Shown here piece by piece: positions 1 to 64,000 of a DNA stretch of 64,000 nt (the first letter of the stretch is position 1; every line of letters begins with the position of its first letter). Location of the stretch: UHGV virus genome UHGV-0293664; one strand, written 5' to 3'. The position numbers were made by a program, and so were the translations under genes. The DNA is from a virus. The notes under the pieces were generated by a model. That model was not told where the DNA came from and searched no databases. It saw only the letters and a list, made by a program, of their open reading frames with translations.

Positions 1-1
1 T

Positions 2-625
2 ATTGGCCCAGATAAGACAACTCTTGACTTTGGGTTAAGTGATAATATTGGGGCGTTCGATGATGGTGGCACATCTACAGTGGATGCGTTCCGTTGGAGA
101 TTCCAGCCAACTCAGCCGGACATTAATCCAGAGTTCACTTTAATGTACCTGAACGCAATCACGGCTAATCGTGCGTTGTTGAAAGTGGTGGGCAATGTTG
201 AAGTTGTTGATAACATGCGGTGTAATAACCTCACCATTAGTAGCACAGCAACATTCACTAACTGCAATGTAGCCAGTCAGTTGACAGCTGGGTCAGTATA
301 TGTCAATGGCGGTGCAAGTTGTGATAGTATGGTTGTAAGAAGCCAGCATTGTGTTGTCGGTAACAGAAATGTGGTGCGCTCTGTGAATGGAGTGACGGCT
401 AACGGCAACGGCGATGTAACGATCACCATCCCACAGACAGGTGTACAGGATATCAGAATCGGTGCAAGACTTGTTGATGGCGTTTCTGAATCTCCAATCC
501 GCAACGGATACGTTGTCACAGGTTGGCATTTTGGTGACAAAAAAGAGATGCGTGGTTCAACTTACTGGGCAGGACCTTTACAAAAACTTGTAAATGGTCA
601 ATGGATCACTGTTAATTATGCATAG
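2..625 (+). CDS. tail fiber protein, C-terminal part (5' end upstream of window)
   Basis: Frame open from window start to TAG 623-625; last ~130 aa paralogous to C-terminus of ORF 1640-2683 (FRWRFQP, NAITANRA, KLVNGQWIT.NYA). Confidence 0.7.
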   Translation: MGPDKTTLDFGLSDNIGAFDDGGTSTVDAFRWRFQPTQPDINPEFTLMYLNAITANRALLKVVGNVEVVDNMRCNNLTISSTATFTNCNVASQLTAGSVYVNGGASCDSMVVRSQHCVVGNRNVVRSVNGVTANGNGDVTITIPQTGVQDIRIGARLVDGVSESPIRNGYVVTGWHFGDKKEMRGSTYWAGPLQKLVNGQWITVNYA

Positions 626-639
626 ATCGGAGGACTAGC

Positions 640-1224
640 ATGAAAATACTTCAAGAGTTTAAACTTTACCAACCGGGATCTGGCGAATACCACGCCAACA
701 AGGAAACCAAGGAGCTGACCCCTCAAGAGGTTGAGGACTACACCGCATACACTGGGTATTTTTTACGTAATGATGATGGCGATTGGTATGTGCAGTCACG
801 AACATTACGACAAGAAAATCCGGGTTGTATCTTCCTACTTGTTGACGAGAAAGGAATTCTTAAGACATCTACAGAAGAACCTGATGCCTTATGGCCTGCT
901 CCAGGTCTTCGTGTGGTTATCGCCAAAAAAGAAGAGGTACCAGAAAACATTATGCTTCACCACGACGCTTTGCGTTTAGTTGGTGATGAATTTGTCACAG
1001 ATAATGAATTCTTTGTTCAACAGGCAGAGGGTGTCATAGAGACAGAACTTGCTTGGGCTACTGCTAGACTTGGTGCCTATCAAGACATGATTGACCTTGA
1101 ATATGATCTTACTGATGACCAGAAACGTAACATCAGAGATTTGAAAATGTACAGGGTAAAACTTCTTGAAATAGATACATCTAAAGCCCCTGACATTTTC
1201 TTCCCGGAGCGACCTACCCTCTAA
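640..1224 (+). CDS. hypothetical protein between tail fiber genes (possible fiber assembly factor)
   Basis: 194-aa ORF; ATG 640 preceded by GGAGGA; starts 14 nt after upstream stop. Confidence 0.7.
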   Translation: MKILQEFKLYQPGSGEYHANKETKELTPQEVEDYTAYTGYFLRNDDGDWYVQSRTLRQENPGCIFLLVDEKGILKTSTEEPDALWPAPGLRVVIAKKEEVPENIMLHHDALRLVGDEFVTDNEFFVQQAEGVIETELAWATARLGAYQDMIDLEYDLTDDQKRNIRDLKMYRVKLLEIDTSKAPDIFFPERPTL

Positions 1225-1235
1225 GAGGAGGTGTT

Positions 1236-1550
1236 GTGGAGTTGGATTTGGCGGCATTGTACGGTATCTGTATGGGTACCGTTGTCCCGATCTGTGTATG
1301 GGCTTTCAACCAGTGGCACACCAAATGGAAAGGCATTTCCCAGAGGTTGGATGAACTGGAGAAAGACCTCATCTTAGTGAAAAATAGTATGGTTACAAAA
1401 GATAGACTTGATTCCGTTATCGAGACCCGGTTAAGCAAGCTAGAGGCCGATATTAACGACCTTAAGCAGGATGTCAGGACAGATGTCTCCGGCATCCGAG
1501 CTGATGTACAAAAGATTTTGCACATGCTCGTAGAGCATAGTAAAAGGTAA
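1236..1550 (+). CDS. small membrane/coiled-coil protein
   Basis: 104-aa ORF with GTG start after GAGGAGG; hydrophobic N-terminus then heptad-like region; terminator follows. Confidence 0.55.
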   Translation: MELDLAALYGICMGTVVPICVWAFNQWHTKWKGISQRLDELEKDLILVKNSMVTKDRLDSVIETRLSKLEADINDLKQDVRTDVSGIRADVQKILHMLVEHSKR

Positions 1551-1559
1551 ACAAAGGTC

Positions 1560-1595
1560 AGAACGGAAAGGACTCCGTTCTTGCATTTTGTTCTC
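1560..1595 (+). terminator. intrinsic terminator
   Basis: Hairpin GAACGGAAAGGACTCCGTTC followed by T-rich tract. Confidence 0.6.
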
Positions 1596-1639
1596 TAAAG
1601 TGTTAAAATAGTCCTAAGGAATTTTCTCAGGAGAACGCG

Positions 1640-2683
1640 ATGACTAAACCAGTTATCCCTCTTGATATTTGGGCCAATCAGGATGTTGTGCTTGAAAATA
1701 CGGGAGAGTTGAATAAATCTCAACCAAAAAAAGAAGAGAGATTGAAAGGTTGGGATATGACACAAAGAATGGCATGTGAAGTTGTTAACTTTGAACTTCA
1801 CATGCTTTCTGCGTGGTTGAAGCATTTAACAGAAGATGTTGTCCCAGGATGGGATAATAGATTCTTAAGGGTCACTAATAACCTAGCAGACGTTCCAGAC
1901 AAAGCTGCTGCACGTCAAGTTCTCAATGTATACTCACCTGAAGAAATGGACGATCTATATGTTGACAAGTCTGGAGACATAATGACTCAGACTCAAACTT
2001 TAGGTCTTCAAAGAATCGAGTTTGCATCTGCGTCAACAGACAGTGCGGCAATATACACCACCATAACTCCAGACAAGACGACGATGGATTTCTGGATTAT
2101 GGACAACATCGGTGGTGCTGACGGCACAGACCTTGATGATCCTTCTCACCAAATAGACGGGTTCCGTTGGAGATTTCAACCTTCTGGTGGGCAGCCTGTG
2201 TTTTCGGCTATGAAGCTCAATGCTATAACTGCCAACCGTGCAAGACTGGCTATCCAAGGAAATCTTGAATGTAACGATGCAAAAAGTTCCTCTGCAAATG
2301 CCAATGCGGTCACGATACCAAGAGCCACTGTTAACGGACAACAATCCTGCGGAAGCGCTCAAATAGGTGGAAGAGTTGATTGTAACGATGAAACCGTTAG
2401 GGGCCAATATGCAACCGTTGGTGGAAGAAACGTGGTCCGCAGGGTAAATGGTAACAGCGCAGACGGTAGTGGTAACCTTACTATCCCTATGCCTAGCAGA
2501 GGGGTTGATGATGTAAGGATAGCGAACCGTTTCAAAACCACCTACAGAGAGTCAAGAGTCTACCCTGGACATGTGATGTGCTCTGGTAACTACGCCTATA
2601 AACACCCTTATCAAGGTGATTACTGGACAGGTGCTATCCAAAAACTTGTAAATGGTCAATGGATCACTATATCTTATGCTTAA
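1640..2683 (+). CDS. tail fiber protein
   Basis: 347-aa ORF; SD AGGAGAA; C-terminal domain paralogous to upstream partial fiber gene. Confidence 0.8.
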   Translation: MTKPVIPLDIWANQDVVLENTGELNKSQPKKEERLKGWDMTQRMACEVVNFELHMLSAWLKHLTEDVVPGWDNRFLRVTNNLADVPDKAAARQVLNVYSPEEMDDLYVDKSGDIMTQTQTLGLQRIEFASASTDSAAIYTTITPDKTTMDFWIMDNIGGADGTDLDDPSHQIDGFRWRFQPSGGQPVFSAMKLNAITANRARLAIQGNLECNDAKSSSANANAVTIPRATVNGQQSCGSAQIGGRVDCNDETVRGQYATVGGRNVVRRVNGNSADGSGNLTIPMPSRGVDDVRIANRFKTTYRESRVYPGHVMCSGNYAYKHPYQGDYWTGAIQKLVNGQWITISYA

Positions 2684-2694
2684 AAAGAGGGTAA

Positions 2695-2961
2695 ATGAAA
2701 CTAACTCAGTTTTTATGGGGACTGGTTGCGGCATCTGATGACCCTACGAAAGTGTCCCAATCTAAGCTATGGTCGAACATAGGTATGGCGGTGATGACTG
2801 GGGTGTTTATTCATATGGGGTATAATGATACGCTTCCTGAATGGTATGCGTGGATATACGCGCCTTCAGTAGCTTGCCCCCAGCTTATTAGCAAATTCAT
2901 CTCGCTCCGGTGGGGTTGCCAGCACCCTGACCACGTTAAAAACGAAGAGCAAAAAGCTTAA
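2695..2961 (+). CDS. hypothetical protein (tail fiber associated)
   Basis: 88-aa ORF; SD AGAGGG; 11 nt after upstream stop. Confidence 0.6.
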   Translation: MKLTQFLWGLVAASDDPTKVSQSKLWSNIGMAVMTGVFIHMGYNDTLPEWYAWIYAPSVACPQLISKFISLRWGCQHPDHVKNEEQKA

Positions 2962-2970
2962 GGAGAAATC

Positions 2971-4716
2971 ATGGCGCAAGACATGACAAGCTTTGAGCAG
3001 GCGGTAGATCAAGTAATTGTTGATTCTGAACGTTTGCACCTGATTGTCAACGGTAACGCTGTGGATGAAGTTGTCGTAGAGGATGGGACCACCATCCCTA
3101 CGGTACGAAAAGCCATGCTTGACACCCTTTATTTTAAAACGCCACCGATCCCTTGGGCGTATGGTGCATCCACAACAGTTTTTAACCAGCTGTACGAGTT
3201 TAAGGGGGACACAGGCCCTCAGTGGTGGTACGCTCCCGCAGCATCAAAATCTAACCCGGTTAGAATGCCAGCAGATCCTTCACAATCTCCAAACTGGAGA
3301 TTATATACAGATTCTGCAGTAATGGCAAAATACTACGCAAAACTTAACAGTCCGAGGTTCGAAGGTGACCCGCGAGTACCGACACCTCCAATGGACGACA
3401 AATCCGAGTCTATAGCAAACACAGAGTTTGTTGTTGACTACGTGGATAGCATATTTGAAGCCATGGAGGGGATGAAAGTTACTGTAGGGTCTTTGGTGGT
3501 AAAAGGTCTTACAGAACTTGCTAACACCATAGTTGGTGGCACACTCACCCTACATGGGCCTGTTAATGGAGCAGATTCTACTGCACGCTTCAGGAACCTA
3601 ATCCTCACGGCAAACACTTCTACACTTACTTTTGCGTGGAGCGATCCTAAGCATGCAGACTGGAGAAGTACAGAGCTGCAGCCTCATGAAGTGTCCACCC
3701 ACAGGATTATAGCTGACACTATAACTTCTGGGAAACCAGTGGCTAATAATAACGATGTGCATTTTGATGGTCTAGGTAATAACTTTTTTGACTACGTGTA
3801 CATTCGTGGTAATGCCATGAAGGCAGCAACCGAACCGACATTGCAGGTAGATGGAACCACCAGGGTTAAGAACCTTGAGGTGACAGGTACTGTTACAGGA
3901 ATAACCTACTCTGTCGATGGCACCATGATCTACCCTAGCTATATTGAAAGCACGGGGGACGCATTAATAAATGGTGATTTAGAAGTTGGCGGATCTGTAG
4001 TTATTCGAGGTACAGCCTCTATCCAAAACATAGCTCTGAATACCTTAAGAGTCAATGAGCGTGCAACTTTTGAAGGAGAAGGGCTTGCAGCCAATAAAGG
4101 TACAATTACCGAGCTGACCACCACCACTCTAACTGCAACAACTGCAAACTCTGAAAACTGCAACGTTACCAGAAACTTGCAGGTAAATGGGGATGTTAGT
4201 TTAAACGCAGCAGGTACTGGCACCACCTACCTGCACAACCTTGAAATATCCGGCACAGTGACTGGGTGGCTGCCAGACTTCTCTAATGTCAACTTTGTTT
4301 GTAATGGCATTAACTCTAGCGGTAAGATAACCACCTCTCAAGGAATTGAAGCTGGTAAAACCATTACTGCCCCTACTTTCCACGCAGGGAAGGTAGATTT
4401 TGATTTAGAGGAGGTTGACGCGTCCAGTGGGACATGGACACCTAACGGGCAGGCCAGTATGTATGTTGTCCACGCGAAAGGGGATTTTACAATAGGACAG
4501 TGGCCTGGGACATCAGCGGAAGATAAACCTTATCCATTCACTGCAGTTATCTATGTAATTCAGGATGCTGTAGGTCACAACGTGACTTTGCACGATAAGT
4601 ATGCCATCCTGTCGGCAACACCTGTTATTAACAACAAGGCTAACAGTGTTACCTTGCTGCAATTAACGTATTGTGGTGTTGGTGATATTGTAGACGTAGT
4701 AATTGCACAACGTTAA
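2971..4716 (+). CDS. tail fiber/tail spike-like structural protein
   Basis: 581-aa ORF; SD AAGGAG; Thr/Gly/Asn-rich repetitive beta-type sequence typical of fibers. Confidence 0.8.
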   Translation: MAQDMTSFEQAVDQVIVDSERLHLIVNGNAVDEVVVEDGTTIPTVRKAMLDTLYFKTPPIPWAYGASTTVFNQLYEFKGDTGPQWWYAPAASKSNPVRMPADPSQSPNWRLYTDSAVMAKYYAKLNSPRFEGDPRVPTPPMDDKSESIANTEFVVDYVDSIFEAMEGMKVTVGSLVVKGLTELANTIVGGTLTLHGPVNGADSTARFRNLILTANTSTLTFAWSDPKHADWRSTELQPHEVSTHRIIADTITSGKPVANNNDVHFDGLGNNFFDYVYIRGNAMKAATEPTLQVDGTTRVKNLEVTGTVTGITYSVDGTMIYPSYIESTGDALINGDLEVGGSVVIRGTASIQNIALNTLRVNERATFEGEGLAANKGTITELTTTTLTATTANSENCNVTRNLQVNGDVSLNAAGTGTTYLHNLEISGTVTGWLPDFSNVNFVCNGINSSGKITTSQGIEAGKTITAPTFHAGKVDFDLEEVDASSGTWTPNGQASMYVVHAKGDFTIGQWPGTSAEDKPYPFTAVIYVIQDAVGHNVTLHDKYAILSATPVINNKANSVTLLQLTYCGVGDIVDVVIAQR

Positions 4717-4725
4717 TATATCTAA

Positions 4726-4750
4726 CCGCTCCTGACGGGGCGGTTTTCTT
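4726..4750 (+). terminator. intrinsic terminator
   Basis: ACCGC...GCGGT stem followed by TTTTCTT. Confidence 0.55.
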
Positions 4751-4764
4751 ATCTGGAGAACACA

Positions 4765-7700
4765 ATGCTTCCAATCCCTTTGCTAAAACTTGGTCGTCAT
4801 TTCCTCGATAAGAGGGGTGGAATTAAGGAACTTGCTGTTCTGTCATACCCAATAGACAACAGTGATGGCACAAGCACTACAGTATCCTATGTAAATAGTT
4901 TAGCTATACTTTTTGATGATGGTCAACTCAATATCACGGGCTATAACAGGTTCGGAGAGTGCCGCACTGGGGGTCTTGACACGATAAACTACCCCAACGA
5001 GGCTGCCTGGAACGTTGATCATGTGTGGAGAGCAGACCGTGCGTTTGTGATCCGAACTTTTGATAACCAGTTTTTCTACATCGGCTGCACTGCAGGGCTT
5101 ATTGGGTCTGATGCTGCAGGCGGTAATGATGTTTGTGTAAGAGAGTGGACACCTCTTCCTGAACAGATCGTTAAAGGGTTGCACCTTGACACCCACCCAG
5201 AGCGCCTTATTGAAGTAATGGGCGGTATTAACAACACTATCTGGGTTATTGCAGAGGCAGAAGGCACTGGCATACTTAACCTGTATGGATCTGGTAACAA
5301 CACCTACGGATCTTTGCATGTAGATAAAAATCAGCATGCAACCCCTGTAAAGATCGGTGAGACATCGGAAAATCCTGAAACAGGCCCTTGGAAAAACCCA
5401 AGCATCAACTGCGAGGTGCATGACAACTCTGTTATTTTCGGTGGTCCTAGAGGTTTCTGGATTGCTGGATACGACTTTCTGAGAAATAACAGTAGAAACG
5501 ATCTTGTTTGGCCTCCTGTGCAGATTACTCGTAACGATTTGAGGGGCATTCCTGCAGATGAGGAGTGGAAAGGGTTTATGTGTGGTCCTAACGGGGCAAT
5601 AATTGCCACACAGAGGATGCATAGACCCGATGACCAGCAGCTTGTTAACGTATTCTACGGGCAAGACGTTTGGGGAGATGACACATGGCGTTCCTTAAAT
5701 ATCACCTACACCCATGAGGTAATAATGGCTCGTGGGTACGGCACAAGTGGCATTTTCTTCAATAATGGCACTAAGCAGTATCGTGGATTCTCTCGCAACT
5801 TGTGTAATGATATTGGCGCACAATCTGCAAACAATAGCCCTAGGGCCAATTTTATCCACTATCAAGCTCTTGCTACAGCTAAATATGTTGAGCAACGCCT
5901 GCCAGTTAGCTGGACAGAGAGTGTTTATTTCCAAGGCATCCACAGGGAAGGTTTCTTAGGAACCTTTACTGTTGTTAATGGTAAACTTTGGTGGTCAGGC
6001 ATCCCAAGGGGGAGTTTTGCAGGCTCTAACAACCTGTTTGGCGGCAGACTTAATAGTCAGGGGTTCACAGAGGTTCCTGAGAATTGGTATAAAAATGTCC
6101 CAGTAGACAGTTGGGATGTTGATGATATTTTCGACGTTAACGGTGTTAGCAGCGTTAGCAATATTTACATTGGTGACACGGTCAAGATGAAATTGAAGCC
6201 TCAGCCAGAAGGGGCTACGTTCATTATTGACAAGATTGAACTGGTAAATGCTGCAGGCACGGTTGTTACAGATGCAAATTACCAATTCTCCACCAACTGG
6301 AACCACGGCGGGGCCAATGAAGTTGTTGTTACCCAGTATAACAGAAATGTTAACAGACGTGGCCTGTACTCTGTAAAAATAACTTATCATGACAAGCATG
6401 GCACAGGCAGAACCCATACGACAAGGACTTTGAACTGGAACACCATAGTTCCTGCGTATCCGTCTAACGGCAAGTGGCATACCGTTGGTAGAAACAAGCA
6501 GTTCCATGTTAACGATACTGTATACTTTGGGCTGAATGGTACTCAGCCTGCAGTAGAAGGTGATACATCATATATGGTCCGACTCCACAGAATGGATGCT
6601 GGATCAGTCACTTACGATGTTACCCAAGAGATTTATGATCAGAGAAGAAATACCTACAACAACTTGGTGCAGACACAGGCCGTATGGGAGTTCAACCCTA
6701 ACGGCAGAGGTGGTAAAATGTTGCAGGTTAACGAGCAAAACGGAACGTCGTTAACTGTCCACAAACACCCAGACCCTTGGCCTGATCCTGGAAAACCTCA
6801 CCCAGGCGCTCGTACGCTGAAAATTGTCAGCCATGATGTAGGATATTTCGGAATACGCTGGGAAGCTACAGTAAGGTATGCCGACGGGACAACAAACAAC
6901 ATAGGGATTACACTTGGTGGCACCAGTGAAGATAACTCGCTGAAAATTGCCTACACTCCTAGAGGTATATCTATTGACAATATGGATGTTGTTCGCAATG
7001 GTTACGGCGATGTGAATGTCAAAGTTACTCTTGGCGAACATCTTGGTGGGGAAAGGATCATCATGTATGCTTTTGATCATGACCCGCGTACCAACGGAAC
7101 TTATGCAAATCAGGCATGGAGTTACCTGATAAATGCACCTGGGCCGAATACTAAAGAGTTCTACTACGGCATGAAGCGAGATGTGTGCAAGAAAACAGGA
7201 ACACATGACTGGATTGCTATCTGCGTTAAAGATGAGCGCACAGCTTGGGATGAGCCTGTTAACAGATGGTTCATAGGTATTCCTACCAGAAGTGATAAGT
7301 ATGTCGCAGAATATATTGTATGCATGGGCGGTACCAACCTGAACATGTGTTGGAACGAGGATGCAAACAAATACTCTGATTATGACTATATGAGGGACTA
7401 CTCTTGTAATCAGTGGTTTAACCAATCAACAGGATACCCTCCACGTCAGGCGAGAGTAAACCCTGCAATCTTCACAGATACGCAGGTTTTCTTGACAAAA
7501 CAGGCCAACAAGGTTCAGACCTTCAAGAATAAATACGATCCTAACAAGTGGTTCTACAACTGTTACGGCGCATTTTTCTGGGGACCTGGTGAGTTACCTG
7601 GTGGAGGATCTTGCTTGAATGAGGCAACTTACGCCAGTGACTACATCATGGGGCAGGTCAAGAAGTATAAGATAATCCCCGGTCCTGAGACTCTGGGCAA

Positions 7701-10392
7701 TGCCGTTGACCCTTATATCATCATGACTGCACTGAGATCAAACATGGACGGGACATCCATGTCTATGCAAATTCCGGTAACAAACGGGTACAAACGTGTT
7801 GTGATGATCATTAAGTGCGACTTAATAGGTAAACAAGTTCTTGCAGAAAACGGGACATCCACACATCCTTTTGAGATTGCTCTGCACTATCAGTTTGCTG
7901 ACTCGCCTTTTGCAGGTGATAAGAGAATATCTGATACAGATGCACAGCGTTGTAAGAAAGTATTGTTGGGTGCAGGTTGGTGGTGGTATGAGTTTGATTT
8001 AACAGACAAATTCACCGACACGTCTAAAGTTGTAACAGGACTTCGTCTAGACCTTGGCGAGAACATGCACAAAGCTGTTTGTGATGGCACCTATGGTGAC
8101 CCTACAATATACCTAAAATATATTTCTTTTGAGCATCCGGAAGATGTTGTCTACGGTCCAAAACTGAGATTGTTTGGCAGTTGGATTGCAAAAGATAGGG
8201 TAGGCATGGGTAAGAAGGTGAGAGGGTTCTTGGTTGATGCAGGAACAGAAGACATGCTGGTTAATGCAGTATGGCCTGAATTACCTGGGACTCAGTGGAA
8301 CAACTCAGCCAAATCTATAAACTGGTTTAACATCCACAGGGCTATGTGGACCACTAACTGCTACTTGTGGAGAGAGCTTAACGATCAGGCTTTTGGCTTC
8401 AGTGATGGCAGGAGGATGGCGATCATTTGCTGGACAACGCTGCAAAGATGCTATGACCATGACTACGAGATTGGTGGTAGGGCATGGAAAAATATCAGGG
8501 ACAGAATCATAACCAATTTTGCAGACGACAACGGTGGTGGAGCACATAACTTTGGCACAAGCCGACTTATCCATTTGAATGGATCCTCGGCCTACAAGAA
8601 AGAAGGTTACTCAGGGTCCATGATCGAGTGGGGTCTGGTGAAAGATGCTCGCGTATTGATGGGCCAGCAACTTGCTGCCGCAATAGGCCCAAGCGCAGTG
8701 CAGTCGGTTAAACCAGCGTGGTTCGATATCCCATTGTGGTCACCAGGAACACCGGGAACTGCTGCAATCAACCCTACCACTGGGGATCTAGAAATATCCT
8801 GGGAGGACTTGAAGCAGGTCGGTGGTTGGGATAAAACGGGGTATCAGGTCCAGTGGTGGAGGGCTGATGGATCTTTAGCCTCTGATGAGTTTGTTAAGGA
8901 CAATTTCTACACCATGTCCTCTGCAAAAGCACAGCAATTATTTGGTCAGGCCACTCCGTCAACGATCACCATGTCTATGTGCTGTAAAGACAACAGGACT
9001 GGAGCTTTGGGGCCAAGGGTTGCTAAGGTTTTCTCAGGTATTAAATGGAATCTCCCTGTTCAAAGTGTTTCATGGAAGCAAATAGGTGATAACAAGCTGC
9101 TGGTTACCCCTGCCTGTCAGTTCAACGCAACTCTTAACGTTGATCCTGCTGTTGCGGCAAACTCAGCTAAAGCTTCTGACTTCTCTGTGTCTAACACTGC
9201 TATGGCAGATGTGAGGAAGATTGACACACTGAACGCCAGAATTACCTGTAAAAACACTTATGGCACATTCCAAATCATCAACAACTTCACAGATGCTGAT
9301 TCTAAGGTAGTAAGGACAGCAAGCCAGACTCTGAGTTTAGGGACTCTGGCCTATGCGGCCCTGATCACCGAACAGTCGGCAACACTCCAAGGAGGCGGTG
9401 TAGGCAAGTCCATTGCAACACCTGTGTGGAAGCCGAATGAGTGGGTTGTGTTTGATTTGACTGTGGACTTCTCCAGTGATAATAACTGGACATGGGTAAG
9501 GAATTGTTTGTCACAGTTGATGGGCGGTCCAAGCTCCATTAGCGATAGTCACGACTCTACTGACCCGAGCGTGTTCCAGGTGGGTAAAACTCACCCAGAG
9601 ACTGGAGAAACGTTGCCTGACAGGAAGTATGCTTTGGTTTGCATCTCTTACGGGAAGGCAGATGTCACCTTCTCAGGGACACACACTTATAACGGAACCT
9701 ACAACTTCTCAAGGAAGTATAGTCTCAAAGCAGGGAACATTGTAGACGAGGTTGGTGTGCTGTATAATCCAGGTAACGGCATAGGGATTGTGGGTGGTCA
9801 ACTGCAGATGCAGGAACCTTCTATTACACCTTCCAACGTATCCGGGATTAGAAAGACTTGGGAAAGTAGTAATACCAACATTGCAACAGTGGATGCCACC
9901 ACAGGACTGGTAACATTTAAAGCCACTGGGAATGTCACCATAAAGTTTGTAGTTACAGATGATGCAGGCCGCAAAACGTCTTCAACATCATTCACTGTCA
10001 AACAGATGGCACCTCAGTGGTTTATTTGGGAAGGAAATCCTCTTGACGGGGCTTACCCTAGACCTGCAGGAACGTCTAATATGAGGGTCTTTACCGGTCC
10101 GGTCATGAACAATCCGACCACAACCACCAACCCTACATTTTTTGGTGCTTACATACCTGAAATCATTGGCCTACCAAGGAACCAGATACAACTGCTTTTC
10201 GGAGCAGGTGTTGATGGTCTAGCCACCTTTGGGTACAGTGACAACATTGATGCAGCCAGAAGCTCGGGTTGGATTGGATTTAAGTTCCAGTGGAACCCTG
10301 GTGGTAGAACATTAGGTCTTGCAAGCATAGGTGTTATGCTACCTGGTAACCAGCAATACCATCTCGAAGCTTATACAAACTTCCCTAGTTAA
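4765..10392 (+). CDS. giant tail fiber/adhesin-like structural protein with Ig-like (Big_2-type) domain
   Basis: 1875-aa uninterrupted ORF; SD GGAGAA; Big_2-like segment ITPSNVSGIRKTWESSNTNIATVDATTGLVTFKATGNVTIKFVVTDDAGRK. Confidence 0.85.
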   Translation: MLPIPLLKLGRHFLDKRGGIKELAVLSYPIDNSDGTSTTVSYVNSLAILFDDGQLNITGYNRFGECRTGGLDTINYPNEAAWNVDHVWRADRAFVIRTFDNQFFYIGCTAGLIGSDAAGGNDVCVREWTPLPEQIVKGLHLDTHPERLIEVMGGINNTIWVIAEAEGTGILNLYGSGNNTYGSLHVDKNQHATPVKIGETSENPETGPWKNPSINCEVHDNSVIFGGPRGFWIAGYDFLRNNSRNDLVWPPVQITRNDLRGIPADEEWKGFMCGPNGAIIATQRMHRPDDQQLVNVFYGQDVWGDDTWRSLNITYTHEVIMARGYGTSGIFFNNGTKQYRGFSRNLCNDIGAQSANNSPRANFIHYQALATAKYVEQRLPVSWTESVYFQGIHREGFLGTFTVVNGKLWWSGIPRGSFAGSNNLFGGRLNSQGFTEVPENWYKNVPVDSWDVDDIFDVNGVSSVSNIYIGDTVKMKLKPQPEGATFIIDKIELVNAAGTVVTDANYQFSTNWNHGGANEVVVTQYNRNVNRRGLYSVKITYHDKHGTGRTHTTRTLNWNTIVPAYPSNGKWHTVGRNKQFHVNDTVYFGLNGTQPAVEGDTSYMVRLHRMDAGSVTYDVTQEIYDQRRNTYNNLVQTQAVWEFNPNGRGGKMLQVNEQNGTSLTVHKHPDPWPDPGKPHPGARTLKIVSHDVGYFGIRWEATVRYADGTTNNIGITLGGTSEDNSLKIAYTPRGISIDNMDVVRNGYGDVNVKVTLGEHLGGERIIMYAFDHDPRTNGTYANQAWSYLINAPGPNTKEFYYGMKRDVCKKTGTHDWIAICVKDERTAWDEPVNRWFIGIPTRSDKYVAEYIVCMGGTNLNMCWNEDANKYSDYDYMRDYSCNQWFNQSTGYPPRQARVNPAIFTDTQVFLTKQANKVQTFKNKYDPNKWFYNCYGAFFWGPGELPGGGSCLNEATYASDYIMGQVKKYKIIPGPETLGNAVDPYIIMTALRSNMDGTSMSMQIPVTNGYKRVVMIIKCDLIGKQVLAENGTSTHPFEIALHYQFADSPFAGDKRISDTDAQRCKKVLLGAGWWWYEFDLTDKFTDTSKVVTGLRLDLGENMHKAVCDGTYGDPTIYLKYISFEHPEDVVYGPKLRLFGSWIAKDRVGMGKKVRGFLVDAGTEDMLVNAVWPELPGTQWNNSAKSINWFNIHRAMWTTNCYLWRELNDQAFGFSDGRRMAIICWTTLQRCYDHDYEIGGRAWKNIRDRIITNFADDNGGGAHNFGTSRLIHLNGSSAYKKEGYSGSMIEWGLVKDARVLMGQQLAAAIGPSAVQSVKPAWFDIPLWSPGTPGTAAINPTTGDLEISWEDLKQVGGWDKTGYQVQWWRADGSLASDEFVKDNFYTMSSAKAQQLFGQATPSTITMSMCCKDNRTGALGPRVAKVFSGIKWNLPVQSVSWKQIGDNKLLVTPACQFNATLNVDPAVAANSAKASDFSVSNTAMADVRKIDTLNARITCKNTYGTFQIINNFTDADSKVVRTASQTLSLGTLAYAALITEQSATLQGGGVGKSIATPVWKPNEWVVFDLTVDFSSDNNWTWVRNCLSQLMGGPSSISDSHDSTDPSVFQVGKTHPETGETLPDRKYALVCISYGKADVTFSGTHTYNGTYNFSRKYSLKAGNIVDEVGVLYNPGNGIGIVGGQLQMQEPSITPSNVSGIRKTWESSNTNIATVDATTGLVTFKATGNVTIKFVVTDDAGRKTSSTSFTVKQMAPQWFIWEGNPLDGAYPRPAGTSNMRVFTGPVMNNPTTTTNPTFFGAYIPEIIGLPRNQIQLLFGAGVDGLATFGYSDNIDAARSSGWIGFKFQWNPGGRTLGLASIGVMLPGNQQYHLEAYTNFPS

Positions 10393-10406
10393 CAAGAGGA
10401 AAATAA

Positions 10407-10434
10407 AAAGGGGCCGTTTGGCCCCTTTCTTTTT
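10407..10434. terminator. bidirectional intrinsic terminator between convergent gene blocks
   Basis: AAAGGGGCCGTTTGGCCCCTTT hairpin flanked by A-run and T-run. Confidence 0.75.
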
Positions 10435-10438
10435 ATAA

Positions 10439-10639
10439 TTAGTAATATTCCCAACACGACCCATCTTCAGACGGCTGGACACGCTTACCTTCATGATCGA
10501 CATAGGTGTAACCACAGCCTTCACAGATAACAGGTGCCGCATAACCTTCCTTCCACTGCTTCTCCGTGATCAATCCTTTCAGATCTCCGCAGTCACGACC
10601 AAACAACTCTTCAGAACAGTCTTTACAAAAATCAGCCAT
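10439..10639 (-). CDS. small Cys-rich zinc-ribbon-like protein
   Basis: 66 aa; two CxxC pairs (CKDC...CEGC); GGAG upstream. Confidence 0.65.
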   Translation of the reverse strand: MADFCKDCSEELFGRDCGDLKGLITEKQWKEGYAAPVICEGCGYTYVDHEGKRVQPSEDGSCWEYY

Positions 10640-10708
10640 CTCTATCAGTCTCCATATTTAACCAATCTGTATTACATATTGCCGAAGAAACAGTATTTCA
10701 TTTCATCA

Positions 10709-10927
10709 TTACAGATCTCCAACAACTTCCCAAATACCCCAGTGAGCATCCATATCCTTGATAAAGTATCTTTCTCCACGGTTTGTCCACACACCTATCC
10801 CAACTTTACCATCTATCCCATTGTATACATCTGCCTCATACTCTTTGCCCGGTGTAAAGTGTACACCCATCATAAGGGCTGTTATTCCGTTAGGATTTTT
10901 AAATTTAACAAATTTTACTTTGCTCAT
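10709..10927 (-). CDS. hypothetical protein
   Basis: 72 aa; AAGGA SD upstream; minus-strand operon. Confidence 0.6.
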   Translation of the reverse strand: MSKVKFVKFKNPNGITALMMGVHFTPGKEYEADVYNGIDGKVGIGVWTNRGERYFIKDMDAHWGIWEVVGDL

Positions 10928-10928
10928 A

Positions 10929-11258
10929 TTACTTAATCCTTGCAGTTACAGTAGCGCTATACCCCATGTAGTTATGAGACATAAAGAATGTAAGCCCTTT
11001 AAGTTCAGGATTCTTTCTAAGAAATCGTTTCAATTTTCGAATGCAATTAACACCATGATCATAGTTTGAGAAATTAAATTTAATACCCTGCTCTATCATA
11101 GTGCACACTTCTTCATGGGTATGCCATTGTCTATCGTGGTCACAAAACCAGTAACCAATACTTTCTTTTTCTTGGATATGCAACCCCCAAAATACTTTAT
11201 GCATTGGATATTTTGGTTTTCTACCATGATAATGTAGTTTAATATTCACATGTGCCAT
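10929..11258 (-). CDS. hypothetical protein
   Basis: 109 aa; GGAGT SD upstream; abuts downstream gene. Confidence 0.6.
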   Translation of the reverse strand: MAHVNIKLHYHGRKPKYPMHKVFWGLHIQEKESIGYWFCDHDRQWHTHEEVCTMIEQGIKFNFSNYDHGVNCIRKLKRFLRKNPELKGLTFFMSHNYMGYSATVTARIK

Positions 11259-11428
11259 TTTTTTGTTACTCCGTTCTGTATCTGTGATAATGAGAATAGC
11301 AAACTGGAGTGTGTGCTGTCAACAACATTTTTTAAGCGTTTTGGGGAAGTTTTTTGAAAGGTGGGTGTAATCACAAGAGGGGGTAGAGTTATTGAAGGCA
11401 CAGGCCTCGTTTGAGGCCTTAAAACAGA

Positions 11429-11809
11429 TTATGATGCTTTGACGTAGCGCTCTGACAAAGCTGGGAAGCCAAAAGCAGCACCTACACTGCCGTACGCTAT
11501 CCACCATTGAAGTTCATCGTGACACCATTTTCCGATCAGAAAGGTGCTGGGGTAGCGGGTCAATATTTTGGCATAAGCTTTAGGGTCTGCATCCTCTGGG
11601 ATAATGATGCTTGGAACATCTTTGTTATGACCACAGCAGCAGTTTAGAGTTTTCAATCCTGCCGCCCATAGACTCATGATAGGCTTAGCCATGCACTTAT
11701 CAAGGCACACACGTTTTTTGCCGTCTCGAAGTTTTTTAGGCACATCAACGATAACATTTGGATGCTTGGCACCTTTCACTTTCCAATTATAGGATTTACA
11801 CTTGCACAT
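11429..11809 (-). CDS. hypothetical Cys-rich protein
   Basis: 126-aa ORF, several Cys clusters (CLDKC, CCCGH). Confidence 0.55.
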   Translation of the reverse strand: MCKCKSYNWKVKGAKHPNVIVDVPKKLRDGKKRVCLDKCMAKPIMSLWAAGLKTLNCCCGHNKDVPSIIIPEDADPKAYAKILTRYPSTFLIGKWCHDELQWWIAYGSVGAAFGFPALSERYVKAS

Positions 11810-11935
11810 TTAATCAGTCTCCGTCTAGAAAGCTCTGTAACTAAAATGATGCACAAAACTACCTAGCAATGCAATCTTATGCCTGCGGTGAGTTAAGTGC
11901 GCTACAGGGACTCCTGTTGCGTTTTAAGGCATATT

Positions 11936-12106
11936 TTACTTAAAGTCTTTATCACCTGCCACGATTGCATGAATCCACTCATTGTGATGCTTAATAGCGG
12001 TGAGATGTAACATGATGTAGTGATCGTCATTGCCAAACATGGTATGATAGGCTTTGGCAGCATTTTGATATAACTTCCACATCAGGTAATAATATCTTCG
12101 CCTCAT
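11936..12106 (-). CDS. possible small protein (56 aa)
   Basis: Hand-translated ORF MRRRYYYLMWKLYQNAAKAYHTMF..., starts 5 nt after stop of upstream gene; not in ORF track (<60 aa). Confidence 0.3.
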   Translation of the reverse strand: MRRRYYYLMWKLYQNAAKAYHTMFGNDDHYIMLHLTAIKHHNEWIHAIVAGDKDFK

Positions 12107-12111
12107 GGCTC

Positions 12112-12582
12112 TTACTCCGGTTCAGGATCTGGGTAATCTTCAATAATAAAGGGCCATCCGTTCCGCTTAGCCTCAGACTTATACTCGATCTCCTTCATTG
12201 CAAACTCTAACTGATTCTTAGCCGGAATACATGCCGGAGAATCATCAATCCAGATATCTGGGTAGATATCAAACTGCGCCAGATAGGCTGCCTTCTGAAC
12301 ACCCCCAGTATAAAACACACCAACATCAAGCTCCTTGCGCCAATACTCAATGTCTACATTGTCTTGAGTAATGAATCGGGAAGTCACAAGGTAGACTGTC
12401 CACCCCTCCTTCTTCAGATCCCTGATCAGGCGGGAGAAGATGAAAGGGCTCGCATTAAACGTTCCATCAAAGTCAATGGCAATGATGTGCGTGCCGTGGC
12501 GAGTCTCATATGGATTGCTCGTGGTAAGATTGCTGTAGTTAAAAGGAACTTCTTCCCCGCAGTAGCTGTAGTCCATATTCAC
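12112..12582 (-). CDS. HAD-superfamily phosphatase-like protein (possible nucleotidase)
   Basis: 156 aa; HAD motif I-like IAIDFDGTF near N-terminus. Confidence 0.75.
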   Translation of the reverse strand: MNMDYSYCGEEVPFNYSNLTTSNPYETRHGTHIIAIDFDGTFNASPFIFSRLIRDLKKEGWTVYLVTSRFITQDNVDIEYWRKELDVGVFYTGGVQKAAYLAQFDIYPDIWIDDSPACIPAKNQLEFAMKEIEYKSEAKRNGWPFIIEDYPDPEPE

Positions 12583-12854
12583 ACCTTCTCGTTGATAAAT
12601 TTACGGGCGGTTTGGTGAGTTGTTTCTGCTGTCTTCAGAATGATGTTAATTTTATTGTCAAGATCATTCATCTCTGCAGTTAATTCAGGAATCTCTCCGG
12701 CGTGCATAGTGAAATCATACATAGACATGCCCAGAATCTCATTGATGCGGCGGTTGCATTCTGCAGCACGCTGGTTCATTTTCCAAGCTAACACCAAAGC
12801 CTCCTGCGTAGCCTCTAGTGCAAAATCTAATACGTCGGCCTCTTCTTTCGTCAT
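12579..12854 (-). CDS. hypothetical protein
   Basis: 91 aa; 4-nt overlap with downstream gene. Confidence 0.65.
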   Translation of the reverse strand: MTKEEADVLDFALEATQEALVLAWKMNQRAAECNRRINEILGMSMYDFTMHAGEIPELTAEMNDLDNKINIILKTAETTHQTARKFINEKV

Positions 12855-12911
12855 GTCAGTCTCTCCTGTTGTATTGTTGGTAGGTGTATGAATACCTTAT
12901 AACTCACCTTT

Positions 12912-13478
12912 TTATTCAAACTGCAATAGTAAATCCACCACCGCGCTAGGTCTGTCAACAAATTCCCCTGGTCCACATGCCCATAAAGGGTATCCGTCTA
13001 CATACCGCCAAATCCAACCTGCAGTGTGGAGTTCGAGCAGGGCAGTACCGTCCTTACTGTCAACCACTCTTTCCCACAGTGTCGGGCAGCGAAGCTTGAG
13101 GATCGGATCCCCTCCCTTATACCCGTCCATGTAGATACCCATTGCAAAGTTCAGCATCATCTTTTTGTGCACCGATCTCTTACTGAGAGTGCTCATCACT
13201 TCCTCTTTGTGAATGTTTGTAAGCTTCTCCTTGGCTATCCGCAGATCGTTGCAACCATTGTTCAGCAAATCTTCTAGACACCTGATCCGAAGGTCGTGAA
13301 TGTCTTTGTCGTGTACCGTTGGCACAGGGTCGTAGCGGTATAGCACTGTTGATACAAGGTTGCTCGGGTGTGGGTCTGACAGCAACCCATAACCCCAATA
13401 CTCTTCTGTATCTGAAAGGACAAGACACCCAATGTCTCTGTCAAGCTTTCCTGTGTTGTAAGCCACATTGACCGCCAT
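12912..13478 (-). CDS. hypothetical protein
   Basis: 188-aa ORF in minus-strand operon. Confidence 0.7.
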   Translation of the reverse strand: MAVNVAYNTGKLDRDIGCLVLSDTEEYWGYGLLSDPHPSNLVSTVLYRYDPVPTVHDKDIHDLRIRCLEDLLNNGCNDLRIAKEKLTNIHKEEVMSTLSKRSVHKKMMLNFAMGIYMDGYKGGDPILKLRCPTLWERVVDSKDGTALLELHTAGWIWRYVDGYPLWACGPGEFVDRPSAVVDLLLQFE

Positions 13479-13480
13479 GA

Positions 13481-13726
13481 CTATAGCTCCACTAGCAAAG
13501 TGCTTTCAAAGTGCCGTTCATGCAGACCGTTGTAAGGGACCACCTCCACAACGCCATCACGAACATATGGGGTCATCATAGTGGTATAATCTCCAAACGG
13601 GTTGGTATTGTCACTAACCACAACCACCTTCTGCCCTTCCTTGGCAGAGTGCCAAATAGATCTGCACTTCATCAGGTGTTCGAGAGCTCCAGGTAAAATT
13701 TTGTTACGTTCTTTACGGGTCTTCAT
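13481..13726 (-). CDS. hypothetical protein
   Basis: 81 aa; tightly packed. Confidence 0.6.
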   Translation of the reverse strand: MKTRKERNKILPGALEHLMKCRSIWHSAKEGQKVVVVSDNTNPFGDYTTMMTPYVRDGVVEVVPYNGLHERHFESTLLVEL

Positions 13727-14172
13727 AACAGGTATAGCTCCTTATGAAAGTGATCTTTTAATTTCTCACTGAGAAACTTCTTGATACCTTCCTCTAAAGT
13801 GTTTTCGATGTAGTCCAGCTTAACTGCTTCGATAGACATATCATAGATCGCCAGCTCTAAGCTGTCAAGTCCCATCATAGCATGAACCATAAGATTTTCA
13901 TCTTCAGATACATTCAGGGGACTTCCTATAACATCTGGAGGCAGAATAGTTTCCCAATTATTCTGGGTGGTAGTTCTCCCCCCCTCTGCTTTACGGCGCA
14001 GTTCGAATGTGTTCTTAGTATAGAACACTTCATAAGAAACGATACGACTGTCGCTCTCATAATAAACGAAGTTCAGGTAGGAGCCTAGCCGCAGTCGGCA
14101 AACTTCCACCCCAAACCATTGTTTCTTATAAGAATTCAGGCTAATGCTGTCGCATTCACGTTTGCTCAACAC
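13723..14172 (-). CDS. hypothetical protein
   Basis: 149 aa; 4-nt overlap with downstream gene. Confidence 0.7.
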   Translation of the reverse strand: MLSKRECDSISLNSYKKQWFGVEVCRLRLGSYLNFVYYESDSRIVSYEVFYTKNTFELRRKAEGGRTTTQNNWETILPPDVIGSPLNVSEDENLMVHAMMGLDSLELAIYDMSIEAVKLDYIENTLEEGIKKFLSEKLKDHFHKELYLL

Positions 14173-14188
14173 GGCTCTCTCCTTTTTG

Positions 14189-14422
14189 TTAATCTTCGTA
14201 AATCAGGATTTCTGCTTTAGGTTTTCGTGCTTTCAGATCCAGCTCTATCCAATGCACCATGGCTGTTTCAAGAAAAACAGCCTGGATGCATCCGTCCTCA
14301 GCGTGCCCTACCAACATAACAAGATCTTCACCTTCGTCATCTGCATCACGAACATACAGAATCTCTCCAGATTCAAAGTCTTTCACAACCTGATTGCTGG
14401 ATAATTTACGAATTTTTGCCAT
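14189..14422 (-). CDS. hypothetical protein (distant member of the 87-aa paralog family)
   Basis: 77 aa; adjacent to three tandem paralogs. Confidence 0.65.
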   Translation of the reverse strand: MAKIRKLSSNQVVKDFESGEILYVRDADDEGEDLVMLVGHAEDGCIQAVFLETAMVHWIELDLKARKPKAEILIYED

Positions 14423-14423
14423 A

Positions 14424-14687
14424 TCAGAAACCCTCTAAAAAGCTCTTGTAGAAAACAATCTCAGTGTCCACACCAGTCACAATCTTGTCGTTCCTGATTT
14501 CATCGGTAAGATAGGTGTCAAAACGCAGAACCTGTGTGGTGTTGTCACACATCCACTCAGCTGTGACCATTGCGAAAATCTTAGCATCTTCATTATCCGG
14601 TGTAAATGTTACCACCTCACCGCATTTAAACTTTTCGATAGGTTGAGTGTTAGCTTTCGGCTCTGCGATAGTGATTTTTGTGGTCAT
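14424..14687 (-). CDS. small paralog family protein, copy 3
   Basis: 87 aa, 264 nt; shares CGxVV / FD...L pattern with copies 1 and 2. Confidence 0.7.
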   Translation of the reverse strand: MTTKITIAEPKANTQPIEKFKCGEVVTFTPDNEDAKIFAMVTAEWMCDNTTQVLRFDTYLTDEIRNDKIVTGVDTEIVFYKSFLEGF

Positions 14688-14950
14688 TATTCTCCTCCTT
14701 GTTTTGAATAGCTTGTCTCTCCAAGGATGGTAATTTTGGTATCAAGCTCTGTAACTTTCATGTTTGGTGGCAGATCGTACAACTCCTTATTTTCTAAATC
14801 GAACCCCCACACACAATGTTCTCCTGTTTTGACAATCATAACTATGTTTTGAATGCCGTCTCCGTCGCAACTTACCACGGTCCCACACGGAAAACTATCT
14901 GCACGCTTTTTGTTCTTCACCTTAGAATTGAATACAATGCTAGTAGCCAT
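14687..14950 (-). CDS. small paralog family protein, copy 2
   Basis: 87 aa, 264 nt; MAT...KKR...PGTVV...FDL...ILGE shared with copy 1. Confidence 0.7.
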   Translation of the reverse strand: MATSIVFNSKVKNKKRADSFPCGTVVSCDGDGIQNIVMIVKTGEHCVWGFDLENKELYDLPPNMKVTELDTKITILGETSYSKQGGE

Positions 14951-15213
14951 TATTGTTCCTCCACCATAACTTCGCCAAGAATTTCTATGCAGGCATCCAT
15001 TTCTGTAACAACCAAGGTGTGAGGTAGTTCTGCAAACACCTTTCTGAACAGGTCAAATACCCCAACATATATGTTTGCAGGATGTGATTTTACAACAAGT
15101 GCTGTATTCACATCCCCAAGTTCATCAACAAACATCACCACAGTGCCTGGAGCTACTGAAGACAGATACTTCTTAGTTTTACGGTTTGATGCAAATTTTA
15201 ACTCTGTTGCCAT
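14950..15213 (-). CDS. small paralog family protein, copy 1
   Basis: 87 aa, 264 nt; start/stop abut the next copy. Confidence 0.7.
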   Translation of the reverse strand: MATELKFASNRKTKKYLSSVAPGTVVMFVDELGDVNTALVVKSHPANIYVGVFDLFRKVFAELPHTLVVTEMDACIEILGEVMVEEQ

Positions 15214-15228
15214 AAATAATCTCCTCCT

Positions 15229-16710
15229 TTATTTAGCGTACTCGATTAATTCCACAGTTTTCCCAAAGCTCGGGATATAATTTTTATTATACCCCTCGGT
15301 GAGAACCCATAAAGTATCGTACTTTTTCCACTTGTTGTCAACAGCCTTTTGTTCAAAGTTATGCTCAAAGTATAGGTCGGTCAGGACGATGACATCTTTT
15401 GCATTCGGTATATTGGCATCCAGATACTCGAACACGCAAGCAGCTGTTGTGCCCCATGTTGAGTGGACCTCATAGTTGATCATCTCATCTATGTTACCGC
15501 GAGTGTATACTTTAACCTCTCCAACCTCAGTTGACCAACAGAACATTGTAACCTTAAACTCTTTATACAGATTGCACAATCCGGTGATTTCATTGAACAT
15601 TTTCTTTAAAGTTCTTTGAGAGATCGAGCCAGAAACGTCTAAAGCCACCACAATATCTATGGTGTTTTCCGGATTACGACCAGGAACAATAACGTGCTGG
15701 TTCTTGTTTATAGCCCCAACTTTTCGCATTGTGCTGGTCAAAGACCCAGATCGGCGACCAGGTTTTCTGTAGGTCAGTTCAGCCTTTCGTTTAGACAACA
15801 TGCGTTGCTTAATGATATCTATATAGTTGATTACAGGCTTGCCTCTGTTCTTGACAAACTCACGCACCGCCTCAGGGCAACGACCTCCGGAAGCTTGCAT
15901 TGCTGCCTCCAGCATGTCACCAGAATCCTGCATGGCCTGATCTTTATCAGATTGGCTGATTACAGGTTGTGGCCGATCATACCCCATAGCCTTCCCAAGA
16001 TCATCGCTGGTGCCACCGTTCCCGCTCATGTGATCATCGGTTTGTCGCTTATCTCCTTGGGAGTTATCACCTTTACCGCTCTTACTTTTACCGTTATTTT
16101 GATCTCTTTGCCTATCAAGAACTGCATAGACGTTCTCAGCAATCCATCCATGAAACTTCATGTCGCAGTAGCAGCTGGCTAAGAAACCAAAAGGCTTACC
16201 TTTTACGAACGTAGTGCTTTTCCCCTTCGGGAAGAAAACACAAGGGGGCTTGCTAAAGTCAACCACAAGACCTGTGTTGATAACGTGATCACAAGCAATA
16301 TTGAACAGTTCCGGCTCAAAGCTTTTGCCACGGACCAGGTGATCACAGATAATATGCCCCACCTCATGTGACAGAAGGAAAGCCACCTCTTTCACAGATT
16401 TGGGGGAATAGAAAACTTCAGCCATCTCAAACTGCTCTCCAGTTAGAGAGGCCTTGAGAATAGCCTTGCGTTCATCAGCCAACCCCATAATGAACTCAGG
16501 ACTGTAATAGATGCGTTTATGGTCGGTTGCCATGGTGGAGCACCATGTGTGGTTTTCTACGAACTGTAACCCTGACAGCAGTGTGCCATAAAACGGCAGC
16601 TTTTCAAGGAGATACATACGTGCAGCCTGTAACATTCTCAGGGCATCATCTTTCTGTGAGGCAATGATTTCTGAACTTCTGCTATCCATTAAAACTCCAG
16701 AAGGGGCCAT
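15229..16710 (-). CDS. vWA domain protein with N-terminal putative metallopeptidase-like domain (partner type of MoxR ATPases)
   Basis: 493 aa; HExxH-like HEVGHIICDH; MIDAS motif VVALDVSGSIS. Confidence 0.85.
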   Translation of the reverse strand: MAPSGVLMDSRSSEIIASQKDDALRMLQAARMYLLEKLPFYGTLLSGLQFVENHTWCSTMATDHKRIYYSPEFIMGLADERKAILKASLTGEQFEMAEVFYSPKSVKEVAFLLSHEVGHIICDHLVRGKSFEPELFNIACDHVINTGLVVDFSKPPCVFFPKGKSTTFVKGKPFGFLASCYCDMKFHGWIAENVYAVLDRQRDQNNGKSKSGKGDNSQGDKRQTDDHMSGNGGTSDDLGKAMGYDRPQPVISQSDKDQAMQDSGDMLEAAMQASGGRCPEAVREFVKNRGKPVINYIDIIKQRMLSKRKAELTYRKPGRRSGSLTSTMRKVGAINKNQHVIVPGRNPENTIDIVVALDVSGSISQRTLKKMFNEITGLCNLYKEFKVTMFCWSTEVGEVKVYTRGNIDEMINYEVHSTWGTTAACVFEYLDANIPNAKDVIVLTDLYFEHNFEQKAVDNKWKKYDTLWVLTEGYNKNYIPSFGKTVELIEYAK

Positions 16711-16722
16711 TGGCCCCTGTTA

Positions 16723-17712
16723 TTATTTAACGTGTTTGAAAATACCTGCCAACTCGGTCATTGTCATGCGGGTGGTCTTCATAAGATCTGTCATAGCTTT
16801 CTCCATAATTGGGGATACTACCATAAAGTTTCCTTTAGTGAAACCTTTATTCCAGTCGGTCACCAACAGTGGTTTAAGTCCAGCTCCGAGACGTTCACCA
16901 GTTAAAGCACAACATTTTCGAATGTATGTGCTCTTAAACTGGCTGAATGACAGATCCACTTTCATACCTGCATCGTAGAACGTCTGGCAATAGAAAGTGT
17001 AAGCTTTGGCAATCTCAACATCGTCAGGCAGTGCAGGAACCTCTTCTGTAAGCTCTTCTTCGACCCCTTGAGGCTCTTTTTCCTCTTCGTAAGCCTGTTG
17101 CGTCATCTCTTCAATCTCCTCTACTACAGGCTCGTTTACAATGTCAGAAATGTGCTTGTTGGCTCCACGATTAGCCATGAAGTTTTTAAAATCCTGCATT
17201 GGTGACATATCTTCCTCCCATTCTTCGTCAAAGAGTGCCAGTTTATCCTCTTCCGTTCCATATTGCAAGATGAAATCTTCAAAAGTGTAATCACCTTTCA
17301 ATTTCTCCATACGCTCTTCGCTCAGGTGGAGCATCATCTGCTGGACAATTTTTCGATCAGTTTTGTCTTTAATCAAGACTGCGGTCTTTTTATCTACCAG
17401 ACAGTCCTTTAGAGAGTTGCATCTCAACCCTACCACACAACAGTTATCAACCGCATAAGGGCCTTCATCATCTATCCGCTCTAGAGATGGGTAGAAAGGA
17501 TTTCCCAGTCCGTTTTCATCCGTGTGCATGTCGAAAGGTATAAGGGTATAGTCGCATACTCCATCTCCTAAAAGTTTTTTACCAAATAGGAGATATTCTT
17601 CCCATGACAGGTTGAACTCTATATCTCGTTTCCGTGCATTATTCTGTTTGCGTCTGTATTTTTTGAGCAAGCGCTCTAACTCTTCTGGTGTATAATATTT
17701 TTCAAGATTCAT
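16723..17712 (-). CDS. hypothetical acidic protein
   Basis: ORF track start at 17778 is TTG and overlaps a minus-strand promoter; ATG at 17712 (MNLEKYY...) lies downstream of that promoter. Confidence 0.7.
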   Translation of the reverse strand: MNLEKYYTPEELERLLKKYRRKQNNARKRDIEFNLSWEEYLLFGKKLLGDGVCDYTLIPFDMHTDENGLGNPFYPSLERIDDEGPYAVDNCCVVGLRCNSLKDCLVDKKTAVLIKDKTDRKIVQQMMLHLSEERMEKLKGDYTFEDFILQYGTEEDKLALFDEEWEEDMSPMQDFKNFMANRGANKHISDIVNEPVVEEIEEMTQQAYEEEKEPQGVEEELTEEVPALPDDVEIAKAYTFYCQTFYDAGMKVDLSFSQFKSTYIRKCCALTGERLGAGLKPLLVTDWNKGFTKGNFMVVSPIMEKAMTDLMKTTRMTMTELAGIFKHVK

Positions 17713-17743
17713 GAGTTGTCTCTTGTGCTCTGTGGGTGGAGAA

Positions 17744-17772
17744 ATCTTACCAAGGGCCTGGGAAGATGTCAA
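17744..17772 (-). promoter_or_regulatory. sigma70-like promoter for minus-strand operon
   Basis: TTGACA-17 nt-TAAGAT on minus strand. Confidence 0.6.
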
Positions 17773-17785
17773 CCTCAAAAACGTG

Positions 17786-17814
17786 TTGACTTTACTCTAA
17801 ATCCTCGATATAGT
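17786..17814 (+). promoter_or_regulatory. sigma70-like promoter for plus-strand replication module
   Basis: TTGACT-17 nt-TATAGT, 40 nt upstream of ATG 17855. Confidence 0.65.
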
Positions 17815-17854
17815 GCACCCATTCGAAAGAAAACTAGCATAGGAGTACTTATTC

Positions 17855-18754
17855 ATGGCAAATCTTAACAGTTTTAGCACCAGGTGGCAACAGGATATAA
17901 CAACCAATCTTTCAGCTGGAGATATCCTTTCTGCAATTTACGAGGCTTTGGATGATAAAGCTACTTCAAGATCGGTTTGTACTAATCCGCTAATTCCTAT
18001 AGTGATGAAGGTAATTGAGCGGAGGTTGGTATCCGGGTCTGATAAGTGGACATACCTTGATAATGGAGGGCATACTTACTCCAACGGATATGTTGATATA
18101 AAAGTGGAATACGCAGTATCATACCGCCGGAGCGGTTCTGTAACTTTCAACTTCTCTGGAGGTTTTCGATCTCTGGCTACTTCACCTTTTGTTTCCTCAG
18201 AGGAGAAGTATGAGCTGCCATTTCTTTGGATGATGGCTAACGCGACAGGAAAAACCCCCGTTAGCATCCGAGTAAAATACAACTACAACGGATCTAGTAA
18301 GATCTATGCCGAAAGTGCCTCAGCAAGTTTTTATTTTGTGATGGGGGATGGAATCCTCAAACATATAAAGATGTGCGATATGCATGATGTTATAAATGAA
18401 GTGACTGATAAGAATGTTCTAGTGAAAGACCTCAATAATTTTTATACACCTGGAGACTATTACGTCAACCGCCCACTGTGCATCTTTAATGCCGCACACC
18501 CTTTAGGTGAGTATTTGATCGCCAATAGCGATATTGCCAATAACCGCTTCGAGGTAGCAAGAGTACAGAATGAGGTATTGACATCTTGCAAGAGCGGTGA
18601 TAAGTTTACCGAAGAAGAGATGGGTGTTTTAGAAATGATGGGATATAAGTGTAGCCTTTGGGTAGATGAGGTGTTTAATGACTGCATCTATGGACAGGAT
18701 ATTTACCCGTTAAAGAAGTATACTGATTCCAGTTTAATTTACGCGGAGATTTGA
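17855..18754 (+). CDS. hypothetical protein
   Basis: 299 aa; AGGAG SD 9 nt upstream. Confidence 0.8.
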   Translation: MANLNSFSTRWQQDITTNLSAGDILSAIYEALDDKATSRSVCTNPLIPIVMKVIERRLVSGSDKWTYLDNGGHTYSNGYVDIKVEYAVSYRRSGSVTFNFSGGFRSLATSPFVSSEEKYELPFLWMMANATGKTPVSIRVKYNYNGSSKIYAESASASFYFVMGDGILKHIKMCDMHDVINEVTDKNVLVKDLNNFYTPGDYYVNRPLCIFNAAHPLGEYLIANSDIANNRFEVARVQNEVLTSCKSGDKFTEEEMGVLEMMGYKCSLWVDEVFNDCIYGQDIYPLKKYTDSSLIYAEI

Positions 18755-19029
18755 CTATGATGAAGTCATGTGGTAGTGTATATTATGTTGGTGAGAATGT
18801 TCAGGCAGACAGCGTGTGGAAATCCATTAAGTCTACCACCGACGATGCCTTCTTGAGCGGGTTATGTTTTCCCAGCCCTGGGGACACTCTCCCTTACCCT
18901 GGAGATTTTGTTGTCAACAAGATGGACGGTTATACCGTGTGCCTGATGGTTGAAAAAATCTTTTTAGACACTAGACACAATCACCGTCTTGTGTTAAAAT
19001 TTCAAGAATGTAAAATGACAATTGCCTAA
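18751..19029 (+). CDS. hypothetical protein
   Basis: 92 aa; start overlaps upstream stop. Confidence 0.6.
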   Translation: MTMMKSCGSVYYVGENVQADSVWKSIKSTTDDAFLSGLCFPSPGDTLPYPGDFVVNKMDGYTVCLMVEKIFLDTRHNHRLVLKFQECKMTIA

Positions 19030-19042
19030 GGAGGCCTTGCCT

Positions 19043-19399
19043 ATGTCTAAAGTTACGTATCGTGCAGCTATTTACTGCAATGAACACCCAATCAATAATG
19101 ATGGTCACTGCCTTTTTAAAGAAAATCAGTTGGGCTGTATTGTCCTCCCTGATGAAGGGAAAGGTTATCTGATTGCATTGACAGGGTTTGAGCCTGAAGC
19201 TTTGGAAGCCAATCTGGACTACCTGGTAGAAGAGGGTGCTGCAGACCTGGTTGCCAATGGCCTCTCCATAAACCTTGACGAAGTGGAGCGCTTCATGGGC
19301 AATTACCGTGTAGTGCGTGAGTTTACTATCGAGGTGGAAACTCCAGAGTGGGGTAGCCCTGAAACTAATACCGAAGAAAAAGAAGAGGAGGTAGAATAA
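19043..19399 (+). CDS. hypothetical protein
   Basis: ATG 19043 preceded by AAGGAGG; track start 19022 is TTG. Confidence 0.7.
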   Translation: MSKVTYRAAIYCNEHPINNDGHCLFKENQLGCIVLPDEGKGYLIALTGFEPEALEANLDYLVEEGAADLVANGLSINLDEVERFMGNYRVVREFTIEVETPEWGSPETNTEEKEEEVE

Positions 19400-19656
19400 T
19401 GAAAGTGCAGATTTTGACTAATGCCGAGAAGATGTTTATTGAAGATACACCTTTTGAAGCTGGTGAGCTACAGTTCGTTTATTTTGTTGACTTAGATAAG
19501 GTGTTCCCTGCACTGAATCTGGGTCTGGATGAAGTTCCTCATAAGGTTTTGTGCCAAGTTGTTCGTGCTTTAGCGGCAGATGGGGAGTTCCACACTCTTG
19601 AAGATATCCAGACCTACGGGTATCTTGAACTACAACGAGAAGAAGAGGTGGATTGA
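19399..19656 (+). CDS. hypothetical protein
   Basis: 85 aa; GAGGAGG SD; start overlaps stop. Confidence 0.75.
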   Translation: MKVQILTNAEKMFIEDTPFEAGELQFVYFVDLDKVFPALNLGLDEVPHKVLCQVVRALAADGEFHTLEDIQTYGYLELQREEEVD

Positions 19657-19658
19657 TA

Positions 19659-20039
19659 ATGGCCCGATGGAAGACAACGGTTGACCTGCATGATCAGTGG
19701 TTAGGACGCATCACTGAAGACGGGAAACTAGTAGAGTGGGACAATAAACATGTCAGCGAGTTGGCAAGTATTGTGGCTGGCAAGTTACGCTCCAAGTTCC
19801 CTGAACAACTGGATCCTGATAATTCAAAGTTCGATCCTGAGTTGGAGGATGTTGTATACTACTTCGATACCGTGGATGACTACGATGCGTGGTTTGCAGC
19901 ACGGGAGCTTTACCCACAAGGCTCCGCTATGCGTCAGATGGAAGAAGATTATCCTCCGTGCGAGCAATTCAATAGCGCAATGACTTGCCTCTATGATTGG
20001 GCAGATAAGAACCTTGTCTGGATCCGGACTGCATTCTAG
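19659..20039 (+). CDS. hypothetical protein
   Basis: ATG 19659 after AAGAGGTGG; track start 19653 is TTG. Confidence 0.7.
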   Translation: MARWKTTVDLHDQWLGRITEDGKLVEWDNKHVSELASIVAGKLRSKFPEQLDPDNSKFDPELEDVVYYFDTVDDYDAWFAARELYPQGSAMRQMEEDYPPCEQFNSAMTCLYDWADKNLVWIRTAF

Positions 20040-20054
20040 CAGGCTGTGGCAAGG

Positions 20055-20348
20055 ATGCCACTTAAAAGAGTAATAAGCATGTTATACCAGAAACACAAAC
20101 TTTGTGCAGAAAAAGAGTTAAATTTTGACAAAGTTATCCACAGATATTGTTATGGGAAAACCGGAAGACAACTAAGAAGGTGTACCCCAACATTCTTTCA
20201 CCCCAGTAGACGGCTAAGTCCTGAAGAAGCAACAGCAGAAAGGGTTGCATACAACTGGGAAGTTGTGTACGATATTGACAGATCCGATGTGGCATCTGTT
20301 TTGGAAAACTTTGAAAACACTTACACACAAGTAGAGGACTTTTACTAA
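20055..20348 (+). CDS. hypothetical basic protein
   Basis: 97 aa from ATG 20055; stop overlaps ATG of next gene (TAATG). Confidence 0.5.
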   Translation: MPLKRVISMLYQKHKLCAEKELNFDKVIHRYCYGKTGRQLRRCTPTFFHPSRRLSPEEATAERVAYNWEVVYDIDRSDVASVLENFENTYTQVEDFY

Positions 20349-21532
20349 TGTCAAGAAACGTATTTGAAAGTGGTCAAATCACTGTCCGTGAGTTGCCAGC
20401 TATCATTCAGTTTGCCCAGCGTCATAACCGATCTGTCCTGATTTTAGGACCAATGGGCGTGGGGAAGAGCCAGGTGATGAAGCAGATTGCCGATAATATG
20501 TTCGGTGAGCGAGATGACAACCTGGTTGACGTGCGACTGTCAGATAAAGATCCTGCCGACTTATCTGGGCTACCTATCCCTGTAGAAGCGGATGGAACTA
20601 CACGTACAGTGTTTGCAATTCCAGAATTCTGGCCTGCAGATCCAGACTGGAGCGGGATTATCTTTCTGGATGAGCTTACTCATGCAGATAACTATCTACA
20701 AAAGGTTGCAATGCAGATTATGCTCGACCACAAGTGCGGCACCTATGCATTCCCTAAAGGCTCTGTTTTTGTGGCTGCGGGTAACCGTTCTACAGATGGT
20801 GCGGTTCTTTCGGCGCTCGAAGCCCCTCTGGCTAACCGTTTTATCATTGTAGAAGTTACAAGCAATGCAGAGGTGTTTATTGAGGACTACGCATTCCTTA
20901 ATGGGGTGCATTCCTCTGTAATTGGGTATCTGAAAAGAGTTCCATCAGCTATCGATAATTATGAGGCTATGGCTGAGATTAATTGTCCATCTTTTGCCAC
21001 ACCGCGATCTTGGGTTGCTGCATCTGACATCTTGCACGATTTTGACAGCGGTATTATTTCTGACGCTATGGCCCGTGTTCTTCTGCAAGGTGCTATTGGT
21101 CACACTGCAGCGGTAGAGATCTGGACCTACCACACCAAGAAACGCAACTTACCGGAAATCGGTCGGATTATGGCAGGGGGTTGCAAAGAATACGTAGGTC
21201 CTAAACAGCCAGACATTTTGTGGATTCTTGGATCTGAAGGTTGTATCGCTATTCGTAATATGATGGAAAATGCAAGTATCTCCGACGAAGATCTTGTCAG
21301 CTGCGTGGCAAACTTCCTCGATTTCCTTTGGGAAAACTTCAAAGACGAGAACCGAGATTTTGTATTCTCAGTCTTTATGGCGATGATGAAACCTAATGCC
21401 TTAGGAAATGCCTTGCTTATCGGTAAAGGGCGTGACAAGATTGTTGCTCAGCTGATCAAAGCATACCCAAACCTGATGAAGATTGTAAAAGAGTTTGGTG
21501 AAGAGTTTAGCGCCATTTTGGCTAAAGCTTAA
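20348..21532 (+). CDS. MoxR-like AAA+ ATPase
   Basis: 394 aa; Walker A LILGPMGVGKSQ; Walker B IIFLDELTHA; AAGNRS and LANRF motifs. Confidence 0.85.
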   Translation: MSRNVFESGQITVRELPAIIQFAQRHNRSVLILGPMGVGKSQVMKQIADNMFGERDDNLVDVRLSDKDPADLSGLPIPVEADGTTRTVFAIPEFWPADPDWSGIIFLDELTHADNYLQKVAMQIMLDHKCGTYAFPKGSVFVAAGNRSTDGAVLSALEAPLANRFIIVEVTSNAEVFIEDYAFLNGVHSSVIGYLKRVPSAIDNYEAMAEINCPSFATPRSWVAASDILHDFDSGIISDAMARVLLQGAIGHTAAVEIWTYHTKKRNLPEIGRIMAGGCKEYVGPKQPDILWILGSEGCIAIRNMMENASISDEDLVSCVANFLDFLWENFKDENRDFVFSVFMAMMKPNALGNALLIGKGRDKIVAQLIKAYPNLMKIVKEFGEEFSAILAKA

Positions 21533-21541
21533 GGGGGTTGT

Positions 21542-21922
21542 ATGGCTAAAGTAGGTAAGCGGGGAAACTACCTGGTGGTATTGACCGAGGAGCCAGAGAA
21601 GGAGTACGAATGCAGCTCCACTTGCGTGATCGATATCCGAGAAAAAGATGTAGATGAAATCTGGTTTGAAATATTAGACGCTTGCGACAGCAGTGATTAT
21701 TTCTTCATCTATGTCAACGATAAGGCTGGGTTCTTCCATGACGACGGAGAGTTGCCGTATGAAATCTATGAACTTGTAGAGGCTTGCCATCGCGGAGATG
21801 CGGAGTTGTTTGGCCTACGGCTGAAAAGCGGTAAATTCTTCTATCAAGATGAGTGCATGAATCTTCATAACTTTGTAGAGGGAACTTGCAACGATGGAGA
21901 GATTTTGGCACACTACGATTAA
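21542..21922 (+). CDS. hypothetical protein
   Basis: 126 aa; SD AAGGGGG. Confidence 0.75.
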   Translation: MAKVGKRGNYLVVLTEEPEKEYECSSTCVIDIREKDVDEIWFEILDACDSSDYFFIYVNDKAGFFHDDGELPYEIYELVEACHRGDAELFGLRLKSGKFFYQDECMNLHNFVEGTCNDGEILAHYD

Positions 21923-21933
21923 TTTCTAAGACA

Positions 21934-21960
21934 CCCCGCTTCGGCGGGGATTTTCTATTT
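21934..21960 (+). terminator. intrinsic terminator
   Basis: CCCCGC-TTCG-GCGGGG hairpin then ATTTTCTATTT. Confidence 0.7.
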
Positions 21961-21969
21961 GGAGTTATT

Positions 21970-22470
21970 GTGAAAATTAAGATCTTTGCTATTATTTTGA
22001 GCGCATTTTTATCGCTGCCTGTTGTTGCAGCACCAAAACAAAAAGTATATCATACTTGCAAGCCCTCAGATACTAAGGAAAACATTCTGGCATGCAATAT
22101 CTACAGGGAAGCTAGAGGGGATGGCACGATGGGTATGCTGGCATCTGGGTTTGCCACACTAAACAGGAAATCTCACCCCAAATACCCAGACACTATAAGA
22201 AAGATCGTCTACCAACCTAACCAGTTTTCGTGGACAAACCACGGCAAAACTTTTAAGGTGACAGAAAAAGATTCATGGGATCACGCTAAAAGTCTTGCAA
22301 AGATGCTTCTAAAGGTCTATAATAACAACCATGTTGCATACATGGCTATGGATATAACAGGTGGAGCAACACACTACCATACAACCAAAGTACGACCGAA
22401 ATGGGCAAAAAAGATGCAGAGGACAGCTCAATTCGGGAACCATATCTACTACAAGGAGCGCAATAAATGA
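21970..22470 (+). CDS. SleB-like cell wall hydrolase with N-terminal signal peptide
   Basis: GTG 21970 after GGAG; MKIKIFAIILSAFLSLPVVAAPK signal-like N-terminus; YREARGDG...LNR...YQPNQFSW matches Hydrolase_2/SleB pattern. Confidence 0.7.
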   Translation: MKIKIFAIILSAFLSLPVVAAPKQKVYHTCKPSDTKENILACNIYREARGDGTMGMLASGFATLNRKSHPKYPDTIRKIVYQPNQFSWTNHGKTFKVTEKDSWDHAKSLAKMLLKVYNNNHVAYMAMDITGGATHYHTTKVRPKWAKKMQRTAQFGNHIYYKERNK

Positions 22471-24449
22471 TCGTAAACAGTAATGAAACTAAAGCGGTAC
22501 TGACCGGGAATATGGAGGTCACCAGGGGCTCAATTTCTCTGAACAAAGAGACTTTTGGGCTAATCATTAAAGGGATTTACGAAGATAAGGTGCTGGCAAG
22601 CTGCCGTGAACCAATCTTCAATGCTGTGGACTCCCATGTTGAGTCTGGACGGGGTGATGTACCGATCATCATTCACTCTCCTACAGACCTTGAACCATAC
22701 TTCTTTGTGCAGGACGTTGGATTGGGCATGTCAGAAGAGATGGTCCGTAACACTTTCATGAACCTCGGGGAGTCAACCAAGCGCAACAGCAACGCCCTGG
22801 TTGGCAATAAAGGTGTTGGTTCAAAGGCCCCGTTCAGCATGGTGGACACTTTCGATGTGATCAGTGTGCACAATGGGGTTGAAAGCACATATCTATTGTT
22901 CTTGGATCAGGGTATCCCAAACGTTACCAAGATCCGCGAGCGGAAGACCGAAGAGCACAATGGGGTAAAAGTTCAGTTCCATGTTAAGAAAGAGCATGTT
23001 CTGAAATATCGCACTGCTATTGCGTCATGCCTACGCTATGCAAAGTTTCCGTTTACCGTTACCGACCCTATGACCAGTAAGATGCTGGAAGGTGACAAGG
23101 TTGAGGCGCAGTATCACTACGAGAAGGATGGTTGGAAAATGACCATCCTGAAAGGTTATACCAGCTCTGATGAGAGCCGTGTGGTGATGGGACACCAACC
23201 TTACCGCTCTAAGTTCCTGGAAACATTGACAGACTACCCTGCAATCTGTGTGGAGATCCCTATCGGGGATTGCAATATTAACCCTGGGCGCGAATGGACC
23301 ATAGAGGGTCACGACGATGGTGGATTCCAAGAGCGTCTGGAGGCTTTTGTCAAAGAGGGTATCCGTCTTCGTGGGGCAGAAGTTGTTGCGGAATTGGAAA
23401 CAGCAAAAACATCCTCAGAAGCACGCGAAATGATGAAGAACAGCGGAGTGTTCGGGCACATCTTCGGTAAGAATTTTATGTGGGAACGATGGGAAGAGAC
23501 AGGCCTAGGAAATTTGGGGGACTGTGAGATCTTCGCTGGCGGCTTAAATAAAGGCCGCATAGGTTACGCTTGTTACGGAAAGGTAGAATTCTTACGGGGA
23601 GTCTATTTAGTATTTAACGACGGAGACGGCAAATATAACCGAAATAAGTGTAACTACTTAAGCGAGATCACCGGACGCAACGTTTTCTATTGCCGGAACA
23701 CGGATCTGGTGAAAGAGTTTAAAGAGGCGGCACACCATCCGTTCTTTGCAGATACGATCAAATTGTTATCAGAGCTCCCTCGCCGACCTGCGAAGAAAGG
23801 TGAAACAAAAACTCATTATGAGCCAGGCTATTGGGTTAAAAAACTTGAGGATGATGGTTACTTCCGTCGTGAGCGTATTACTAAGGCAGAGTTCAAGAAG
23901 ATTAAGCACTGCATTCCTTATGAGGGCGATATCCAACGTGGAAGTTGTTGGCTGGGACAGCTGAGTAACATCTACCAGCAAAATTATGACCGTGTGCGTG
24001 CGGCACTCCAAATTCCTGAAGGTGAAGATCTGTACTTGGTATCAGAATCTCGTCTGCTTTGGACTGATCCTGATTGCCAGTATGTTACAGAGAAGAGTGT
24101 GGAACATTTGTTGAAAGAGGATGCTTGGAAATTCTTACTGACTCGCGCAGCAAATGAAACCTCATATGACAGCCTGTATAGACAATTAGGGAAAATTATC
24201 CCCATGCAAGATTTTGGAAATTATCGGCCACATTTCCACAAGTGGGAAGGTAACACCGCGTGGAAGCACAGTGAGCTAAATCATCGTGCCAAAATCTTAA
24301 TCGCCAACCGAGTTAAGTGCGGGAAGGCCTATATTGCAAGATTGGAAAAGAAATATCCACTTTTGAAGCATGTGGGCTTGAAATATTGGGACACTCCTGC
24401 TATGATTGAATACCGTGAACTGATTGATACAAAGAATAACACCAACTAA
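22467..24449 (+). CDS. GHKL-type ATPase domain protein
   Basis: 660 aa; Bergerat-fold motifs: N box E..FNAVDS, G1 VQDVGLGMS, G2 GNKGVGSKAPFS. Confidence 0.8.
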   Translation: MIVNSNETKAVLTGNMEVTRGSISLNKETFGLIIKGIYEDKVLASCREPIFNAVDSHVESGRGDVPIIIHSPTDLEPYFFVQDVGLGMSEEMVRNTFMNLGESTKRNSNALVGNKGVGSKAPFSMVDTFDVISVHNGVESTYLLFLDQGIPNVTKIRERKTEEHNGVKVQFHVKKEHVLKYRTAIASCLRYAKFPFTVTDPMTSKMLEGDKVEAQYHYEKDGWKMTILKGYTSSDESRVVMGHQPYRSKFLETLTDYPAICVEIPIGDCNINPGREWTIEGHDDGGFQERLEAFVKEGIRLRGAEVVAELETAKTSSEAREMMKNSGVFGHIFGKNFMWERWEETGLGNLGDCEIFAGGLNKGRIGYACYGKVEFLRGVYLVFNDGDGKYNRNKCNYLSEITGRNVFYCRNTDLVKEFKEAAHHPFFADTIKLLSELPRRPAKKGETKTHYEPGYWVKKLEDDGYFRRERITKAEFKKIKHCIPYEGDIQRGSCWLGQLSNIYQQNYDRVRAALQIPEGEDLYLVSESRLLWTDPDCQYVTEKSVEHLLKEDAWKFLLTRAANETSYDSLYRQLGKIIPMQDFGNYRPHFHKWEGNTAWKHSELNHRAKILIANRVKCGKAYIARLEKKYPLLKHVGLKYWDTPAMIEYRELIDTKNNTN

Positions 24450-24459
24450 GGAGACCAAG

Positions 24460-25665
24460 ATGATTTTCATCTACGAACATTTCAAAACTCGTAAAGAAGC
24501 ACGTGACCGCCGTGCAGAACTTGAGAAGAAGGGTTTCACATGTGCCATTGAGAAAGGTGATACAACCTGGACACTAGCAGTTGGTGCCCCAGAGCTGTTC
24601 GATCCTGACCGTGACAGCGTCTGCTACACCCGTGAGGATTTTGAAACCCGTGAAGAGGCCCGTTTATTTCGATATGGGCTGGAAGATAACGGTAAGTACG
24701 CCATGATCTTAGACTTAGGCGAAGGTTCCGTTAAACGTTGGGGCGTGGTATACCCACTGTGTGTTGTTCACGGTGTGGGGTTCACTGGTGTAGCAATCAA
24801 GTCAGAAGAACCTTTAGTAGAAGTCAAAGATCCGGTGCTGGAGGTGGTGAGCAGTGTGTCTCAGCAACAGACTCGAAGCATCGAGCCTTTGGTAGTTATT
24901 TGCGGAGAACTCCTCCAGATCACCTGCAACGAAGGCATTTTTGAAATTCGCCGCAGTGAAAGTGAGGAAGTTTACCAGAAAGTCTTTGACCATATCTCTG
25001 TTCAGGAATATGACGAGGCAATTGGTGAAATCCTTGTCTGGCTGGAACGCAAGAATGAGTTCACCACACTTGCAGACAACTTGATCATGAAAGATGGCAA
25101 GCTCTACTACTACGGCGTAGAGATGCGATCCACTATTGCAAAGAAAATTGAGAAAGACTATGCAGACGGAACATTGGATGACCGCTATGTGAAATTCCTC
25201 GTTCGACTGCTACGCAATCCATCTGCAAAATCTGTAAACATGCTCTACGATTTTATGCAGGCCAATGATATTCAGATTGCAGAAGATGGTCGAATCATTT
25301 GCTACAAAGGCGTTCAGTTTAACGGCAGCAAGTGGGTGGATTGGCACAGTGGTAAAGTCCCACAATACCAAGGTGCTTTTGTATCCATGCCTCGTAACTT
25401 TGTAGAGGATGATCCTGAAGCTGCGTGCTCCTATGGCTTACACTGCGCCAGCAAAGAGTATGCAAAGAGCTACGGCACTGTAATGACTGTTATGGTTGAC
25501 CCTGCAGATGTGGTTAGTGTGCCATACCAACACAATAGCGCTAAGTGCCGTGCATGCCGCTATGAGATTGTGGTAGCTCCGGAAGCACGCAAGGACGGCG
25601 ACCCGATTGAATACGTGGTTGACCGAGACGGTAACACTATCGACATTCTTTACGAGGAGGCGTAA
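24460..25665 (+). CDS. hypothetical protein
   Basis: ATG 24460 preceded by AAGGAG (track start 24424 is TTG inside upstream gene); 401 aa. Confidence 0.8.
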   Translation: MIFIYEHFKTRKEARDRRAELEKKGFTCAIEKGDTTWTLAVGAPELFDPDRDSVCYTREDFETREEARLFRYGLEDNGKYAMILDLGEGSVKRWGVVYPLCVVHGVGFTGVAIKSEEPLVEVKDPVLEVVSSVSQQQTRSIEPLVVICGELLQITCNEGIFEIRRSESEEVYQKVFDHISVQEYDEAIGEILVWLERKNEFTTLADNLIMKDGKLYYYGVEMRSTIAKKIEKDYADGTLDDRYVKFLVRLLRNPSAKSVNMLYDFMQANDIQIAEDGRIICYKGVQFNGSKWVDWHSGKVPQYQGAFVSMPRNFVEDDPEAACSYGLHCASKEYAKSYGTVMTVMVDPADVVSVPYQHNSAKCRACRYEIVVAPEARKDGDPIEYVVDRDGNTIDILYEEA

Positions 25666-27035
25666 TGGAAAAAGGGCAGTATGATGTAGGCACAGATGCT
25701 GCCCTTGTTGCAATCATGAGCGGTGAGAATGTCTTCGTTTCAGGACCCGCAGGTTGTGGGAAGACGTACCTCATCAACATGATCCAGTCAATGTATGGAG
25801 ACTCTTGCATAACGGTTGCCCCGACAGGGGTAGCCGCTTTAAACGTTAATGGAGCAACAGCACACCGAACCTTCGATCTTGCAGCAGGTGTGAGCATGGA
25901 GTCAGACTGGACCGCAATAAGGGCAAAAACAGCAAAGCCTTTGAAAAGCAAGGCATTTACCATCCTAATTATCGATGAAATCTCTATGATCCGTGCTGAT
26001 AAGTTTATAGAGATGGATAGGAAACTCCGCTTCCTTCGAAAAAATGACAAACCTTTCGGAGGCATACAGGTCATATTGTTTGGCGATTTTTACCAGGCAC
26101 CTCCTGTTGTCTCTTCTATGGAGAAGGAGGCCTACTTCAACTTCTACCACACAGACCTATGTTGCTATACCGAATCTTGGAAAGAGCTTGACCTTCACAA
26201 CATAGCCCTAATAGACCAGTTCCGACAGGAGTCTATTCGATTTGCCACAATGCTCAACTGTGTTCGTGAGGGTCGTCGCATAAAAGAGGTTGTAGCAGAA
26301 CTTAATGCTCGCTGTTACAAAGGCGGTGTACCAACAGACGCTCTCACAATTTGCGCCACCAACAAACAAGCAGAGGAAGTGAACAGAAGGTTCTATGATG
26401 CCATCAACGCCCCAGAGAAGGTATACACTGGTGAAATGAAGGGTAAGTTTCCCTCCACCCTGCCAGTGGAGCAGGAGATGAAGTTGAAAATTGGCATGAA
26501 AGTTATGATAACCGCCAACGATGTTGACCCGACGCACAAAGTACCTTATTATGTTAACGGAACACGTGCCACAATTGTTAAATTTAAGAACAAGGCGGTG
26601 GTGGTAGAGCTTGAAGATGGAACACAGGTTGACATAGAGCAGAGGTTGTGGGAGAATAACGAGTATAAGCCATCTCAGAGATACAACATTGCAGAAAGGA
26701 AGATGGAGAAGTTTATAGAGAGGGTAGTGATTGGGTCATACAAGCAACTTCCTCTGAAATCTGGGTACGCCGTAACATCTCATAAAAGTCAAGGACTTAC
26801 GTTAGATTGTTACAACCTAGACCTTGGAAAGAACGGAGCTTTCTCTCCTGGTATGACGTATGTTGCTTTGAGTAGAGTTAAGACAATACAAGGAATAAAC
26901 TTGTTGCGTCCACTAAGAGAGGTTGACATTATTGTTGACCCGCGAGTCGTAGAGTTTTACAATACAACATTCCCTGACTTAGACAAAATTGTCAGGAAAG
27001 ATTTTGAAACCAGAGCAGAAGAGGGGGACGTATGA
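25665..27035 (+). CDS. SF1B DNA helicase (Dda/RecD/Pif1-like)
   Basis: 456 aa; Walker A GPAGCGKT; Walker B IIDEISM; TSHKSQG motif. Confidence 0.9.
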   Translation: MEKGQYDVGTDAALVAIMSGENVFVSGPAGCGKTYLINMIQSMYGDSCITVAPTGVAALNVNGATAHRTFDLAAGVSMESDWTAIRAKTAKPLKSKAFTILIIDEISMIRADKFIEMDRKLRFLRKNDKPFGGIQVILFGDFYQAPPVVSSMEKEAYFNFYHTDLCCYTESWKELDLHNIALIDQFRQESIRFATMLNCVREGRRIKEVVAELNARCYKGGVPTDALTICATNKQAEEVNRRFYDAINAPEKVYTGEMKGKFPSTLPVEQEMKLKIGMKVMITANDVDPTHKVPYYVNGTRATIVKFKNKAVVVELEDGTQVDIEQRLWENNEYKPSQRYNIAERKMEKFIERVVIGSYKQLPLKSGYAVTSHKSQGLTLDCYNLDLGKNGAFSPGMTYVALSRVKTIQGINLLRPLREVDIIVDPRVVEFYNTTFPDLDKIVRKDFETRAEEGDV

Positions 27036-27373
27036 GTTTGTGGAGAAATATCGTTAACTACGTGTGTGGCAATCCAACCCCTGAAGAGAAGGATGTTGTG
27101 ATTCACGATTTTACTAAAAGATCTCGTGAAAAAGATCTACTGCTAACAAAGGTGACTGATAAAGATCCCGCAGTAGGGGACTGGGCAGGTTTTGCATTTA
27201 CATCGGACAAATACACCTTTAACAAAGGTGACTACCTTGTTGTGGATTTTAACGAAGACATTGAGGGTGCTGAACCTTACTATCAGACCCTTATTGTTGC
27301 AGGGTGTGTTGATCTCTCTGCAGGTATGCACAGTTTGATTCTTTTTGAGCTTGACTCTGAAGACCTTGAGTAG
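27032..27373 (+). CDS. hypothetical protein
   Basis: 113 aa; start overlaps helicase stop. Confidence 0.7.
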   Translation: MSLWRNIVNYVCGNPTPEEKDVVIHDFTKRSREKDLLLTKVTDKDPAVGDWAGFAFTSDKYTFNKGDYLVVDFNEDIEGAEPYYQTLIVAGCVDLSAGMHSLILFELDSEDLE

Positions 27374-27433
27374 TAAGATGTGAGTCTAAAGGGGAGGCAC
27401 TCCTCCCCACAAAAACTAAGGAAGCACTAAACG

Positions 27434-27736
27434 ATGAAACGTTATAAACCATACACTTTTGAAATCGATTTCGAACTTGACGATATGTTTACTGTGGAGG
27501 CTCAGGCAGTTGTCCAGTTGCCAGACCCGGAGTGCCGTGATTCTGATGTTGACTATTACGGATTTAGACAAATTACCGATGTGCATGTTTACCACAACGG
27601 TGAAGAGGTGGACTTCTACAAATTGCCAAACGATATGCGCCACTCAATTTACAAACGTGCAGCCCGTGAACTAGATTCCTATCTGGATGCAGCGACGACA
27701 GCAGCTGCATTTGCCGAAGAAGTGGGAGGTTTCTGA
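27434..27736 (+). CDS. hypothetical protein
   Basis: 100 aa; SD AAGGAAG. Confidence 0.7.
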   Translation: MKRYKPYTFEIDFELDDMFTVEAQAVVQLPDPECRDSDVDYYGFRQITDVHVYHNGEEVDFYKLPNDMRHSIYKRAARELDSYLDAATTAAAFAEEVGGF

Positions 27737-28131
27737 TGATTACAGGTGTGAAGATTATCCAATACCACTTAACTAAATTGGAAGATGCTGAAAAAGAGCT
27801 TGCAGAAGTTCTGAACAGTGGATATACTTTGCTATCATGCGCCTGCTCAGACACCTACGCTGTGTGGACACTTACCCGGAAGGAAGAGCCTGCATGGATC
27901 TTGGTGCCAAACCCTAAGATTATTAGTGAGGTGGATGACTACCCCCAGGACGGCCTGCCAGAAGGCTGGGAAGTATGGGAAGGTGGTGAAAACCCTGCAC
28001 CAGGTAAGTGGGTAAAATACAAACTACGTAGTGGTGCACAGTACGCTGACTACTCTGATGACCTAGACTGGAGTCATTCTTCACCAGGATCATCTGCAAG
28101 TTCATATGATATCGTTGCTTTTCAGGAATAA
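27736..28131 (+). CDS. hypothetical protein
   Basis: 131 aa; start overlaps stop. Confidence 0.7.
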   Translation: MITGVKIIQYHLTKLEDAEKELAEVLNSGYTLLSCACSDTYAVWTLTRKEEPAWILVPNPKIISEVDDYPQDGLPEGWEVWEGGENPAPGKWVKYKLRSGAQYADYSDDLDWSHSSPGSSASSYDIVAFQE

Positions 28132-28143
28132 GGAGAGAGCGCT

Positions 28144-28626
28144 ATGTCAGATTTTATGTGGAAAGTAGGCTATGCCACTCCTGAAATGTGTGAGGCTTGC
28201 TTTGTGAAAATAGGCCGCGAGGATATCGACAAAGTGATCCTTAAGTTTCGTGATGTAGCTGTGATCGGCAACCGAGTGCTTAAGCACTTAAAGAATCTGA
28301 AGCTAACCAAAAAGAAGTTCTTCGGACTTTTCGAAGAGAAAGTTGATGCTTGGACCCATTGCATTCAGGAAGCGAAATCTCACTACAGTGCTATCGTTAC
28401 TCCAGAACGGGTAGCTAAGATGGAAGGATTCATCAACAGCACAGAATTTGAGTGTCTGAAAGCTGCACTCGATAGTTATCCGAAATGCCTCAAGCACTTG
28501 GACAAGTATGTAGAAAAGGATGGGGAAATGTATCTCACCCTAGACGCATATTATGAGATGCAAGAAATTTTAAATTTAGATTTGACATTGGTATCCACCG
28601 AGTATACAATAGGTATCCGGGTTTAA
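28144..28626 (+). CDS. hypothetical protein
   Basis: 160 aa; SD AAGGAGAG. Confidence 0.75.
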   Translation: MSDFMWKVGYATPEMCEACFVKIGREDIDKVILKFRDVAVIGNRVLKHLKNLKLTKKKFFGLFEEKVDAWTHCIQEAKSHYSAIVTPERVAKMEGFINSTEFECLKAALDSYPKCLKHLDKYVEKDGEMYLTLDAYYEMQEILNLDLTLVSTEYTIGIRV

Positions 28627-28633
28627 CACTAGG

Positions 28634-28659
28634 CCCTGCCCGAAAGGGTGGGGCTTTTT
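28634..28659 (+). terminator. intrinsic terminator with GAAA tetraloop (copy 1 of 2)
   Basis: CCCTGCCC-GAAA-GGGTGGGG then CTTTTT; same hairpin at 39347. Confidence 0.75.
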
Positions 28660-28677
28660 GCATTAGGAGACAGCAAA

Positions 28678-29289
28678 TTGAAATTTATATACAAAGAACA
28701 CTACCACAAAGGTGTTGTGTGGAGTCTATTTGACGGGTCTGGTGGTGCAGTCATTGACTGGGCAAAAGCTGGGTACCTGTGCCTGTGCTTTAATGCAGAA
28801 GGTGCTGATCACGGCAGTTATGCAGAGGTGATCACCGATCATCCCAACATTCACTATGTTGATTATTGGATTGACCCATGGTTCCCTCAGGAAACTTTTT
28901 GCATGTACCCAGCTCCAGACTTTATTCTTGCATTTCCTCCGTGCACGCATTTAGCGGTGTCAGGTGCTGCACATTTTAAGAAAAAGCTGGCTAAGGACCC
29001 CCTGATCCAAATTAATGCTGTAAAGGATGCTCGGGTTGCGGAAGAGCTGGGAGAGATTTACGATTGCCCGTGGCATGTAGAGAATCCTGTGGGTGTTATG
29101 TCCACACTGTGGCGCAAACCTGTCCCGCAAATAGTTGACGTGGTTAGCGGGTATTCCATGCAACACGCCAAGCTGGGTGGAAAGAGTGCAAGAACGAAGA
29201 TGATTCGAAGCCTCACACCACGTGGCTGGGCAAAAGCCGTATTCTTAGCAAACGAGCCTGTAGTAAGGAGCAGAATTAATGGGAAGTAA
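28678..29289 (+). CDS. DNA cytosine-5 methyltransferase-like protein (catalytic core only)
   Basis: Motif I LFDGSGG...AG; motif IV FPPCTHLAVSG (PC dipeptide); motif VI HVENPVG; start uncertain (TTG 28678 after AGGAG; track start 28648 lies inside terminator). Confidence 0.7.
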   Translation: MKFIYKEHYHKGVVWSLFDGSGGAVIDWAKAGYLCLCFNAEGADHGSYAEVITDHPNIHYVDYWIDPWFPQETFCMYPAPDFILAFPPCTHLAVSGAAHFKKKLAKDPLIQINAVKDARVAEELGEIYDCPWHVENPVGVMSTLWRKPVPQIVDVVSGYSMQHAKLGGKSARTKMIRSLTPRGWAKAVFLANEPVVRSRINGK

Positions 29290-31357
29290 ATTTATGGCAT
29301 CTGCATACAACCGTTTCGGCGAGCCAAACCCGAAAGCAACTAAGTATAAAAGTGGGGGAAGTGTGAAACGAGACTATCGTGATGAAAAAGAAGTTGAAAC
29401 TGTAGAGACTGTTTTAGAAAATACTAAAATTGTCCCTGTCCCACAACAGAATATCGGTCTGATGGCTGCACAATATTTTGGTGTGCGATCAGCATTGTCC
29501 CAAGAAGACGGTGTGACAGTCACTGCAACATATTTCCCATATTACGACCGCTACGGAAATCTGTCCGGTTTCAAAAAGCGTGACTGGACTATTCCTAAAG
29601 AGCAAAGGGGCCATTTCTCCGTTGTTGGCATCGTAAAGGCCAACTCCCAGATGTTTGGTCAAAAGCTGTGTGCATCTTCCAACAACCGTAAGCAGATCAA
29701 CGTTTGTGAGGGAGAAGGTGATGTTATTGCAGCATGGCAGGCTGCATATCAGATACAAGTAAAAGGGATTCTCACCAATGCTAAAGCCCCGGCAAAGGTG
29801 AAGCAGTGGGCTAAAGAGGTCCAGGACGGGATCGATGCAGTTATCAACGGCGGTGATCTGGCAGGAAAACCCTGCCTGCCTTTTGTTGGAATTAACTGTG
29901 GATGTGCAAACGCAGTAGATACTTTTGCAAACAATGAGAAGTTTATCCGTAGCTATGGAACAGTTGTGCTGGCAATGGATAACGATGCAGCTAACGAGGT
30001 AGAGAAGCAAAAACACGTCATTAAAGGTGTTGAGGCCACGCACAATATCGCAGCATTTTTAATGGCTGATAACGTTTACCACGTAGAATACCCTGGTGAA
30101 GTAAACGACCCTGACGGTGTAAAAGATATCCGAGACATGCTGAAGGCTAAAAAGCTGGAAGATATTGTCAACATGTTCCGGCATCCTGTTAAATATGTGC
30201 CTGATGCTGTGTCGGATTTAGAAGACTTCTCTATCGAGTCTTTGCGGAAAAAGACTTCCAACGGGGTAGATATCAGTGCAGAGTTCCCAAAACTGCAAAA
30301 AATGCTAAAAGGCTTGCACAAAGGGACACTTGTAATGCTTACAGGTCCATCAGGCGGCGGTAAAACAACCGTGGCTAAAAAACTGGAACACTGTATTGCA
30401 AGATACCTAATGGACCCGACATGCCAGAAGGCTGATGACTATGAAGAGGATGATCGTCTATGTATGATCCATCTTGAGGAGGACCCAGAGGAAGCAATTA
30501 ACTCCTTGTATGCAAACCAGTTAGGGTTTGATGTTAAAGAGTTTGTTGAAGATCCTAGCCAGTTTTTAACTGATCAAGAACACGCAGAGATTCACCAATC
30601 ATGGGCAAAAGCTGGAAAAATCAAAGTGTTCAAACATTTCGGATCTATTCCGGTGGACGAGTTGATTACCAAGCTTAAGCAAATGGTTTGCCTGTACCAT
30701 TGCCGTTATATTGTGCTGGATCACCTGTCCATGGTAATTTCAGGGCTTAATGTTAAGGATGAGCGAAAAGAACTGGACATGGCTATGACTCAGCTGGCTG
30801 CGTTTTGTAAGCAGTTTAACGTGTTTATCTTGGTGATCGCTCACCTCAAACGTACAGAGATTGTGCCTCCTAAGGACAAGGATGGTAACCCGTTACCTTT
30901 CTGGTATCCTGTGCGAAAAGAGAATTTGCGAGGATCGGCGGGGCTTGAACAGTTGAGTTGGGTAGTCATAGGTGTCGAGGCCGAAGAAATGGTGGATCGT
31001 TCTCGTGGACGTGTCCGTCTGGTAGGTCTTAAAAACCGTCCAGCAAAAACTCTAGGTATTGCTGACACTTTGGTTATGGACCCGCACACAGGTAAGTTCC
31101 ATGATGCCAGTAATTGGTACTGGGACAAAGAAATGCAAATGTTTACAGACGGAGAAGGTGGGGAGGTTGTTTGGAGACCTCAGGCTATGTTTGAGGATCA
31201 GGAGCATGCAGTTGTAGAAACACCTATGGGCAAGGTTGTGGCTGATAAGGTTGTAACTCCTACTGTTAAGTCTGTTGACACGCAGGAAGACCTCCAGTAC
31301 GATGATCCATCCTCTGACCCGGTCCCCGGTTTTGAGGATGATGAAACGCCTTTTTAA
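29279..31357 (+). CDS. bifunctional DNA primase-helicase (TOPRIM primase + DnaB-like helicase)
   Basis: 692 aa; TOPRIM-like CEGEGD and MDNDAANE; Walker A TGPSGGGKTT. Confidence 0.9.
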   Translation: MGSKFMASAYNRFGEPNPKATKYKSGGSVKRDYRDEKEVETVETVLENTKIVPVPQQNIGLMAAQYFGVRSALSQEDGVTVTATYFPYYDRYGNLSGFKKRDWTIPKEQRGHFSVVGIVKANSQMFGQKLCASSNNRKQINVCEGEGDVIAAWQAAYQIQVKGILTNAKAPAKVKQWAKEVQDGIDAVINGGDLAGKPCLPFVGINCGCANAVDTFANNEKFIRSYGTVVLAMDNDAANEVEKQKHVIKGVEATHNIAAFLMADNVYHVEYPGEVNDPDGVKDIRDMLKAKKLEDIVNMFRHPVKYVPDAVSDLEDFSIESLRKKTSNGVDISAEFPKLQKMLKGLHKGTLVMLTGPSGGGKTTVAKKLEHCIARYLMDPTCQKADDYEEDDRLCMIHLEEDPEEAINSLYANQLGFDVKEFVEDPSQFLTDQEHAEIHQSWAKAGKIKVFKHFGSIPVDELITKLKQMVCLYHCRYIVLDHLSMVISGLNVKDERKELDMAMTQLAAFCKQFNVFILVIAHLKRTEIVPPKDKDGNPLPFWYPVRKENLRGSAGLEQLSWVVIGVEAEEMVDRSRGRVRLVGLKNRPAKTLGIADTLVMDPHTGKFHDASNWYWDKEMQMFTDGEGGEVVWRPQAMFEDQEHAVVETPMGKVVADKVVTPTVKSVDTQEDLQYDDPSSDPVPGFEDDETPF

Positions 31358-31415
31358 TGTTTAACAAAGAGTGGGAGGGGTAGTACAACCGCCTCCCCTT
31401 TAAGGAGAACACTTC

Positions 31416-32150
31416 ATGAACGAGTTCAGAGATCACTGTGTAGCCAATCACTTGTGGTCAGAGATATTGGAGTATGACGGTCAAAATCTTTTTTGGAAGA
31501 TAGACATTCTGGCAGGTAGCGGTGTAGGATATGTTAAAACTTCAGCAGGCTCTAGAGCTGACAAGGGGCAAGATGCTGATGGCAGGCCTGTGGTCAGTCT
31601 AGGAAAGCATTGCACTAAAGGTGCCCACGTCATAATTTGGGAAATGTTTAACGGTCCTGTACCGGAAGGGTATGAGGTTGACCACATCAAGGAGATAAGA
31701 GAAACAGGTGGTGTGGCTGATAACAGTATTCAAAATTTGCAACTGCTCGAGCCTACAGATAACAAAAAGAAAAGTTGCAAGATACCTCGTAGTAACAACA
31801 AGTCTGGTAGGGTCGGGGTGCACTATTCTGAAGAAAGAGAGGCATGGATAGCTCAAGGCACAGATTCTGCAGGTGAAAGAGTCTGGCTAGGCCAGTACAG
31901 AACTTTTGAAGAGGCAGAGTGGGCAAGAAAGTTCTTCGAAGATAATGGTTTTTCGCACAAGAGTGGAAGAGCCGTGCAGTATAATAACACCAGCGGTTGC
32001 TCAGGGGTGAATTGGGATAAAACCCATGAAAGATGGGTAGCCAGAATTTATGTAGATGGTAAAAGGAAATGCCTTGGGTATTTCAAGAACAGAGAAGATG
32101 CAATAGCTGCAAGAAAGAGTGCTGAGAAGAAACAGGAGGAGACAGTATGA
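31416..32150 (+). CDS. HNH homing endonuclease with AP2-like DNA-binding domains
   Basis: 244 aa; HNH core EVDHIKE...N..NLQLL; two AP2-like repeats (GVHYSEEREAWIAQ..., GVNWDKTHERWVARIYVDGKRKCLGYF). Confidence 0.85.
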   Translation: MNEFRDHCVANHLWSEILEYDGQNLFWKIDILAGSGVGYVKTSAGSRADKGQDADGRPVVSLGKHCTKGAHVIIWEMFNGPVPEGYEVDHIKEIRETGGVADNSIQNLQLLEPTDNKKKSCKIPRSNNKSGRVGVHYSEEREAWIAQGTDSAGERVWLGQYRTFEEAEWARKFFEDNGFSHKSGRAVQYNNTSGCSGVNWDKTHERWVARIYVDGKRKCLGYFKNREDAIAARKSAEKKQEETV

Positions 32151-34924
32151 GTAATTGGTGCTTCGACTTGGAGGCCTCCGGGCTTTTGGAAGACCCAGAT
32201 CTTTATTATCACTGCGGTCTGTTTAAAGAGCTGAATAAGAACCGTTTTATGCTGTTCCTTCCTCTAAATGACCGCACACACTACTCCGAGGAGGATATAG
32301 AGAAGGCTAAGAACTTTATTCTGGCAAAGAAAACTCTTTATAAAGATTTTGAAGTTCGCATAGCAGATTTTTCGGAGTTGGAAGGTTGGCTTACAGGCAA
32401 TTCCGACTGGTCACCAACAGCTTTGAACTGCCATAACTGCTACAGTTATGACTTTATGCTAATGGAAAGATTGTCCGGTATTCATTTTGATATGTTCCGT
32501 GATCCTAAATGCATGGGGACTATCAACGACCACCAGGTTAACCTGTTTGATACGTTGGCGATGAGCCGAATCTTGTGGCCTGATCGCCCTTTACCAAAAG
32601 GTTGTCCGGACTCTGTATTCAACCCGGTTACTAAGAAAATGCAGCCTGTTGGTCCTCACGGCCTTATGGCATGGGGCTACGCCCTTGGTAACCAGAAAGT
32701 TCAAATTGATGACTGGCGTGATCTTCCGTTGTGGAAGTATGTGGATCGTGTATTCGAGGACGTTATCATCCAAGAGCTGCTCTGGAAAGAGCTGGTAGCG
32801 GAATCAAAAGGTGTATTCTACGGCAAATCTGACATGCAGAACTTTATGTACGATCCTGCCAAAGAGAAGCCGAAAGGGTTCAAGAAGATCACCTGGAAGA
32901 ACGCATTACGCCGAGGCATGCTGCAGCACTTCCTGATGGAGCTGCAGGCCCGTCAGGGTGTGTATTTCGACATAGATGGAGCTATTGCTTTACGTGACCG
33001 TTGCGATGCGTGGATGAAAGAGATCGCTGATCGTGTTGAACCTCAACTTCCTTTAAAAGAGTTGTCAATGTCTCAGCGGCCCAAGTTCCCTGAAAAGCCG
33101 TTTAACCAAGATGGGACAATCTCCAATAATGGTTGGAAATGGTTAAAAGATAAGCTTGGCTATCCTGTGGACATGAGCGCTTTAGAGTTCAAAGCCCCGC
33201 CTAAGCGAGCATTTACCTCCACAGGGGATGTCAGTAAGATGGGGATAAAGTGGTGTGAAGAGATGGGCTGCAAAGACCCAGATAAGATGGCTGATTTCTT
33301 GAGAGGCTATATTAAGGGCACCTCCACACCACAACCTTTACCTAAAGAGCTAATGGATCAGGCAATAAGTGATCTACAGCAGAAGCGAATGCCGGACTGC
33401 AAGATACCTATGAAAATCAGCAATCAGGACGACATTAAGAGATACCTGATCAGTGCTGGTTGGCTTCCGACAATGTGGAGAACTAAGGATGTAACTAAAG
33501 ACAGCAAGAAGAAAGCTCTACCTGATGCAGATGTTGATGCACGAGTGTATGCATATATGGACGAGCTTTTAGAGTCAGAGTATTGTGACCTAATTATCAA
33601 CTTCTGGAACAAAACTGATGCTAAGTTCCAGACAACCGTGCACAAGTTCCGAAGCTTTCCTAACTCTGAAAGGATTAAAAAGGAAGTATTCGGGAAAATA
33701 CGTAGAAAAGCTAGGACACTTATTACTTCTCCGCAGCTGAAAGATACGTTTGGACACCTATGCCCGAATCTTGAAAAATTGAACGGGGAGATGGCTAAAG
33801 ATATCGTCTTGTGGTTATCATTGCGAAACCGCAGATCGGTCCTTGATCCAATCAAGGAGGATAAGGTTGATACTGGTCTTCTTAATCACCCACGTTTGAA
33901 GATTGACCATAAGCTTCCGGCTAAAAGCTCTGGATTAACAAACACTTCCAGACAGAAACACAGTATTTGTGCAAACATGCCTAAACCATCTCCTAAAGTG
34001 GTTATGGGTAAAGAGATGCGCAGTCTGTGGGGTGTTCCTCCAGGATACTTTGAGATCGGTATTGACGGGTCCAACTTAGAGCAGCTTATCGGGGCTTGGG
34101 GTGCCTTTGAGTTCGACAACGGCTTGTATTATGATGTTGTAAGTAACGGGGACGCACACCAAAACAATGCTGAGGCATATACAAAAGTAGCAGGCAGAGA
34201 GGTGTCTCGTAACGACGGTAAACCTATCACGTATGGGGTTATGTATGGGGCACAAAAAGACAAAGTTGCAGACATGCTGGATATCTCCCCAGAGTTGGGA
34301 CAAAGGGTAATCGATGCACTTTGGGATGCCAACCCCGGTCTTAAGGGGCGTAAAGAAGATCTGGAGAAATTCTGGGAAGCAACGGGTAAGAAGTTTATCT
34401 ACTCTTTTGATGGTCATGCTATCTGGACCCGATCTAAACACTCTTTACTTAATGCATACCAACAGAATGGTGGTGCATCGTTGTGTGACTTAGTTGGGAT
34501 ACTCATGCACCACCAAATGGTGAAGCGCGGGTGGTACGATGAAGGTGTTCGTCGTATTATTTATTACCATGACGAATATCAGCTTCAAGTCCCTGACACA
34601 CCTAAGTATAAGACTGTGTACACCTTCGACACAATTGAAGAACTGGAAGCATTTAAGGCAGAGCAGGAGGCCAAACTTCATGTGTTCGACGGTCATAAGT
34701 ACAAAAAGGCACGCAAGGATGAGGACGGAAACGAAGTGGTTGACAGAGACGGAAACACGGTGTACGATCCTATCCTGAACGATGACGGAAAGCTTGAACT
34801 TATCTGGAGCCCTGTGGGTGAAATGGTGGTGCATTGCTTCTGGCAAGCTTCTAAAATGATGGGAGTCCCGTTCCAGATCACAGGTGAATACTTGTGCGGT
34901 CGTAATTGGGGTGATTGTCACTAA
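32147..34924 (+). CDS. DNA polymerase, family A, with 3'-5' exonuclease domain
   Basis: 925 aa; exo I-like FDLEASG; motif A-like IDGSNLEQL; O-helix-like KPITYGVMYG; motif C YYHDEYQL. Confidence 0.9.
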   Translation: MSNWCFDLEASGLLEDPDLYYHCGLFKELNKNRFMLFLPLNDRTHYSEEDIEKAKNFILAKKTLYKDFEVRIADFSELEGWLTGNSDWSPTALNCHNCYSYDFMLMERLSGIHFDMFRDPKCMGTINDHQVNLFDTLAMSRILWPDRPLPKGCPDSVFNPVTKKMQPVGPHGLMAWGYALGNQKVQIDDWRDLPLWKYVDRVFEDVIIQELLWKELVAESKGVFYGKSDMQNFMYDPAKEKPKGFKKITWKNALRRGMLQHFLMELQARQGVYFDIDGAIALRDRCDAWMKEIADRVEPQLPLKELSMSQRPKFPEKPFNQDGTISNNGWKWLKDKLGYPVDMSALEFKAPPKRAFTSTGDVSKMGIKWCEEMGCKDPDKMADFLRGYIKGTSTPQPLPKELMDQAISDLQQKRMPDCKIPMKISNQDDIKRYLISAGWLPTMWRTKDVTKDSKKKALPDADVDARVYAYMDELLESEYCDLIINFWNKTDAKFQTTVHKFRSFPNSERIKKEVFGKIRRKARTLITSPQLKDTFGHLCPNLEKLNGEMAKDIVLWLSLRNRRSVLDPIKEDKVDTGLLNHPRLKIDHKLPAKSSGLTNTSRQKHSICANMPKPSPKVVMGKEMRSLWGVPPGYFEIGIDGSNLEQLIGAWGAFEFDNGLYYDVVSNGDAHQNNAEAYTKVAGREVSRNDGKPITYGVMYGAQKDKVADMLDISPELGQRVIDALWDANPGLKGRKEDLEKFWEATGKKFIYSFDGHAIWTRSKHSLLNAYQQNGGASLCDLVGILMHHQMVKRGWYDEGVRRIIYYHDEYQLQVPDTPKYKTVYTFDTIEELEAFKAEQEAKLHVFDGHKYKKARKDEDGNEVVDRDGNTVYDPILNDDGKLELIWSPVGEMVVHCFWQASKMMGVPFQITGEYLCGRNWGDCH

Positions 34925-34973
34925 TGTAAACTATCAACACATGGAAGTGTTGTTGAGCAAAGAGGAGACTTTT

Positions 34974-35258
34974 ATGGTAGTAGAACCAACAAAAACATTT
35001 ACATCCATGACTATTCCTGTTATTATGCAGGTGGAGTGTGTTCAGGTATCTCAAGTGTGGCCTGGCACCAAAATCCCGACAGGGCCTGATTTCTTTCAGG
35101 TTGGCAAAGTGTACAATGTCTGGAAGGCACCAGATTGTTACCCTTTCATCAAAGATGACCGTGGGATGCTGTGGTATCTTGGAAATGATTTGACACTGCA
35201 CCTTGGGAATGCTATTATTGCAGTATTCAGACTTAACAAGAAGGAGACTGATCAATGA
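34974..35258 (+). CDS. small hypothetical protein (paralog triad member)
   Basis: ATG 34974 after AGAGGAG; VYNVW...IKDDRGMLWYLGND similar to next two genes. Confidence 0.6.
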   Translation: MVVEPTKTFTSMTIPVIMQVECVQVSQVWPGTKIPTGPDFFQVGKVYNVWKAPDCYPFIKDDRGMLWYLGNDLTLHLGNAIIAVFRLNKKETDQ

Positions 35259-35482
35259 CGACTTTGGTTAAAGCTACCTTTGTAGAAGAAAAGATGACAG
35301 ACCTGTCATTCTTTAAAGAAGGAAAGACCTACGAGGTTTATTACGATAAAGCTCGTGCAAATAAAATGATTAAAGACGAGGAAGGGGTTGCCTGGCTTAT
35401 CTCCCATCTGGCAAACGGTGAGTATCATATCTACGGAACCACCCTGCTTGCCAAGTTTGTAGCTGTTGAAGAGGACCTATGA
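35255..35482 (+). CDS. small hypothetical protein (paralog triad member)
   Basis: 75 aa; SD AAGGAGA; YEVYYD...IKDEEGVAWLISHLANGEYHIY. Confidence 0.75.
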   Translation: MTTLVKATFVEEKMTDLSFFKEGKTYEVYYDKARANKMIKDEEGVAWLISHLANGEYHIYGTTLLAKFVAVEEDL

Positions 35483-35673
35483 AAGTAAAGTATCTGGCTG
35501 AGGGTATGAGTAGGTATTTCACCCTTGGTGAAGAATATTGGCCATTTACAAGCAACGGCGATGTCTACGTGAAAGATAATTTCGGCACGCCATGGTTTTT
35601 GCACTCTAACGGGTTAGGGTATTCTATTTATCGCAGTGCAATGAGCGACACAACCCTTGCAGAGTTTGTATAG
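35479..35673 (+). CDS. small hypothetical protein (paralog triad member)
   Basis: 64 aa; DVYVKDNFGTPWFLHSNGLGYSIY. Confidence 0.7.
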   Translation: MKVKYLAEGMSRYFTLGEEYWPFTSNGDVYVKDNFGTPWFLHSNGLGYSIYRSAMSDTTLAEFV

Positions 35674-35683
35674 AGGAGGTAGA

Positions 35684-36055
35684 ATGTTAGTAAAAGGTAC
35701 TCACACAGTCAAACAGCGTATTGAAGTTGAGATTGATGATTGTGAGCTGAAGCATATTCTACGGTCATGCTCCAACGTTTTGCTCCTTGGTATTCTCCAG
35801 GAGCGAGCGGAGAACGAGTTCTTAAATGCATTGGCAGGCCGCCCTGGTGACTTCTGTGTGCGTAAGCGTGGTGACAACAAGTCATGGCTGTGGGAGATAG
35901 ACGCAGAATGGGATTACCACAAAAATGAGGGTATAGATGAGCCTATTCGTGAATTGACAGACAAAGAGATTCAGATGTACAATGAAGTTTGTCATTGGGC
36001 AAGACGTCAACAAATTTACCTCGACCCTGTGTGGATGATTGAAAATAGCCATTGA
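35684..36055 (+). CDS. hypothetical protein
   Basis: ATG 35684 after GAGGAGG; 123 aa. Confidence 0.7.
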   Translation: MLVKGTHTVKQRIEVEIDDCELKHILRSCSNVLLLGILQERAENEFLNALAGRPGDFCVRKRGDNKSWLWEIDAEWDYHKNEGIDEPIRELTDKEIQMYNEVCHWARRQQIYLDPVWMIENSH

Positions 36056-36080
36056 CAAGAAGTAAGATTAGATATAAGAT
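36052..36080 (+). promoter_or_regulatory. sigma70-like promoter
   Basis: TTGACA-17 nt-TAAGAT. Confidence 0.55.
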
Positions 36081-36131
36081 GCTTCACACAAACAGAGCGT
36101 TGATTTTTAAATAACTAAGGAGACTGCCAAG

Positions 36132-36386
36132 ATGAAAATTACTTTGAAGCCAGAATGCGTTGCAAATGACCGAGCTTTTAAAGATTGCACAGTCGGTGCA
36201 ATTTATGAAGCGGAGTTTTGTGAGAACCCTCTGGTAAAAGCCCTTCTGGAAGAAGGGGCCCCTTTATCACAAGAAGAGATTGATGAGCTGGAAAACTCAG
36301 CACAGTGCCTTACCTTTAAAGATGACGAAGGAGATTCTGTCTGGTGCACTGTTAATGAAGTAGTTTTTGTAAAACCTGAACATTAA
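36132..36386 (+). CDS. small Cys-containing protein (paralog pair member)
   Basis: 84 aa; SD AAGGAGA; KPECVANDRAFKDCT...DDEGDSVWCT matches next gene. Confidence 0.75.
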   Translation: MKITLKPECVANDRAFKDCTVGAIYEAEFCENPLVKALLEEGAPLSQEEIDELENSAQCLTFKDDEGDSVWCTVNEVVFVKPEH

Positions 36387-36389
36387 TAC

Positions 36390-36418
36390 TTGACAACAGT
36401 GATGGGGCCTAATATAAT
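36390..36418 (+). promoter_or_regulatory. consensus sigma70 promoter
   Basis: TTGACA-17 nt-TATAAT; -10 sits in loop of GGGCC/GGCCC inverted repeat. Confidence 0.65.
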
Positions 36419-36449
36419 GGCCCTATCGAAACGAAAGGGGACCACAGCA

Positions 36450-36710
36450 ATGACCAAACAATATCAACGAATTAAAGCCAAGGTTAAGCCAGACTATCTG
36501 GAAAAGGACTCTGCTTTTCGGGACTGCACAGCCGACAAAGTTTACACAGGGGCTGTCCTGTTGAACGATAAACTTGAAGTAGATGTGCTGGGTAAAGAGG
36601 CCGTTATCGAGGATGACAACGGTGACTGTGTTTTCTGCACCACACGGGAGCTAGAAGTCTTAGAATACTTCGGTGAAATCTTCAACTCCTTAGACGACGA
36701 GGAAGCGTGA
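36450..36710 (+). CDS. small Cys-containing protein (paralog pair member)
   Basis: ATG 36450 downstream of promoter; KPDYLEKDSAFRDCT...DDNGDCVFCT. Confidence 0.7.
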   Translation: MTKQYQRIKAKVKPDYLEKDSAFRDCTADKVYTGAVLLNDKLEVDVLGKEAVIEDDNGDCVFCTTRELEVLEYFGEIFNSLDDEEA

Positions 36711-37099
36711 TGAAAAATATTTGGGATATTGATATCTTTGAAGCCTCTAAGCTTGACGGTGCTGATGGAGTGATTATGGTGTCTGACGGCAAGGCAACAC
36801 TAACTTCCGGAGATATCATCTATGCCTTGGACGAGCTGGCGCTTCTGAAATCTACCGGTAACACTTTGGAGGAGCGTCTTCAAGGCTTCGCTTTCAAAGA
36901 AGGTACAAATACCGCCATGATGTGCACCACACGGACAGTTCAGGTTGGTAACGGTGTCTATATGATCATTGCGGTGTGTCCTAAATTCAGCAACGTCAAC
37001 AAAGATGATGCTGACGCTGTCAACGATGTGGTTGTTCTCTTCGTGGGTGACGCTATGGCAGATCTGATGAATGCAGGAGAAGCAGCAAATGAAGACTGA
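36707..37099 (+). CDS. hypothetical protein
   Basis: 130 aa; SD GAGGAAG. Confidence 0.75.
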   Translation: MMKNIWDIDIFEASKLDGADGVIMVSDGKATLTSGDIIYALDELALLKSTGNTLEERLQGFAFKEGTNTAMMCTTRTVQVGNGVYMIIAVCPKFSNVNKDDADAVNDVVVLFVGDAMADLMNAGEAANED

Positions 37100-37391
37100 A
37101 AACATCACCCCCGCAGGGTTCTTAAAAGTATACCGTGAACTGCTATATACTACAGAGGACAGCGTTCTAGAGTATCCAGAATATCTTTTGCTGTATAAGT
37201 ATCTGCAGGAGGCTGGTGAAAATCTGCCAGTTAGTGCAGAAGGTGGTCCGAACTGGATATACAGCGCATGGAGAAAGGTTGACATTCTCCCAGACCCAGG
37301 TAAAGATATGGTAGTTTGGCAGCTTATCAACAACATCGGGATTCCAATCTTTGATGAAGCTGTTAAAATCTATTTTGAACTTGACGATTAA
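37089..37391 (+). CDS. hypothetical protein
   Basis: ATG 37089 after AGGAG; 100 aa. Confidence 0.65.
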   Translation: MKTENITPAGFLKVYRELLYTTEDSVLEYPEYLLLYKYLQEAGENLPVSAEGGPNWIYSAWRKVDILPDPGKDMVVWQLINNIGIPIFDEAVKIYFELDD

Positions 37392-37408
37392 TATCAGGAG
37401 ACCTTAAG

Positions 37409-37654
37409 ATGACTGAAGTAGTTGCTCGCGCAGGACAGAAAGTACGTTGTGTTGAAGTAGGTTTTGGTGGCAAAGGGTGTCAAAACTTGACTCAAGGTAA
37501 GGAATACGCTGTTATTTCTGGTGGTGGCGACGAAAGTATTGTGTTCGAGGGCCACATCCTGGATGCTGAAAACTTTGAAATCTTTGACGACGATGGGGAT
37601 CCGATCACCTGCCTGCTGGACGGGAATTGGGGAACTTTTGAAGTGATTGGCTAA
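37409..37654 (+). CDS. hypothetical protein
   Basis: 81 aa; SD CAGGAGA. Confidence 0.75.
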   Translation: MTEVVARAGQKVRCVEVGFGGKGCQNLTQGKEYAVISGGGDESIVFEGHILDAENFEIFDDDGDPITCLLDGNWGTFEVIG

Positions 37655-37737
37655 CAAATACCTATTGTAATTTGCAGAAGGGGATGCTAAAATAGTGTCT
37701 CCTTTTATGTTGTTCAAATAAAATCGGAGATTCCATA

Positions 37738-38103
37738 ATGGAACAAATGAACGATCAAACGTCGGTTGCGATGAACGAGCAAGAACAACCTCAAGAATTT
37801 TTCTTAGGGTTAAGTAAAGATCAAGTGTCTCTTCTGCTAGTGCTTTCTTCTTTCATGGGAAGACTTCAGGAGCTTACACAACAGCCAGAGGCTGAACAAT
37901 TATTCCAGGCTCTGCGTGAAGAAGAAAAATATCGTCGTTTGGACTATGCCTTAGGTTGGGTAGCTCAACAACGAGATATGCTGATGGCCCTCTCTGGGAC
38001 CACAAGTTTTGCAATGGGCCTGTTGGCTCAAGTTCAGGACAAATTAATTCAAGCAGGGTTTGCACACACGGCAAACACTAACGAAGAACAAGGAGACAAA
38101 TAA
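37738..38103 (+). CDS. hypothetical protein
   Basis: 121 aa; SD CGGAGA. Confidence 0.7.
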   Translation: MEQMNDQTSVAMNEQEQPQEFFLGLSKDQVSLLLVLSSFMGRLQELTQQPEAEQLFQALREEEKYRRLDYALGWVAQQRDMLMALSGTTSFAMGLLAQVQDKLIQAGFAHTANTNEEQGDK

Positions 38104-39329
38104 TGAGCGTTATTCAACAATTCGCTAACCCGATGAATCCGCGTGAAACTGTTTTACTGGCTCACGGCATGATTAAACGTGTCAGCATCAAGCCTATCAA
38201 GGGTGCTGATCCTACAACAGGTATTAAAACCACTGTGTGGCAAGGTAAGAAAATTGAATCCAGCCACACCATCTCTTTACTGATTTCTGAACTGGATTCC
38301 TCTGATAACCTGCTTCAAGGTGGTGAAGAAGTTTGGATCAGTATGGGTGATAAGCTGCTTAAACCTGGTCATCAAGACTCTGTCTCTGTTAAAATTGATG
38401 ACAAGTGGGAAACCGTAACGCCGGGATGGATCGTAAATATCCCTTTGAAGGCAAACGAGCATAAAGGTAAGACCTATTACAAAGGCTCACTGGCTAAGAT
38501 GGTCAAGCTGGGTGCAGGAGAGGCTCCAGCAGCGACTCAGCAGCAAAAACAGCAACAAGGTGCACAATCACAAGGCCAGAAGCAGAAACCTCAGCAGAAT
38601 GCCAATCAGGACGTTTTACGCATCTATGGTGATGTGACTCAGATTGTTGGCAACGTGGTTACTGTTAATGACCACAAGATTGGCGAAGGTGCTATGGTTG
38701 TCACTGATGAGCAGCTTAAAGACCTGGTGGTAGGTGGTCGTGTTGCAGCCATTGTTGACAAAGACACCGGAAACATTATCAGTGGTTTCAAAGCCTACCC
38801 ACCTAAGGAAGAGAACGGCACTCAAGGCTCTGGTGGCAAGCGTAAATCCTCTTACGACCCTATCGGTGTGGAAACGGGGCATAGCATCAATGCGTTGCAG
38901 ATCATCCTGGATCGCGGGTTTAAGGTAGACGACCCACTGGGCGTGGCTAAAACACTGCACGTAGTCACCATTGAGCTTAAGAAAGAGTATGCTCAAGCCA
39001 CCAACCGAACTGAAGATGAAGTAGGTGCCAGTGTCGGTAATGCGGTGTTGAACGCTTGTCGCCGTATTGACAAGAAAACGAAAGTTGATGATTTTGCAGC
39101 GGCAATTACTGCAGAAGCAAAAGATGTCTTGACTAATCTGGCTGAGCCGTTGTACGATTGGATCAAGAACGGTGCTGGGTCAACTGACCATCAAGAACCT
39201 CAGGCTGCCAAACAGGAAGCAGCTCCACAGCAAAACACTGTAGACGCTCCTCCTGTAAATGATGAGGAAGATGACCCAATGGATCAGAATCCAGCACAGT
39301 ACGCCTTTGATGATGACATCCCTTTTTAA
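38103..39329 (+). CDS. single-stranded DNA-binding protein-like, with bacterial SSB-type C-terminal tip
   Basis: 408 aa; ends ...AQYAFDDDIPF (same acidic tip as E. coli SSB); Gln-rich linker; N-terminal region OB-fold-like. Confidence 0.8.
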   Translation: MSVIQQFANPMNPRETVLLAHGMIKRVSIKPIKGADPTTGIKTTVWQGKKIESSHTISLLISELDSSDNLLQGGEEVWISMGDKLLKPGHQDSVSVKIDDKWETVTPGWIVNIPLKANEHKGKTYYKGSLAKMVKLGAGEAPAATQQQKQQQGAQSQGQKQKPQQNANQDVLRIYGDVTQIVGNVVTVNDHKIGEGAMVVTDEQLKDLVVGGRVAAIVDKDTGNIISGFKAYPPKEENGTQGSGGKRKSSYDPIGVETGHSINALQIILDRGFKVDDPLGVAKTLHVVTIELKKEYAQATNRTEDEVGASVGNAVLNACRRIDKKTKVDDFAAAITAEAKDVLTNLAEPLYDWIKNGAGSTDHQEPQAAKQEAAPQQNTVDAPPVNDEEDDPMDQNPAQYAFDDDIPF

Positions 39330-39345
39330 CAATTAGTTAACATAG

Positions 39346-39373
39346 CCCTGCCCGAAAGGGTGGGGCATTTTTG
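39346..39373 (+). terminator. intrinsic terminator with GAAA tetraloop (copy 2 of 2)
   Basis: Same CCCTGCCC-GAAA-GGGTGGGG hairpin as 28634, then CATTTTT. Confidence 0.75.
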
Positions 39374-39391
39374 TACAAGGAGATCTGAAAA

Positions 39392-39808
39392 ATGACATTA
39401 GAAGATATCATTGTTAAACCTGAGAACTATGACCAATACAACCTGTCAACTCAATCTGTAGACCTCGGATGCGCCACAGTCAGTGCATGGCTGGTTAACG
39501 GAAAAGAGCTTGACGAGTGCCTGGAAGCACACATGTCGGTGAATAAATTTCTTGATGAAAATACCCACTGGCTAGAGGGTGCAGGAGTATATGCTTCATG
39601 GTTGGAGAGTATGGGATTCGACTACCAATCTGAAGAGGGGTGGTGGAGCTATTTAGCTATCTGCCCAGAGACGCTGCAATGCTTCATGAAATACTCTGAA
39701 GATTTGGAGTACCGGGCGGTGGTTGATAGTGCTATTGCCCGTTATAGCCGTAAACCTTTTTCCCACGACATTAAAACTGTGGAAGAATTTGTTGAAGTTT
39801 TCTGTTGA
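39392..39808 (+). CDS. hypothetical protein
   Basis: 138 aa; SD AAGGAGA. Confidence 0.75.
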   Translation: MTLEDIIVKPENYDQYNLSTQSVDLGCATVSAWLVNGKELDECLEAHMSVNKFLDENTHWLEGAGVYASWLESMGFDYQSEEGWWSYLAICPETLQCFMKYSEDLEYRAVVDSAIARYSRKPFSHDIKTVEEFVEVFC

Positions 39809-39904
39809 CACAGGTTGAAAGGCGTGCAATTATAACTTCATATAACGGGAGGACGCGATGAACGAAGAAAACTGGGATGTATAACTAACAGGAGGCCACT
39901 GCCC

Positions 39905-40102
39905 ATGATTTATCGAATCCGTGTAAGAGAAGATGCACCAGGCTGTTACTTTGACTGGCGTGGGTGGTGGTTTCTCCACCCGATGGATGGACTCACAGAT
40001 AGAATGCTGGATGCTGCCCTTTATACAGATACCGACATAGAATATAATCTCTATCTGAAGGACGGTATAGATAACGGTCTATTTGAAGCAATTCCTGTGT
40101 AA
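39905..40102 (+). CDS. hypothetical protein
   Basis: 65 aa; SD CAGGAGG. Confidence 0.7.
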   Translation: MIYRIRVREDAPGCYFDWRGWWFLHPMDGLTDRMLDAALYTDTDIEYNLYLKDGIDNGLFEAIPV

Positions 40103-40170
40103 GAGACTGTGATAGCCATGTTTTATGATCTTCCTGTAGCACCACCACCTGTTGAACCCGGAGAACTAAG

Positions 40171-40596
40171 ATGACCTATGAAATGCCAAAACTGATTCGT
40201 GACGATGCCCAAAACGCCCACACCTTTATCATGGGCAAACGCATGGATATTATTTGTCATAAAGATTTCTGGGAAGGAAGTTACTTCACAGAGTATTTTG
40301 GTAAACTGGACAATGGTCTGCTGATCCAGTTCTACACCGATGCGGAAAACAACATTCACTGGGAGTTCGAAACTGAAGATATCCATAAACTTTTCACCTT
40401 CCTCGGTATTAAGGTTGAGGCCAAGTTTGAAGAAGGTGAGTGCGACGATTGTGGATTCTATGAGGTAACAGATTTCTATCTCCCGAGTGGTGAGAACCTT
40501 TACTATGAAAGCCACTTCGGTAACTCCAATATGCCACAGTGCTGGACTGAGTTTTTTGAAATTGCGGAAGAGGAGCTGGCATACCGTGATTATTGA
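40171..40596 (+). CDS. hypothetical protein
   Basis: 141 aa; SD CGGAGAA. Confidence 0.75.
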   Translation: MTYEMPKLIRDDAQNAHTFIMGKRMDIICHKDFWEGSYFTEYFGKLDNGLLIQFYTDAENNIHWEFETEDIHKLFTFLGIKVEAKFEEGECDDCGFYEVTDFYLPSGENLYYESHFGNSNMPQCWTEFFEIAEEELAYRDY

Positions 40597-41044
40597 TACT
40601 GTAGAGGGGGATTTAATCTCCCTTTTTAAGAGCGGTGCTGGTCACCTGATCCACGGTTGCAACTGCTTCCACACAATGGGCAAGGGGATAGCAAAACAGA
40701 TCGCCCGTGAGTTCCCTCAAGCACTGGCAGCTGACAAAGAGACCAGACATGGTTGCCTAAGTAAACTGGGCGCGTTCTCAAGATGGGAGCACTTATCTCC
40801 GATAGGTATTGTCTACGGAATAAATCTGTATACTCAGTTCTACCCAGGGCCTAATGCTGAATATTTCTCAATCCTGAAAGGCTTTGAGCGAGTCAATGAG
40901 GTATTCGAGGGATCGACTTTACCATTCTACATCCCTAAGATCGGGTGCGGCATAGGCGGTTTGAAGTGGGAACACGTAGAGGACGTTATTAACCTTGCCA
41001 CTTTCGACATAGATATTGTCGTGGTGGAGTACAAAAAGTGTTGA
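40586..41044 (+). CDS. macro domain protein, TARG1/OARD1-like (ADP-ribose processing)
   Basis: GTG 40586 after AGGAG; GDLISLF...HLIHGCNCFHTMGKGIAKQIAREFP and IPKIGCGIGGLKWEHVEDVI match TARG1-type macro domain pattern. Confidence 0.75.
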   Translation: MIIDTVEGDLISLFKSGAGHLIHGCNCFHTMGKGIAKQIAREFPQALAADKETRHGCLSKLGAFSRWEHLSPIGIVYGINLYTQFYPGPNAEYFSILKGFERVNEVFEGSTLPFYIPKIGCGIGGLKWEHVEDVINLATFDIDIVVVEYKKC

Positions 41045-41069
41045 CGACAATCTTCTGAGGTGATATAGT
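41041..41069 (+). promoter_or_regulatory. sigma70-like promoter
   Basis: TTGACG-17 nt-TATAGT. Confidence 0.55.
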
Positions 41070-41098
41070 TTCCACAACAACTAAGAGAGGAGAGCACT

Positions 41099-41269
41099 GT
41101 GGAGACTAAAATCTTAATTCTTGCTGTGGTAGATACAACCGAAGGAGCTATATTCGAATCTGCAGGAGGGTATTTCTACCTACCATACGGAAAAAGAACT
41201 TCCGAGCCAAGTAAAGATTCAATCCTCAAAGTGTTCCCGTGTGCTTTCTGGCTGGAGATTTTGGTATAA
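41099..41269 (+). CDS. possible small protein (56 aa)
   Basis: GTG start after GAGAGGAGAG; hand-translated VETKILILAVVDTTEGAIFE...; not in ORF track. Confidence 0.3.
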   Translation: METKILILAVVDTTEGAIFESAGGYFYLPYGKRTSEPSKDSILKVFPCAFWLEILV

Positions 41270-41295
41270 GATTGCAGAGGATTTGGGAGAGAATT

Positions 41296-41490
41296 ATGAG
41301 AAACAAGAAAGAACTTTACTCTGGTGAGTGGATCAACGATCAACAGGTGGGAGAGGTAACCTGCTTCCGATGTTTTACCAGGTACAATCTTAAAACTGCA
41401 CCAAAAAGTGTTCCAAAGACTGACGGTTATTACATAAAAGAACCTCATTGCCCAAAATGTAAATGCCGATTGTACTGGAGCAATCTGTAA
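41296..41490 (+). CDS. small zinc-ribbon-like protein
   Basis: ATG 41296 after GGGAGAG; CFRCF...CPKCKC. Confidence 0.6.
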   Translation: MRNKKELYSGEWINDQQVGEVTCFRCFTRYNLKTAPKSVPKTDGYYIKEPHCPKCKCRLYWSNL

Positions 41491-41494
41491 GAGG

Positions 41495-41522
41495 TTGACA
41501 TCTGAAAACTGCAGTGTATAAT
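41495..41522 (+). promoter_or_regulatory. consensus sigma70 promoter
   Basis: TTGACA-16 nt-TATAAT. Confidence 0.65.
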
Positions 41523-41756
41523 ATACGCATAAACTAACAGAGAGCGATGTATTATGGTAATTTTTAACCGGGATGGTATCATAGTTAGACAGCACCCGTT
41601 CCTTGAATACTATCAAATTGAGCAATGGTGCTACGGGGATTGCAGTCACTCCTATGGACAAAGTTGGGGGGTATCGCACAGTTTTTGAATCAACAGATCT
41701 TGACAAAGTAAGACAGAAAGTTTTAGAACTTCTTAACAACAAGTGAGTATCGTGCC

Positions 41757-42089
41757 ATGGTAACATTGGAAAGACGTAAAGCTATCGCCGCCACACTGGC
41801 AGACATCTTTTGGGATTGCAACTTAAAAGATACCCGAAATTGTGGCGCATCTGTAGATGTATTATTCCCACGGCCCACCATTGTTGCAATGGGCAACCTG
41901 CTCGATGTGGTATATGGAGCATGGGACAAGGAAGGTGGATTCTATATCTGGCAACCTGACTACGGGACCTGGAAAGAGGTTAGTGGTTCTGCGGACTTCA
42001 CTCCTGCAGAGGCTAAAATGGATGGCTGGAAAATCTATGTCGGTAACGACATGGAACTGAAAGGCGAAATTGTTTACTGGTTACCTTAA
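41757..42089 (+). CDS. hypothetical protein
   Basis: 110-aa ORF; weak SD. Confidence 0.6.
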   Translation: MVTLERRKAIAATLADIFWDCNLKDTRNCGASVDVLFPRPTIVAMGNLLDVVYGAWDKEGGFYIWQPDYGTWKEVSGSADFTPAEAKMDGWKIYVGNDMELKGEIVYWLP

Positions 42090-42109
42090 GAAAGTGCAGG
42101 AGATAAAGT

Positions 42110-42355
42110 ATGAACAAAGGGTGGACATTTGTAGACGGCGTTAAAAACATGCCTCTAGGAAAGTATATTGTAGCCATGGCAGATGAGAATGGCAAGGTGG
42201 ATTTCGGAGTTTGCGAGGTTGTTCTTGCAGGATCTGGTGACTATGCTCACAAAACTGGGATAATTAACGGTCATTTCTACTTTGATTACAACCCTGTTGT
42301 GGCGTATATGGCTATGCCAGAGTTAGAGCTCCCAAAGGAGGGTGCAGATGTTTAA
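42110..42355 (+). CDS. hypothetical protein
   Basis: 81 aa; SD CAGGAGA. Confidence 0.75.
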   Translation: MNKGWTFVDGVKNMPLGKYIVAMADENGKVDFGVCEVVLAGSGDYAHKTGIINGHFYFDYNPVVAYMAMPELELPKEGADV

Positions 42356-42545
42356 GCTTAAATCTGCATGGAACATCGCTGTGGGGGACGAGATCCGTAT
42401 CCCAGGTGGAAAGACCATTATGAAGATATCTCGTATCGAGTACGAAGGTGATCGTGTATTTCATATCTTTGCAGAAGATGGTCGAGAAATTTATATACAG
42501 GCAGGCTCTCACATCTATATCTGTAAGAAAGGGGACGACAAATGA
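42348..42545 (+). CDS. hypothetical protein
   Basis: ATG 42348 after AAGGAGG; 65 aa. Confidence 0.7.
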   Translation: MFKLKSAWNIAVGDEIRIPGGKTIMKISRIEYEGDRVFHIFAEDGREIYIQAGSHIYICKKGDDK

Positions 42546-42874
42546 CAGAGATCATCGTTTCAACTGCAGGGTATGTATTCCTGACAATCATTGCGTTGGC
42601 TATTCTGGTGGCGGTGTATGGATTTGTTATCCTGCCTATTCTTGAGACATTTAGTTTGTGTCGGTGTTGGAGAAAAGCTTACGGACCACAACCGTGGAAA
42701 GACTGGTTCCATTTGGTGCGTATAGCGTTCTCTTATGCCTATGACCACTCTAGCAGTGCATGCGTAACTGGGTACCATGCCTACAACTGGAACTGGGAAG
42801 GGCTGGGGAGATGGACTGTTACAAAAACTATACCCTTACGGTTGTACAAAGGAAAGAACACACTGGGAGCCTGA
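42542..42874 (+). CDS. putative membrane protein
   Basis: 110 aa; hydrophobic N-terminal segment; SD AGGGGA. Confidence 0.7.
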   Translation: MTEIIVSTAGYVFLTIIALAILVAVYGFVILPILETFSLCRCWRKAYGPQPWKDWFHLVRIAFSYAYDHSSSACVTGYHAYNWNWEGLGRWTVTKTIPLRLYKGKNTLGA

Positions 42875-43182
42875 TATTTTAAGTTATCAGGTTGCCAGAG
42901 ATCAGGAGGATTTCTAAAATGGATTTCCTCCTTTTGATATTTTACCTGCCAGGATATTTTAAAATCCTTAGAAAATCAGAAAATGGATCGAAAACTAAAA
43001 TGGATTTTTCAGGGCAGGCACGACGAGATGAACCACTCATCCTGTCGTTTGCACCATATTCCAGACCACCATTACAGATTTCCCGCACATGCTTACATCC
43101 TTCTACTGGAACTTCCTCCGCTTGCCCTTGACCTTTTATGGTAATAATCCAACCACTATCTTGAAGTTGCGATGCAGCTTTT

Positions 43183-43372
43183 CAGGTACTCGATCTGTTT
43201 TTCGTTTCAAAGATTGAATTTTCTGAAAATTTTTCTCGATAAATTTCTCAGTACTCGATCTGTTTTTCGTTTTCTGAATCGGATTTTCTGGAAATCGTTC
43301 CGGCTCTCGACCTGAAATTTTTGGGGACGAAATCGATTTTTCGTTTTCAGAAATGGATTTTTAAAATTTCTA
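43183..43372. repeat. degenerate tandem direct repeats (~65-bp unit, about 2.5 copies), iteron-like
   Basis: TACTCGATCTGTTTTTCGTTT at 43187 and 43252, partial third CGATTTTTCGTTTTC at 43333; GATTTTCTG/GAATTTTCTG sub-repeats. Confidence 0.6.
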
Positions 43373-43477
43373 TATGGGAATATTTTATGGGATACTGTTT
43401 TATAGGAAATTGTTACGGAGGGTAATTAGCGTGCTAATTAAATTTATGAAATGCGAGGAGTTCTCATTTAGAATTTT

Positions 43478-43700
43478 GAATGATAATCATTCTCGTTTGC
43501 AGAATAACGGGCACCCCCGGTGATTGTCTCCCGGCCCCTGTTGCCCCGGCTTGTTATTATAGTATCACACAGGACAAAGAAAGCAAGGACTTTTTGCATA
43601 AATTTTTAGACGATAATGATAATCGTTCTCATTTCATGCAGCGCCCATCCCCGGTGGTTGTCTCCCCCGTCACCGGTGCCTGCCGTCCTTTCGATATGTA
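43478..43700. repeat. tandem duplication (~120-bp unit) each carrying a GC-rich box ...CCGGTG(A/G)TTGTCTCCC...
   Basis: Both units start GATAATC.TTCTC.TTTC; boxes at 43510-43550 and 43641-43688. Confidence 0.6.
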
Positions 43701-43838
43701 TATTGTGCCACCTGGCGGGGCCGCTGTCAACACTTTTCAAAAAATTTTTCTAACCTGATGCGCTAACCGTTGCAACCTGGCGGGGCCAGCCTGGCAGGTC
43801 CGCGTTATAAAGTAAACAGCTACGGAAGAGGTACAAAA

Positions 43839-43988
43839 ATGAAAGGTAATGCTACTCGCCTGGAAAATGTAGTAATTGATGATACGGAAGCTATCGCCCT
43901 GGTCGAGAAGGTTGAAACGGAAGCGCGGGAACATAAAGAAGAGTACGAAAAAATGGTAGTTAACCTGGCGGGGGCGATTCTATCATAA
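43839..43988 (+). CDS. small hypothetical protein (49 aa)
   Basis: ATG 43839 after GGAAGAGG; the longer track ORF from 43770 starts inside repeats. Confidence 0.5.
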   Translation: MKGNATRLENVVIDDTEAIALVEKVETEAREHKEEYEKMVVNLAGAILS

Positions 43989-44088
43989 AAATAATTTAAA
44001 ATAATCGTTGACAGCTCGGACAGCTATTGTTATTCTTATCCTCGCAAGGTGAACAACACCACACCAATTAACAGAGAGGATAAAAATC

Positions 44089-44286
44089 ATGAACGCCTAC
44101 GGAATTAAAGTACGTCGCAACACCCGCCAGGTGGTCACCGATCAAATGGTTTGCCGGGTGGATGTAACCATCAACAACGGGCAAGGCCTTTATAAATTTC
44201 GTCGCGGTCATAGCTATACCCTGCAGCAGCTTAATCGTTGCGCCCTGACAAAAGGTCAGATCAACCACTGGTTTAATAAAAAATAA
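44089..44286 (+). CDS. early small protein
   Basis: 65 aa; SD GAGAGGA. Confidence 0.75.
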   Translation: MNAYGIKVRRNTRQVVTDQMVCRVDVTINNGQGLYKFRRGHSYTLQQLNRCALTKGQINHWFNKK

Positions 44287-44289
44287 ATA

Positions 44290-44318
44290 TTGACATGTAG
44301 TCTGAAACAAAATATACT
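44290..44318 (+). promoter_or_regulatory. sigma70-like promoter
   Basis: TTGACA-17 nt-TATACT. Confidence 0.65.
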
Positions 44319-44350
44319 GAAAGCACAAAAGACACTAAGAGGATAAAATC

Positions 44351-44749
44351 ATGAAAACCACAACCTTTAATTTTGACAATGCTAACTTCTCTTTTTCTGA
44401 TGTTAAAAGCTGCCGCCGTGATCGCGGATTCTACAAGGCCTATAATCTGGTTGTCTTGGACGATGATAATAATTTGCACGAAGTAGCGGAGATCCGGTAC
44501 TATGCCGCCGCCAGCGGTAACACTCACTACTGTGTATTTTGGATTCACGACAACAAGAACAATAAGTACGGTTATACTGGCGGCAAGGCGAGCGGTCACG
44601 GTTATGATAAAGCCAACGCTGCACTTGAAAGCGCATTAAGTGCCATGGGAATCACTGCCGACGGCTGGATCTATGAAGAAGAGTTTTTGGCGGCACTTGC
44701 TAACCGCTTGGGCTATAAAAAGCACATTGTAACGTGCGCCCACGAATAA
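44351..44749 (+). CDS. early protein
   Basis: 132 aa; SD AAGAGGA. Confidence 0.75.
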   Translation: MKTTTFNFDNANFSFSDVKSCRRDRGFYKAYNLVVLDDDNNLHEVAEIRYYAAASGNTHYCVFWIHDNKNNKYGYTGGKASGHGYDKANAALESALSAMGITADGWIYEEEFLAALANRLGYKKHIVTCAHE

Positions 44750-44838
44750 AAAAAAAAAATTATTGACACGCTGCAAAATTAAAGTAAACTAGACACAAAA
44801 GGCGGGAATATTTCCCGCCAACACAAAGGAAAAAGATC

Positions 44839-45243
44839 ATGAATAAGAACGTACGCCGCATCATGAACGAGTTGGCAAACGATGAAAAAATTATTGACAT
44901 GCATTTGATCAACATTTGCCGCCGTTGTGTAACATATAACAACCGCGCCGCAAAAGCGCGTGAGATGAACGCAAAAGGTACCTTAAAGCCATTCCAGGTG
45001 GTGGTAAAGGCCATTAAAGATGTAACTAATACGGCAAACCAGGTACAGGGGAACACCAACGAGAGTACCAATATTGATCCGTCTTACGTAATGAAACGGA
45101 TCCGGACTTGCAAGAATAAAGAGCAGGTGTATAACGTCATAGATTGGCTGGACTCCCTGGGTGATGTGGTTTACAATAGGTTTTCTGCAGCTATCGAGAT
45201 CCAGCTTGACAGATTAGACGGGAAAGTACTAAAAACTTATTGA
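44839..45243 (+). CDS. early protein
   Basis: 134 aa; SD AAAGGAAAAAGA; preceded by TTGACA box and GGCGGGAAnnTTCCCGCC leader hairpin. Confidence 0.75.
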   Translation: MNKNVRRIMNELANDEKIIDMHLINICRRCVTYNNRAAKAREMNAKGTLKPFQVVVKAIKDVTNTANQVQGNTNESTNIDPSYVMKRIRTCKNKEQVYNVIDWLDSLGDVVYNRFSAAIEIQLDRLDGKVLKTY

Positions 45244-45290
45244 GTTTATTTTTAGATGGCCTTGACTTCAGGGCCATCAATAAAGTAAAC
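45244..45290 (+). repeat. conserved post-stop hairpin element, copy 1
   Basis: TTTATTTTTAGATGGCCTTGACTTCAGGGCCATCAATAAAGTAAAC; 7-bp stem GATGGCC/GGCCATC. Confidence 0.6.
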
Positions 45291-45323
45291 TAACCACAAT
45301 TGAGCGGAAAAGGAGGCTTAAAG

Positions 45324-45443
45324 ATGAGCACTACACGCCAGCACACAAAGGTAACTATTATCGTTTGCATCATTGGTTACATCCTGGCGCAAATGTTGAT
45401 GAGTAGCGCCAACAGTTTTGCAAAATTTTTCTTAAATTTTTAA
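45324..45443 (+). CDS. possible small hydrophobic peptide (39 aa)
   Basis: ATG after AAGGAGG; MSTTRQHTKVTIIVCIIGYILAQ...; not in ORF track. Confidence 0.45.
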   Translation: MSTTRQHTKVTIIVCIIGYILAQMLMSSANSFAKFFLNF

Positions 45444-45471
45444 TTGACAAGCTAACCCAAATCGGTATACT
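45444..45471 (+). promoter_or_regulatory. sigma70-like promoter
   Basis: TTGACA-16 nt-TATACT. Confidence 0.65.
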
Positions 45472-45522
45472 TAAACACGTAAACGGGAAAACTTCCCAAA
45501 ACACACAAAAGGAGAAAACACC

Positions 45523-45864
45523 ATGACTACTATGACCGCCGAAGAAAAAGCCCTGCAGATCGCCGCTCTGAAAAAACAGATCGCAGACCTTGAGAATAAG
45601 ATCGATAACTTTGAAATCGACGAGGACAAGTACGACGAAAACTATGATGAATGGCTAGACGAGGTTTATGGCGAAATTATGATCGGAAACATTTCTTTTC
45701 TTCCGTCGCGTATCCTCAAGGAGTTAGATCCTATCGCTTACCGCTGCGGATTTAGCGACTACATCGACAGCCTGGATATTGAGGACGATGAAGAGTACCA
45801 AGAATTGCAGACAGAGATTGAAGAAGTGAAAGAAGAGCTTTCAAAGCTGGAAGAAAACGAGTAA
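45523..45864 (+). CDS. early acidic protein
   Basis: 113 aa; SD AAAGGAGAAAA. Confidence 0.75.
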   Translation: MTTMTAEEKALQIAALKKQIADLENKIDNFEIDEDKYDENYDEWLDEVYGEIMIGNISFLPSRILKELDPIAYRCGFSDYIDSLDIEDDEEYQELQTEIEEVKEELSKLEENE

Positions 45865-45912
45865 AATTTATTTTTAGATGGCCTTGACTCCAGGGCCATC
45901 AATAAAGTAAAC
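45865..45912 (+). repeat. conserved post-stop hairpin element, copy 2
   Basis: AAATTTATTTTTAGATGGCCTTGACTCCAGGGCCATCAATAAAGTAAAC. Confidence 0.6.
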
Positions 45913-45954
45913 TTTATACTGTTAACACTGAACTACTGCAAAGGAGTTAAAACC

Positions 45955-46200
45955 ATGGCAGCACTAATCACCAAGTATTATGCCCCTACTAACACCAAAA
46001 GCGCCCGTATCATGGTAAAAGGCTTCGGACGTAAAAAGGTTTACACCTGGGATTATGCCTTAGATACGGAAGACAACTACACCAACGCGATGACCGATTT
46101 TATTAATGAGCTGAACACGCGGATCTTGACAAATTATAAAATTACCGATATTGCCTATATAGGGGAAGGCGGGATCTGTTTTGTCGGTATCGTCAAATAA
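45955..46200 (+). CDS. early protein
   Basis: 81 aa; SD AAAGGAG. Confidence 0.75.
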   Translation: MAALITKYYAPTNTKSARIMVKGFGRKKVYTWDYALDTEDNYTNAMTDFINELNTRILTNYKITDIAYIGEGGICFVGIVK

Positions 46201-46275
46201 ACTATTTTTTCGGTGGTCCTGGCTGCAGGGCCATCTATAAAGATAATTTATTAACACCGTGAAAGGAGAAAGTAC

Positions 46276-46629
46276 ATGATCAGCGGGGCTAGTTTTATTA
46301 TTGGCGCTATTGCTACGGCTTTAATTGTAAACAAGATCCAATCTAAAAACGAAAAAGATAGCAACGCGCTCACAGAATACCCATTTTGGGTATTCAACGA
46401 CAACGAAGACTACATAATCAAGTACAAGAATGAGAAGGGCGACCAGGTAACACCGCGACCGATCCCGGCTTACAAAATGCAAGAAACACTATACCGCCTA
46501 AAGGCTGGAGGCGCAAAAATCGTAGACTTTTGGGGATATGATTGCAAGGATCAGGAGGTTATAAAACGGCGTATCCGGGCGATTCAGGCAAATATCGAGA
46601 TCAGTAAGGGGGGAAGTTATGAAAATTAA
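46276..46629 (+). CDS. early protein with N-terminal hydrophobic segment
   Basis: 117 aa; SD AAAGGAGAAAG. Confidence 0.75.
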   Translation: MISGASFIIGAIATALIVNKIQSKNEKDSNALTEYPFWVFNDNEDYIIKYKNEKGDQVTPRPIPAYKMQETLYRLKAGGAKIVDFWGYDCKDQEVIKRRIRAIQANIEISKGGSYEN

Positions 46630-46816
46630 TTTCGAAAAAATTGTAAAGCGCCCCCACGATTCCGAAGAGCTGCCGGAACGCCGCCAGCGCAACAATAAAC
46701 TGAATAAACCGAAAAGATTTGGGAAGATCTGGCGGAATCATTATGATCGTAAACTGCCTGGCCTACTCTTGGAACGTGAACGACAGGCGGAACGATACCG
46801 CCACAAAGGCAAATAA
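46619..46816 (+). CDS. small basic protein
   Basis: 65 aa; SD AAGGGGGGAAG; overlaps upstream stop. Confidence 0.6.
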   Translation: MKINFEKIVKRPHDSEELPERRQRNNKLNKPKRFGKIWRNHYDRKLPGLLLERERQAERYRHKGK

Positions 46817-46824
46817 CAACCAAC

Positions 46825-46853
46825 GCCCCGCCATTGTGCGGGGCTTTTTATTT
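46825..46853 (+). terminator. intrinsic terminator
   Basis: GCCCCGC-CATTGT-GCGGGGC then TTTTTATTT. Confidence 0.8.
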
Positions 46854-46997
46854 CTATCCTACGAATAGCGCCCCTGGTTGGTCCCACAAACGCCACAAAA
46901 GCCCCTACCTATGCAATCCCCTTTCTTAGTCTGAAAACATCGCCCAGGGCCGTTTTATGGTGTTAAAAATAGCATTGACAGTGATTTTATTTAAAGC

Positions 46998-47026
46998 TTG
47001 ACACCTTGGAATAGCCCAGATATACT
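46998..47026 (+). promoter_or_regulatory. sigma70-like promoter
   Basis: TTGACA-17 nt-TATACT. Confidence 0.65.
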
Positions 47027-47061
47027 AACCACATCAAAGCAAGAAGGAAGGAGTAAACGCC

Positions 47062-47322
47062 ATGCGTAAATTAAAAAATTTTGATAAAGTCGATATTGTC
47101 CTGAATAATTTTTACTACTGCAATAATAAAGCCGTTTGGTGGCGTGATAGTTCCACCGATAAAGTTAAAGCGCGCTTTCTCCAGGGGCACTGGCAAGGCC
47201 GCCCAGTGATTAAGATCCTGGGGCAATCGGTAGCGTTTAAAAATTGCCGCCGTGTTGATGACGTTGAAGAGATTCTAAACATTTTACGCCACAATAATTT
47301 AAAAAATAGTGTTGACAAGTAA
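47062..47322 (+). CDS. early protein
   Basis: 86 aa; SD GAAGGAAGGAG. Confidence 0.75.
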   Translation: MRKLKNFDKVDIVLNNFYYCNNKAVWWRDSSTDKVKARFLQGHWQGRPVIKILGQSVAFKNCRRVDDVEEILNILRHNNLKNSVDK

Positions 47323-47339
47323 ATCTTGATAAGTATACT
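47312..47339 (+). promoter_or_regulatory. sigma70-like promoter
   Basis: TTGACA-16 nt-TATACT; followed by GGCGGGAAAACTTCCCGCC leader hairpin. Confidence 0.65.
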
Positions 47340-47396
47340 TAAACACACAGGCGGGAAAACTTCCCGCCACTAACAAAGAAAATAGGAGAAAATATC

Positions 47397-48020
47397 ATGA
47401 CCACCGTTAACATTACCGCAGGTTACAATTTATCTTTCGACGTGCTGACCGACGAACAAAAAGAAAAAGCTATTGAAATGGTCCGCGAAAGAGAAGAACA
47501 CAGCGGAGAGGATTTTTTCGCAGAAAGTGTAATTGAATATTATAAAGAACAAGTTTTTCCAGAGTACGGCCTTGAAGATACCGAAGTACATTGGTCCGGA
47601 TTTTGGTGTCAAGGCGATGGCGCGTCAATTAGTGCTGAAAATGTAGACTTAGAAAAATTCTTGCGTAAAGTAAAGGCCCTGACCAAGTTCCGATCAATTC
47701 GTCACTTGTTCGGCACAATGCACGATGGCGAGTTATCAGCCAGTATTGAACGCGACAAGTACAGCCATTACAGCCATGAAAACACTGTAAACGGATACAT
47801 TGATACCACCTGGATAAATCTGACCGCCAAACAAGAAAACAAAGTGGAAGACCTGGAAGAGCTGATCACCGAGACGGCACGGGAGCTATCCCGTAAGGTT
47901 TACGTAGACCTGGAGGAGGCCTATCTAGAACAGTTCACTACCGAAAACCTGATCGATCTTATTAAGGCTAATGATTGGCGGTTTGATGTAGATGAACATG
48001 GCGAGATGACTTTTTCATAA
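47397..48020 (+). CDS. early acidic protein
   Basis: 207 aa; SD AAATAGGAGAAAA. Confidence 0.8.
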   Translation: MTTVNITAGYNLSFDVLTDEQKEKAIEMVREREEHSGEDFFAESVIEYYKEQVFPEYGLEDTEVHWSGFWCQGDGASISAENVDLEKFLRKVKALTKFRSIRHLFGTMHDGELSASIERDKYSHYSHENTVNGYIDTTWINLTAKQENKVEDLEELITETARELSRKVYVDLEEAYLEQFTTENLIDLIKANDWRFDVDEHGEMTFS

Positions 48021-48109
48021 ATAAAGTGTTGCAATAACCTAAAAACCTGCTATATTAAAACTCAAGGGGCAAGACGTTTGCCCCCACACAAAACAAAGAG
48101 GAAAACATC

Positions 48110-48490
48110 ATGAAAAACACTACTAAAGCTATTGACACCGTTATGTTTAACCTGGTTACCTTTCGCGAGGATATGAAAGATCTTCCGCGTGAAACAGTGT
48201 GCGACCATATCGAAAACTATCGCAAACTAATCAAAAAGTTGCCTTTAAAACGTGATCAGTATGCGGCTAACGCCATGCTTAATGCCATGATCAAAAAGAT
48301 GATCCAGTGTGATTTAACTCTGGCCTATGATTATGCAGGTGGTCGTTTTGCAGTATACAATCAGCCCGTGCCTGGTATGAGCACCACAGAAGAATTGCAC
48401 GCGTTAAATCTAAAACAAGACGTGTGGGATAGCATGCCTCGCGTGGTGGTATGGGTAGAAAGCGGGAAGATTTACGGCGATAATTTTTAA
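48110..48490 (+). CDS. early protein
   Basis: 126 aa; SD AAAGAGGAAAA. Confidence 0.8.
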   Translation: MKNTTKAIDTVMFNLVTFREDMKDLPRETVCDHIENYRKLIKKLPLKRDQYAANAMLNAMIKKMIQCDLTLAYDYAGGRFAVYNQPVPGMSTTEELHALNLKQDVWDSMPRVVVWVESGKIYGDNF

Positions 48491-48500
48491 TCAGATAACA

Positions 48501-48532
48501 GGCGGCGGCATATTTGCCGCCGCCTTATTGTT
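48501..48532 (+). terminator. intrinsic terminator
   Basis: GGCGGCGGC-ATATTT-GCCGCCGCC then TTATTGTT. Confidence 0.75.
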
Positions 48533-48560
48533 AAACAGAACTGCAAAAGAGGTACATAGA

Positions 48561-48932
48561 ATGGAATTTATTATTTTGGCTGTATTGGTTGCCTTGTTTA
48601 ACGCCTGGATTGCTGGCAAGATGGGCAGATCCGCCTTTTTATGGTTTATTATATCTATTTTCCTGGGGGTGGTTGCAACTATTGTATTGGTTATCCTTGC
48701 AATTGTTGACAAGGGGAATAATAGAAAGGGTAAAGTATTTTCAGACCTGTACGACGCTCAAACGTTTGTCAACGCATATTATAGTGATCTTCCAGTCTCC
48801 CTACGCTGCAGCCTGGCACAACAAGTTTTCGATGAGGCTAAAACCAGAGATCAAGCCCATGAGATATGTTTAACTGAGGCGGATCGCCTATTTGAGAGGA
48901 ATAGAAAATATGTGGGCCAACCGTTTAAATAA
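48561..48932 (+). CDS. membrane protein
   Basis: ATG 48561 after AAAGAGG; two hydrophobic helices. Confidence 0.7.
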   Translation: MEFIILAVLVALFNAWIAGKMGRSAFLWFIISIFLGVVATIVLVILAIVDKGNNRKGKVFSDLYDAQTFVNAYYSDLPVSLRCSLAQQVFDEAKTRDQAHEICLTEADRLFERNRKYVGQPFK

Positions 48933-49155
48933 TGCCACGTTAATTAATCCCTTTAGTGAAGATTTGAAGCCAGCCGCCTGGCGTGATGGATTCAATACCG
49001 AACGCTTTATTTTCAGGCCTGATCTTGAGGAATTTTATAACAATGGATCGAACAACGACAGAGATAATTTTTCTTGTGATGTGCGTGGTGATGGTACTCC
49101 TGGGGGCCATTGTAAACCACGTCACTACTACCAGGGGGAAAGGGGGAGACGATGA
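48910..49155 (+). CDS. hypothetical protein
   Basis: ATG 48910 after GAGAGG; overlaps upstream gene end. Confidence 0.5.
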   Translation: MWANRLNNATLINPFSEDLKPAAWRDGFNTERFIFRPDLEEFYNNGSNNDRDNFSCDVRGDGTPGGHCKPRHYYQGERGRR

Positions 49156-49271
49156 CACCCAAGGATAAGCCACGCACCAATAAGGCGCGCCGTGTTATGG
49201 TGTGGCTGGAGATCATCGCCCTTGAAATATTGCTAGGCGTAGGGATGTACTTTATCGCTGTAAGTAACTAA
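49152..49271 (+). CDS. possible small membrane peptide (39 aa)
   Basis: ATG after GGGGGAGA; MTPKDKPRTNKARRVMVWLEIIALEILLGVGMYFIAV; terminator follows. Confidence 0.45.
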   Translation: MTPKDKPRTNKARRVMVWLEIIALEILLGVGMYFIAVSN

Positions 49272-49275
49272 GAAC

Positions 49276-49303
49276 GGCCCCCCGATCATGGGGGCCTATC
49301 TTT
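49276..49303 (+). terminator. intrinsic terminator-like hairpin
   Basis: GGCCCCC-GATCAT-GGGGGCC then TATCTTT. Confidence 0.55.
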
Positions 49304-49326
49304 AAAAAAATTTTTCTTCCGGGGTG

Positions 49327-49354
49327 TTGCAATCCGGTCCGGAATGTGGATAAT
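49327..49354 (+). promoter_or_regulatory. sigma70-like promoter
   Basis: TTGCAA-16 nt-GATAAT. Confidence 0.55.
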
Positions 49355-49409
49355 AACAATCAACGGGGAGCTAATCCCACCACCACAAAAACCAGAAAGG
49401 AGAAACAAA

Positions 49410-49610
49410 ATGAGCAACAATATCCGCGTTATTAACTTCAAAAAAGAAGAAAAAATTGCCGTGCTGATTGACGGTCAAGAAATCTTCAAGGGCGACTATG
49501 AAGATCATCAAACGGCGATTAGTATCACCCGCGTGATTGGTTACCATAATTTCTACCCCCAAGGTGCTGAGGCAGCAGTTAAACGAATCAAAGAGATTGT
49601 AGGCCTGTAA
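49410..49610 (+). CDS. early small protein
   Basis: ATG 49410 after AAAGGAGAAAC; 66 aa. Confidence 0.7.
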   Translation: MSNNIRVINFKKEEKIAVLIDGQEIFKGDYEDHQTAISITRVIGYHNFYPQGAEAAVKRIKEIVGL

Positions 49611-49658
49611 AATTTATTTTTAGATGGCCTTGACTCCGGGGGCCATCAATAAAGTAAA
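49611..49658 (+). repeat. conserved post-stop hairpin element, copy 3
   Basis: AAATTTATTTTTAGATGGCCTTGACTCCGGGGGCCATCAATAAAGTAAAT. Confidence 0.6.
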
Positions 49659-49702
49659 TTTAAACCCTGTTAAAATAATCAGTGCAAAAAGGAGTAATGA
49701 TC

Positions 49703-50002
49703 ATGTTTATACCCGCCAATAATCTTTATTTCTTTGATGGTCAAATCGTAGACGGCGTGGAAGTTGAGATCACCGGGTGCCCTGGTGGTCAGGCTATGAC
49801 TTTTCGGAATAATGCTTTTGATGATTCTCATATCGTTATGAGAATGGAAGTTACGAAGCTGGACGACAAGAAAACACTTATTGACTATTCTGTGAAAGAT
49901 CATCCAGACTACCGCATGATCCATGGCGATTTGTGCAGTGTTGACCGTGACAAGGTGGGCGGCATTGTGATCGCTATTGTGAACGATGTTTTCTCAAACT
50001 AA
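49703..50002 (+). CDS. early protein
   Basis: ATG 49703 after AAAGGAG; 99 aa. Confidence 0.7.
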   Translation: MFIPANNLYFFDGQIVDGVEVEITGCPGGQAMTFRNNAFDDSHIVMRMEVTKLDDKKTLIDYSVKDHPDYRMIHGDLCSVDRDKVGGIVIAIVNDVFSN

Positions 50003-50019
50003 TTTCAGCAGGTGATTTT

Positions 50020-50370
50020 ATGAAAGTCAAACTATATTACCTTAATGAGCTTAACCCCCTTGCCCAGGTCCGCGCCCTGGCTAATACCTTGATTTGTGAG
50101 AAATCTGCATATTGTGTTGAGCTTAACGCCATGCGTGAACGTCTCAAAGGGGGTTACTTCGACATCCATGCTGCAATCAACGGCCTGAATATGGAATTTA
50201 TACGCTTACGTAACAGCCGCCGGAATCTGGCAAGAATGGAACAAGATCCGGCCCACCTTCGTAAGCTGGTTATTGAAAATCATCTGATGTTTAATGCCGA
50301 GGGTGATTATTACCATTTTCACCGCAAACGCTGGTACCGTGGCGGCAATACAGGCAAGAATGCAAAATAA
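50020..50370 (+). CDS. early protein
   Basis: 116-aa ORF; weak SD. Confidence 0.65.
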   Translation: MKVKLYYLNELNPLAQVRALANTLICEKSAYCVELNAMRERLKGGYFDIHAAINGLNMEFIRLRNSRRNLARMEQDPAHLRKLVIENHLMFNAEGDYYHFHRKRWYRGGNTGKNAK

Positions 50371-50571
50371 GGCCCCAGGCAGGGCCTGCAGCGATATAAT
50401 CACATAAAGGCTATGCGGTTGCATGGCCTTTATTATTTTAGCGTTACAGCGACCCCCAAGGCGCTTAAAAAAATTTTAAAGAAGTACTTGCATCAAGCCC
50501 TACAATATGGATAATAGGACGTGTCGGGGGGCGGCCCCCAATCATTAACCGGATAGATAGGAGTTAAAACC

Positions 50572-50856
50572 ATGGCTATTGTTACCGCTGGCGATGTAGT
50601 AGAAATGGAAGCAAAATACTTAAAAGCGGGTATGCATATCCTACGCAACGATCTTGAACTGGTCCTGACAATGGTTGACTATAACCCAGGGCAAGATTAT
50701 CCAAGTGTTGACTACTTTTTTAGGTATGTTGATGAAGAATTAAAAGAGGATGAGGCTTATCAGGGCGAATTCTGTAATTTCTTTTGCTCTGATGAGGTTG
50801 TAAAAGTTATCTATCAACCTGGCGTACCTTTCCCGTTGCACGCTATCAATAAATAA
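50572..50856 (+). CDS. early protein
   Basis: 94 aa; SD ATAGGAG; TTGCAT-17 nt-ATAATA box upstream. Confidence 0.75.
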   Translation: MAIVTAGDVVEMEAKYLKAGMHILRNDLELVLTMVDYNPGQDYPSVDYFFRYVDEELKEDEAYQGEFCNFFCSDEVVKVIYQPGVPFPLHAINK

Positions 50857-50911
50857 ACCTGGCGGGGCCGAAAAGGCCCCCAATTATGAAAATAAAGAGA
50901 GGTAAATCATC

Positions 50912-51145
50912 ATGATGGAACAAATTAAACGCGCTGAGGCTATTAATGGCAATGTGATCTACTTTGTCAGCAAAAACGAAAAAGGCGTACCATATGCGGC
51001 GGTAATAGTACAGCCTGACGGTGATTATTGGTTTACTGTGTACGGCGCTTATTCTTTCGGGCGTCCGGTGCATGATAGAATTTTGAAAGTAGCGAACCCC
51101 ACCGGGAAGAATATCACGGCAGAAAAATTTTTTGAAAATAATTGA
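50912..51145 (+). CDS. early protein
   Basis: 77 aa; SD AGAGAGG. Confidence 0.75.
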   Translation: MMEQIKRAEAINGNVIYFVSKNEKGVPYAAVIVQPDGDYWFTVYGAYSFGRPVHDRILKVANPTGKNITAEKFFENN

Positions 51146-51169
51146 CAACGTTTTAAATTAGTTTAAGAT
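51142..51169 (+). promoter_or_regulatory. sigma70-like promoter
   Basis: TTGACA-16 nt-TAAGAT then conserved GTATCACGTAGGG start region. Confidence 0.6.
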
Positions 51170-51226
51170 GTATCACGTAGGGGAGACAAGCGCCCTATTA
51201 AACGCAACAGGAAGAGGATAAACACC

Positions 51227-51466
51227 ATGAAAAGCAATAAAGGTTATAACGGTTACAAAAACAAAACTCATTGGAATGTAAGCCTTTGGATTAATAACGA
51301 TGAGTCATTGTACCGGTTGGCCCAAGGCTTTATCAACGCTAATGCTAATCGTAATGATGCGGCGCGGGATATGATGCTTTTTCTGGAGCTAACCGGACAA
51401 GATAAGACCCCGGACGGCTTCAAGTACAGCACTACGGCGATCCGTGCCGCGATGGTTGGAATGTGA
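51227..51466 (+). CDS. early protein
   Basis: 79 aa; SD GAAGAGGA. Confidence 0.75.
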   Translation: MKSNKGYNGYKNKTHWNVSLWINNDESLYRLAQGFINANANRNDAARDMMLFLELTGQDKTPDGFKYSTTAIRAAMVGM

Positions 51467-51475
51467 TAAAATAGC

Positions 51476-51503
51476 TTGACACTGTTTTTTATTCTGGTAT
51501 AGT
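51476..51503 (+). promoter_or_regulatory. sigma70-like promoter
   Basis: TTGACA-16 nt-TATAGT. Confidence 0.6.
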
Positions 51504-51645
51504 TTATCACATAGGACGGCACGACAGAGTACTACGGATTCGAGGGTGTCCGGTGCGGTGAACTTGCTCGCGACCTTAAGGAAGATCCAGACCTGGAAGA
51601 TCTGCCCATCACCGTAAACGGGAAAACTTACGTAAACCGTTAACC

Positions 51646-51780
51646 ATGAGAAAGATAATCATCACCTTGGGGATTGTGGCGGGATCGCTGGCGCTCTTTC
51701 CCCTTATGGTTAGATATGTGCTGATCAGTATTGTCCTGATAGTTAGTGATTTATTGGAAACGGTTGGCACCTTGTTTTAA
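51646..51780 (+). CDS. possible small membrane peptide (44 aa)
   Basis: MRKIIITLGIVAGSLALFPLMVRYVLISIVLIV...; no clear SD; not in ORF track. Confidence 0.3.
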   Translation: MRKIIITLGIVAGSLALFPLMVRYVLISIVLIVSDLLETVGTLF

Positions 51781-51792
51781 AGAGCGGTAAAA

Positions 51793-51984
51793 ATGAATAT
51801 CGAACAAGTTAGAAAGGTATTGGCGGTACTGCGTTATCATAATCATAGAAAGGTCATAGACGATCCTGATTATGTCGATTCAAGCCTGGAAGGGGATACA
51901 CTACAAGCCATAAGCAACATGCAAGAATTGCTAAAGCGCATGACAGAGAAAAACAGATCTGATTATATAGGTGACGAGATCTAA
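51793..51984 (+). CDS. early small protein
   Basis: 63-aa ORF; weak SD. Confidence 0.6.
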   Translation: MNIEQVRKVLAVLRYHNHRKVIDDPDYVDSSLEGDTLQAISNMQELLKRMTEKNRSDYIGDEI

Positions 51985-51990
51985 AATAGC

Positions 51991-52018
51991 TTGCACAATG
52001 TATCTGATAGTGTAAGAT
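51991..52018 (+). promoter_or_regulatory. sigma70-like promoter
   Basis: TTGCAC-16 nt-TAAGAT then GTATCACGTAGGG as at 51170. Confidence 0.6.
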
Positions 52019-52068
52019 GTATCACGTAGGGCGGCAATAGTGCCGCTCACAACTGGAAGGAAAACACC

Positions 52069-52272
52069 ATGACTACAGCTAACCGCCTGATCGCCGTCCT
52101 GAACAAAGCAAAGGCTAACCGCCTGGATGTTCAAATCAAAGAGCAAGCAAATGGCGAGATCCTTGCTACGGTGTCCGATGGCGGTTATGTATCGGAATCA
52201 TTTTTATCAGGGAGCTTAGATCATCTTGTTTGGAAATTAGAAATTATCGTGGAGGATATGCAGATCATCTAA
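52069..52272 (+). CDS. early small protein
   Basis: 67 aa; SD GGAAGGAAAA; terminator-like hairpin follows. Confidence 0.75.
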   Translation: MTTANRLIAVLNKAKANRLDVQIKEQANGEILATVSDGGYVSESFLSGSLDHLVWKLEIIVEDMQII

Positions 52273-52326
52273 TCTTTACAAAACAGGGCTTGTTTTTATC
52301 CTGTTTTTTGTTATACTTGTTTCACG

Positions 52327-52372
52327 GCAGGCACCTGGCGACGGGGGGAGACAATCACCGTGGGTGCCTGTC
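52327..52372 (-). repeat. inverted copy of the GC-rich box found at 43510 and 43641
   Basis: GGGGGGAGACAATCACCGTGGG is the reverse complement of CCACGGTGATTGTCTCCCC-type box; flanked by CAGGCACC/GGTGCCTG. Confidence 0.6.
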
Positions 52373-52476
52373 ATGTAAGAACTATAAAAACCGTTGACAT
52401 CTGCCAGGGGGTGGGGTAACATTTATCTTGAAGGGGCAAAAGTGCCCACACAACAACCAGAAGAGAGGAAAACATT

Positions 52477-52749
52477 ATGTCAAGCTGGATTAATCAAGAA
52501 GTCGAATCACGTTTTAATGCTATTTGGGATCTCATCGAAAAAGAGGACGGAACATCAAGCCCCTACCTCAACAATTTGGAATTCCATTTTGTGGAAGCGA
52601 TGAACGCAGAACATGATCACGAAGGTGGTGCGGATGAATTCGCTAAAGGATATGGCTTCAACAATGCCAACGAAATGATCGAGGCGGTTGTACTCCAGGC
52701 TGAGGAAGATTATCAATTAAAAACGCTTGAATTCTGCCGCCGTAAGTAA
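52477..52749 (+). CDS. early protein
   Basis: 90 aa; SD AGAGAGGAAAA. Confidence 0.75.
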   Translation: MSSWINQEVESRFNAIWDLIEKEDGTSSPYLNNLEFHFVEAMNAEHDHEGGADEFAKGYGFNNANEMIEAVVLQAEEDYQLKTLEFCRRK

Positions 52750-52811
52750 TAAGATAATGACACGGGCCAAAAGGCCCACTAAACAAAAACCACATAAAGA
52801 GGAAAAACATC

Positions 52812-53075
52812 ATGAAACGCCTTGATCAGCTCAAATTAGTTCAATATATGGCTTATCGTGTTCTTGAAGTCCAGAAAGGTAGCAAAAAAGAGGTTTGCGA
52901 GAAAGCTTATAAGATCTTCACTCGCAAAAAAGATGACTGGATGCTACGCCAGACCAAAAAGGCTGACATCTTGGGGTACCTGGAAGAAGAGATCCGACTT
53001 GAAGAGCAAGAAGAGATCCGCCGTAGTGAGGCAGATTATCAGGCCGCTTGGGAAAACTGGATGAGCAACAAATAA
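52812..53075 (+). CDS. early protein
   Basis: 87 aa; SD AAAGAGGAAAAA. Confidence 0.75.
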   Translation: MKRLDQLKLVQYMAYRVLEVQKGSKKEVCEKAYKIFTRKKDDWMLRQTKKADILGYLEEEIRLEEQEEIRRSEADYQAAWENWMSNK

Positions 53076-53140
53076 TACAACAAGGTGCACGGTCAGGGGC
53101 TTAAAGCCCCTTGATCACATAAAAATTATGCTATCCCTGG

Positions 53141-53169
53141 TTGACAGGGATCGGCAGTTTTGCTATATT
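53141..53169 (+). promoter_or_regulatory. sigma70-like promoter
   Basis: TTGACA-17 nt-TATATT; -35 embedded in CCCTGG...CAGGG inverted repeat. Confidence 0.6.
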
Positions 53170-53218
53170 CTTTTTTGAAGGGAAGTTGTAAGAAAATTAA
53201 CTAAGAGGTAAAAACACC

Positions 53219-53638
53219 ATGAACATTAAATCTAATAATCCGGCATATAGCTTTGATAACGCTTTTTGTCACGGTCCGGCGGCGAAAGGATTCGAAATCG
53301 ATGGTAAACTAATTATTGTCAATGTTGACGGGGAAGAGGTTGCAGTATATCCGGTGGCAGACGTAAAAAGCCGTTTACAATGCCGCATGGATGTTACCGC
53401 CTATCAGCTTGATCCGGTCCGCATAGTTGCCCTGGTCCTGGAGGAAGAAATTAAAGCCATGCACCATAGCAACAGGTTTATTGGTGACGCTCAGGATAAT
53501 ATGAAGGTGTGCCGCCATAAAGTTAATGAAGTGCTTAAAGAGTACGGCTATAAGGATTTAATGATCAAGCGTGATGAAAAATTCCGCTACCGTAACGACC
53601 TGGCAAATCGGATTTTTGAAATATACGAATCATTATAA
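53219..53638 (+). CDS. early protein
   Basis: 139 aa; SD TAAGAGG. Confidence 0.8.
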   Translation: MNIKSNNPAYSFDNAFCHGPAAKGFEIDGKLIIVNVDGEEVAVYPVADVKSRLQCRMDVTAYQLDPVRIVALVLEEEIKAMHHSNRFIGDAQDNMKVCRHKVNEVLKEYGYKDLMIKRDEKFRYRNDLANRIFEIYESL

Positions 53639-53656
53639 TTTCTTAACTGAATTATC

Positions 53657-53685
53657 AAGGGGCTTAAAGGCCCCTTTCTTTTTGT
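53657..53685 (+). terminator. intrinsic terminator closing the plus-strand early block
   Basis: AAGGGGC-TTAAA-GCCCCTT then TCTTTTTG. Confidence 0.8.
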
Positions 53686-56201
53686 CTGCTCTTCTCCTAC
53701 CATAAACGGCCCTACCTGGCAAGTGGAATAATTGACTAGCCATCAATCCCACACACTGTACAAATATACATGGAAAATAACTATTGCATAATTTTTCATT
53801 GTGTGGTAGCAAGTCCATTTTTACCCGTTTTCTCTCCCAAAATTGCACGTAATGCCGCTATTGCACAAATTTTAACCTGATGCACATCTCCAATATCTTG
53901 TCAACAACTAAAAATCTTTATAAGTCATACACTTACACAGCATCGAAAGCGTGTTCTACGCGAAAAATCGAGTATAACTATAGCCGCCAGATCTCAGAAT
54001 TCACGTACGCACACCATTCTATAGTCCGCTAAGTATTTATTCCAACCACAGAATAACGGAATAGTCAATACCTGTACAAAATAATTATTCGTATAAACTG
54101 CATAACATAAACCTGTCCAGGTGTCAACATTTTTCGTAAACAGTCTGAAATTGTCACGATAGGTTACTATAATCAGAGAAATCTTTAGTCGTCTAATGTT
54201 TACTGCACATAACTATACTGACTGGAATCATTAGATGACTAATAGAAAGATAAGAAATAGTTAACAATGTAATTGTTTTACCTGTAACAATAAGGCAACT
54301 ATGCAAACGAATGTCATGGCGCGACGGAGTCGCGACATAATATAAAAGCAGTAACCATCACCCCCGTGATAGTTTGTCTGCAAACTATTAATCAGATCAT
54401 AGTTGCCTTGTATTTAGTTAATCATGACATAACAAGCAAGGCAACTATAGATCTGCTAATAGTTGCCCTGCTTTTATATTATGTCATATATTATTAACCT
54501 GTTAATTGTCAGCTTGTTGGATGTTAGCTTGTCAATTATTAACTTGCTAATTGTTTTCATGCAAACGAATGTCATGGCTGATTATTTCTATGTAAATGGT
54601 TTGTTCGTAAACAGTTTATTCGGGAACAGTTTATTCGGGAACAGTGAGGCATGCAATAGTAACAATTGTTATTGTATCCAGTGTGTTGAGTATGCCCAGT
54701 GTGTCCAGTATGTCAGACAAGTTTTTCCTCTCTTTGTCAAGTGCCGCATTAAAAATTTACAAACTGGTATGGTAGCATTTTTGCGGCCCTGTTTACATTC
54801 AGCAGTGTATGTATAACCCTTGTTGTGTGGGCGTTTAGACGTCTAGACGGTTGGAAGTCTACAGGTCAATATCTAATCTATTGGCTGCTAACTATATCCC
54901 ACACAAATAGTAAGAAATATGATTGTTATATGCGTAAACTGTAACTCATGTTATCAATCCCTGTATGTATCGCCAGTGGTTCGCATAATGGGTATTATGT
55001 TAAATTGCCAGTAATGATAACGATTCTCACAATGATAGGTATTCTCATTCATCCACACAAAATAGTTTGCAAATGTTGTGCCACTGTGTGAACGGCCTGG
55101 CCTATTAATTTCTCTCACTGCCTCGATATTTGAGAATTGTTATAAGAATGAGAAGTATTCCCATTCCGTCCGCCTGGCAGCGCTCCTGTAGGTCCTGCAA
55201 GGACTCTAGCTGAAAGCTAGACCCTTCGGGCCTCCCTGTAGGTCAGGTCAAAATCGTGGTAGAATTGGGCCTGTTCAGATATTTCTGGCTGACTCTTCAG
55301 GTCTGTGTGGGAAAAGCCAACCTCTCCGGCGGGGCAGGGGGTCATGACGGTAAAATTGCAGGTCAATTAAAAAATTTACGTGGTGTATGAAGCGCTCTTC
55401 AGGTAAGGCAGGTATTATGGGATGAAACCCTCTTCAGGCAATGATATTTGTGGGTGTGATATTTGCTGGAAAGCCAGATATGACGGGACTCCCGGCGGGG
55501 CAGGGGTAGTACAGACAGGGGAAATATGGGGGATGTGGTTGGGGAAATTGATCAGGCAGGAAGAGTATGGAATATGTTACAGATATGTTAAATATGAAGG
55601 TAGGATATTTGTAGGATTTGTGTGTAAAATCAAAGACTTAAGTGGTGTTGTGGTATTTTCTATAAATAATTCAAGTTTAATAGGCAATATTTGTCTCTAT
55701 CCGCTTTGTGTGGTAAACAGATTCAGATGAGATTGGTTTACAGGTGTATACATAATATACAAATTAAAGATACAAGAAACCCCCCTCCCCCTTCGGCTAC
55801 CATTCACCTTTTCCTCTGACTGGTACTTAAACACTTATTCAGACTCTTCAGGTTATCACCCATATATCATATGGCAGTGACTGGTGTCCTCCGGCCCCTC
55901 TTTCGTCACCCGTCCGCTTCGCCATGCTAATGCCATAGCCAAATGTTCGGTTGTTCACCCTGTTCACTCAGGTGTATCTCCATACCCCTTCAAACCGAAG
56001 AGAACAGAAAACCCGAATTACTCGGTAAAAGAAAAGAGAAGAACTTAATTTTATCAGGATAGGCAAGAATGTCAAGGCATGACTGCTCACTAAACAAGCA
56101 AACAGTCATGTGTGGGAGGTAAGTGATTGTGGTGGTAGGAAATTTAGTTGAAAGATGTGTTATAGGTGCTCCAGCACTTTATCCAGGCAGCTAATTGTGT
56201 G
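53686..56201. other. 2.5-kb non-coding, AT-rich, repeat- and palindrome-rich region at convergence of plus and minus transcription
   Basis: No convincing ORF; direct repeats, large inverted repeats and tetraloop hairpins (see findings). Confidence 0.7.
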
Positions 56202-56417
56202 TCAGTCCAGCGGTTCATCCTCTACTTCACTGAAATCAATGTTCATGGTCTCCTCCCAACCATCGATCTCAGCACAAGAGTGGAGTTCTTTAGGGTTTAC
56301 CCCCAAAGCCTCAGCAACAGAGTCTATATTTAACACCTCTGGCAGGTATGATTCATCGAATTCAAGGTAAATCAGGCCACGAGTGTTGTCAGCTCCACCA
56401 AATATCTCTATCTTCAT
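56202..56417 (-). CDS. small acidic protein
   Basis: 71 aa; GAGGAG SD 6 nt upstream. Confidence 0.75.
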   Translation of the reverse strand: MKIEIFGGADNTRGLIYLEFDESYLPEVLNIDSVAEALGVNPKELHSCAEIDGWEETMNIDFSEVEDEPLD

Positions 56418-56538
56418 TGAATCTCCTCTGGAAATGAGAGTGTGAACAGGGTTTCATACGTTACAACACGCTGGAATTATGCACGTTTGCCTCTTCAGGC
56501 CATGCTCTAGCATGAGGAACCTGTGTGGGCTCGGTGCT

Positions 56539-56943
56539 TCATAGTCTACCACCTCTGAACTCTTCGTGCTCAGGCATAATAGAGAACCAGATATCTACGA
56601 TGTCTCCCCACGTCAAGTCATCAGCCTCAGGATCTACCTGGAGCGAAGATGGAGAATCTTCAGAATCGAAGTTTTCCCCTTTCACTGGCTCAGCCAGGCT
56701 ACATATGGTCGTCACTCCTTCAGATGCATGTATGTTGATCATGTTCCACCCGTGAGTATTCCGGCAACAGCCGCTATGGACGTAATGATCATCAGGATCA
56801 CCACTAAAACCTCGGATAATGTTCTCATTGTGTATTCCATATTCTCCAAACGATGTGTGGATACTATCACGAGAGCGGTAATGTGTCAACAGAAACGCCG
56901 CGAGGGTTTGGTTAAAATCCGAGCGTATGGTGATTTTGGTCAA
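56539..56943 (-). CDS. possible acidic protein (start uncertain)
   Basis: 134-aa ORF with TTG at track start; lies downstream of a minus-strand terminator; competing plus-strand ORF looks low-complexity. Confidence 0.35.
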   Translation of the reverse strand: MTKITIRSDFNQTLAAFLLTHYRSRDSIHTSFGEYGIHNENIIRGFSGDPDDHYVHSGCCRNTHGWNMINIHASEGVTTICSLAEPVKGENFDSEDSPSSLQVDPEADDLTWGDIVDIWFSIMPEHEEFRGGRL

Positions 56944-57049
56944 AACGGACGTGCGTTCTCGCTACGCTCGAAATAGAGAGTTGCTTGTAAGCCGCCCTTA
57001 AACGCTCTGTAATGAGATTAACTGCTTAAGGTATGGAATCGTTCACCGG

Positions 57050-57078
57050 ATAAAGAAAAGGACGCCACAGAGCGTCCT
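57050..57078 (-). terminator. intrinsic terminator (minus strand)
   Basis: On minus strand AGGACGC-TCTGTG-GCGTCCT then TTTTCTTTA. Confidence 0.7.
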
Positions 57079-57102
57079 ATGTGCCTTAAATTTGATACTT
57101 TG

Positions 57103-57402
57103 CTATACCCATGAAGGCTTGTCTAGGTTTGAGTAACTAAAAGGTGTCAAAAGGTGACTGTCAAAATCTTTCAAACTATCCAGATCTTTTTCCTCGTCTT
57201 GACACCATCTGTGCCTACATTTATTGTTGTAGTGCATGGAGTGCATAGCGTTCTGCAACTTAACAGGTACAAGGGATTCAGGAGTAGATAGTATTGTTGG
57301 GTATGCCAGAACCACCTCAAACAATGGAAACACATCGAAACTGAAGTTTATTTCTGCTGAGGTTGCTGGCATATAGGAGTATTTAGCTGTCGTTGTAGAC
57401 AT
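57103..57402 (-). CDS. hypothetical protein
   Basis: ATG at 57402 after GAGGTGG; track start 57414 is GTG. Confidence 0.65.
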   Translation of the reverse strand: MSTTTAKYSYMPATSAEINFSFDVFPLFEVVLAYPTILSTPESLVPVKLQNAMHSMHYNNKCRHRWCQDEEKDLDSLKDFDSHLLTPFSYSNLDKPSWV

Positions 57403-57410
57403 AATCCACC

Positions 57411-57794
57411 TCACACAGGCTTGATAATACCTTCACCGAATAACTCTTCATATTTAATCTTATCAGGATCCCACTCTTGGATAATTTCGAAGACAATGTC
57501 CAGCCCAGGGATAATCACTTCTCCAGTATCAAGTCTGGCAAGAACAAAACCGGAAGGTTGAATGGTTTCCCAGTTGCGACGATTAGAATAGAGAACTTCG
57601 AAAATATCGCCAACCGCAATCTGCTGATCAAGATGTTCAAGATTTTCTTTCATATAGACGCAGCGGATTTTTCGTGCAGGCCATAGACCGCCTGCATCAC
57701 GTTCATTTAGCTCTTTTACAGTAATCGGTATACCCATCTCAAAATCTCCTTCATAGATAGTAAAAAGAGGGGCCCAAGCCCCTCTCTTTGTCAT
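57411..57794 (-). CDS. hypothetical protein
   Basis: 127-aa ORF with ATG overlapping upstream stop; alternative internal ATG 57737 has AAGGAG SD. Confidence 0.7.
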   Translation of the reverse strand: MTKRGAWAPLFTIYEGDFEMGIPITVKELNERDAGGLWPARKIRCVYMKENLEHLDQQIAVGDIFEVLYSNRRNWETIQPSGFVLARLDTGEVIIPGLDIVFEIIQEWDPDKIKYEELFGEGIIKPV

Positions 57795-58099
57795 TATTCT
57801 ACAGAGCGTTTGAACAGAATGTCTGCTTCAGACATGTGCTCAACCTCTTCTTCGATTTTAGCTCGACGTTTTTCAGCTTCGTAGCGGATATCGAATTCGG
57901 TAGCCACCAATGACTTGATAAACTTAGGAGAATACAGGTGATCCTGTTTCTCGACAAGAATAATATCCTTGATAGCGTCTTTCAGATCTTTAATCTGAAG
58001 CTGAAGTTCCACCAGCTCTTCAATTGTTTTACGGAGGCGATCACGCTCTGCAGTGTCAGAAGGCAGAGAGGTGAACAGTTCAACTTTAGATTTAGCCAT
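57794..58099 (-). CDS. coiled-coil protein
   Basis: 101 aa; AAGGAG SD; Glu/Lys-rich heptads. Confidence 0.75.
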   Translation of the reverse strand: MAKSKVELFTSLPSDTAERDRLRKTIEELVELQLQIKDLKDAIKDIILVEKQDHLYSPKFIKSLVATEFDIRYEAEKRRAKIEEEVEHMSEADILFKRSVE

Positions 58100-58127
58100 A
58101 GTAAGAGTCTCCTTATATTGTTTTAAA

Positions 58128-58379
58128 TTAACGTTCTACAAAAATACCGTTCAGTTCGATAACCAGGAATTTCTGGTCTTCACTATCGTCACGTGCCAGC
58201 ACCTCACAGACGTAACGGTCATCTCCGTCATCATCGCAGTCAAATACAAGGCTGAGGACTTTATCATGATAAACCTTCGCCACTACCGCCTCGTAAGTGT
58301 TGCCGATTGTGAATCCAAGATAGTCCCCGATGCATTTGACAACAACATGGTCGCCAGCATTTAAGTCAATCTTCGTCAT
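58128..58379 (-). CDS. small acidic protein
   Basis: ATG 58379 after AAGGAG; track start 58445 lacks SD. Confidence 0.7.
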   Translation of the reverse strand: MTKIDLNAGDHVVVKCIGDYLGFTIGNTYEAVVAKVYHDKVLSLVFDCDDDGDDRYVCEVLARDDSEDQKFLVIELNGIFVER

Positions 58380-58534
58380 TACTGTGCTCCTTGGGTGATA
58401 ATATGGTATGTAAAACTTTAACCAGAGATGTGAATAACGCCCCAAAACACACAGATAGCGCTAAAACGGATAAGGCCATCATTAAAGCTTCAGTAAAATC
58501 AGTCATTCCTCACCTCTTGTTAGTAACTATACTA

Positions 58535-58798
58535 TCATTTGTCTTTGCCGTCAAGAACTTTTTTAAATCTCTCAGGAATATCTCCTGTTCTTAGATAGTT
58601 CATGACCTCACAAGGTTCCCACTTAAACTTCTTACACAGCAGGGCGGCTGAGATTGTCTCATTGCGAAAAGAAAGGATATTAATATCCCACTCTGAGAAC
58701 CCTAATTTCCGAAGAGTGGCTATAGAAATCCTCACAGCAACCCAACAAGAGAGGCACGCAACAAACGCTACTGCTACAACCCACACCAAGATGTTCAT
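58535..58798 (-). CDS. membrane protein
   Basis: 87 aa; hydrophobic N-terminus; AAGGGGG SD. Confidence 0.7.
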   Translation of the reverse strand: MNILVWVVAVAFVACLSCWVAVRISIATLRKLGFSEWDINILSFRNETISAALLCKKFKWEPCEVMNYLRTGDIPERFKKVLDGKDK

Positions 58799-58887
58799 AC
58801 AGCCCCCTTAATGAAATACAAGACATAGTGCCAAGGTCACTATCCAGCAAATAATTAACAGTGCCGTTGCAACCTTGGCAAGATTTA

Positions 58888-59175
58888 TCATAGCGTCTCT
58901 AAAATTTCATACCCTTCGGGTCGGAAAACAAGCCACTCAGGTGCTCCATTTGGTCGATACGCTTTATACAGAACAACCTGATCTCGGCACATACACATTG
59001 CTACATAGTTTTCATCCACACCTGCAGCCTGCATTGCATCTTCTTCTCCGGCAACCGCTTTGCTTACAACTTCCTTGGTAGGCAGGTGGGCGATCAGTTC
59101 GTCACCATCGTTAATTCCAAAATGGCTGAGTTCTCCATTGGTGTCTTTAATCTTGATCTTAACCAAATCTTTCAT
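58888..59175 (-). CDS. small acidic protein
   Basis: 95 aa; start overlaps upstream stop. Confidence 0.75.
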   Translation of the reverse strand: MKDLVKIKIKDTNGELSHFGINDGDELIAHLPTKEVVSKAVAGEEDAMQAAGVDENYVAMCMCRDQVVLYKAYRPNGAPEWLVFRPEGYEILETL

Positions 59176-59504
59176 TAGTCTTCCCCCAAGTTCAAAGGCC
59201 CTAAGATCTCATATGCCAGATTAGAGGTTACCAGGGGATCTTCTGCATCTTTAGTATTATACCACCCGTGAATAACCAGAGTCCCACTTTGCTTCATGTC
59301 TAACTGGAACTGTTCTGCCGTTTCCTCATCCATCTCCAAGATCTCCATGAGGTATTTGATGTTAGGAAGGTATGCAGCTGTTACAGTCCCCTCTACCAGG
59401 CCTTCAGGCCAACCTACATCCGGATGACAAGTAGGGACCAGAGAGGTCAGCTTGATAGTGTATGCTTTTTCTGCACGAGCCTTCAGTAACGGATCAATTT
59501 TCAT
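59175..59504 (-). CDS. small acidic protein
   Basis: 109 aa; translationally coupled. Confidence 0.75.
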   Translation of the reverse strand: MKIDPLLKARAEKAYTIKLTSLVPTCHPDVGWPEGLVEGTVTAAYLPNIKYLMEILEMDEETAEQFQLDMKQSGTLVIHGWYNTKDAEDPLVTSNLAYEILGPLNLGED

Positions 59505-59854
59505 TATTCTTCCTCCTCTGCGGTGCCTGCTTCCAGTAGTAAGTTAAGAACATCTTCAGCAGAAGGTTCGTAGAACTCTTGGCCTTCGTTGTCGATGACA
59601 CGATAGTCATCACCACGAATAATCAGAGGATCGTTATCAAAACCTTCAAGACCTTTAACAACGACAACACGGTCGATTGCCATCATTGTAAGAACTTTAT
59701 CAACACCTTCCTCTGCCACACCATACTGCAGCAGAATGTCTTTGGTAGGAGGAACAGCATCAACCACAACACCGTTACCAAAACCTTCCGGAAGTTTAGC
59801 TAAAATATCTTCCGGAACCGCATTCATATCAAAACCTGTGATCTCTACTTTCAT
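59504..59854 (-). CDS. small acidic protein (related to family B)
   Basis: 116 aa; poly-Glu C-terminus; MKVEITG...PEGFGNG. Confidence 0.75.
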   Translation of the reverse strand: MKVEITGFDMNAVPEDILAKLPEGFGNGVVVDAVPPTKDILLQYGVAEEGVDKVLTMMAIDRVVVVKGLEGFDNDPLIIRGDDYRVIDNEGQEFYEPSAEDVLNLLLEAGTAEEEE

Positions 59855-60115
59855 TTACAGCACCTCTTCGTCAACTACTTCATAAAAATGGCTCGGGATT
59901 GCAATAGCGTTCTCACCTTCACCTACAAACACAGTCCCGTCAAGGATCAACATCATAAGAATGTCTGTAATATCCTCCTCCGGAACGTTGCCAAAACCTT
60001 TAATCAACTTACATGTCGGGACATTCGCCTCTAGGATGTCTCCATCTTTAGAACGGAAATCAACACCTTCCTGAATCTCTGCCGTTTCAAGGTTTTTCAA
60101 TTTAATCTTCATCAA
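59855..60115 (-). CDS. small acidic protein, family B
   Basis: 86 aa; AGGAG SD; MKIKL...FVGEGENAIAIPSHFYEVVDEE paralogous to 61280-61549. Confidence 0.75.
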   Translation of the reverse strand: MMKIKLKNLETAEIQEGVDFRSKDGDILEANVPTCKLIKGFGNVPEEDITDILMMLILDGTVFVGEGENAIAIPSHFYEVVDEEVL

Positions 60116-60191
60116 TCGGTCTCCTATCTTGTTAAGATGAAGGTATTATTGCACACAGGGTTGGTGTTGTCAACACCTGTGTGGCATAAAA

Positions 60192-60587
60192 TTACTGAAA
60201 CAGTGCAGATAAATTACCTTCTGGTGGGAACTTATCTGCCAGGAATGGGGTTAGAACAGTGGCCTTCTGAAGATCAGGGGTCCACTCATTGTTCAGAACA
60301 TCCCAGTAGTACGCAATGTTGCTGTGTGGGTGCCGCATTACGAACTTTTTCCCTTCGTAGTCGGTTGAAACCTCTACAGAAGAAATAACAACAGAATCTT
60401 CGAGGGTTTCTTCATAGAAAGATCCGCCCTCAAATTTCCAACGAGATGCAAGAGCTCCTGCCTTGAACGCTGCAGATAACGGACTATCTGCAAGAACATA
60501 CATTTCTTGCACTCTATCACTGCGATCTTTGCTTCTTACGTTGTATACAGTATCCGAGCTATACTCAACACGGTATAGACTTACCAT
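60192..60587 (-). CDS. hypothetical protein, family C
   Basis: 131 aa; RHPHSNIAYYWD...WTPD paralogous to 62396-62794. Confidence 0.75.
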   Translation of the reverse strand: MVSLYRVEYSSDTVYNVRSKDRSDRVQEMYVLADSPLSAAFKAGALASRWKFEGGSFYEETLEDSVVISSVEVSTDYEGKKFVMRHPHSNIAYYWDVLNNEWTPDLQKATVLTPFLADKFPPEGNLSALFQ

Positions 60588-60919
60588 TACCGAACCTCCT
60601 CAATAACTTCCACATCTGAACCCACCACAAATGCAAAAGGACAGGTTTCATGAAAGATATCCGGATCTCCACCAAGCTTGCTAACTATCTCTCCACCACT
60701 AATAAACACAAGCTCACCAATATTCATCAGATTGCTAAAATAGTAGCCATAATGATTGAAGAATGCAGCTGGGTCAGGCAGACTGGTGGCCTCAAGCTCT
60801 ACATTGCTTGAGATCACTTTCTTATCATACCCTCTCGCCTTTTGAGATGCAAGATCTGCAGAGTCTTCAGGAGACCGGAGATGCACAGGAATTGTTTCAC
60901 CAATAAAGCGTACTTTCAT
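60587..60919 (-). CDS. small protein, family A
   Basis: ATG 60919 gives MKVRFIG... matching family A N-termini; track start 60946 overlaps upstream gene. Confidence 0.7.
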   Translation of the reverse strand: MKVRFIGETIPVHLRSPEDSADLASQKARGYDKKVISSNVELEATSLPDPAAFFNHYGYYFSNLMNIGELVFISGGEIVSKLGGDPDIFHETCPFAFVVGSDVEVIEEVR

Positions 60920-60923
60920 ATTC

Positions 60924-61187
60924 TTACCCCACAACCATAGCTTCAAAAGGTGTCATAAACGAATAAACAGCATCATCATCTGCTTCAGGGAATGCCCCCA
61001 AAGACTTTATGTCTGATCCCTTGACAAATACAAGGTTTTGATCAAAAGCTTCTTGTGGATCAATCCGATACATATCTCGTAGGATACCACTTACCTCCTC
61101 ATCAAGAGGCGAGTATGCTGTGCACGTTTTTCCAATCAAGCTTTGAGAATCAGGGTATCCACCTGAAGTTTTAAAATAAACAATCAT
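60924..61187 (-). CDS. small protein, family A
   Basis: 87 aa; KGSDIKSLGAFPEADDDAVYSF resembles GSDLIAAGAPE...YYAF. Confidence 0.75.
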   Translation of the reverse strand: MIVYFKTSGGYPDSQSLIGKTCTAYSPLDEEVSGILRDMYRIDPQEAFDQNLVFVKGSDIKSLGAFPEADDDAVYSFMTPFEAMVVG

Positions 61188-61279
61188 ATAGTATCACCTC
61201 TGGTAAGAGATGGGGATTCCTTTCCCACAAATAATTATAAACCTTTCTTGTCGAGGAAAGTATTCCAACCCAAGCAGGA

Positions 61280-61549
61280 TTACTCTTCTACAACCTCATA
61301 CACATCCGGAGTTACAATCAACTCCTCTCCATTACCTGGAGCAACAAACACTACCAAACCTTCCGGTGTGTGCTTTTTAGCCATCTCTATGACATCTTCT
61401 CGCAGAGCCGGCTCCATCAGATCAAAACCTTCACCCAGGGCATCACGAACCACCTTCATGTAGTCAACTGGTTGTGCTTCAACGATCATGCCTTCAACCA
61501 GTCCACAGTTTTTGTCTGCCAGCTCAGTTTGGAATAATTTAATTTTCAT
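61280..61549 (-). CDS. small acidic protein, family B
   Basis: 89 aa; MKIKL...VFVAPGNGEELIVTPDVYEVVEE. Confidence 0.75.
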   Translation of the reverse strand: MKIKLFQTELADKNCGLVEGMIVEAQPVDYMKVVRDALGEGFDLMEPALREDVIEMAKKHTPEGLVVFVAPGNGEELIVTPDVYEVVEE

Positions 61550-61692
61550 TTAGAGGTCTCCTCAATTATTTGATATTAATAGCCGTAACCTAACACATTA
61601 ACTACAACTGCGATTGCAAACATAATTTCAAAGCATGCAATCTCTACATTTGGGACTAATTTTTTAATCATGCCTATTGTAGCACCTTAATC

Positions 61693-62004
61693 TCAAAAGT
61701 CAATCTTTACTTTACCTTTTCCCTTACCTTTCTTTCCACCGCATTTAGCCAACTGGCGTGCTGCAACATCTACCATACGGTCAGTTGCCTCGTAAGCATC
61801 ACTACCTTTAGCTTTGGCGATAACTTCTTTCCCAGAATTGTCAAAAATGAAAGCCATAACTTCCTGGTGATCATTTTCAACTTTTACACTCACACGTGCA
61901 TAGTTGGCAGAGGGGTGCAAACGCTCCAGCTTGGACATTTTGTTGGAAATGAAAGACACCATACCTTCAGTGATCTCCACGTTGCCAGTAATTTCAATTT
62001 GCAT
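61693..62004 (-). CDS. hpf: ribosome hibernation promoting factor / RaiA (YfiA) family protein
   Basis: 103 aa; MQIEITGNVEITEGM...KLERLHP...VSVKVEND...KAKGSDAYEATDRMVDVAARQLAK aligns end to end with bacterial HPF pattern; extra Lys/Gly-rich tail. Confidence 0.8.
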   Translation of the reverse strand: MQIEITGNVEITEGMVSFISNKMSKLERLHPSANYARVSVKVENDHQEVMAFIFDNSGKEVIAKAKGSDAYEATDRMVDVAARQLAKCGGKKGKGKGKVKIDF

Positions 62005-62087
62005 AATGTGTTCCTTTTAAAGAAGAGGGAACCAAACCCTCTTTGAAAACAATGATACTAAATCTGAAGCGTTGTGTCAACAGTTTT

Positions 62088-62378
62088 TTACAGCTTGTTG
62101 TCAATAGTATCTAAAATATCTACAGCAAGATCTGCCATTTTTCGAACATACTCTGCAAACTCAACAGGATCCTTGATCAAAGAATTCACAGGGTCGTACC
62201 CTAGAGCGTTCAAAATGGCTGCAGCATCTACAACCTTCTCATCATTTGCGAAGATCTCTCCGTCAAACTTGTAGGTCCATTTTGAGTCAATCTTGGCAGG
62301 GAAGGATTGGTCAATGCTTATTGCACCATCGTCTTTAAACTCTCCTGTGTTATCAATATTCAGAACTAAATCCATCAT
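62088..62378 (-). CDS. small acidic protein
   Basis: 96-aa ORF in operon. Confidence 0.75.
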   Translation of the reverse strand: MMDLVLNIDNTGEFKDDGAISIDQSFPAKIDSKWTYKFDGEIFANDEKVVDAAAILNALGYDPVNSLIKDPVEFAEYVRKMADLAVDILDTIDNKL

Positions 62379-62395
62379 AGTGGCACCTCACTGTT

Positions 62396-62794
62396 TCAGT
62401 TTAGCTTTTCTTCAACAACCCCATAGCTCGGGGCAGAGTCAAGAGCTTTTTGGTTTAAAAGTGGTGTAGCAGAATCTGCAAACGGTGTCCAAGTTTTTGT
62501 TCTGGCATTCCAATAATGTTTCACTCTGGAATCTGGATGCACTATAACAAAAACTTTTTCACTTGTCAACACATTAATTTCTTCCACACCCCTGCTGATA
62601 ATTTCTCCGTCATAGCCACCAGTCTGGTATCCTTCGTACCAGGTTCTTGCATAGGCATAGCCAGCCTGCCAGCATGCAGCCTCTTCAGAGGTGGAGACTA
62701 CGTAGAAGTCTTTCTCAAATTCTGGGATACGCCCTTGCTTTACGCTCCAAGCTCCGCGAATTTTCATTGTAACTTTGAACAGTTTATTTTTCAC
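62396..62794 (-). CDS. hypothetical protein, family C
   Basis: 132 aa; VHPDSRVKHYWNARTKTWTPF. Confidence 0.75.
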   Translation of the reverse strand: MKNKLFKVTMKIRGAWSVKQGRIPEFEKDFYVVSTSEEAACWQAGYAYARTWYEGYQTGGYDGEIISRGVEEINVLTSEKVFVIVHPDSRVKHYWNARTKTWTPFADSATPLLNQKALDSAPSYGVVEEKLN

Positions 62795-62806
62795 AACAGT
62801 TCCCCA

Positions 62807-63064
62807 TCACAGCTCTAAAATATCTGCATCTGATCCTACCCCAAAGGCATAATACGATTCCTCTCCGAAATAATATTCTGGGGCACCAGCCGCAATCAGG
62901 TCTGATCCTAAGATGAACACCACATTGTGGCCTACATATCCGCGAAAATTTTGCCGCACAGGATCATCCCACGGCAACCCTTCAAAGTATACAGCAGGTA
63001 CGACCTTTCCTTTCAGGAAGGATTGTCCCAAGTAGACGTTAGAGTCAAGAATTTTAACCTTCAT
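62807..63064 (-). CDS. small protein, family A
   Basis: 85 aa; MKVKILDSNVYLGQ...GSDLIAAGAPE. Confidence 0.75.
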   Translation of the reverse strand: MKVKILDSNVYLGQSFLKGKVVPAVYFEGLPWDDPVRQNFRGYVGHNVVFILGSDLIAAGAPEYYFGEESYYAFGVGSDADILEL

Positions 63065-63281
63065 GATCGTCCTCCACTATCTCCACATCCTCCCCTAGGG
63101 CAAAGTTGTAGGTCCACTGACTGTCAAAGCATTCCTGGGATGCACCAGCGGCAATAAGATCTGCACCTTTTATTTTTAAAAGGTCAGGATAATCTTCGTT
63201 AGGGATAGCGGTAAACACTTTCCCCACTAAGGGCTCCTGACCAATATAGAAGCTTGAATCTAAAACTTTAACTTTCATCAA
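63054..63281 (-). CDS. small protein, family A
   Basis: 75 aa; MMKVKVLDSSFYIGQ...GADLIAAGASQE. Confidence 0.7.
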   Translation of the reverse strand: MMKVKVLDSSFYIGQEPLVGKVFTAIPNEDYPDLLKIKGADLIAAGASQECFDSQWTYNFALGEDVEIVEDDHEG

Positions 63282-63562
63282 CGGTCTCCCTCAGGCGGTT
63301 GTGGAACGTAAACACTGTTACGAATCTCGTCAGCAGTGTAGTAACAAGTTTTCCCCTCTCTGTCCCTGGCAGCAATGTATTCAGCTATACCAATAAGTGC
63401 CATAGCCTTGGTGGCGTATCTCTTAAGCTCGTTAGCTCCCCAGCAAAATCTCTGCCAAAACGGTATGAAACCGAATAGGTACACCTTCTGTTTCACTATC
63501 CAATAAGTTCCTTTACAGATCACTTTAAACTCTGCAGCACTATTGCTAACACCATTGCTCAT
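63278..63562 (-). CDS. hypothetical protein
   Basis: 94 aa; start overlaps upstream stop. Confidence 0.7.
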   Translation of the reverse strand: MSNGVSNSAAEFKVICKGTYWIVKQKVYLFGFIPFWQRFCWGANELKRYATKAMALIGIAEYIAARDREGKTCYYTADEIRNSVYVPQPPEGDR

Positions 63563-63574
63563 TATCTTCTCCTT

Positions 63575-63859
63575 TTATTTTTCTGGGTTTGGCAGATATT
63601 GCACATTGGCAGGAGGAACACCGGATAGCTCCCAAACAACCATAGTGCTGTACCCTGGCACACTTCTAACATTTAAAAGAGTAGGAGCACCAACACATTT
63701 AAACTTCCTTTTCCCAAATCCGTTCTCCATCATAACCCAGTATCCGGTATCCTGATCACCGGGAATTTGTGTTCCATCATCGTCCACCCAGCGGACGGTC
63801 CATTTCGATACAGCAACGGCTCGGTATTTAAACTTTTTAAACCACTCGAACAGTTTCAT
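63575..63859 (-). CDS. hypothetical protein
   Basis: 94-aa ORF, first complete gene of the visible minus-strand block. Confidence 0.7.
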   Translation of the reverse strand: MKLFEWFKKFKYRAVAVSKWTVRWVDDDGTQIPGDQDTGYWVMMENGFGKRKFKCVGAPTLLNVRSVPGYSTMVVWELSGVPPANVQYLPNPEK

Positions 63860-64000
63860 AATTCAGCCTCGCATAGCCATAATAACTATAAACAGACAAA
63901 TAATGAATCCGAATGCCACGCCACCCATAAACGTTAATATTGATGCGACCATAATCAATCAGCCTCGTTTGGCAGCTCTTCCATTTTGACATACCGGAAA

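Follow-up and report, generated by a model that had tools for sequence, protein, structure and literature searches.

A conserved, structured non-coding DNA element beside the genome end of Vequintavirus-like phages, with a possible role in genome-end processing

Junction recognition and repeat duplication in phages with short direct terminal repeats (DTRs) have only partly been worked out, essentially in T7 and T3. The right-end origin of T7 adjoins the concatemer junction, and its terminal repeat is flanked by arrays of short repeats. Terminase sites built from repeated elements include the R sites of lambda cosB and pacL/pacR of SPP1. Hairpin DNA containing the terminal repeat has been reported during T7 infection, while for N4, with a DTR of approximately 400–500 bp, inverted repeats and hairpin priming have been described, preferentially at the right end.

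The Vequintavirinae are widely used in phage therapy and biocontrol. Published Vequintavirus DTR lengths are 459 bp and 458 bp, and the packaging literature of the subfamily is in conflict, PhiTE and PVP-SE1 having been called circularly permuted and one Vequintavirus from a phage cocktail having been classed as headful by PhageTerm. While seeking the origin of replication, the authors of the rV5 genome examined an extensive stretch without genes, located at a strand switch, and this 2.5-kb "non-coding" block of Vequintavirinae has been unexplained ever since. Here we analysed a 64-kb stretch of virus genome UHGV-0293664 (hereafter the window) and describe, within this block, a conserved non-coding DNA element beside the phage genome end, previously undescribed.

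The window was assigned to a Vequintavirus (rV5-like) coliphage. Its gene-free region of 2.5 kb separates convergent gene blocks, and no conserved ORFs were found in 53640–56200 and no initiator gene adjoins it. A strong terminator (53657–53676) lies 3' of the last + strand gene. Searches for tRNA and tmRNA found none, and an Rfam search of 50000–60000 at E up to 1 gave no match except an unrelated weak one at 57725. The GC content of 54001–55000 is 36%, with AT-rich sequence at 54476–54560. The neighbouring 139-aa protein, used as a query against IMG/VR, returned only three loci, one of which was without the homologous non-coding region. The interval 54290–54600, in which a first-pass annotation had noted repeats and palindromes, lies 116–426 nt ahead of the DTR, at the concatemer junction. 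The order of elements is 20-mer copy 1, an asymmetric box, a large palindrome, a hypervariable cassette, 20-mer copy 2, tandem repeats and the DTR. The repeats, box and cassette are as follows.

54292–54302, + strand: copy 1 of AAGGCAACTAT, exact, abutting 20-mer copy 1; 10 of 11 columns invariant in 13 relatives
54301–54320, + strand: 20-mer direct repeat copy 1, ATGCAAACGAATGTCATGGC, sharing 4 nt at its 3' end with the start of the box
54317–54342, + strand: asymmetric box, TGGCGCGAC-GGAGTC-GCGACATAATA, single copy in the window
54321–54335, no strand: GC mini-hairpin within the box, CGCGAC-GGA-GTCGCG, from folding
54486–54558, no strand: hypervariable cassette between palindrome and 20-mer copy 2, from the alignment of relatives
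54559–54578, + strand: 20-mer direct repeat copy 2, ATGCAAACGAATGTCATGGC, from the repeat search

The duplication of the 20-mer reported in the first-pass annotation was exact. The window holds two copies of ATGCAAACGAATGTCATGGC, both on the + strand, and no further match at up to three mismatches (0 expected from 100 shuffles). In each copy, 19 of 20 columns are invariant among 13 Vequintavirus relatives, copy 1 having a single T/G polymorphism at position 14, and both copies form conserved islands, with adjoining sequence at 0.53 and 0.60 identity. The cassette (mean identity 0.53, with 84 inserted alignment columns) is replaced in relatives by an unrelated GC-hairpin cassette. Differently spelled bracketing pairs were found in L006-type contigs (21-nt exact, at spacings of 243, 288 and 370) and around the palindrome of UPEC06, which has its own spelling (15-nt exact). 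The bracketing 20-mers are absent from Av-05, TH18, KLEP7, KPP-1 and LNA4, and are thus not a universal part of the mechanism.

The shorter motif AAGGCAACTAT had been described as alternating between strands. This stands for the exact copies at 54292 (+), 54399 (−) and 54438 (+), and the copy formerly placed at about 54455 is really at 54459 (−), with one mismatch, ATAGTTGCCCT. At up to one mismatch the motif matches seven times in the window compared with 1.8 expected, four of the matches falling within 180 nt. What had appeared to be several palindromes of this motif are the inner arms of a single three-way palindrome. The sequence GCGCGACGGAGTCGCGAC (54320–54337), also noted earlier, is self-palindromic as claimed and contains the 6-bp stem and 3-nt loop of the mini-hairpin listed above.

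The box has the general form TGGCGCGAC-N3-9-GCGACAYAATA. All 26 of its columns are invariant in the 13 Vequintavirus relatives and it is near-invariant between genera, having been found in Av-05, TH18, KLEP7, KPP-1, UPEC06, LNA4 and metagenome contigs. It occurs once per genome in a further ~57 phage records, whose hosts are Klebsiella, Escherichia, Raoultella, Proteus, Cronobacter, Enterobacter, Serratia and Pseudaeromonas. The mini-hairpin is invariant in Vequintavirus and perfect only there; other lineages carry CGGAGGGA or CGTAGGGA at its position, without a stem. In a metagenome scan, 8 of 17 matches (L027 and L031–L037) were without any inverted repeat and were taken as chance. The box precedes the palindrome, which spans 152 nt (54334–54485) and is made up of the following parts.

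54334–54351, no strand: outer stem left arm, GACATAATATAAAAGCAG, perfect 18-nt inverted repeat
54353–54374, no strand: side hairpin with C-rich loop, AACCATCAC-CCCC-GTGATAGTT, from folding
54379–54410, no strand: inner arm A, GCAAACTAT-N10-ATAGTTGCCTTG, from folding; holds AAGGCAACTAT copy 2 (−)
54437–54470, no strand: inner arm B, CAAGGCAACTAT-N10-ATAGTTGCCC, from folding; pairs with arm A and holds AAGGCAACTAT copies 3 (+) and 4 (−, one mismatch)
54468–54485, no strand: outer stem right arm, CTGCTTTTATATTATGTC, perfect inverted repeat; 18 of 18 columns invariant

The perfect 18-nt inverted repeat closes all the inner palindromes into one branched hairpin of 152 nt, and neither outer arm varies at all among the 13 Vequintavirus relatives. 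Folded as DNA, the element has a dG of −48.2 kcal/mol, far below shuffled controls (z = −9.55), and nine homologues from other lineages fold into closed, branched palindromes, at z values from −7.7 to −13.3. For the outer stem, five arm types and 85 cells were scored. Of 17 pairs, eight are invariant and the other nine differ at both positions; single-sided changes are absent. Every cell is Watson-Crick; none of 500 shuffles matched this, and slid controls paired at 25–49%. UPEC06 supplies a sixth outer-arm type. Compensatory stem changes also occur in the side hairpin, the homologue of which in L006 is AATAACAC-CCCC-GTGTTATT. The inner content of the palindrome is particular to each lineage and carries many insertions and deletions. 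A gap of 116 nt separates the outer arms, and extrusion from relaxed duplex would be slow unless begun at the inner palindromes. The suggestion of a large cruciform-capable palindrome is supported: the fold is strong and the outer stem covaries without a mismatch.

Together, the box and a perfect outer stem of 16–22 bp recur once per genome in at least six lineages, i.e., Vequintavirus, Avunavirus, Mydovirus, Seunavirus, UPEC06-like phages and the Pseudaeromonas phage KLEP7. Arm sequences vary by lineage yet are always 100% Watson-Crick. We found the module in 118 phage records, and the element keeps to one syntenic site in >170 genomes from at least six lineages. Multiple direct right-arm copies were found only in Av-05 and TH18. 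The exception to this conservation is FV3 (1 of ~120 records), which is without exactly 54321–54578, the interval between the 20-mers, and has thereby lost the entire palindrome and the greater part of the box; provided that the FV3 sequence is right, laboratory growth does not depend on the element. A reading as a MITE or transposon was rejected, since the element is single-copy in the window and in each record and has the wrong geometry, its arms standing 13 and 73 nt away from the 20-mers instead of abutting them. The repeat_region annotations of phage isim are merely small local repeats, and the pseudo-ToxI non-coding repeats of PhiTE belong to a different locus and are irrelevant here. 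A literature search on KLEP7 gave nothing relevant.

The features between 20-mer copy 2 and the genome end, together with an ORF that runs across the boundary, are given below.

54463–54816, + strand: Cys-rich ORF of 117 aa, spurious, crossing the DTR boundary
54599–54645, no strand: tandem 15-mer, GTTTATTCGGGAACA, 3.1 copies by Tandem Repeats Finder; copy number variable among relatives
54677–54714, no strand: tandem 18-mer or 9-mer, CCAGTGTGTCCAGTATGC, by Tandem Repeats Finder, ending at the DTR boundary
54716–55174, no strand: predicted direct terminal repeat of 459 bp, by homology to phage Gotham; single copy in the collapsed assembly

The DTR was placed by homology. The repeat_region features of Gotham, 1–459 and 136567–137025, map to 55174–54716 of the window, and the two record ends are identical in Gotham as well as in ECP2309. 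The repeat start at 54716, like the 18-nt inverted repeat and the conserved box, had been missed in the first-pass annotation. It reads GACAAG..., and a GACAA start is common to the window and UPEC06, the record of which has 462 identical nt at both ends. KPP-1 was assigned a 514-bp DTR and T7-type packaging by PhageTerm. From the right arm to the DTR start the distance is 230 nt in the window, 236 nt in UPEC06 and 308 nt in KPP-1, i.e., the order of box, palindrome, spacer of 230–310 nt and DTR is kept, with its polarity, in three lineages with mapped or duplicated ends. Both flanks of the DTR are hypervariable in relatives, and in UPEC06 a tandem repeat also precedes the DTR. No array of a short motif (WTTRTGTC or ATGTCA) leads toward the cut site, there being 13 matches in the window compared with 11.8 expected, and no Fur-box consensus at up to three mismatches was found in the region, the sole window match being at 43612. 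The location beside the DTR accounts for the breaks and record starts found here in assemblies and database entries of these phages.

From comparison of these sequences, we tentatively read the locus as a conserved non-coding cis element that acts at the DNA level in genome-end processing or packaging, and give this slightly less than an even chance. In replicating concatemers, the box would undergo polar, sequence-specific recognition by a phage protein that is itself conserved, the terminase being the most economical candidate. The palindrome could extrude as a hairpin or cruciform once the duplex is unwound, nicked or supercoiled, and might then serve as a structural landmark, a loading site or a fold-back primer; in the last case, priming would lead to DNA synthesis that duplicates the DTR before both ends are cut. 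The 20-mers may be paired sites for one factor, bracketing and perhaps looping out the palindrome. The anatomy, conservation, covariation, single copy number and constant polarity and distance to the DTR are results of the analysis, whereas protein binding, hairpin extrusion in vivo and any role in cutting, packaging or DTR copying are inferred. The protein-binding array proposed in the first-pass annotation is plausible on sequence grounds, because the asymmetric box is invariant and both 20-mers stay conserved amid hypervariable sequence. The association with the DTR may simply be inherited synteny of one ancestral non-coding region and is thus not independent functional evidence.

Several other explanations need to be weighed against this. 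That the 20-mers are start codons of small genes, including the Cys-rich ORF, is extremely improbable. Both 20-mers do start with ATG and 54463–54816 is open in the window, but in 13 of 14 relatives the frame is interrupted by stops or frameshifts, in 10 of the 14 the length difference is not a multiple of three, a Pfam search at E up to 1 found no families, and the ORF spans the DTR boundary. In addition, copy 1 as a start would give only 14 residues and the homologous L006 repeat reads ATG CAA CGA TAA. The earlier doubt about this ORF was justified, and the small ORFs annotated in the region are spurious. The palindrome might instead act as RNA, as a structured non-coding RNA or a bidirectional intrinsic terminator for convergent read-through, which we consider improbable. 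Very stable RNA folds on both strands (z = −7.4 and −9.2) agree with such a role, as do outer arms that are A-rich and T-rich like those of bidirectional terminators, a terminator-like site with a T-rich tail on the − strand (54374–54353), the I8 hairpin followed by TTTTATATTAT on the + strand, and weak promoter-like sites 120–170 nt upstream in some lineages. However, Rfam holds no matching family, the strong terminator at 53657–53676 is already in place, and promoter scans of six lineages gave only weak sites that are inconsistent between them. The arms of other lineages are not U-rich (GACACAATAACGCAGTAG, CGACATAATATAACCAATCGGT) and their stem is still perfect; none of the 85 outer-stem cells has a G-U pair or a one-sided change, and the perfect complementarity of every arm pair found would be unusual under selection at the RNA level.

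Perfect arms could also be kept by gene conversion, and it has to be asked whether the repeats are a functionless by-product in which hairpin-templated repair homogenises the palindrome and the 20-mers are the remnant of a duplication that makes it deletion-prone. The lineage-specific, indel-rich inner content fits this explanation, and the FV3 loss between the 20-mers follows the route by which palindromes between direct repeats are classically deleted. Against it stand the single syntenic site, a 26-nt box that does not itself belong to the symmetry and is nonetheless invariant in the genus and nearly so between genera, the islands of conservation that both 20-mers form in hypervariable DNA, and a single-copy element that is hence not mobile; we rate it a slim chance, below that of an RNA role. 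The main rival is a replication origin or priming element, with box and 20-mers binding an initiator or helicase-primase and the palindrome melting or extruding to load the replisome, or folding back to prime. Such a role could coexist with one in end processing. It draws on the gene-free strand switch at which the rV5 authors looked for an origin, on the repeated sites, strongly structured DNA and AT-rich sequence at 54476–54560, on the N4 inverted repeats that prime replication near the right end, and on T7 packaging substrates, which reportedly required both an origin and the junction. Yet there is no iteron array, i.e., no set of at least three regularly spaced direct iterons: the two direct 20-mers vary in spacing (243–370 nt in relatives) and are missing from five lineages. 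The AT-rich stretch is the hypervariable cassette, in place of which many relatives have a GC hairpin, and a conserved AT-rich unwinding element was not found. DnaA, suggested earlier as a binder, gets no support from the counts: TTATCCACA at up to one mismatch matches 22 times in the window compared with 19.7 expected, and the region itself has just one 8-of-9 site. Neither enriched DnaA boxes nor an adjacent initiator gene marks the locus, and the FV3 deletion counts here too. We consider an origin unlikely, although less so than the RNA and by-product explanations.

The genome-end processing reading can be taken further, to a structure-specific end signal shared by the whole subfamily of large myoviruses, in which the invariant box and never-mispairing palindrome of Vequintavirinae and relatives such as KLEP7 are read by the terminase or replisome. 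This would position two cuts and the copying of the repeat ~230–310 nt away, and we regard it as a possibility that is clearly more doubtful than the general reading. What is offered is a compact candidate signal consisting of the box, a covarying palindrome, bracketing repeats and a fixed distance to the repeat. If true, short-DTR myoviruses would have their first defined signal for packaging or end duplication, and this would be an example of a packaging signal read as extruded DNA structure rather than as linear sequence. As a packaging signal, the element would be usable for transducing or packaging vectors and for the engineering of these phages.

Among known systems, iteron origins of the lambda ori type are alike in having ~20-bp repeats, dyad symmetry and AT-rich non-coding DNA, but differ in that here there are two direct copies at variable spacing, with neither a conserved AT-rich element nor an initiator gene. 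The analogy with cosB and pac sites lies in short repeats that bracket a region near the cut site and in a polarity set relative to the end. However, those sites are cut within or right beside themselves, generate no DTR and are without a long covarying palindrome. N4 has a DTR of similar size, and in both cases inverted repeats close to one end have been proposed to fold back on themselves and initiate synthesis. The N4 inverted repeats are described at the 3' terminal extensions themselves, whereas the palindrome described here lies 230 nt internal to the repeat, and N4 is a podovirus unrelated to these phages.

A further comparison is with the concatemer junction of T7 and T3. No sequence similarity was found between the two, and we know of no described T7 feature that combines a long branched palindrome, an invariant box and bracketing 20-mers. 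These phages are also myoviruses that have no phage RNA polymerase, which makes those steps of the T7 model that are coupled to transcription inapplicable as such. The likeness is in the layout of the genome end. The DTR is short and exact in each, at 160 bp in T7 and 459 bp here; end formation is accompanied in each case by cis sequences located in unique DNA next to the repeat; the DTR boundary here is abutted by short tandem repeats that vary in copy number; and KPP-1, a relative, is itself classed as T7-type.

The stretch belongs to a Vequintavirus (rV5-like) coliphage, and a sequence search matched 121 phage records to 53600-55500 at 88-95% identity. The final plus-strand gene stops at 53638, followed by a strong terminator at 53657-53676, and the first minus-strand gene on the far side ends at 56202; well-curated relatives have no genes annotated between these points. 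The rV5 genome paper draws the same block as "non-coding" and, in its search for an origin, notes a skew change there. GC content drops to 36% over 54001-55000, and the convergence of transcription makes cumulative GC skew peak in the gene-free region.

Some records fill this region with tiny CDSs, e.g., about 16 'hypothetical proteins' in NHEP1 (PQ511146; 967-3390), a small 'structural protein' in APECc02 (2662-2935) and many in UPEC06, which are almost certainly over-annotation of a non-coding junction region. Around 18 GenBank records labelled 'Campylobacter phage' (MG0656xx, e.g., MG065646, MG065672 and MG065690, several flagged UNVERIFIED) align to this E. coli Vequintavirus region with identities reaching 95%, and their host labels look doubtful. 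Further along, a 351-nt non-coding stretch (55790-56140) is 98.8% identical over 13 relatives, exceeding the conservation of the direct terminal repeat (DTR). It has no Rfam match, contains a near-consensus minus-strand promoter (56075-56048; TTGACA, 16-nt spacer, TAAAAT, with TG) with a terminator-like hairpin downstream (56025-56013), and could represent a small RNA or another cis element.

The first-pass annotation had reported a duplicated 20-mer and a motif alternating with its complement at 54290-54600, an arrangement that looked like a protein-binding array or a large cruciform-capable palindrome. Both repeat claims were borne out, the 20-mer occurring exactly twice with 0 copies expected by chance.

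Features of the window (conservation from 13 of the 14 relatives aligned with it, FV3 left out)
54301-54320 and 54559-54578: direct copies of 20-mer ATGCAAACGAATGTCATGGC; 19/20 columns of each invariant, with T/G variation at position 14 of either copy
54292 (+), 54399 (-) and 54438 (+): exact AAGGCAACTAT; 54459 (-), one mismatch
54317-54342: asymmetric box overlapping the end of the first 20-mer; invariant
54321-54335: small GC hairpin, CGCGAC-GGA-GTCGCG; invariant
54334-54351 with 54468-54485: perfect 18-nt inverted repeat, the 18-bp outer stem of the DNA fold; both arms invariant
54353-54374: side hairpin with CCCC loop (DNA fold)
Long inner hairpin (DNA fold): arms formed by the AAGGCAACTAT sites
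54486-54558: cassette; mean identity 0.53, many insertions and deletions
54579-54715: pre-DTR stretch; mean identity 0.60, tandem-repeat copy number varies
54716-55174: predicted DTR, 459 bp
55175-55260: stretch just past the DTR; mean identity 0.59

As single-stranded DNA, 54334-54485 is predicted to fold into one three-way structure (dG -48.2 kcal/mol, z = -9.55), and folding either strand as RNA gave comparably extreme values. Each of the two inner palindromic sites, TAATCAGATC and AGATCTGCTA, has a GATC (Dam) site in its 10-nt spacer (54394-54397 and 54450-54453), which may be chance. The inner module was found in 118 records, in most of them at an identity of 95% or higher. FV3 (JQ031132) alone among about 120 records lacks exactly 54321-54578 (equivalent position 1652-1671) and keeps one 20-mer, which is the signature of a deletion between direct repeats. 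SYGMH1, another isolate of the same species, retains the module; the gap is either a genuine deletion by recombination or slippage, in which case loss of the element is possible, or an artefact that the palindrome produced during cloning or assembly.

The box and palindrome also occur outside the genus. In L006, a divergent contig from IMG/VR, the non-coding region is almost unalignable with the window but shares its architecture: the box, a 21-nt direct repeat (TATGCAACGATAACATGGCGC) in two copies 243 nt apart, a perfect 17-bp outer stem of different sequence (GACATAATAACGCTGAG), and a side hairpin whose C-rich loop is the same and whose stem is compensated. Box searches also matched the Avunavirus phage Av-05, TH18, Pseudaeromonas phage KLEP7, Mydovirus (KPP-1 and many Klebsiella, Proteus and Raoultella phages), Seunavirus, UPEC06-like phages and metagenome contigs, with a single occurrence per record. 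In every homologue examined in detail the box is followed by a perfect 16-22-nt inverted repeat starting GACAY(A/T)ATA, and each of nine homologues subjected to folding gave a closed branched palindrome. The outer arm has six spellings; in a five-type alignment, eight of the 17 outer-stem pairs are invariant, nine are changed on both sides and none on one side, every cell being Watson-Crick. None of 500 shuffles paired as well, and slid controls reached 25-49% pairing. The proposed palindrome is upheld by both folding and covariation of its outer stem across lineages, the 20-mers likewise being conserved in relatives within the genus, and the lack of G-U or one-sided changes argues for DNA-level selection or homogenisation. 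In the metagenome relative L026 (OLOT01000016), the palindrome spacer has grown from 82 to 211 nt with extra GC-rich mini-hairpins (GTAGC...GCTAC, GGAGC...GCTCC), and the 17-bp outer stem is still perfect.

Three lineages carry the sequence directly 5' of the box a second time, on the 3' side of the palindrome: Vequintavirus (20/25 positions match), L006-type contigs (22/25; spacings 243, 288 and 370 nt) and UPEC06 (15 exact nt, the second copy within the DTR). Av-05, TH18, KLEP7, KPP-1 and LNA4 have no such second copy. Its spelling is lineage-specific, so the two copies change together, and these bracket repeats were added at clade level to the deeper box-plus-palindrome core.

The position of this core relative to the genome ends was established from related phages. 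Gotham was published with 459-bp terminal repeats, annotated at both record ends and mapping to window 55174-54716, which places the 20-mers and palindrome at the concatemer junction, in unique sequence 116-426 nt ahead of the DTR. The 459-nt sequence is identical at both ends of the Gotham and ECP2309 records, EdH4 and HdK5 have published 458-bp redundancies, and several database records begin or stop at the DTR position.

Distance from the right palindrome arm to the DTR start
Window: 230 nt; ends by homology to Gotham
UPEC06: 236 nt; 462 identical nt at both record ends
KPP-1: 308 nt; 514-bp DTR with T7-type packaging (published PhageTerm result)

The DTR opens with GACAA in both UPEC06 and the window. 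The KPP-1 box is on the opposite strand, so its polarity of box, palindrome and DTR is the same as in the window. Related phages were described as circularly permuted in older restriction-based reports, and in one phage cocktail PhageTerm classed a Vequintavirus as headful.

On its two outer sides (54490-54715 and 55175-55260) the DTR is flanked by hypervariable, indel-rich sequence (identity 0.53-0.60), with alternative cassettes and differing tandem-repeat copy numbers in relatives, unlike the DTR itself and the remaining non-coding block (91-99% conserved). A second repeat family, CTCTTCAGG, lies beyond the DTR (55293-55302, 55395-55404 and 55430-55439; also about 55845 and 56488); the same core occurs in L006 (6361-6378, 6467-6483, 6717-6734 and 8203-8233), and it appears as ACCCTTCAGAGAT in Av-05 (L019, 3625-3684) and TH18. 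A near-consensus Fur box (17/19, GATAATGATAATCGTTCTC) was seen at 43612-43630. Weaker AATGATAAnnATTnTCATT palindromes sit within or close to the terminal repeat across several genera: KPP-1 (L044, 2940-3164), L008 (4669-5656), Av-05 (L019, 2338-2422) and the window DTR (55011-55053).

Coding explanations fared poorly. The 117-aa Cys-rich ORF, already doubted in the first-pass annotation, is interrupted in 13 of 14 relatives, runs across the DTR boundary and gave no match in Pfam, and the L006 version of the 20-mer reads ATG CAA CGA TAA, which speaks against a gene start. The region of 20-mers and palindrome has no Rfam or tRNA match. A transcription terminator loosely fits the palindrome in the window, but this reading fits poorly where a lineage's arms are not U-rich yet are perfectly paired.

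The reading with the best support is that of a DNA-level cis element belonging to the concatemer junction. Its main rival, a replication or priming origin, may be compatible with a role in end processing; a classical iteron origin was rejected, since just two copies occur and their spacing varies, DnaA boxes are not enriched, and neither a conserved AT-rich element nor an initiator gene is present. L006 has three tandem perfect DnaA-box sequences (TGTGGATAA; 5839-5886) in its non-coding region, about 270 nt past the probable terminal-repeat start, and the window has no equivalent cluster.

As a junction element, the asymmetric recognition box would confer polarity, followed by the hairpin- or cruciform-capable three-way palindrome and, in some clades, a bracketing pair of identical sites, all preceding by a fixed distance the cut at which the DTR begins. 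By analogy, we infer that together these may guide terminase recognition, repeat-duplicating DNA synthesis, or both, through putative binding and extrusion and with a possible role in packaging. We found no description of the element in the literature, the rV5 paper merely marking the block as non-coding and later papers giving the repeat length only. The element belongs to a known kind, the cis signals at phage genome ends. To our knowledge, its form, which combines an invariant box with a covarying branched palindrome and bracket repeats, is undescribed elsewhere. The analogies used for its proposed role are T7, where hairpin DNA containing the terminal repeat has been reported, and N4, in which inverted repeats close to the right end reportedly prime synthesis.

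Follow-up and report, generated by a model that had tools for sequence, protein, structure and literature searches.

The hairpin cluster at 55180–55250 of the window (the whole 64,000-nt stretch of DNA analyzed here) is probably a non-essential 50-bp indel cassette, composed of a 40-nt GC-rich imperfect palindrome and an extra copy of CCTGTAGGTC, in a hypervariable flank of the concatemer junction. Comparison with related genomes establishes, at the level of sequence, its place next to a boundary of the direct terminal repeat (DTR), its presence/absence polymorphism, the direct repeats that flank it, an inversion of its central loop and a lack of conservation. We infer that no conserved, sequence-specific function attaches to the cassette and that it does not encode a structured RNA.

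The cluster lies in a gene-free zone of an rV5-like phage

The window comes from a Vequintavirus, an rV5-like coliphage. A 1.5-kb query taken from inside the non-coding zone (54700–56200) matches 122 phage records, mostly at 93–96% identity. A search of IMG/VR with the neighboring 71-aa protein returned only 3 loci; relatives were hence drawn from GenBank records, and the window was aligned with 25 of them (26 sequences in total).

Annotated relatives have a gene-free zone of ~2.5 kb around the feature, located between convergent gene blocks. Genes on the + strand stop to the left of the zone near 53640, and those on the − strand stop to its right near 56150; the terminator-like hairpins nearest to the feature are at 53657–53676 (+) and 56025–56013 (−). 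A coding reading was rejected: the ORFs that overlap the feature are only 31–49 aa long, and indels of 50 nt do not preserve the frame. The stretch is non-coding, as the gene-free zone and the 50-nt and 33-nt indels tolerated there by relatives show. An origin of replication was also considered and rejected, because the cumulative GC-skew maximum at ~55–56 kb merely follows the switch in transcription direction. The authors of the rV5 genome study reached the same conclusion on the skew of the equivalent region of rV5 (PMC3606486).

The cassette lies beyond the right DTR boundary, at a distance of 11 nt

To place the feature on the phage chromosome, we mapped the ends of relatives' records onto the window:

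54716–55174, no strand assigned: DTR, 459 bp, mapped from relatives' records.
55172–55184, no strand assigned: right DTR boundary with the linker beyond it, GCC/TGGCAGCGCT (slash, cut), conserved in all 25 relatives.

An exact repeat of 459 bp is found at either end of the HdK5 record; pairwise mapping places it at 54716–55174 of the window, and the Gotham record annotates a terminal repeat_region of 459 bp. Record ends map to 54716 in Gotham, HdK5, Pr121LW, YN3, and ECP2303, and the records of bov10K2, bov11CS3, bov22_2, and bov25_3 end at 55175; the start of the bov10K2 record was also read, and corresponds to rc(55174). Most of the ~120 records begin at arbitrary positions. Short terminal redundancies, of 458 bp, have been reported for HdK5 and EdH4 (Korf et al., 2019; PMC6563267). 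KPP-1, from another Vequintavirinae genus (Mydovirus), has a 514-bp DTR and is T7-type by PhageTerm (PMC9862379). One end of the KPP-1 DTR resembles that of the window (GACGGAC... vs GGCGGAC...), and so does the other (TTGACAAGGAG...TTGTGTT vs TTGACAAAGAG...CTTGTC). There is one dissenting report: a 2026 paper infers headful packaging from PhageTerm for a different Vequintavirus.

Thus, independent isolates have fixed, sequence-specific termini in common, and the exact repeat of HdK5, the Gotham annotation, and the published redundancies (PMC6563267) identify a T7-type genome end with a short DTR. Transferred from relatives that are 93–96% identical, both DTR boundaries are most likely the physical ends of the chromosome. 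The window contains a single DTR copy, as expected of a circularized or junction-spanning assembly. Placing the probable chromosome ends at 54716 and 55174 is useful for orienting and annotating the genome.

The right cut, as mapped from relatives, falls between 55174 and 55175, within the short palindrome GCCTGGC; rV5 reads GCCAGGC at this boundary, with the symmetry kept. At the left boundary, the flank ends TGTCA/GACA at the cut. Candidate sites for terminase binding are the DTR, the boundary palindromes TGTCA/GACA and GCC/TGGC, and the CTCTTCAGG repeat blocks. Since the DTR maps to 54716–55174, the hairpin feature begins 11 nt outside its right boundary.

An exact direct repeat brackets a single imperfect palindrome

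The cassette and the block that follows it are laid out as follows:

55185–55194, + strand: direct repeat copy 1, CCTGTAGGTC, an exact match; the sole copy in cassette-less phages.
55195–55234, + strand: cassette payload, a 40-nt GC-rich imperfect palindrome centered on TCTAGCT-GAA-AGCTAGA, defined from folds and relatives.
55235–55244, + strand: direct repeat copy 2, CCTGTAGGTC, an exact match.
55245–55262, + strand: AGGTCAAAATCGTGGTAG block after the cassette; in the alignments, most relatives keep it, and it is deleted in V18, MaxTheCat, and one IMG/VR contig.

The first-pass annotation had described three consecutive tetraloop hairpins bracketed by a direct repeat. We confirmed the repeat: both copies are exact, and they are the only two copies of CCTGTAGGTC in 64 kb. 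Copy 2 reads CCTGCAGGTC in bov10K2, EduardKellenberger, and ECO121. The unit gained or lost is 50 bp long and can be drawn as 55195–55244 or, equivalently, as 55185–55234. With both repeats (55185–55244), the cassette has a GC content of 58%, as compared to 39–40% in its surroundings.

The three proposed hairpins map to 55192–55204, 55205–55221, and 55222–55230, and together they span 39 nt, in agreement with the 40 nt given for them. The first two, GTCC-TGCAA-GGAC and TCTAGC-TGAAA-GCTAGA, exist at these positions, but their loops are not tetraloops: each has 5 nt, a size that falls to 3 nt when the stems are lengthened to 5 and 7 bp. The third, CCC-TTCG-GGG, does not occur in the sequence. 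The actual letters are CCCTTCGGGCC, which can form 3 bp with a TTC triloop or just 2 bp closing TTCG. The view that the cluster is not tRNA-like holds.

The pattern alone is not statistically remarkable. Perfect hairpins (at least 4 bp, loops of 3–5 nt) occur at 1.47 per 100 nt across the window, and after dinucleotide shuffling of the window an average of 3.4 exact 10-mers recur within 60 nt. Folding both strands, the check suggested with the original description, returned hairpins on either strand, but the RNA energies are no different from those of shuffled sequences (z = −1.0 for the + strand and −0.35 for the − strand), and those of DNA are not convincing (z = −1.6 and −1.9). The minimum free energy fold is a single long imperfect hairpin centered on TCTAGCT-GAA-AGCTAGA instead of three hairpins. 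None of these measures, whether hairpin density, the 10-mer repeat, or folding energy, goes beyond what chance would give.

Relatives carry four allelic states at the cassette site

The aligned relatives fall into four states at this site, A to D:

State A, the cassette of the window: ...GCRCTCC TGTAGGTC [CTGCAAGG...GGGCCTCCC TGTAGGTC] AGGTCAAAATCG, from the alignment.
State B, the empty site: a single CCTGTAGGTC and no hairpins; rV5, HdK5, FV3, Murica, WM.
State C, a 33-bp cassette unrelated to A: AGTCGCTACCGGCTCCTGACAGG and another copy of GCAGCACTCC, with the insertion point 10 nt farther left; Gotham, nomo, naswa, TP14, FFH2, S127 BCL3, EPFV3, and one IMG/VR contig.
State D, a deletion: TGTAGGTCAGGTCAAAATCGTGG lost between GGCAG repeats; V18, MaxTheCat, and one IMG/VR contig.

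Cassette A is present in 32 of the 120–122 matching records (about 120), at this locus only, and is missing or replaced in ~3/4 of close relatives, including the type phage rV5. The cluster, which had looked designed, is thus a polymorphic insertion, and the repeat-bracketed unit, as delimited by the alignment, is a real evolutionary unit, an indel. Cassette C is flanked by its own repeat, GCAGCACTCC, and JeffSchatz carries C and A in tandem; therefore, cassettes C and A are independent events. In distance trees of both flanks, the cassette types are intermixed. A SNP at 55166 (C/T), 9 nt inside the DTR, is found with every cassette type. Together, the intermixed types and the distribution of this SNP indicate that recombination or recurrent events probably take place at the border between the DTR and unique sequence. 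KPP-1 (Mydovirus) was tried as an outgroup for polarizing insertion against deletion; its flanks could not be aligned, and only the DTR end motifs resemble those of the window. Because other genera are not alignable at the site, the direction of change cannot be polarized.

The middle palindrome varies in its loop. Most type-A phages have GAA (TGAAA), and nomine and bov10K2 have TTC (TTTCA), with the stems intact. Judged from these alleles, the inversion is the signature of a hairpin or template switch at the level of DNA and not of an RNA with a loop-specific role. Among the five distinct type-A sequences, differences are confined to loops and repeats, with none in the stems. This invariance would be weakly compatible with selection on the stems (~5 events, rough P about 0.1).

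The source of the payload was sought in several collections. It was not copied from the flanks or from elsewhere in the window, and searches of phages, E. coli genomes, IMG/VR, and GTDB genomes turned up no donor. Among 50,697 phage records, the payload occurs at this locus only, apart from a chance match (E = 9) in an ssRNA phage; 5,426 E. coli genomes contain no copy. The bare palindrome, CTCTAGCTNNNAGCTAGAC, has only unrelated chance matches with different flanks in IMG/VR and GTDB.

These searches also bear on the possibility that the cassette is a miniature mobile element, a MITE- or REP-like palindromic unit inserted with a 10–12-bp target-site duplication. A direct repeat of the target flanks the palindromic payload, relatives have the intact empty site, the payload is GC-rich relative to its surroundings, and another cassette, which differs from it and is flanked by a repeat of its own, lies 10 nt away, all of which fit such an element. 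However, there is one copy per genome and a single locus in 32 phage records, with no dispersed copies, and the payload is found nowhere else in the phage, E. coli, IMG/VR, and GTDB collections, bar the chance matches to its palindrome. The size of the unit is also much below what any coding sequence would need, no partner transposase could be discerned, and the microhomology deletions of state D at the same site fit slippage better. We consider a mobile element very unlikely.

Little support for a structured RNA

The first-pass annotation pointed to a structured RNA or a designed-looking DNA hairpin cluster. The RNA would be a small one, an sRNA or a cis-regulatory RNA in which stable stem-loops follow one another. 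Two observations can be cited in favor of such an RNA: the hairpins are present on both strands, and a weak sigma-70-like site at 55005–55033 (+ strand) could read through the feature. The promoter scan found no strong, well-placed promoter at the feature, and a terminator scan of 55180–55250 on both strands found no U-tract terminator, so that neither strand has a terminator after the feature. A scan of 53000–57000 on both strands returned no Rfam match at E<=1. RNA folding energies resemble those of shuffles, as described above, and about three quarters of close relatives either lack the element or have other sequence in its place.

Covariance against related phages, a check named with the original description, found no compensatory conservation of the stems, one of the two outcomes that were to refute the structured RNA. 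In the three-hairpin structure, 13 of 13 pairs are invariant across the five distinct type-A sequences (score 0); invariant pairs are uninformative, as they speak neither for nor against the structure. Inversion of the loop from UGAAA to UUUCA does not fit a loop-specific RNA function. An RNA of this kind is therefore most improbable, and the hairpin cluster is not worth pursuing as an sRNA or a riboswitch-like element.

Both DTR flanks are indel hotspots

A per-column conservation profile of the 26 sequences showed that the DTR (54716–55174) is almost devoid of indels, and that hypervariable, gap-rich sequence lies outside both of its boundaries (about 54480–54715 and 55180–55260). Two variable regions, the first of them within the left flank, were delimited:

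54590–54715, no strand assigned: hypervariable left flank outside the DTR, from the profile and the alignment; annotated as repeat_region in navn and Alma.
55341–55358, no strand assigned: further indel hotspot directly upstream of AGGTCAATT, from the alignment and the conservation profile.

The left flank consists of variable-number arrays of ~9-nt NNTGTGTCA/TATGTCA and ~15–16-nt GTAAACAGT-type repeats. The right flank is made of reiterated CCTG-N-AGG, GGCAG, and AGGTCA motifs, one of which bounds each indel. At the hotspot at 55341–55358, relatives have 0, about 17–18, or about 55–60 extra nt. Because the DTR is almost indel-free while both outer flanks are indel hotspots, the alignment suggests that the determinants of end recognition may reside within the DTR itself or in the short palindromes found at each cut.

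This layout resembles that of T7. We checked the T7 sequence directly and found that arrays of CCTAAAG-type short repeats abut its 160-bp DTR; non-coding short-repeat arrays thus directly flank the DTR in both phages, as the left arrays and right motifs described here do. In both, a DTR that is short, exact, and fixed at its ends (160 bp in T7, 459 bp here) adjoins unique non-coding sequence of short reiterated motifs, and a Vequintavirinae relative was scored as T7-type in packaging by PhageTerm. The differences are that other motifs are present here, in a ~137 kb myovirus; that the genes converge on the junction, whereas T7 genes are read inward from the left end; and that the feature is a polymorphic insertion in the flank, not a fixed member of an array.

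We favor a model in which an indel cassette arises from ordinary mutation at this junction. Slipped-strand or microhomology-mediated template switching among the CCTG-N-AGG, GGCAG, and AGGTCA motifs would lead to the gain or loss of short segments, and every such event would leave a flanking direct repeat. The junction would be subject to nicking, end processing, and DTR recombination, and recombination at the border between the DTR and unique sequence would shuffle the variants. In single-stranded intermediates, the palindrome may extrude as a DNA hairpin, which would account for the inverted loop of some relatives.

Small inversions and indels at hairpin-forming inverted repeats, such as the template-switch 'flip-flop' of loops and quasipalindrome mutagenesis, are well known. 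The alleles described here are alike in that the stems stay intact while the loop is the exact reverse complement (GAA/TTC) across lineages, and in that indels are bounded by short direct repeats; unlike flip-flop systems, they are seen as a polymorphism between phages only. Hairpin formation is not a property of the site, because cassette C (z = +0.25) and the empty site (z = +0.08) have no structure beyond that of shuffles; cassette A is marginal (z = −1.9).

A role in end processing is unlikely

The closeness of the cassette to the terminase cut site could reflect an accessory role. As a cis-element for end processing, a hairpin near the cut might aid terminase cleavage or duplication of the DTR, via fold-back priming or fork pausing at the concatemer junction, comparable to the hairpin ends of T7 concatemers. 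Such ends are reportedly found on T7 concatemers and are described by a 'hairpin end' model. A hairpin intermediate of T7 has been reported (Chung, Nardone & Hinkle, 1990, as cited in PMC4925675), and rV5 genes include a T7-like DNA polymerase and primase-helicase (PMC3606486). In line with this idea, the cassette lies 11–50 nt from the mapped DTR boundary, the stems of type A are invariant while its loops and repeats vary, and the loop inversion would reflect folding of the palindrome or template switching in vivo.

However, ~3/4 of Vequintavirus records lack the cassette. Among them is HdK5, which has a 459-bp DTR with exactly identical boundaries and no cassette A; the cassette is thus dispensable for making such ends. 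Cassette C and the empty site lack significant structure, and the segment from 55165 to 55285, which sets the spacing from the cut to the downstream block, varies from 71 to 154 nt among relatives with no apparent cost. On balance, an accessory role appears unlikely. Given this range in length, the cassette would at most serve as a spacer, tolerant of changes in length, that separates the cut site from the conserved blocks downstream.

In a related reading, the mechanism that forms the ends could itself have left the cassettes on either side of the DTR as its footprints, with nicks or fold-back (hairpin-primed) synthesis during DTR duplication at the concatemer junction repeatedly making palindromic or microhomology-flanked insertions. 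We regard this as distinctly unlikely. If it is true, T7-type packaging in a large myovirus would intrinsically yield a hypermutation zone next to the boundary, and the type-A palindrome would represent a snap-back product that was captured and may still help the reaction along.

Relation to known systems

The DTR of Vequintavirus has already been published, and DTR flanks made of short repeats are a classical feature of T7. Inverted hairpin loops and indels bounded by repeats are common products of mutation. In the literature available to search, we found no description of polymorphic cassettes beside the Vequintavirus DTR. The cassettes are a new instance of a known phenomenon, not a new system.

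Promoter-early stem-loops (PeSLs) of T4-type phages are mobile regulatory stem-loop cassettes that occur in multiple copies with an early promoter. The cassette described here shares with PeSLs a short non-coding stem-loop design, presence or absence between close relatives, and a link to mosaic recombination; in contrast to PeSLs, it occurs once per genome and lacks promoter and terminator signals. Packaging studies could make use of the natural variants, which differ by 0, 33, 50, or 83 nt beside the cut site.

Conserved repeated blocks lie right of the DTR

The motif CTCTTCAGG occurs in five copies on the + strand within 1.2 kb right of the direct terminal repeat (DTR; window 55293-56499). 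Over the whole window, six matches were found versus 0.58 expected, a number reached in 0 of 100 shuffles. Downstream of two of these copies are repeated blocks that have CGGCGGGGCAGGGG at their end (55327 and 55493), and these blocks are strongly conserved across the relatives. They are better candidates for protein-binding sites, in packaging or replication, than the hairpin cassette.

Variable segments and palindromes at the DTR boundaries

The remaining features around the DTR are listed by window position.

Repeat features around the DTR
54250-54600: densely clustered long repeats in non-coding sequence to the left of the DTR, comprising the next two entries plus ATAGTTGCC inverted repeats and AATAGTTAAC...ATTGTT repeats
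54301 / 54559: perfect 20-nt direct repeat, ATGCAAACGAATGTCATGGC
54334-54351 / 54468-54485: perfect 18-nt inverted repeat
54590-54715: repeat-built flank outside the left DTR boundary, with ~9-nt and ~15-16-nt repeats in variable copy numbers
54711-54719: left-boundary palindrome, TGTCA|GACA, with the DTR boundary at its centre
55172-55178: right-boundary palindrome, GCC|TGGC, with the DTR boundary at its centre
55341-55358: second cassette-type indel hotspot, just upstream of AGGTCAATT

At the second hotspot, relatives carry no insert, one of ~17-18 nt or one of ~55-60 nt; that of the window, TCATGACGGTAAAATTGC, belongs to the ~17-18-nt class. The motif CAGGTCAA(A/T) is found at 54862, 55244 and 55359, and a variable segment lies directly upstream of the latter two copies.

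The left flank is built from NNTGTGTCA/TATGTCA (~9 nt) and GTAAACAGT-type (~15-16 nt) repeats, whose numbers vary, and close relatives are essentially not alignable to one another here. The annotations of navn and Alma record a small tandem repeat in this flank and nothing more. The repeats are analogous to the CCTAAAG arrays of T7. Farther left, the repeat cluster at 54250-54600 is a possible origin or regulatory region.

The short palindromes centred on both DTR boundaries are kept in every relative in the alignment; in rV5 the right one reads GCCAGGC, the central base alone being different. Similar motifs occur at the DTR ends of KPP-1, a phage of a different genus. The palindromes, noticed post hoc, could be symmetric cleavage sites.

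Observations on related records

The Mydovirus KPP-1 (MT438396.1) contains a short direct repeat, CACCATCTGGGTG ... CACCATCTGCGGTG, at ~116260-116315 (start-to-start spacing ~32 nt), which adjoins the published DTR start on its outer side. Repeat-bracketed segments beside the DTR boundary may thus be general in the subfamily.

Nineteen GenBank records (MG0656xx, e.g. MG065654.1 and MG065666.1) are titled 'Campylobacter phage', with C. jejuni as the host entry. Over this region they share 93-96% identity with E. coli Vequintaviruses, and their host labels look doubtful.

Follow-up and report, generated by a model that had tools for sequence, protein, structure and literature searches.

A conserved composite repeat module beside the direct terminal repeat of Vequintavirinae genomes, a candidate packaging signal

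Phages with direct terminal repeats (DTRs), such as T7 and T3, cut their concatemers site-specifically; in these two phages the pac sequences lie by a short DTR and the cut is made by the terminase, gp18/gp19. The sites that terminases recognize are typically short repeated boxes placed beside the cut, as in lambda cosB, SPP1 pacL/pacR and P1 pac. To our knowledge, almost nothing has been learned about the packaging signals of DTR myoviruses, T7 and T3 being the exceptions for this class. The rV5-like phages are in wide use in E. coli O157 biocontrol and in therapy cocktails. The DNA analysed here, a stretch of 64,000 nucleotides of UHGV virus genome UHGV-0293664 (hereafter the window), comes from such a phage, a Vequintavirus genome of the rV5 type of ~137 kb, and in it we describe a repeated non-coding module beside the genome end that may serve in packaging.

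The repeats sit inside a 2.5-kb gap without ORFs, which also contains the physical ends of the genome. In the rV5 genome paper this 'non-coding' gap of 2.5 kb is drawn as an empty box (PMC3606486), no gene is annotated within it in the BASEL (EduardKellenberger), navn and rV5 annotations, and no tRNAs were found; our literature search returned neither a description of the repeats nor a characterisation of the gap. The DTR, of 459 bp, occupies positions 54716-55174 and is present in a single copy in the window, which has the concatemer or circular-assembly form. It aligns end to end with the annotated DTR of Gotham (MT682716) at 93% identity, the records of HdK5, Pr121LW and bov10K2 begin or terminate at its boundaries, and a 459-bp non-permuted repeat was obtained for LL12 by PhageTerm (PMC6658697). 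At its downstream end the DTR carries the signal GATATTT-N36-GTCCGCC (55125-55174, plus strand), with the cut or boundary falling after 55174, and the independently determined DTR ends of Gotham/LL12, KPP-1 (L139 2017) and Hena1 (519) all lie directly after GTCCGYC. The other DTR boundary has a conserved signal of its own, AACAC...TTGTCAAG, which starts at the boundary. With the DTR end at 55174, the repeat modules begin 96 bp outside it. Between them, 55175-55260 is a hypervariable spacer (identity 0.37-0.80, with presence/absence indels) that in this phage contains a 50-nt cassette flanked by CCTGTAGGTC direct repeats, and because of the spacer indels the distance from the DTR end to the first copy of CTCTTCAGG, one of the repeated motifs, varies between 67 and 151 nt. 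A blastn search of 55175-56200 for a host origin gave no match among 5,426 E. coli genomes. Two further candidates were rejected: a symmetric CTCTTCAGG partner across the DTR boundary, suggested by an inverted repeat in KPP-1, is absent from the window, and an identity of the DTR repeats as Fur boxes reaches 14/19 only.

An earlier note on this DNA had reported direct repeats of CTCTTCAGG and of a second motif, CCGGCGGGGCAGGGG, each copy of the latter followed by ATGACGG, and had read them as a diverged duplication of ~170 bp or as spaced binding sites. The motifs are real and non-random. Two of the three CTCTTCAGG sites (55293 and 55395) stand exactly as reported, the third being at 55430 instead of 55428, and further plus-strand copies are found at 55844 and 56491; the 64-kb window contains six against 0.58 expected, a number reached in 0 of 100 shuffles. 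In Gotham, a complete relative, five of the nine genome-wide copies are concentrated in the last 1.75 kb, in a single orientation. The two copies of CCGGCGGGGCAGGGG are exact as well, at 55326-55340 and 55492-55506, once coordinates that were off by one are corrected, and in the window they lie 166 bp apart. The association with ATGACGG, on the other hand, is spurious: this heptamer stands after copy 1 (at 55344-55350) yet before copy 2 (at 55480-55486), is not enriched (6 vs 5.45 expected) and varies at 10 of 14 positions, and its occurrence after copy 1 falls in an indel hot spot and is missing in most relatives. Scans of sequence collections with the bare 15-mer and with GCTGACNCTTCAGGT gave mostly chance matches in unrelated contigs.

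A gapped local alignment of 55270-55340 with 55429-55506 scores 47 (shuffle mean 18.5, maximum 35; 0 of 1000 reach it), through the collinear blocks CCTsTTCA, GATATTT, GGAAA(A)GCCA and CTCyCCGGCGGGGCAGGGG. These two copies are therefore a significantly similar, diverged duplication. With stricter scoring only the 19-nt G-rich core is recovered, and a duplication of the full 166 bp was rejected, as just the ~75-nt module aligns; nor is the 166-bp period kept, relatives showing 146-148, 165-167 or 177 bp. The idea of a diverged duplication or of spaced binding sites was thus essentially right, in the form of a non-coding module shared across genera, with a unit of ~75 nt in place of ~170 bp.

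Both motif families are parts of this one composite module, whose order is [C]CTsTTCA(GG), GATATTT (single or as a 15-nt tandem pair), a spacer of ~40 nt and a G-rich box C(T)CyCCGGCGGGG-N-GGGG. In L311 and L315, two of the relatives, CTCTTCAGG immediately adjoins GATATTT, and in Av-05 CCTTCAGAG occurs three times directly past the boundary, which places the two families in the same module. Module A (55270-55340, plus strand), in which the island 55275-55325 is 98% conserved, comprises CCTGTTCA (a degenerate CTCTTCAGG), GATATTT at 55278-55284, CTCTTCAGG copy a at 55293-55301, TGTGTGGG at 55304-55311, GGAAAAGCCA at 55310-55319 and the G-rich box CCGGCGGGGCAGGGG; this box exists in several sequence variants, all G-rich, of which two predominate. 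The indel hot spot with the first ATGACGG comes next (55341-55362), missing in 12 of 19 relatives, substituted in two and enlarged in one by an insertion of 50 nt. Copy b of CTCTTCAGG (55395-55403, plus strand) shares the 20-nt repeat ATGAAnCnCTCTTCAGGyAA with copy c, 35 nt downstream. Module B (55429-55506, plus strand), within an island (55375-55525) that is 93-98% conserved, is made up of copy c (55430-55438), two GATATTT boxes in tandem (55443 and 55458), GGAAAGCCA at 55468-55476, the second ATGACGG and the second G-rich box. Beyond it, 55518-55617 is a run of G-tracts on the plus strand (G 36, C 3 per 100 nt), the most strand-skewed 100 nt in the whole window, and the module B G-box together with this run forms a G-quadruplex motif (55485-55521). 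A copy d of CTCTTCAGG (55844-55852, plus strand) lies within a nearly invariant block of 270 nt (55776-56045). Readings of the motifs as transcription signals were rejected: among sigma-70 promoters built on CTCTTCAGG, the candidate at 55441-55414 has its -35 element destroyed in four relatives, and for a lambda boxB/boxA-like reading of CCUGAAGAG/CGCUCUU inspection allows a boxB-like stem in one copy only.

We compared 13 Vequintavirinae genomes, namely the window, rV5, KPP-1 (Mydovirus), Av-05 (Avunavirus), Hena1 (Henunavirus) and eight IMG/VR contigs (83-148 kb). All 13, which represent at least four named genera, have the module, always on one and the same flank and with unchanged orientation. 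In every one of them exactly 50 nt separate the start of the terminal GATATTT from the end of GTCCGYC, the first GATATTT outside the DTR lies 25-119 nt past its end, and a G-box follows 51-56 nt downstream of that outside copy. This box geometry is kept although the spacers cannot be aligned between genera. In Gotham, modules are confined genome-wide to this flank and to one orientation; in the sister subfamily, the architecture was not found in the DTR of Justusliebigvirus BME3. Across 20 genomes, copies a-c of CTCTTCAGG vary at 1 of 27 columns; in the local background 51% of columns do so (p=3e-7), in the conserved islands 30% (p=0.004). For GATATTTsTGG the variable columns are 3 of 33 vs the same 51%. 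A G-box is found within +40 to +60 of three of the four terminal GATATTT copies vs 0/24 elsewhere in the window (p=0.0012), the G-box columns themselves being rather variable (9/15 and 6/15). The column counts for CTCTTCAGG and GATATTTsTGG indicate purifying selection on these boxes.

We estimate at about 45% the probability that the modules are a cis-acting terminase recognition array, most likely guiding the packaging enzyme to the genome end. They would act at the DNA level, for recognition and positioning of the packaging terminase: the concatemer would be cleaved after GTCCGYC, solely at this junction, and the one to three extra GATATTT-plus-G-box modules past the cut would serve as binding places for additional terminase (small-subunit) protomers or, alternatively, mark the site for the translocating motor. 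This reading is favoured by the fact that the modules adjoin the cut site of the mature end, are non-coding and duplicated, have boxes under purifying selection, and keep their orientation, flank and order across genera, and that one GATATTT box stands at a fixed distance from the cut; terminase would be the binding partner, and the modules would be needed for cutting or packaging. Against it, the outside module lies at 25-151 nt from the cut across genomes and at 67-151 nt among close relatives, and the A-B spacing spans 146-177 nt among close relatives, a variability that argues against a rigid protein-DNA architecture. The true end signal shows no significant similarity to the modules beyond the GATATTT box and the ~50-nt geometry. 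In addition, the G-box keeps its G-richness only, so that a structural or compositional role fits as well as a protein site.

Such a role could be that of a G-quadruplex/hairpin or replication element, acting in priming or initiation, in DTR duplication or in end protection, which we consider unlikely. Five G4+ runs are found in 55497-55544, alongside one of only three G-quadruplex motifs in the 64 kb; the extreme GC skew of 55518-55617 gives way to DNA of 28-33% GC and to a sharp flip in skew at ~55750; every G-box variant has two G-tracts 1-3 nt apart, and in all genera a C-tract stands before the G-box, with the potential to form a hairpin. However, module A and most other genera have two G-tracts only, too few for an intramolecular quadruplex, and no replication initiator or iterons are tied to the boxes, the iteron-like, AT-rich repeats being located on the opposite flank. 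Also, the rV5 authors could not locate an origin from the skew (PMC3606486).

The G-boxes can also be considered together with a second element, a dif-like XerC/XerD site inside the DTR, GGTTCGCATAA-TGGGTA-TTATGTTAAAT (54978-55005, plus strand). Compared with E. coli dif (reference sequence from PMC3025954), it matches at 25 of 28 positions in the window; among the 16 aligned relatives, 15 reach 26 of 28, and rV5, with TAGGTA at the centre, has 25/28. The XerC and XerD arms account for 21/22 in the window and for 22/22 (11/11 each) in the 16 aligned relatives, and the centre TGGGTA differs by 2 nt from the host TGTATA. KPP-1 and Hena1 likewise carry the site within their DTRs, and Av-05 and eight further Vequintavirinae contigs have it at the homologous position. 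Judged by sequence identity, then, a near-perfect E. coli dif (XerCD) site is located in the DTR and is conserved across the subfamily. We know of no case of integration by these phages, and the searchable literature yielded no report of a dif-like site in them or of a link between them and Xer/dif. In having a host-type XerC-6 bp-XerD site on a mobile genome, they resemble the elements that exploit Xer (the IMEX CTXphi and TLCphi, and plasmids with cer/psi), and, as in P1 loxP/Cre, the two direct copies per virion DNA could recombine into a circle. Unlike all of these, the carrier is a virulent myovirus with its site placed in a short exact DTR; and while the XerD arm of phage dif-like sites is often degenerate and their central region longer (PMC3025954), here both arms are perfect in the relatives.

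On a further reading, the G-rich boxes would be KOPS (consensus GGGNAGGG, PMC2800217) that load FtsK directionally beside the dif-like site, with the phage manipulating FtsK/XerCD, a possibility that looks quite unlikely on the sequence comparisons. Both G-boxes do contain GGGCAGGG, which matches the consensus, at 55332 and 55498 on the plus strand, 327 and 493 bp from the dif-like site, and on the minus strand GGGGAGGG is a match at 55783. The variant in copy 1 fits the consensus in 17 of 20 vequintaviruses (as GGGCAGGG, GGGGAGGG or GGGAAGGG), all 20 have at least one plus-strand copy plus the minus-strand copy at 55783, and the KOPS core is present in the G-box of 10 of the 13 Vequintavirinae in constant orientation to dif. 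Nevertheless, both plus-strand copies face away from dif, on the XerD side, and would thus be wrongly oriented to guide FtsK in activating XerD, as we infer from PMC2800217 and PMC3130261. The G-boxes of Hena1, L309 and L313 are without the A of KOPS, and copy 2 is broken in 4/20 vequintaviruses; the two copies are never broken in the same genome, which is not significant (~0.49). The window has no excess of KOPS (6 vs 5.4 expected), and genome-wide in Gotham they show no polarity (8 on the plus strand, 10 on the minus); CTCTTCAGG and GATATTT are left unexplained. The likeness to the E. coli KOPS/dif system consists in GGGCAGGG within the G-boxes and a dif match (25-26/28) 0.33-0.5 kb away, set against boxes that point away from dif, are neither enriched nor polar and are lost in some genera. 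Two candidates sought in this connection were rejected: an FtsK-gamma domain has no Pfam support in the neighbouring 87-aa ORF, which some records label 'DNA translocase FtsK', and a second dif-like site between convergent KOPS is absent, no 28-mer having 7 or fewer mismatches. All that was found is a half site resembling a XerD arm, at 55583-55593.

At its fullest, this proposal is that the Vequintavirinae terminal region hijacks the dimer-resolution machinery of the host, with a functional dif in each DTR and G-boxes that are genuine KOPS loading FtsK; we give it only a small chance. Were it true, XerCD could circularise the injected linear genome, like P1 Cre/lox, or resolve multimers, and FtsK loading would control the timing and the side of XerD activation or would keep the translocase off the packaging signals. 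A virulent myovirus would then be an Xer/FtsK-exploiting element, and a functional dif-like site would tie a virulent phage unexpectedly to the host Xer/FtsK system.

The skewed DNA next to the modules can be read from the other strand, as a Rho-dependent terminator (rut) in a minus-strand RNA that would halt the convergent leftward operon before the DTR, the repeats being mere C-rich tracts. The minus-strand RNA of 55518-55617 has 36% C and 3% G, the strongest bias of C over G in the window, the transcripts of the opposite flank and of the KPP-1 flank likewise turn to C over G, and an intrinsic terminator for the leftward operon was found neither here nor by the rV5 authors (PMC3606486). As with rut sites such as lambda tR1, the operon is without an intrinsic terminator and its transcript would be C-rich and G-poor beyond the final gene. 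We nonetheless regard this as very unlikely. A rut site is defined by composition, whereas specific 7-9-mers are invariant here, and neither the conservation of CTCTTCAGG and GATATTT nor the fixed geometry across genera would be expected of it. The module is moreover kept where the transcriptional context differs, since in Hena1, L309 and L316 it is upstream of an outward-reading gene and not downstream of a converging operon; and the strongest skew is downstream of module B, outside the modules.

It is highly improbable that the region belongs to a non-coding RNA, whether a G-rich plus-strand transcript that comes out of the DTR or a minus-strand RNA initiated from a promoter at 56075-56048, of which it would be the 3' part. 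This near-consensus sigma-70 promoter (TTGACA-16-TGnTAAAAT, 11/12) does face the region, with conserved hexamers and a diverged spacer, the motif copies are all in one orientation, and mini-hairpins of the GNRA/UUCG type are found at 55195-55232. But Rfam gave no match, either at the gathering threshold or with E<=10, the folding z-scores for 55270-55530 (-0.18 on the plus strand, +0.02 on the minus) reveal no stable structure, indels of 19-80 nt are tolerated between boxes, and conservation falls in the stretch that separates the invariant block from the modules (55700-55775). Minus-strand folding of the invariant block (55770-56045) gave z=-1.54, which is not significant.

The earlier note had also listed an ORF running through the repeats and had implied a doubt about it. 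An ORF of 102 aa is indeed present in this window at 55422-55730 on the plus strand, and the doubt was justified: in 17 of 19 relatives no more than 35-60 aa of it remain, G-runs of varying length shift its frame, and two relatives have lost its start codon. In its first 35 codons we counted 10 synonymous vs 20 non-synonymous changes, distributed 9/6/12 over the codon positions; no conservation of the coding type was found, and the ORF is not a gene. Hardly any weight can be given, finally, to the view that the repeats are a neutral, functionless remnant that local duplications left in fast-evolving non-coding DNA or that this ORF encodes a small protein, since, for all the indels and slippage products of the region, the lineage-specific identity of the exact G-box 15-mers (copy 1 being another allele in half of the relatives) and the existence of an ATG ORF, conservation of the boxes far exceeds that of the DNA around them, the module recurs in at least four named genera whose spacers cannot be aligned, and the ORF is disrupted and its changes are mostly non-synonymous.

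The analysis places the physical ends of these genomes in the gap, defines conserved cut-site signals at both DTR boundaries, and makes of the repeats a subfamily-wide cis-element beside the cut. With the terminase recognition array as the favoured reading, the result is a concrete, testable map of packaging signals for a DTR myovirus. It may be of use in genome engineering and rebooting, in the assessment of transduction risk, in the orientation and annotation of genomes and in the removal of spurious ORFs.

Among known systems, the junctions of T7 and T3 with their pac sequences offer one comparison. These phages also have a short non-permuted DTR (160 bp in T7, 459 bp here), DTR boundaries at fixed conserved sequences, and conserved short elements in the unique DNA flanking the repeat, and the related phage KPP-1 was assigned to the T7 type by PhageTerm (PMC9862379). 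They differ in that there is no sequence similarity, the phage here being a myovirus of ~137 kb, in that our elements are a repeated bipartite GATATTT plus G-box module, defined by sequence, and in that the DTR here also bears a dif-like site. The T7 junction uses a pause of the phage RNA polymerase (PMC3276506), a mechanism that has no counterpart here. The second comparison is with the lambda cosB R-sites, SPP1 pacL/pacR and the P1 pac hexamers, which belong to cos or headful packaging and not to the formation of an exact DTR. Their box sequences are unrelated to ours, and the inter-module spacing here varies by tens of nt among close relatives. What the module shares with these arrays is that repeated boxes lie within a few hundred bp of the cleavage and that one box is held at a fixed distance from the cut.

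An earlier note based on the sequence alone had reported two families of direct repeats at 55290-55510, and both are indeed repeated. Exact copies of CTCTTCAGG stand at 55293, 55395 and 55430 (the third had been placed at about 55428) and again at 55844 and 56491, all of them on the plus strand; the window holds 6 copies against 0.58 expected, and in the complete genome of the relative Gotham (MT682716) the last 1.75 kb contains 5 of the 9 copies. The G-rich 15-mer CCGGCGGGGCAGGGG (G-box) is exact at 55326 and 55492. ATGACGG, said to follow it each time, comes after the first copy but before the second, is not enriched in the window and sits in an indel hot spot. A diverged duplication, proposed in the note as ~170 bp, is significant for units of ~75 nt: a gapped alignment of 55270-55340 (module A) with 55429-55506 (module B) scored 47 against a shuffle maximum of 35, with 0 of 1000 shuffles reaching 47. 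The 166-bp period varies, being 146-148 bp in nine relatives, 165-167 bp in six and 177 bp in one. The two modules share the collinear blocks CCTsTTCA, GATATTT, GGAAA(A)GCCA and CTCyCCGGCGGGGCAGGGG, and therefore both motif families belong to a single composite module that occurs twice. Within the leftward operon, the conserved intergenic stretch 56483-56530 holds the CTCTTCAGG copy at 56491, beside the palindrome CATGCTCTAGCATG and CTGTGTGGG; CTGTGTGGG comes after CTCTTCAGG at both 55293 and 56491. The 40 nt preceding the copy at 56491 are variable, with 1-2-nt indels. TGTGTGG is 3-fold over-represented in the window (32 copies against 10.4 expected), with 10 of the 32 in the 3.1-kb terminal region 53749-56860, in both orientations.

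The phage that carries the modules is a coliphage of the rV5 type; the 2.6 kb surrounding them hit 122 phage records (80-99% identity), which were almost all Vequintavirus. The modules lie between convergent gene blocks, in a gap of ~2.5 kb (roughly 53650-56200) that is poor in ORFs. Plus-strand genes run up to 53638 and are followed by a good intrinsic terminator (53657-53676), and the minus-strand block ends at 56202. Several annotations make no gene calls in the gap (BASEL phage EduardKellenberger, navn, rV5), and the rV5 paper shows it as a 'non-coding' box and records that bidirectional terminators, though expected, were not found (PMC3606486). The doubt raised about the ORF at 55422-55730 was borne out by a comparison of synonymous and non-synonymous changes: the frame is broken in relatives and substitutions are not of coding type. 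It is open in this phage and one other only, meets a stop after 35-60 codons in 17 of 19 relatives, lacks its start codon in two, and is shifted by a G4/G5 run at ~55528; its first 35 codons carry 10 synonymous and 20 non-synonymous changes, distributed 9/6/12 by codon position. The 87-aa ORF at 52812-53075 (plus strand) is named 'DNA translocase FtsK' in the APCEc02, navn and nomo records, a label that looks unfounded, as a Pfam search gave no FtsK or FtsK_gamma match (best E 0.018, unrelated families). Also, 19 'UNVERIFIED: Campylobacter phage' records (MG065646-MG065690) have 81-96% identity to this E. coli vequintavirus across the non-coding region, and are probably mislabelled or derived from contaminating coliphages.

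Alignment of 17-20 genomes showed the repeats as a pair of conserved islands (55275-55325, 55375-55525) with an indel hot spot between them. Against a local background of 51% variable columns, the three CTCTTCAGG copies at 55293-55430 vary at 1 of 27 columns and GATATTTsTGG at 3 of 33; the G-boxes vary at 9 of 15 (copy 1) and 6 of 15 (copy 2). Copy 1 exists in several variants, of which two predominate, and therefore the exact 15-mer repeat is lineage-specific and the pair of G-tracts is the conserved part. In the same gap a 270-nt block (55776-56045) is almost invariant, with 11 of 270 variable columns, where the gene next to it has 17% and the direct terminal repeat (DTR) 21%. On the minus strand, a near-consensus sigma-70 promoter with an extended -10 (56075-56048) immediately precedes it; the hexamers of this promoter stay the same while its spacer diverges. 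The minus-strand fold of the block has z = -1.54 and Rfam returned no match to it. The block is a candidate for an unannotated RNA gene or DNA element.

The Gotham record carries a 459-bp DTR at each end, which aligns end to end with 54716-55174, and the HdK5, Pr121LW and bov10K2 records start or stop at the same two points. Since the DTR ends at 55174, the repeats start 96 bp outside one of its boundaries. We compared this region across genera with Klebsiella phage KPP-1 (Mydovirus; published DTR of 514 bp), Erwinia phage Hena1 (Henunavirus; annotated DTR of 519 bp), Escherichia phage Av-05 (Avunavirus) and 8 further IMG/VR contigs of 83-148 kb. The boundary adjoining the repeats carries the signal GATATTT-N36-GTCCGYC (55125-55174), and the opposite one (G/A)ACA..TC..TTGTCAAG (54716-54741), both kept across genera. 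In 13 of 13 genomes the stretch from the start of GATATTT to the end of GTCCGYC measures exactly 50 nt, the DTR ends directly after GTCCGYC in three lineages with independently determined termini, and the published or annotated termini of three lineages agree to the base with both signals. By alignment of the 17-20 genomes, the DNA directly outside both boundaries is hypervariable (54475-54700 and 55175-55260).

Other repeats surround these boundaries. A 50-nt cassette within 55185-55244, flanked by 10-nt direct repeats CCTGTAGGTC and 11 nt outside the DTR end, holds three mini-hairpins (GTCCTGCAAGGAC, CTAGCTGAAAGCTAG and CCCTTCGGG); close relatives either have it, lack it or carry other sequence in its place. 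The opposite flank, 54260-54715, is AT-rich (29-36% GC), in part ~100% conserved (54300-54475) and dense in repeats of other kinds. CAAGGCAACTAT occurs there four times, in both orientations; a perfect 18-nt inverted repeat (54334/54468) and an exact 20-nt direct repeat (54301/54559) are also present, as are three 15-mers in tandem (54599-54645) and tandem 9/18-mers that stop 1-2 nt short of the DTR start. This flank looks iteron- or origin-like. Inside the DTR, beside a dif-like site described below, palindromic operator-like AATGATAAnnATTnTCA repeats (55013-55047, 55131-55163) resemble the Fur box at 14 of 19 positions, stronger Fur-like boxes being found at 43476-43494 (15/19) and 43612-43630 (17/19); KPP-1 (L139 2941-3164) and the unrelated BME3 (L317 50-75 and 255-275) have related repeats near their genome ends.

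The cross-genus genomes have a common architecture, with sequences between the boxes that are not alignable. Outside the DTR boundary, a first GATATTT lies 25-119 nt out, often as a tandem pair 15-17 nt apart, like that of module B, and a G-box follows 51-56 nt on. CTCTTCAGG abuts GATATTT in two contigs (L311 and L315), and Av-05 has CCTTCAGAG three times directly after the boundary. In the window, a G-box is found at +40 to +60 of 3 of the 4 terminal GATATTT copies and of 0 of 24 elsewhere (p = 0.0012). The modules are confined to this flank, in one orientation. The DTR of BME3 (Justusliebigvirus, sister subfamily) lacks this architecture. We consider it nearly certain (probability about 0.9) that the repeats are a non-coding cis-element which works at the level of DNA, is under selection and is tied to the end of the genome.

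The DTR also contains, on the plus strand at 54978-55005, a dif-like site, GGTTCGCATAA-TGGGTA-TTATGTTAAAT (XerC arm, 6 bp, XerD arm), matching E. coli dif (PMC3025954) at 25 of 28 positions. Among aligned vequintaviruses the match is 26/28 in 15 of 16 and 25/28 in rV5 (central TAGGTA), both arms being perfect (11/11) in all 16. Its coordinates are 170-197 and 136736-136763 in Gotham, 2230-2257 (minus strand) in L139 (KPP-1), 289-316 in L308 and 5246-5273 in L271. KPP-1 and Hena1 have it within the DTR, Av-05 and 8 other contigs at the homologous position, set by homology and not by DTR limits. With at most 2 arm mismatches, it was present in all the Vequintavirinae genomes that we looked at, from at least four named genera, and it precedes GATATTT by a fixed 153-165 nt (119 nt for Vequintavirus). 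Because it is inside the DTR, each virion DNA has two directly repeated XerCD-type sites. The central 6 bp are always unlike the host TGTATA, a difference which, judging from sequence, would favour phage-by-phage over phage-by-host recombination. Our literature search found no paper tying Xer or dif to these phages. Four IMG/VR contigs of 31-262 kb (L264, L270, L274, L305) have a different Xer-site arrangement, with 2 or 3 dif-like sites within ~100 bp, non-host central regions and adjoining clusters of DnaA-box-like TGTGGATAA.

With a dif-like site nearby, and with G-boxes that carry the FtsK consensus GGGNAGGG (PMC2800217), the boxes could be KOPS, the sites of FtsK; they point away from dif, however, show neither polarity nor enrichment across the genome, and in three genomes are without the A. 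Rho-dependent termination would suit the predicted minus-strand transcript over 55518-55617 (36% C, 3% G). No stretch of the 64-kb window is more skewed, and the skew turns sharply to -0.6 at 55750-55850. Such termination, however, accounts poorly for invariant, specific 7-9-mers and for a module upstream of an outward-reading gene in Hena1-like genomes. A G-quadruplex or replication element is suggested by one of the window's only three G-quadruplex motifs, at 55485-55544 (five G4+ runs in 48 nt), yet most modules have only two G-tracts. An ncRNA is unlikely, as the region has no Rfam match and folds no better than shuffles on either strand, and so is a neutral relic, given how few columns of the CTCTTCAGG and GATATTT boxes vary against their background.

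For the cis-element itself, terminase recognition or positioning would be the most likely mechanism, a reading to which we give slightly less than an even chance. Against it, the distance from cut to module differs among close relatives, and the true end signal and the modules are alike in GATATTT and geometry only. In its favour, one box of this type keeps a constant distance to the cut. Other phages, moreover, have terminases that find their sites through clusters of short repeats next to the point of cleavage.
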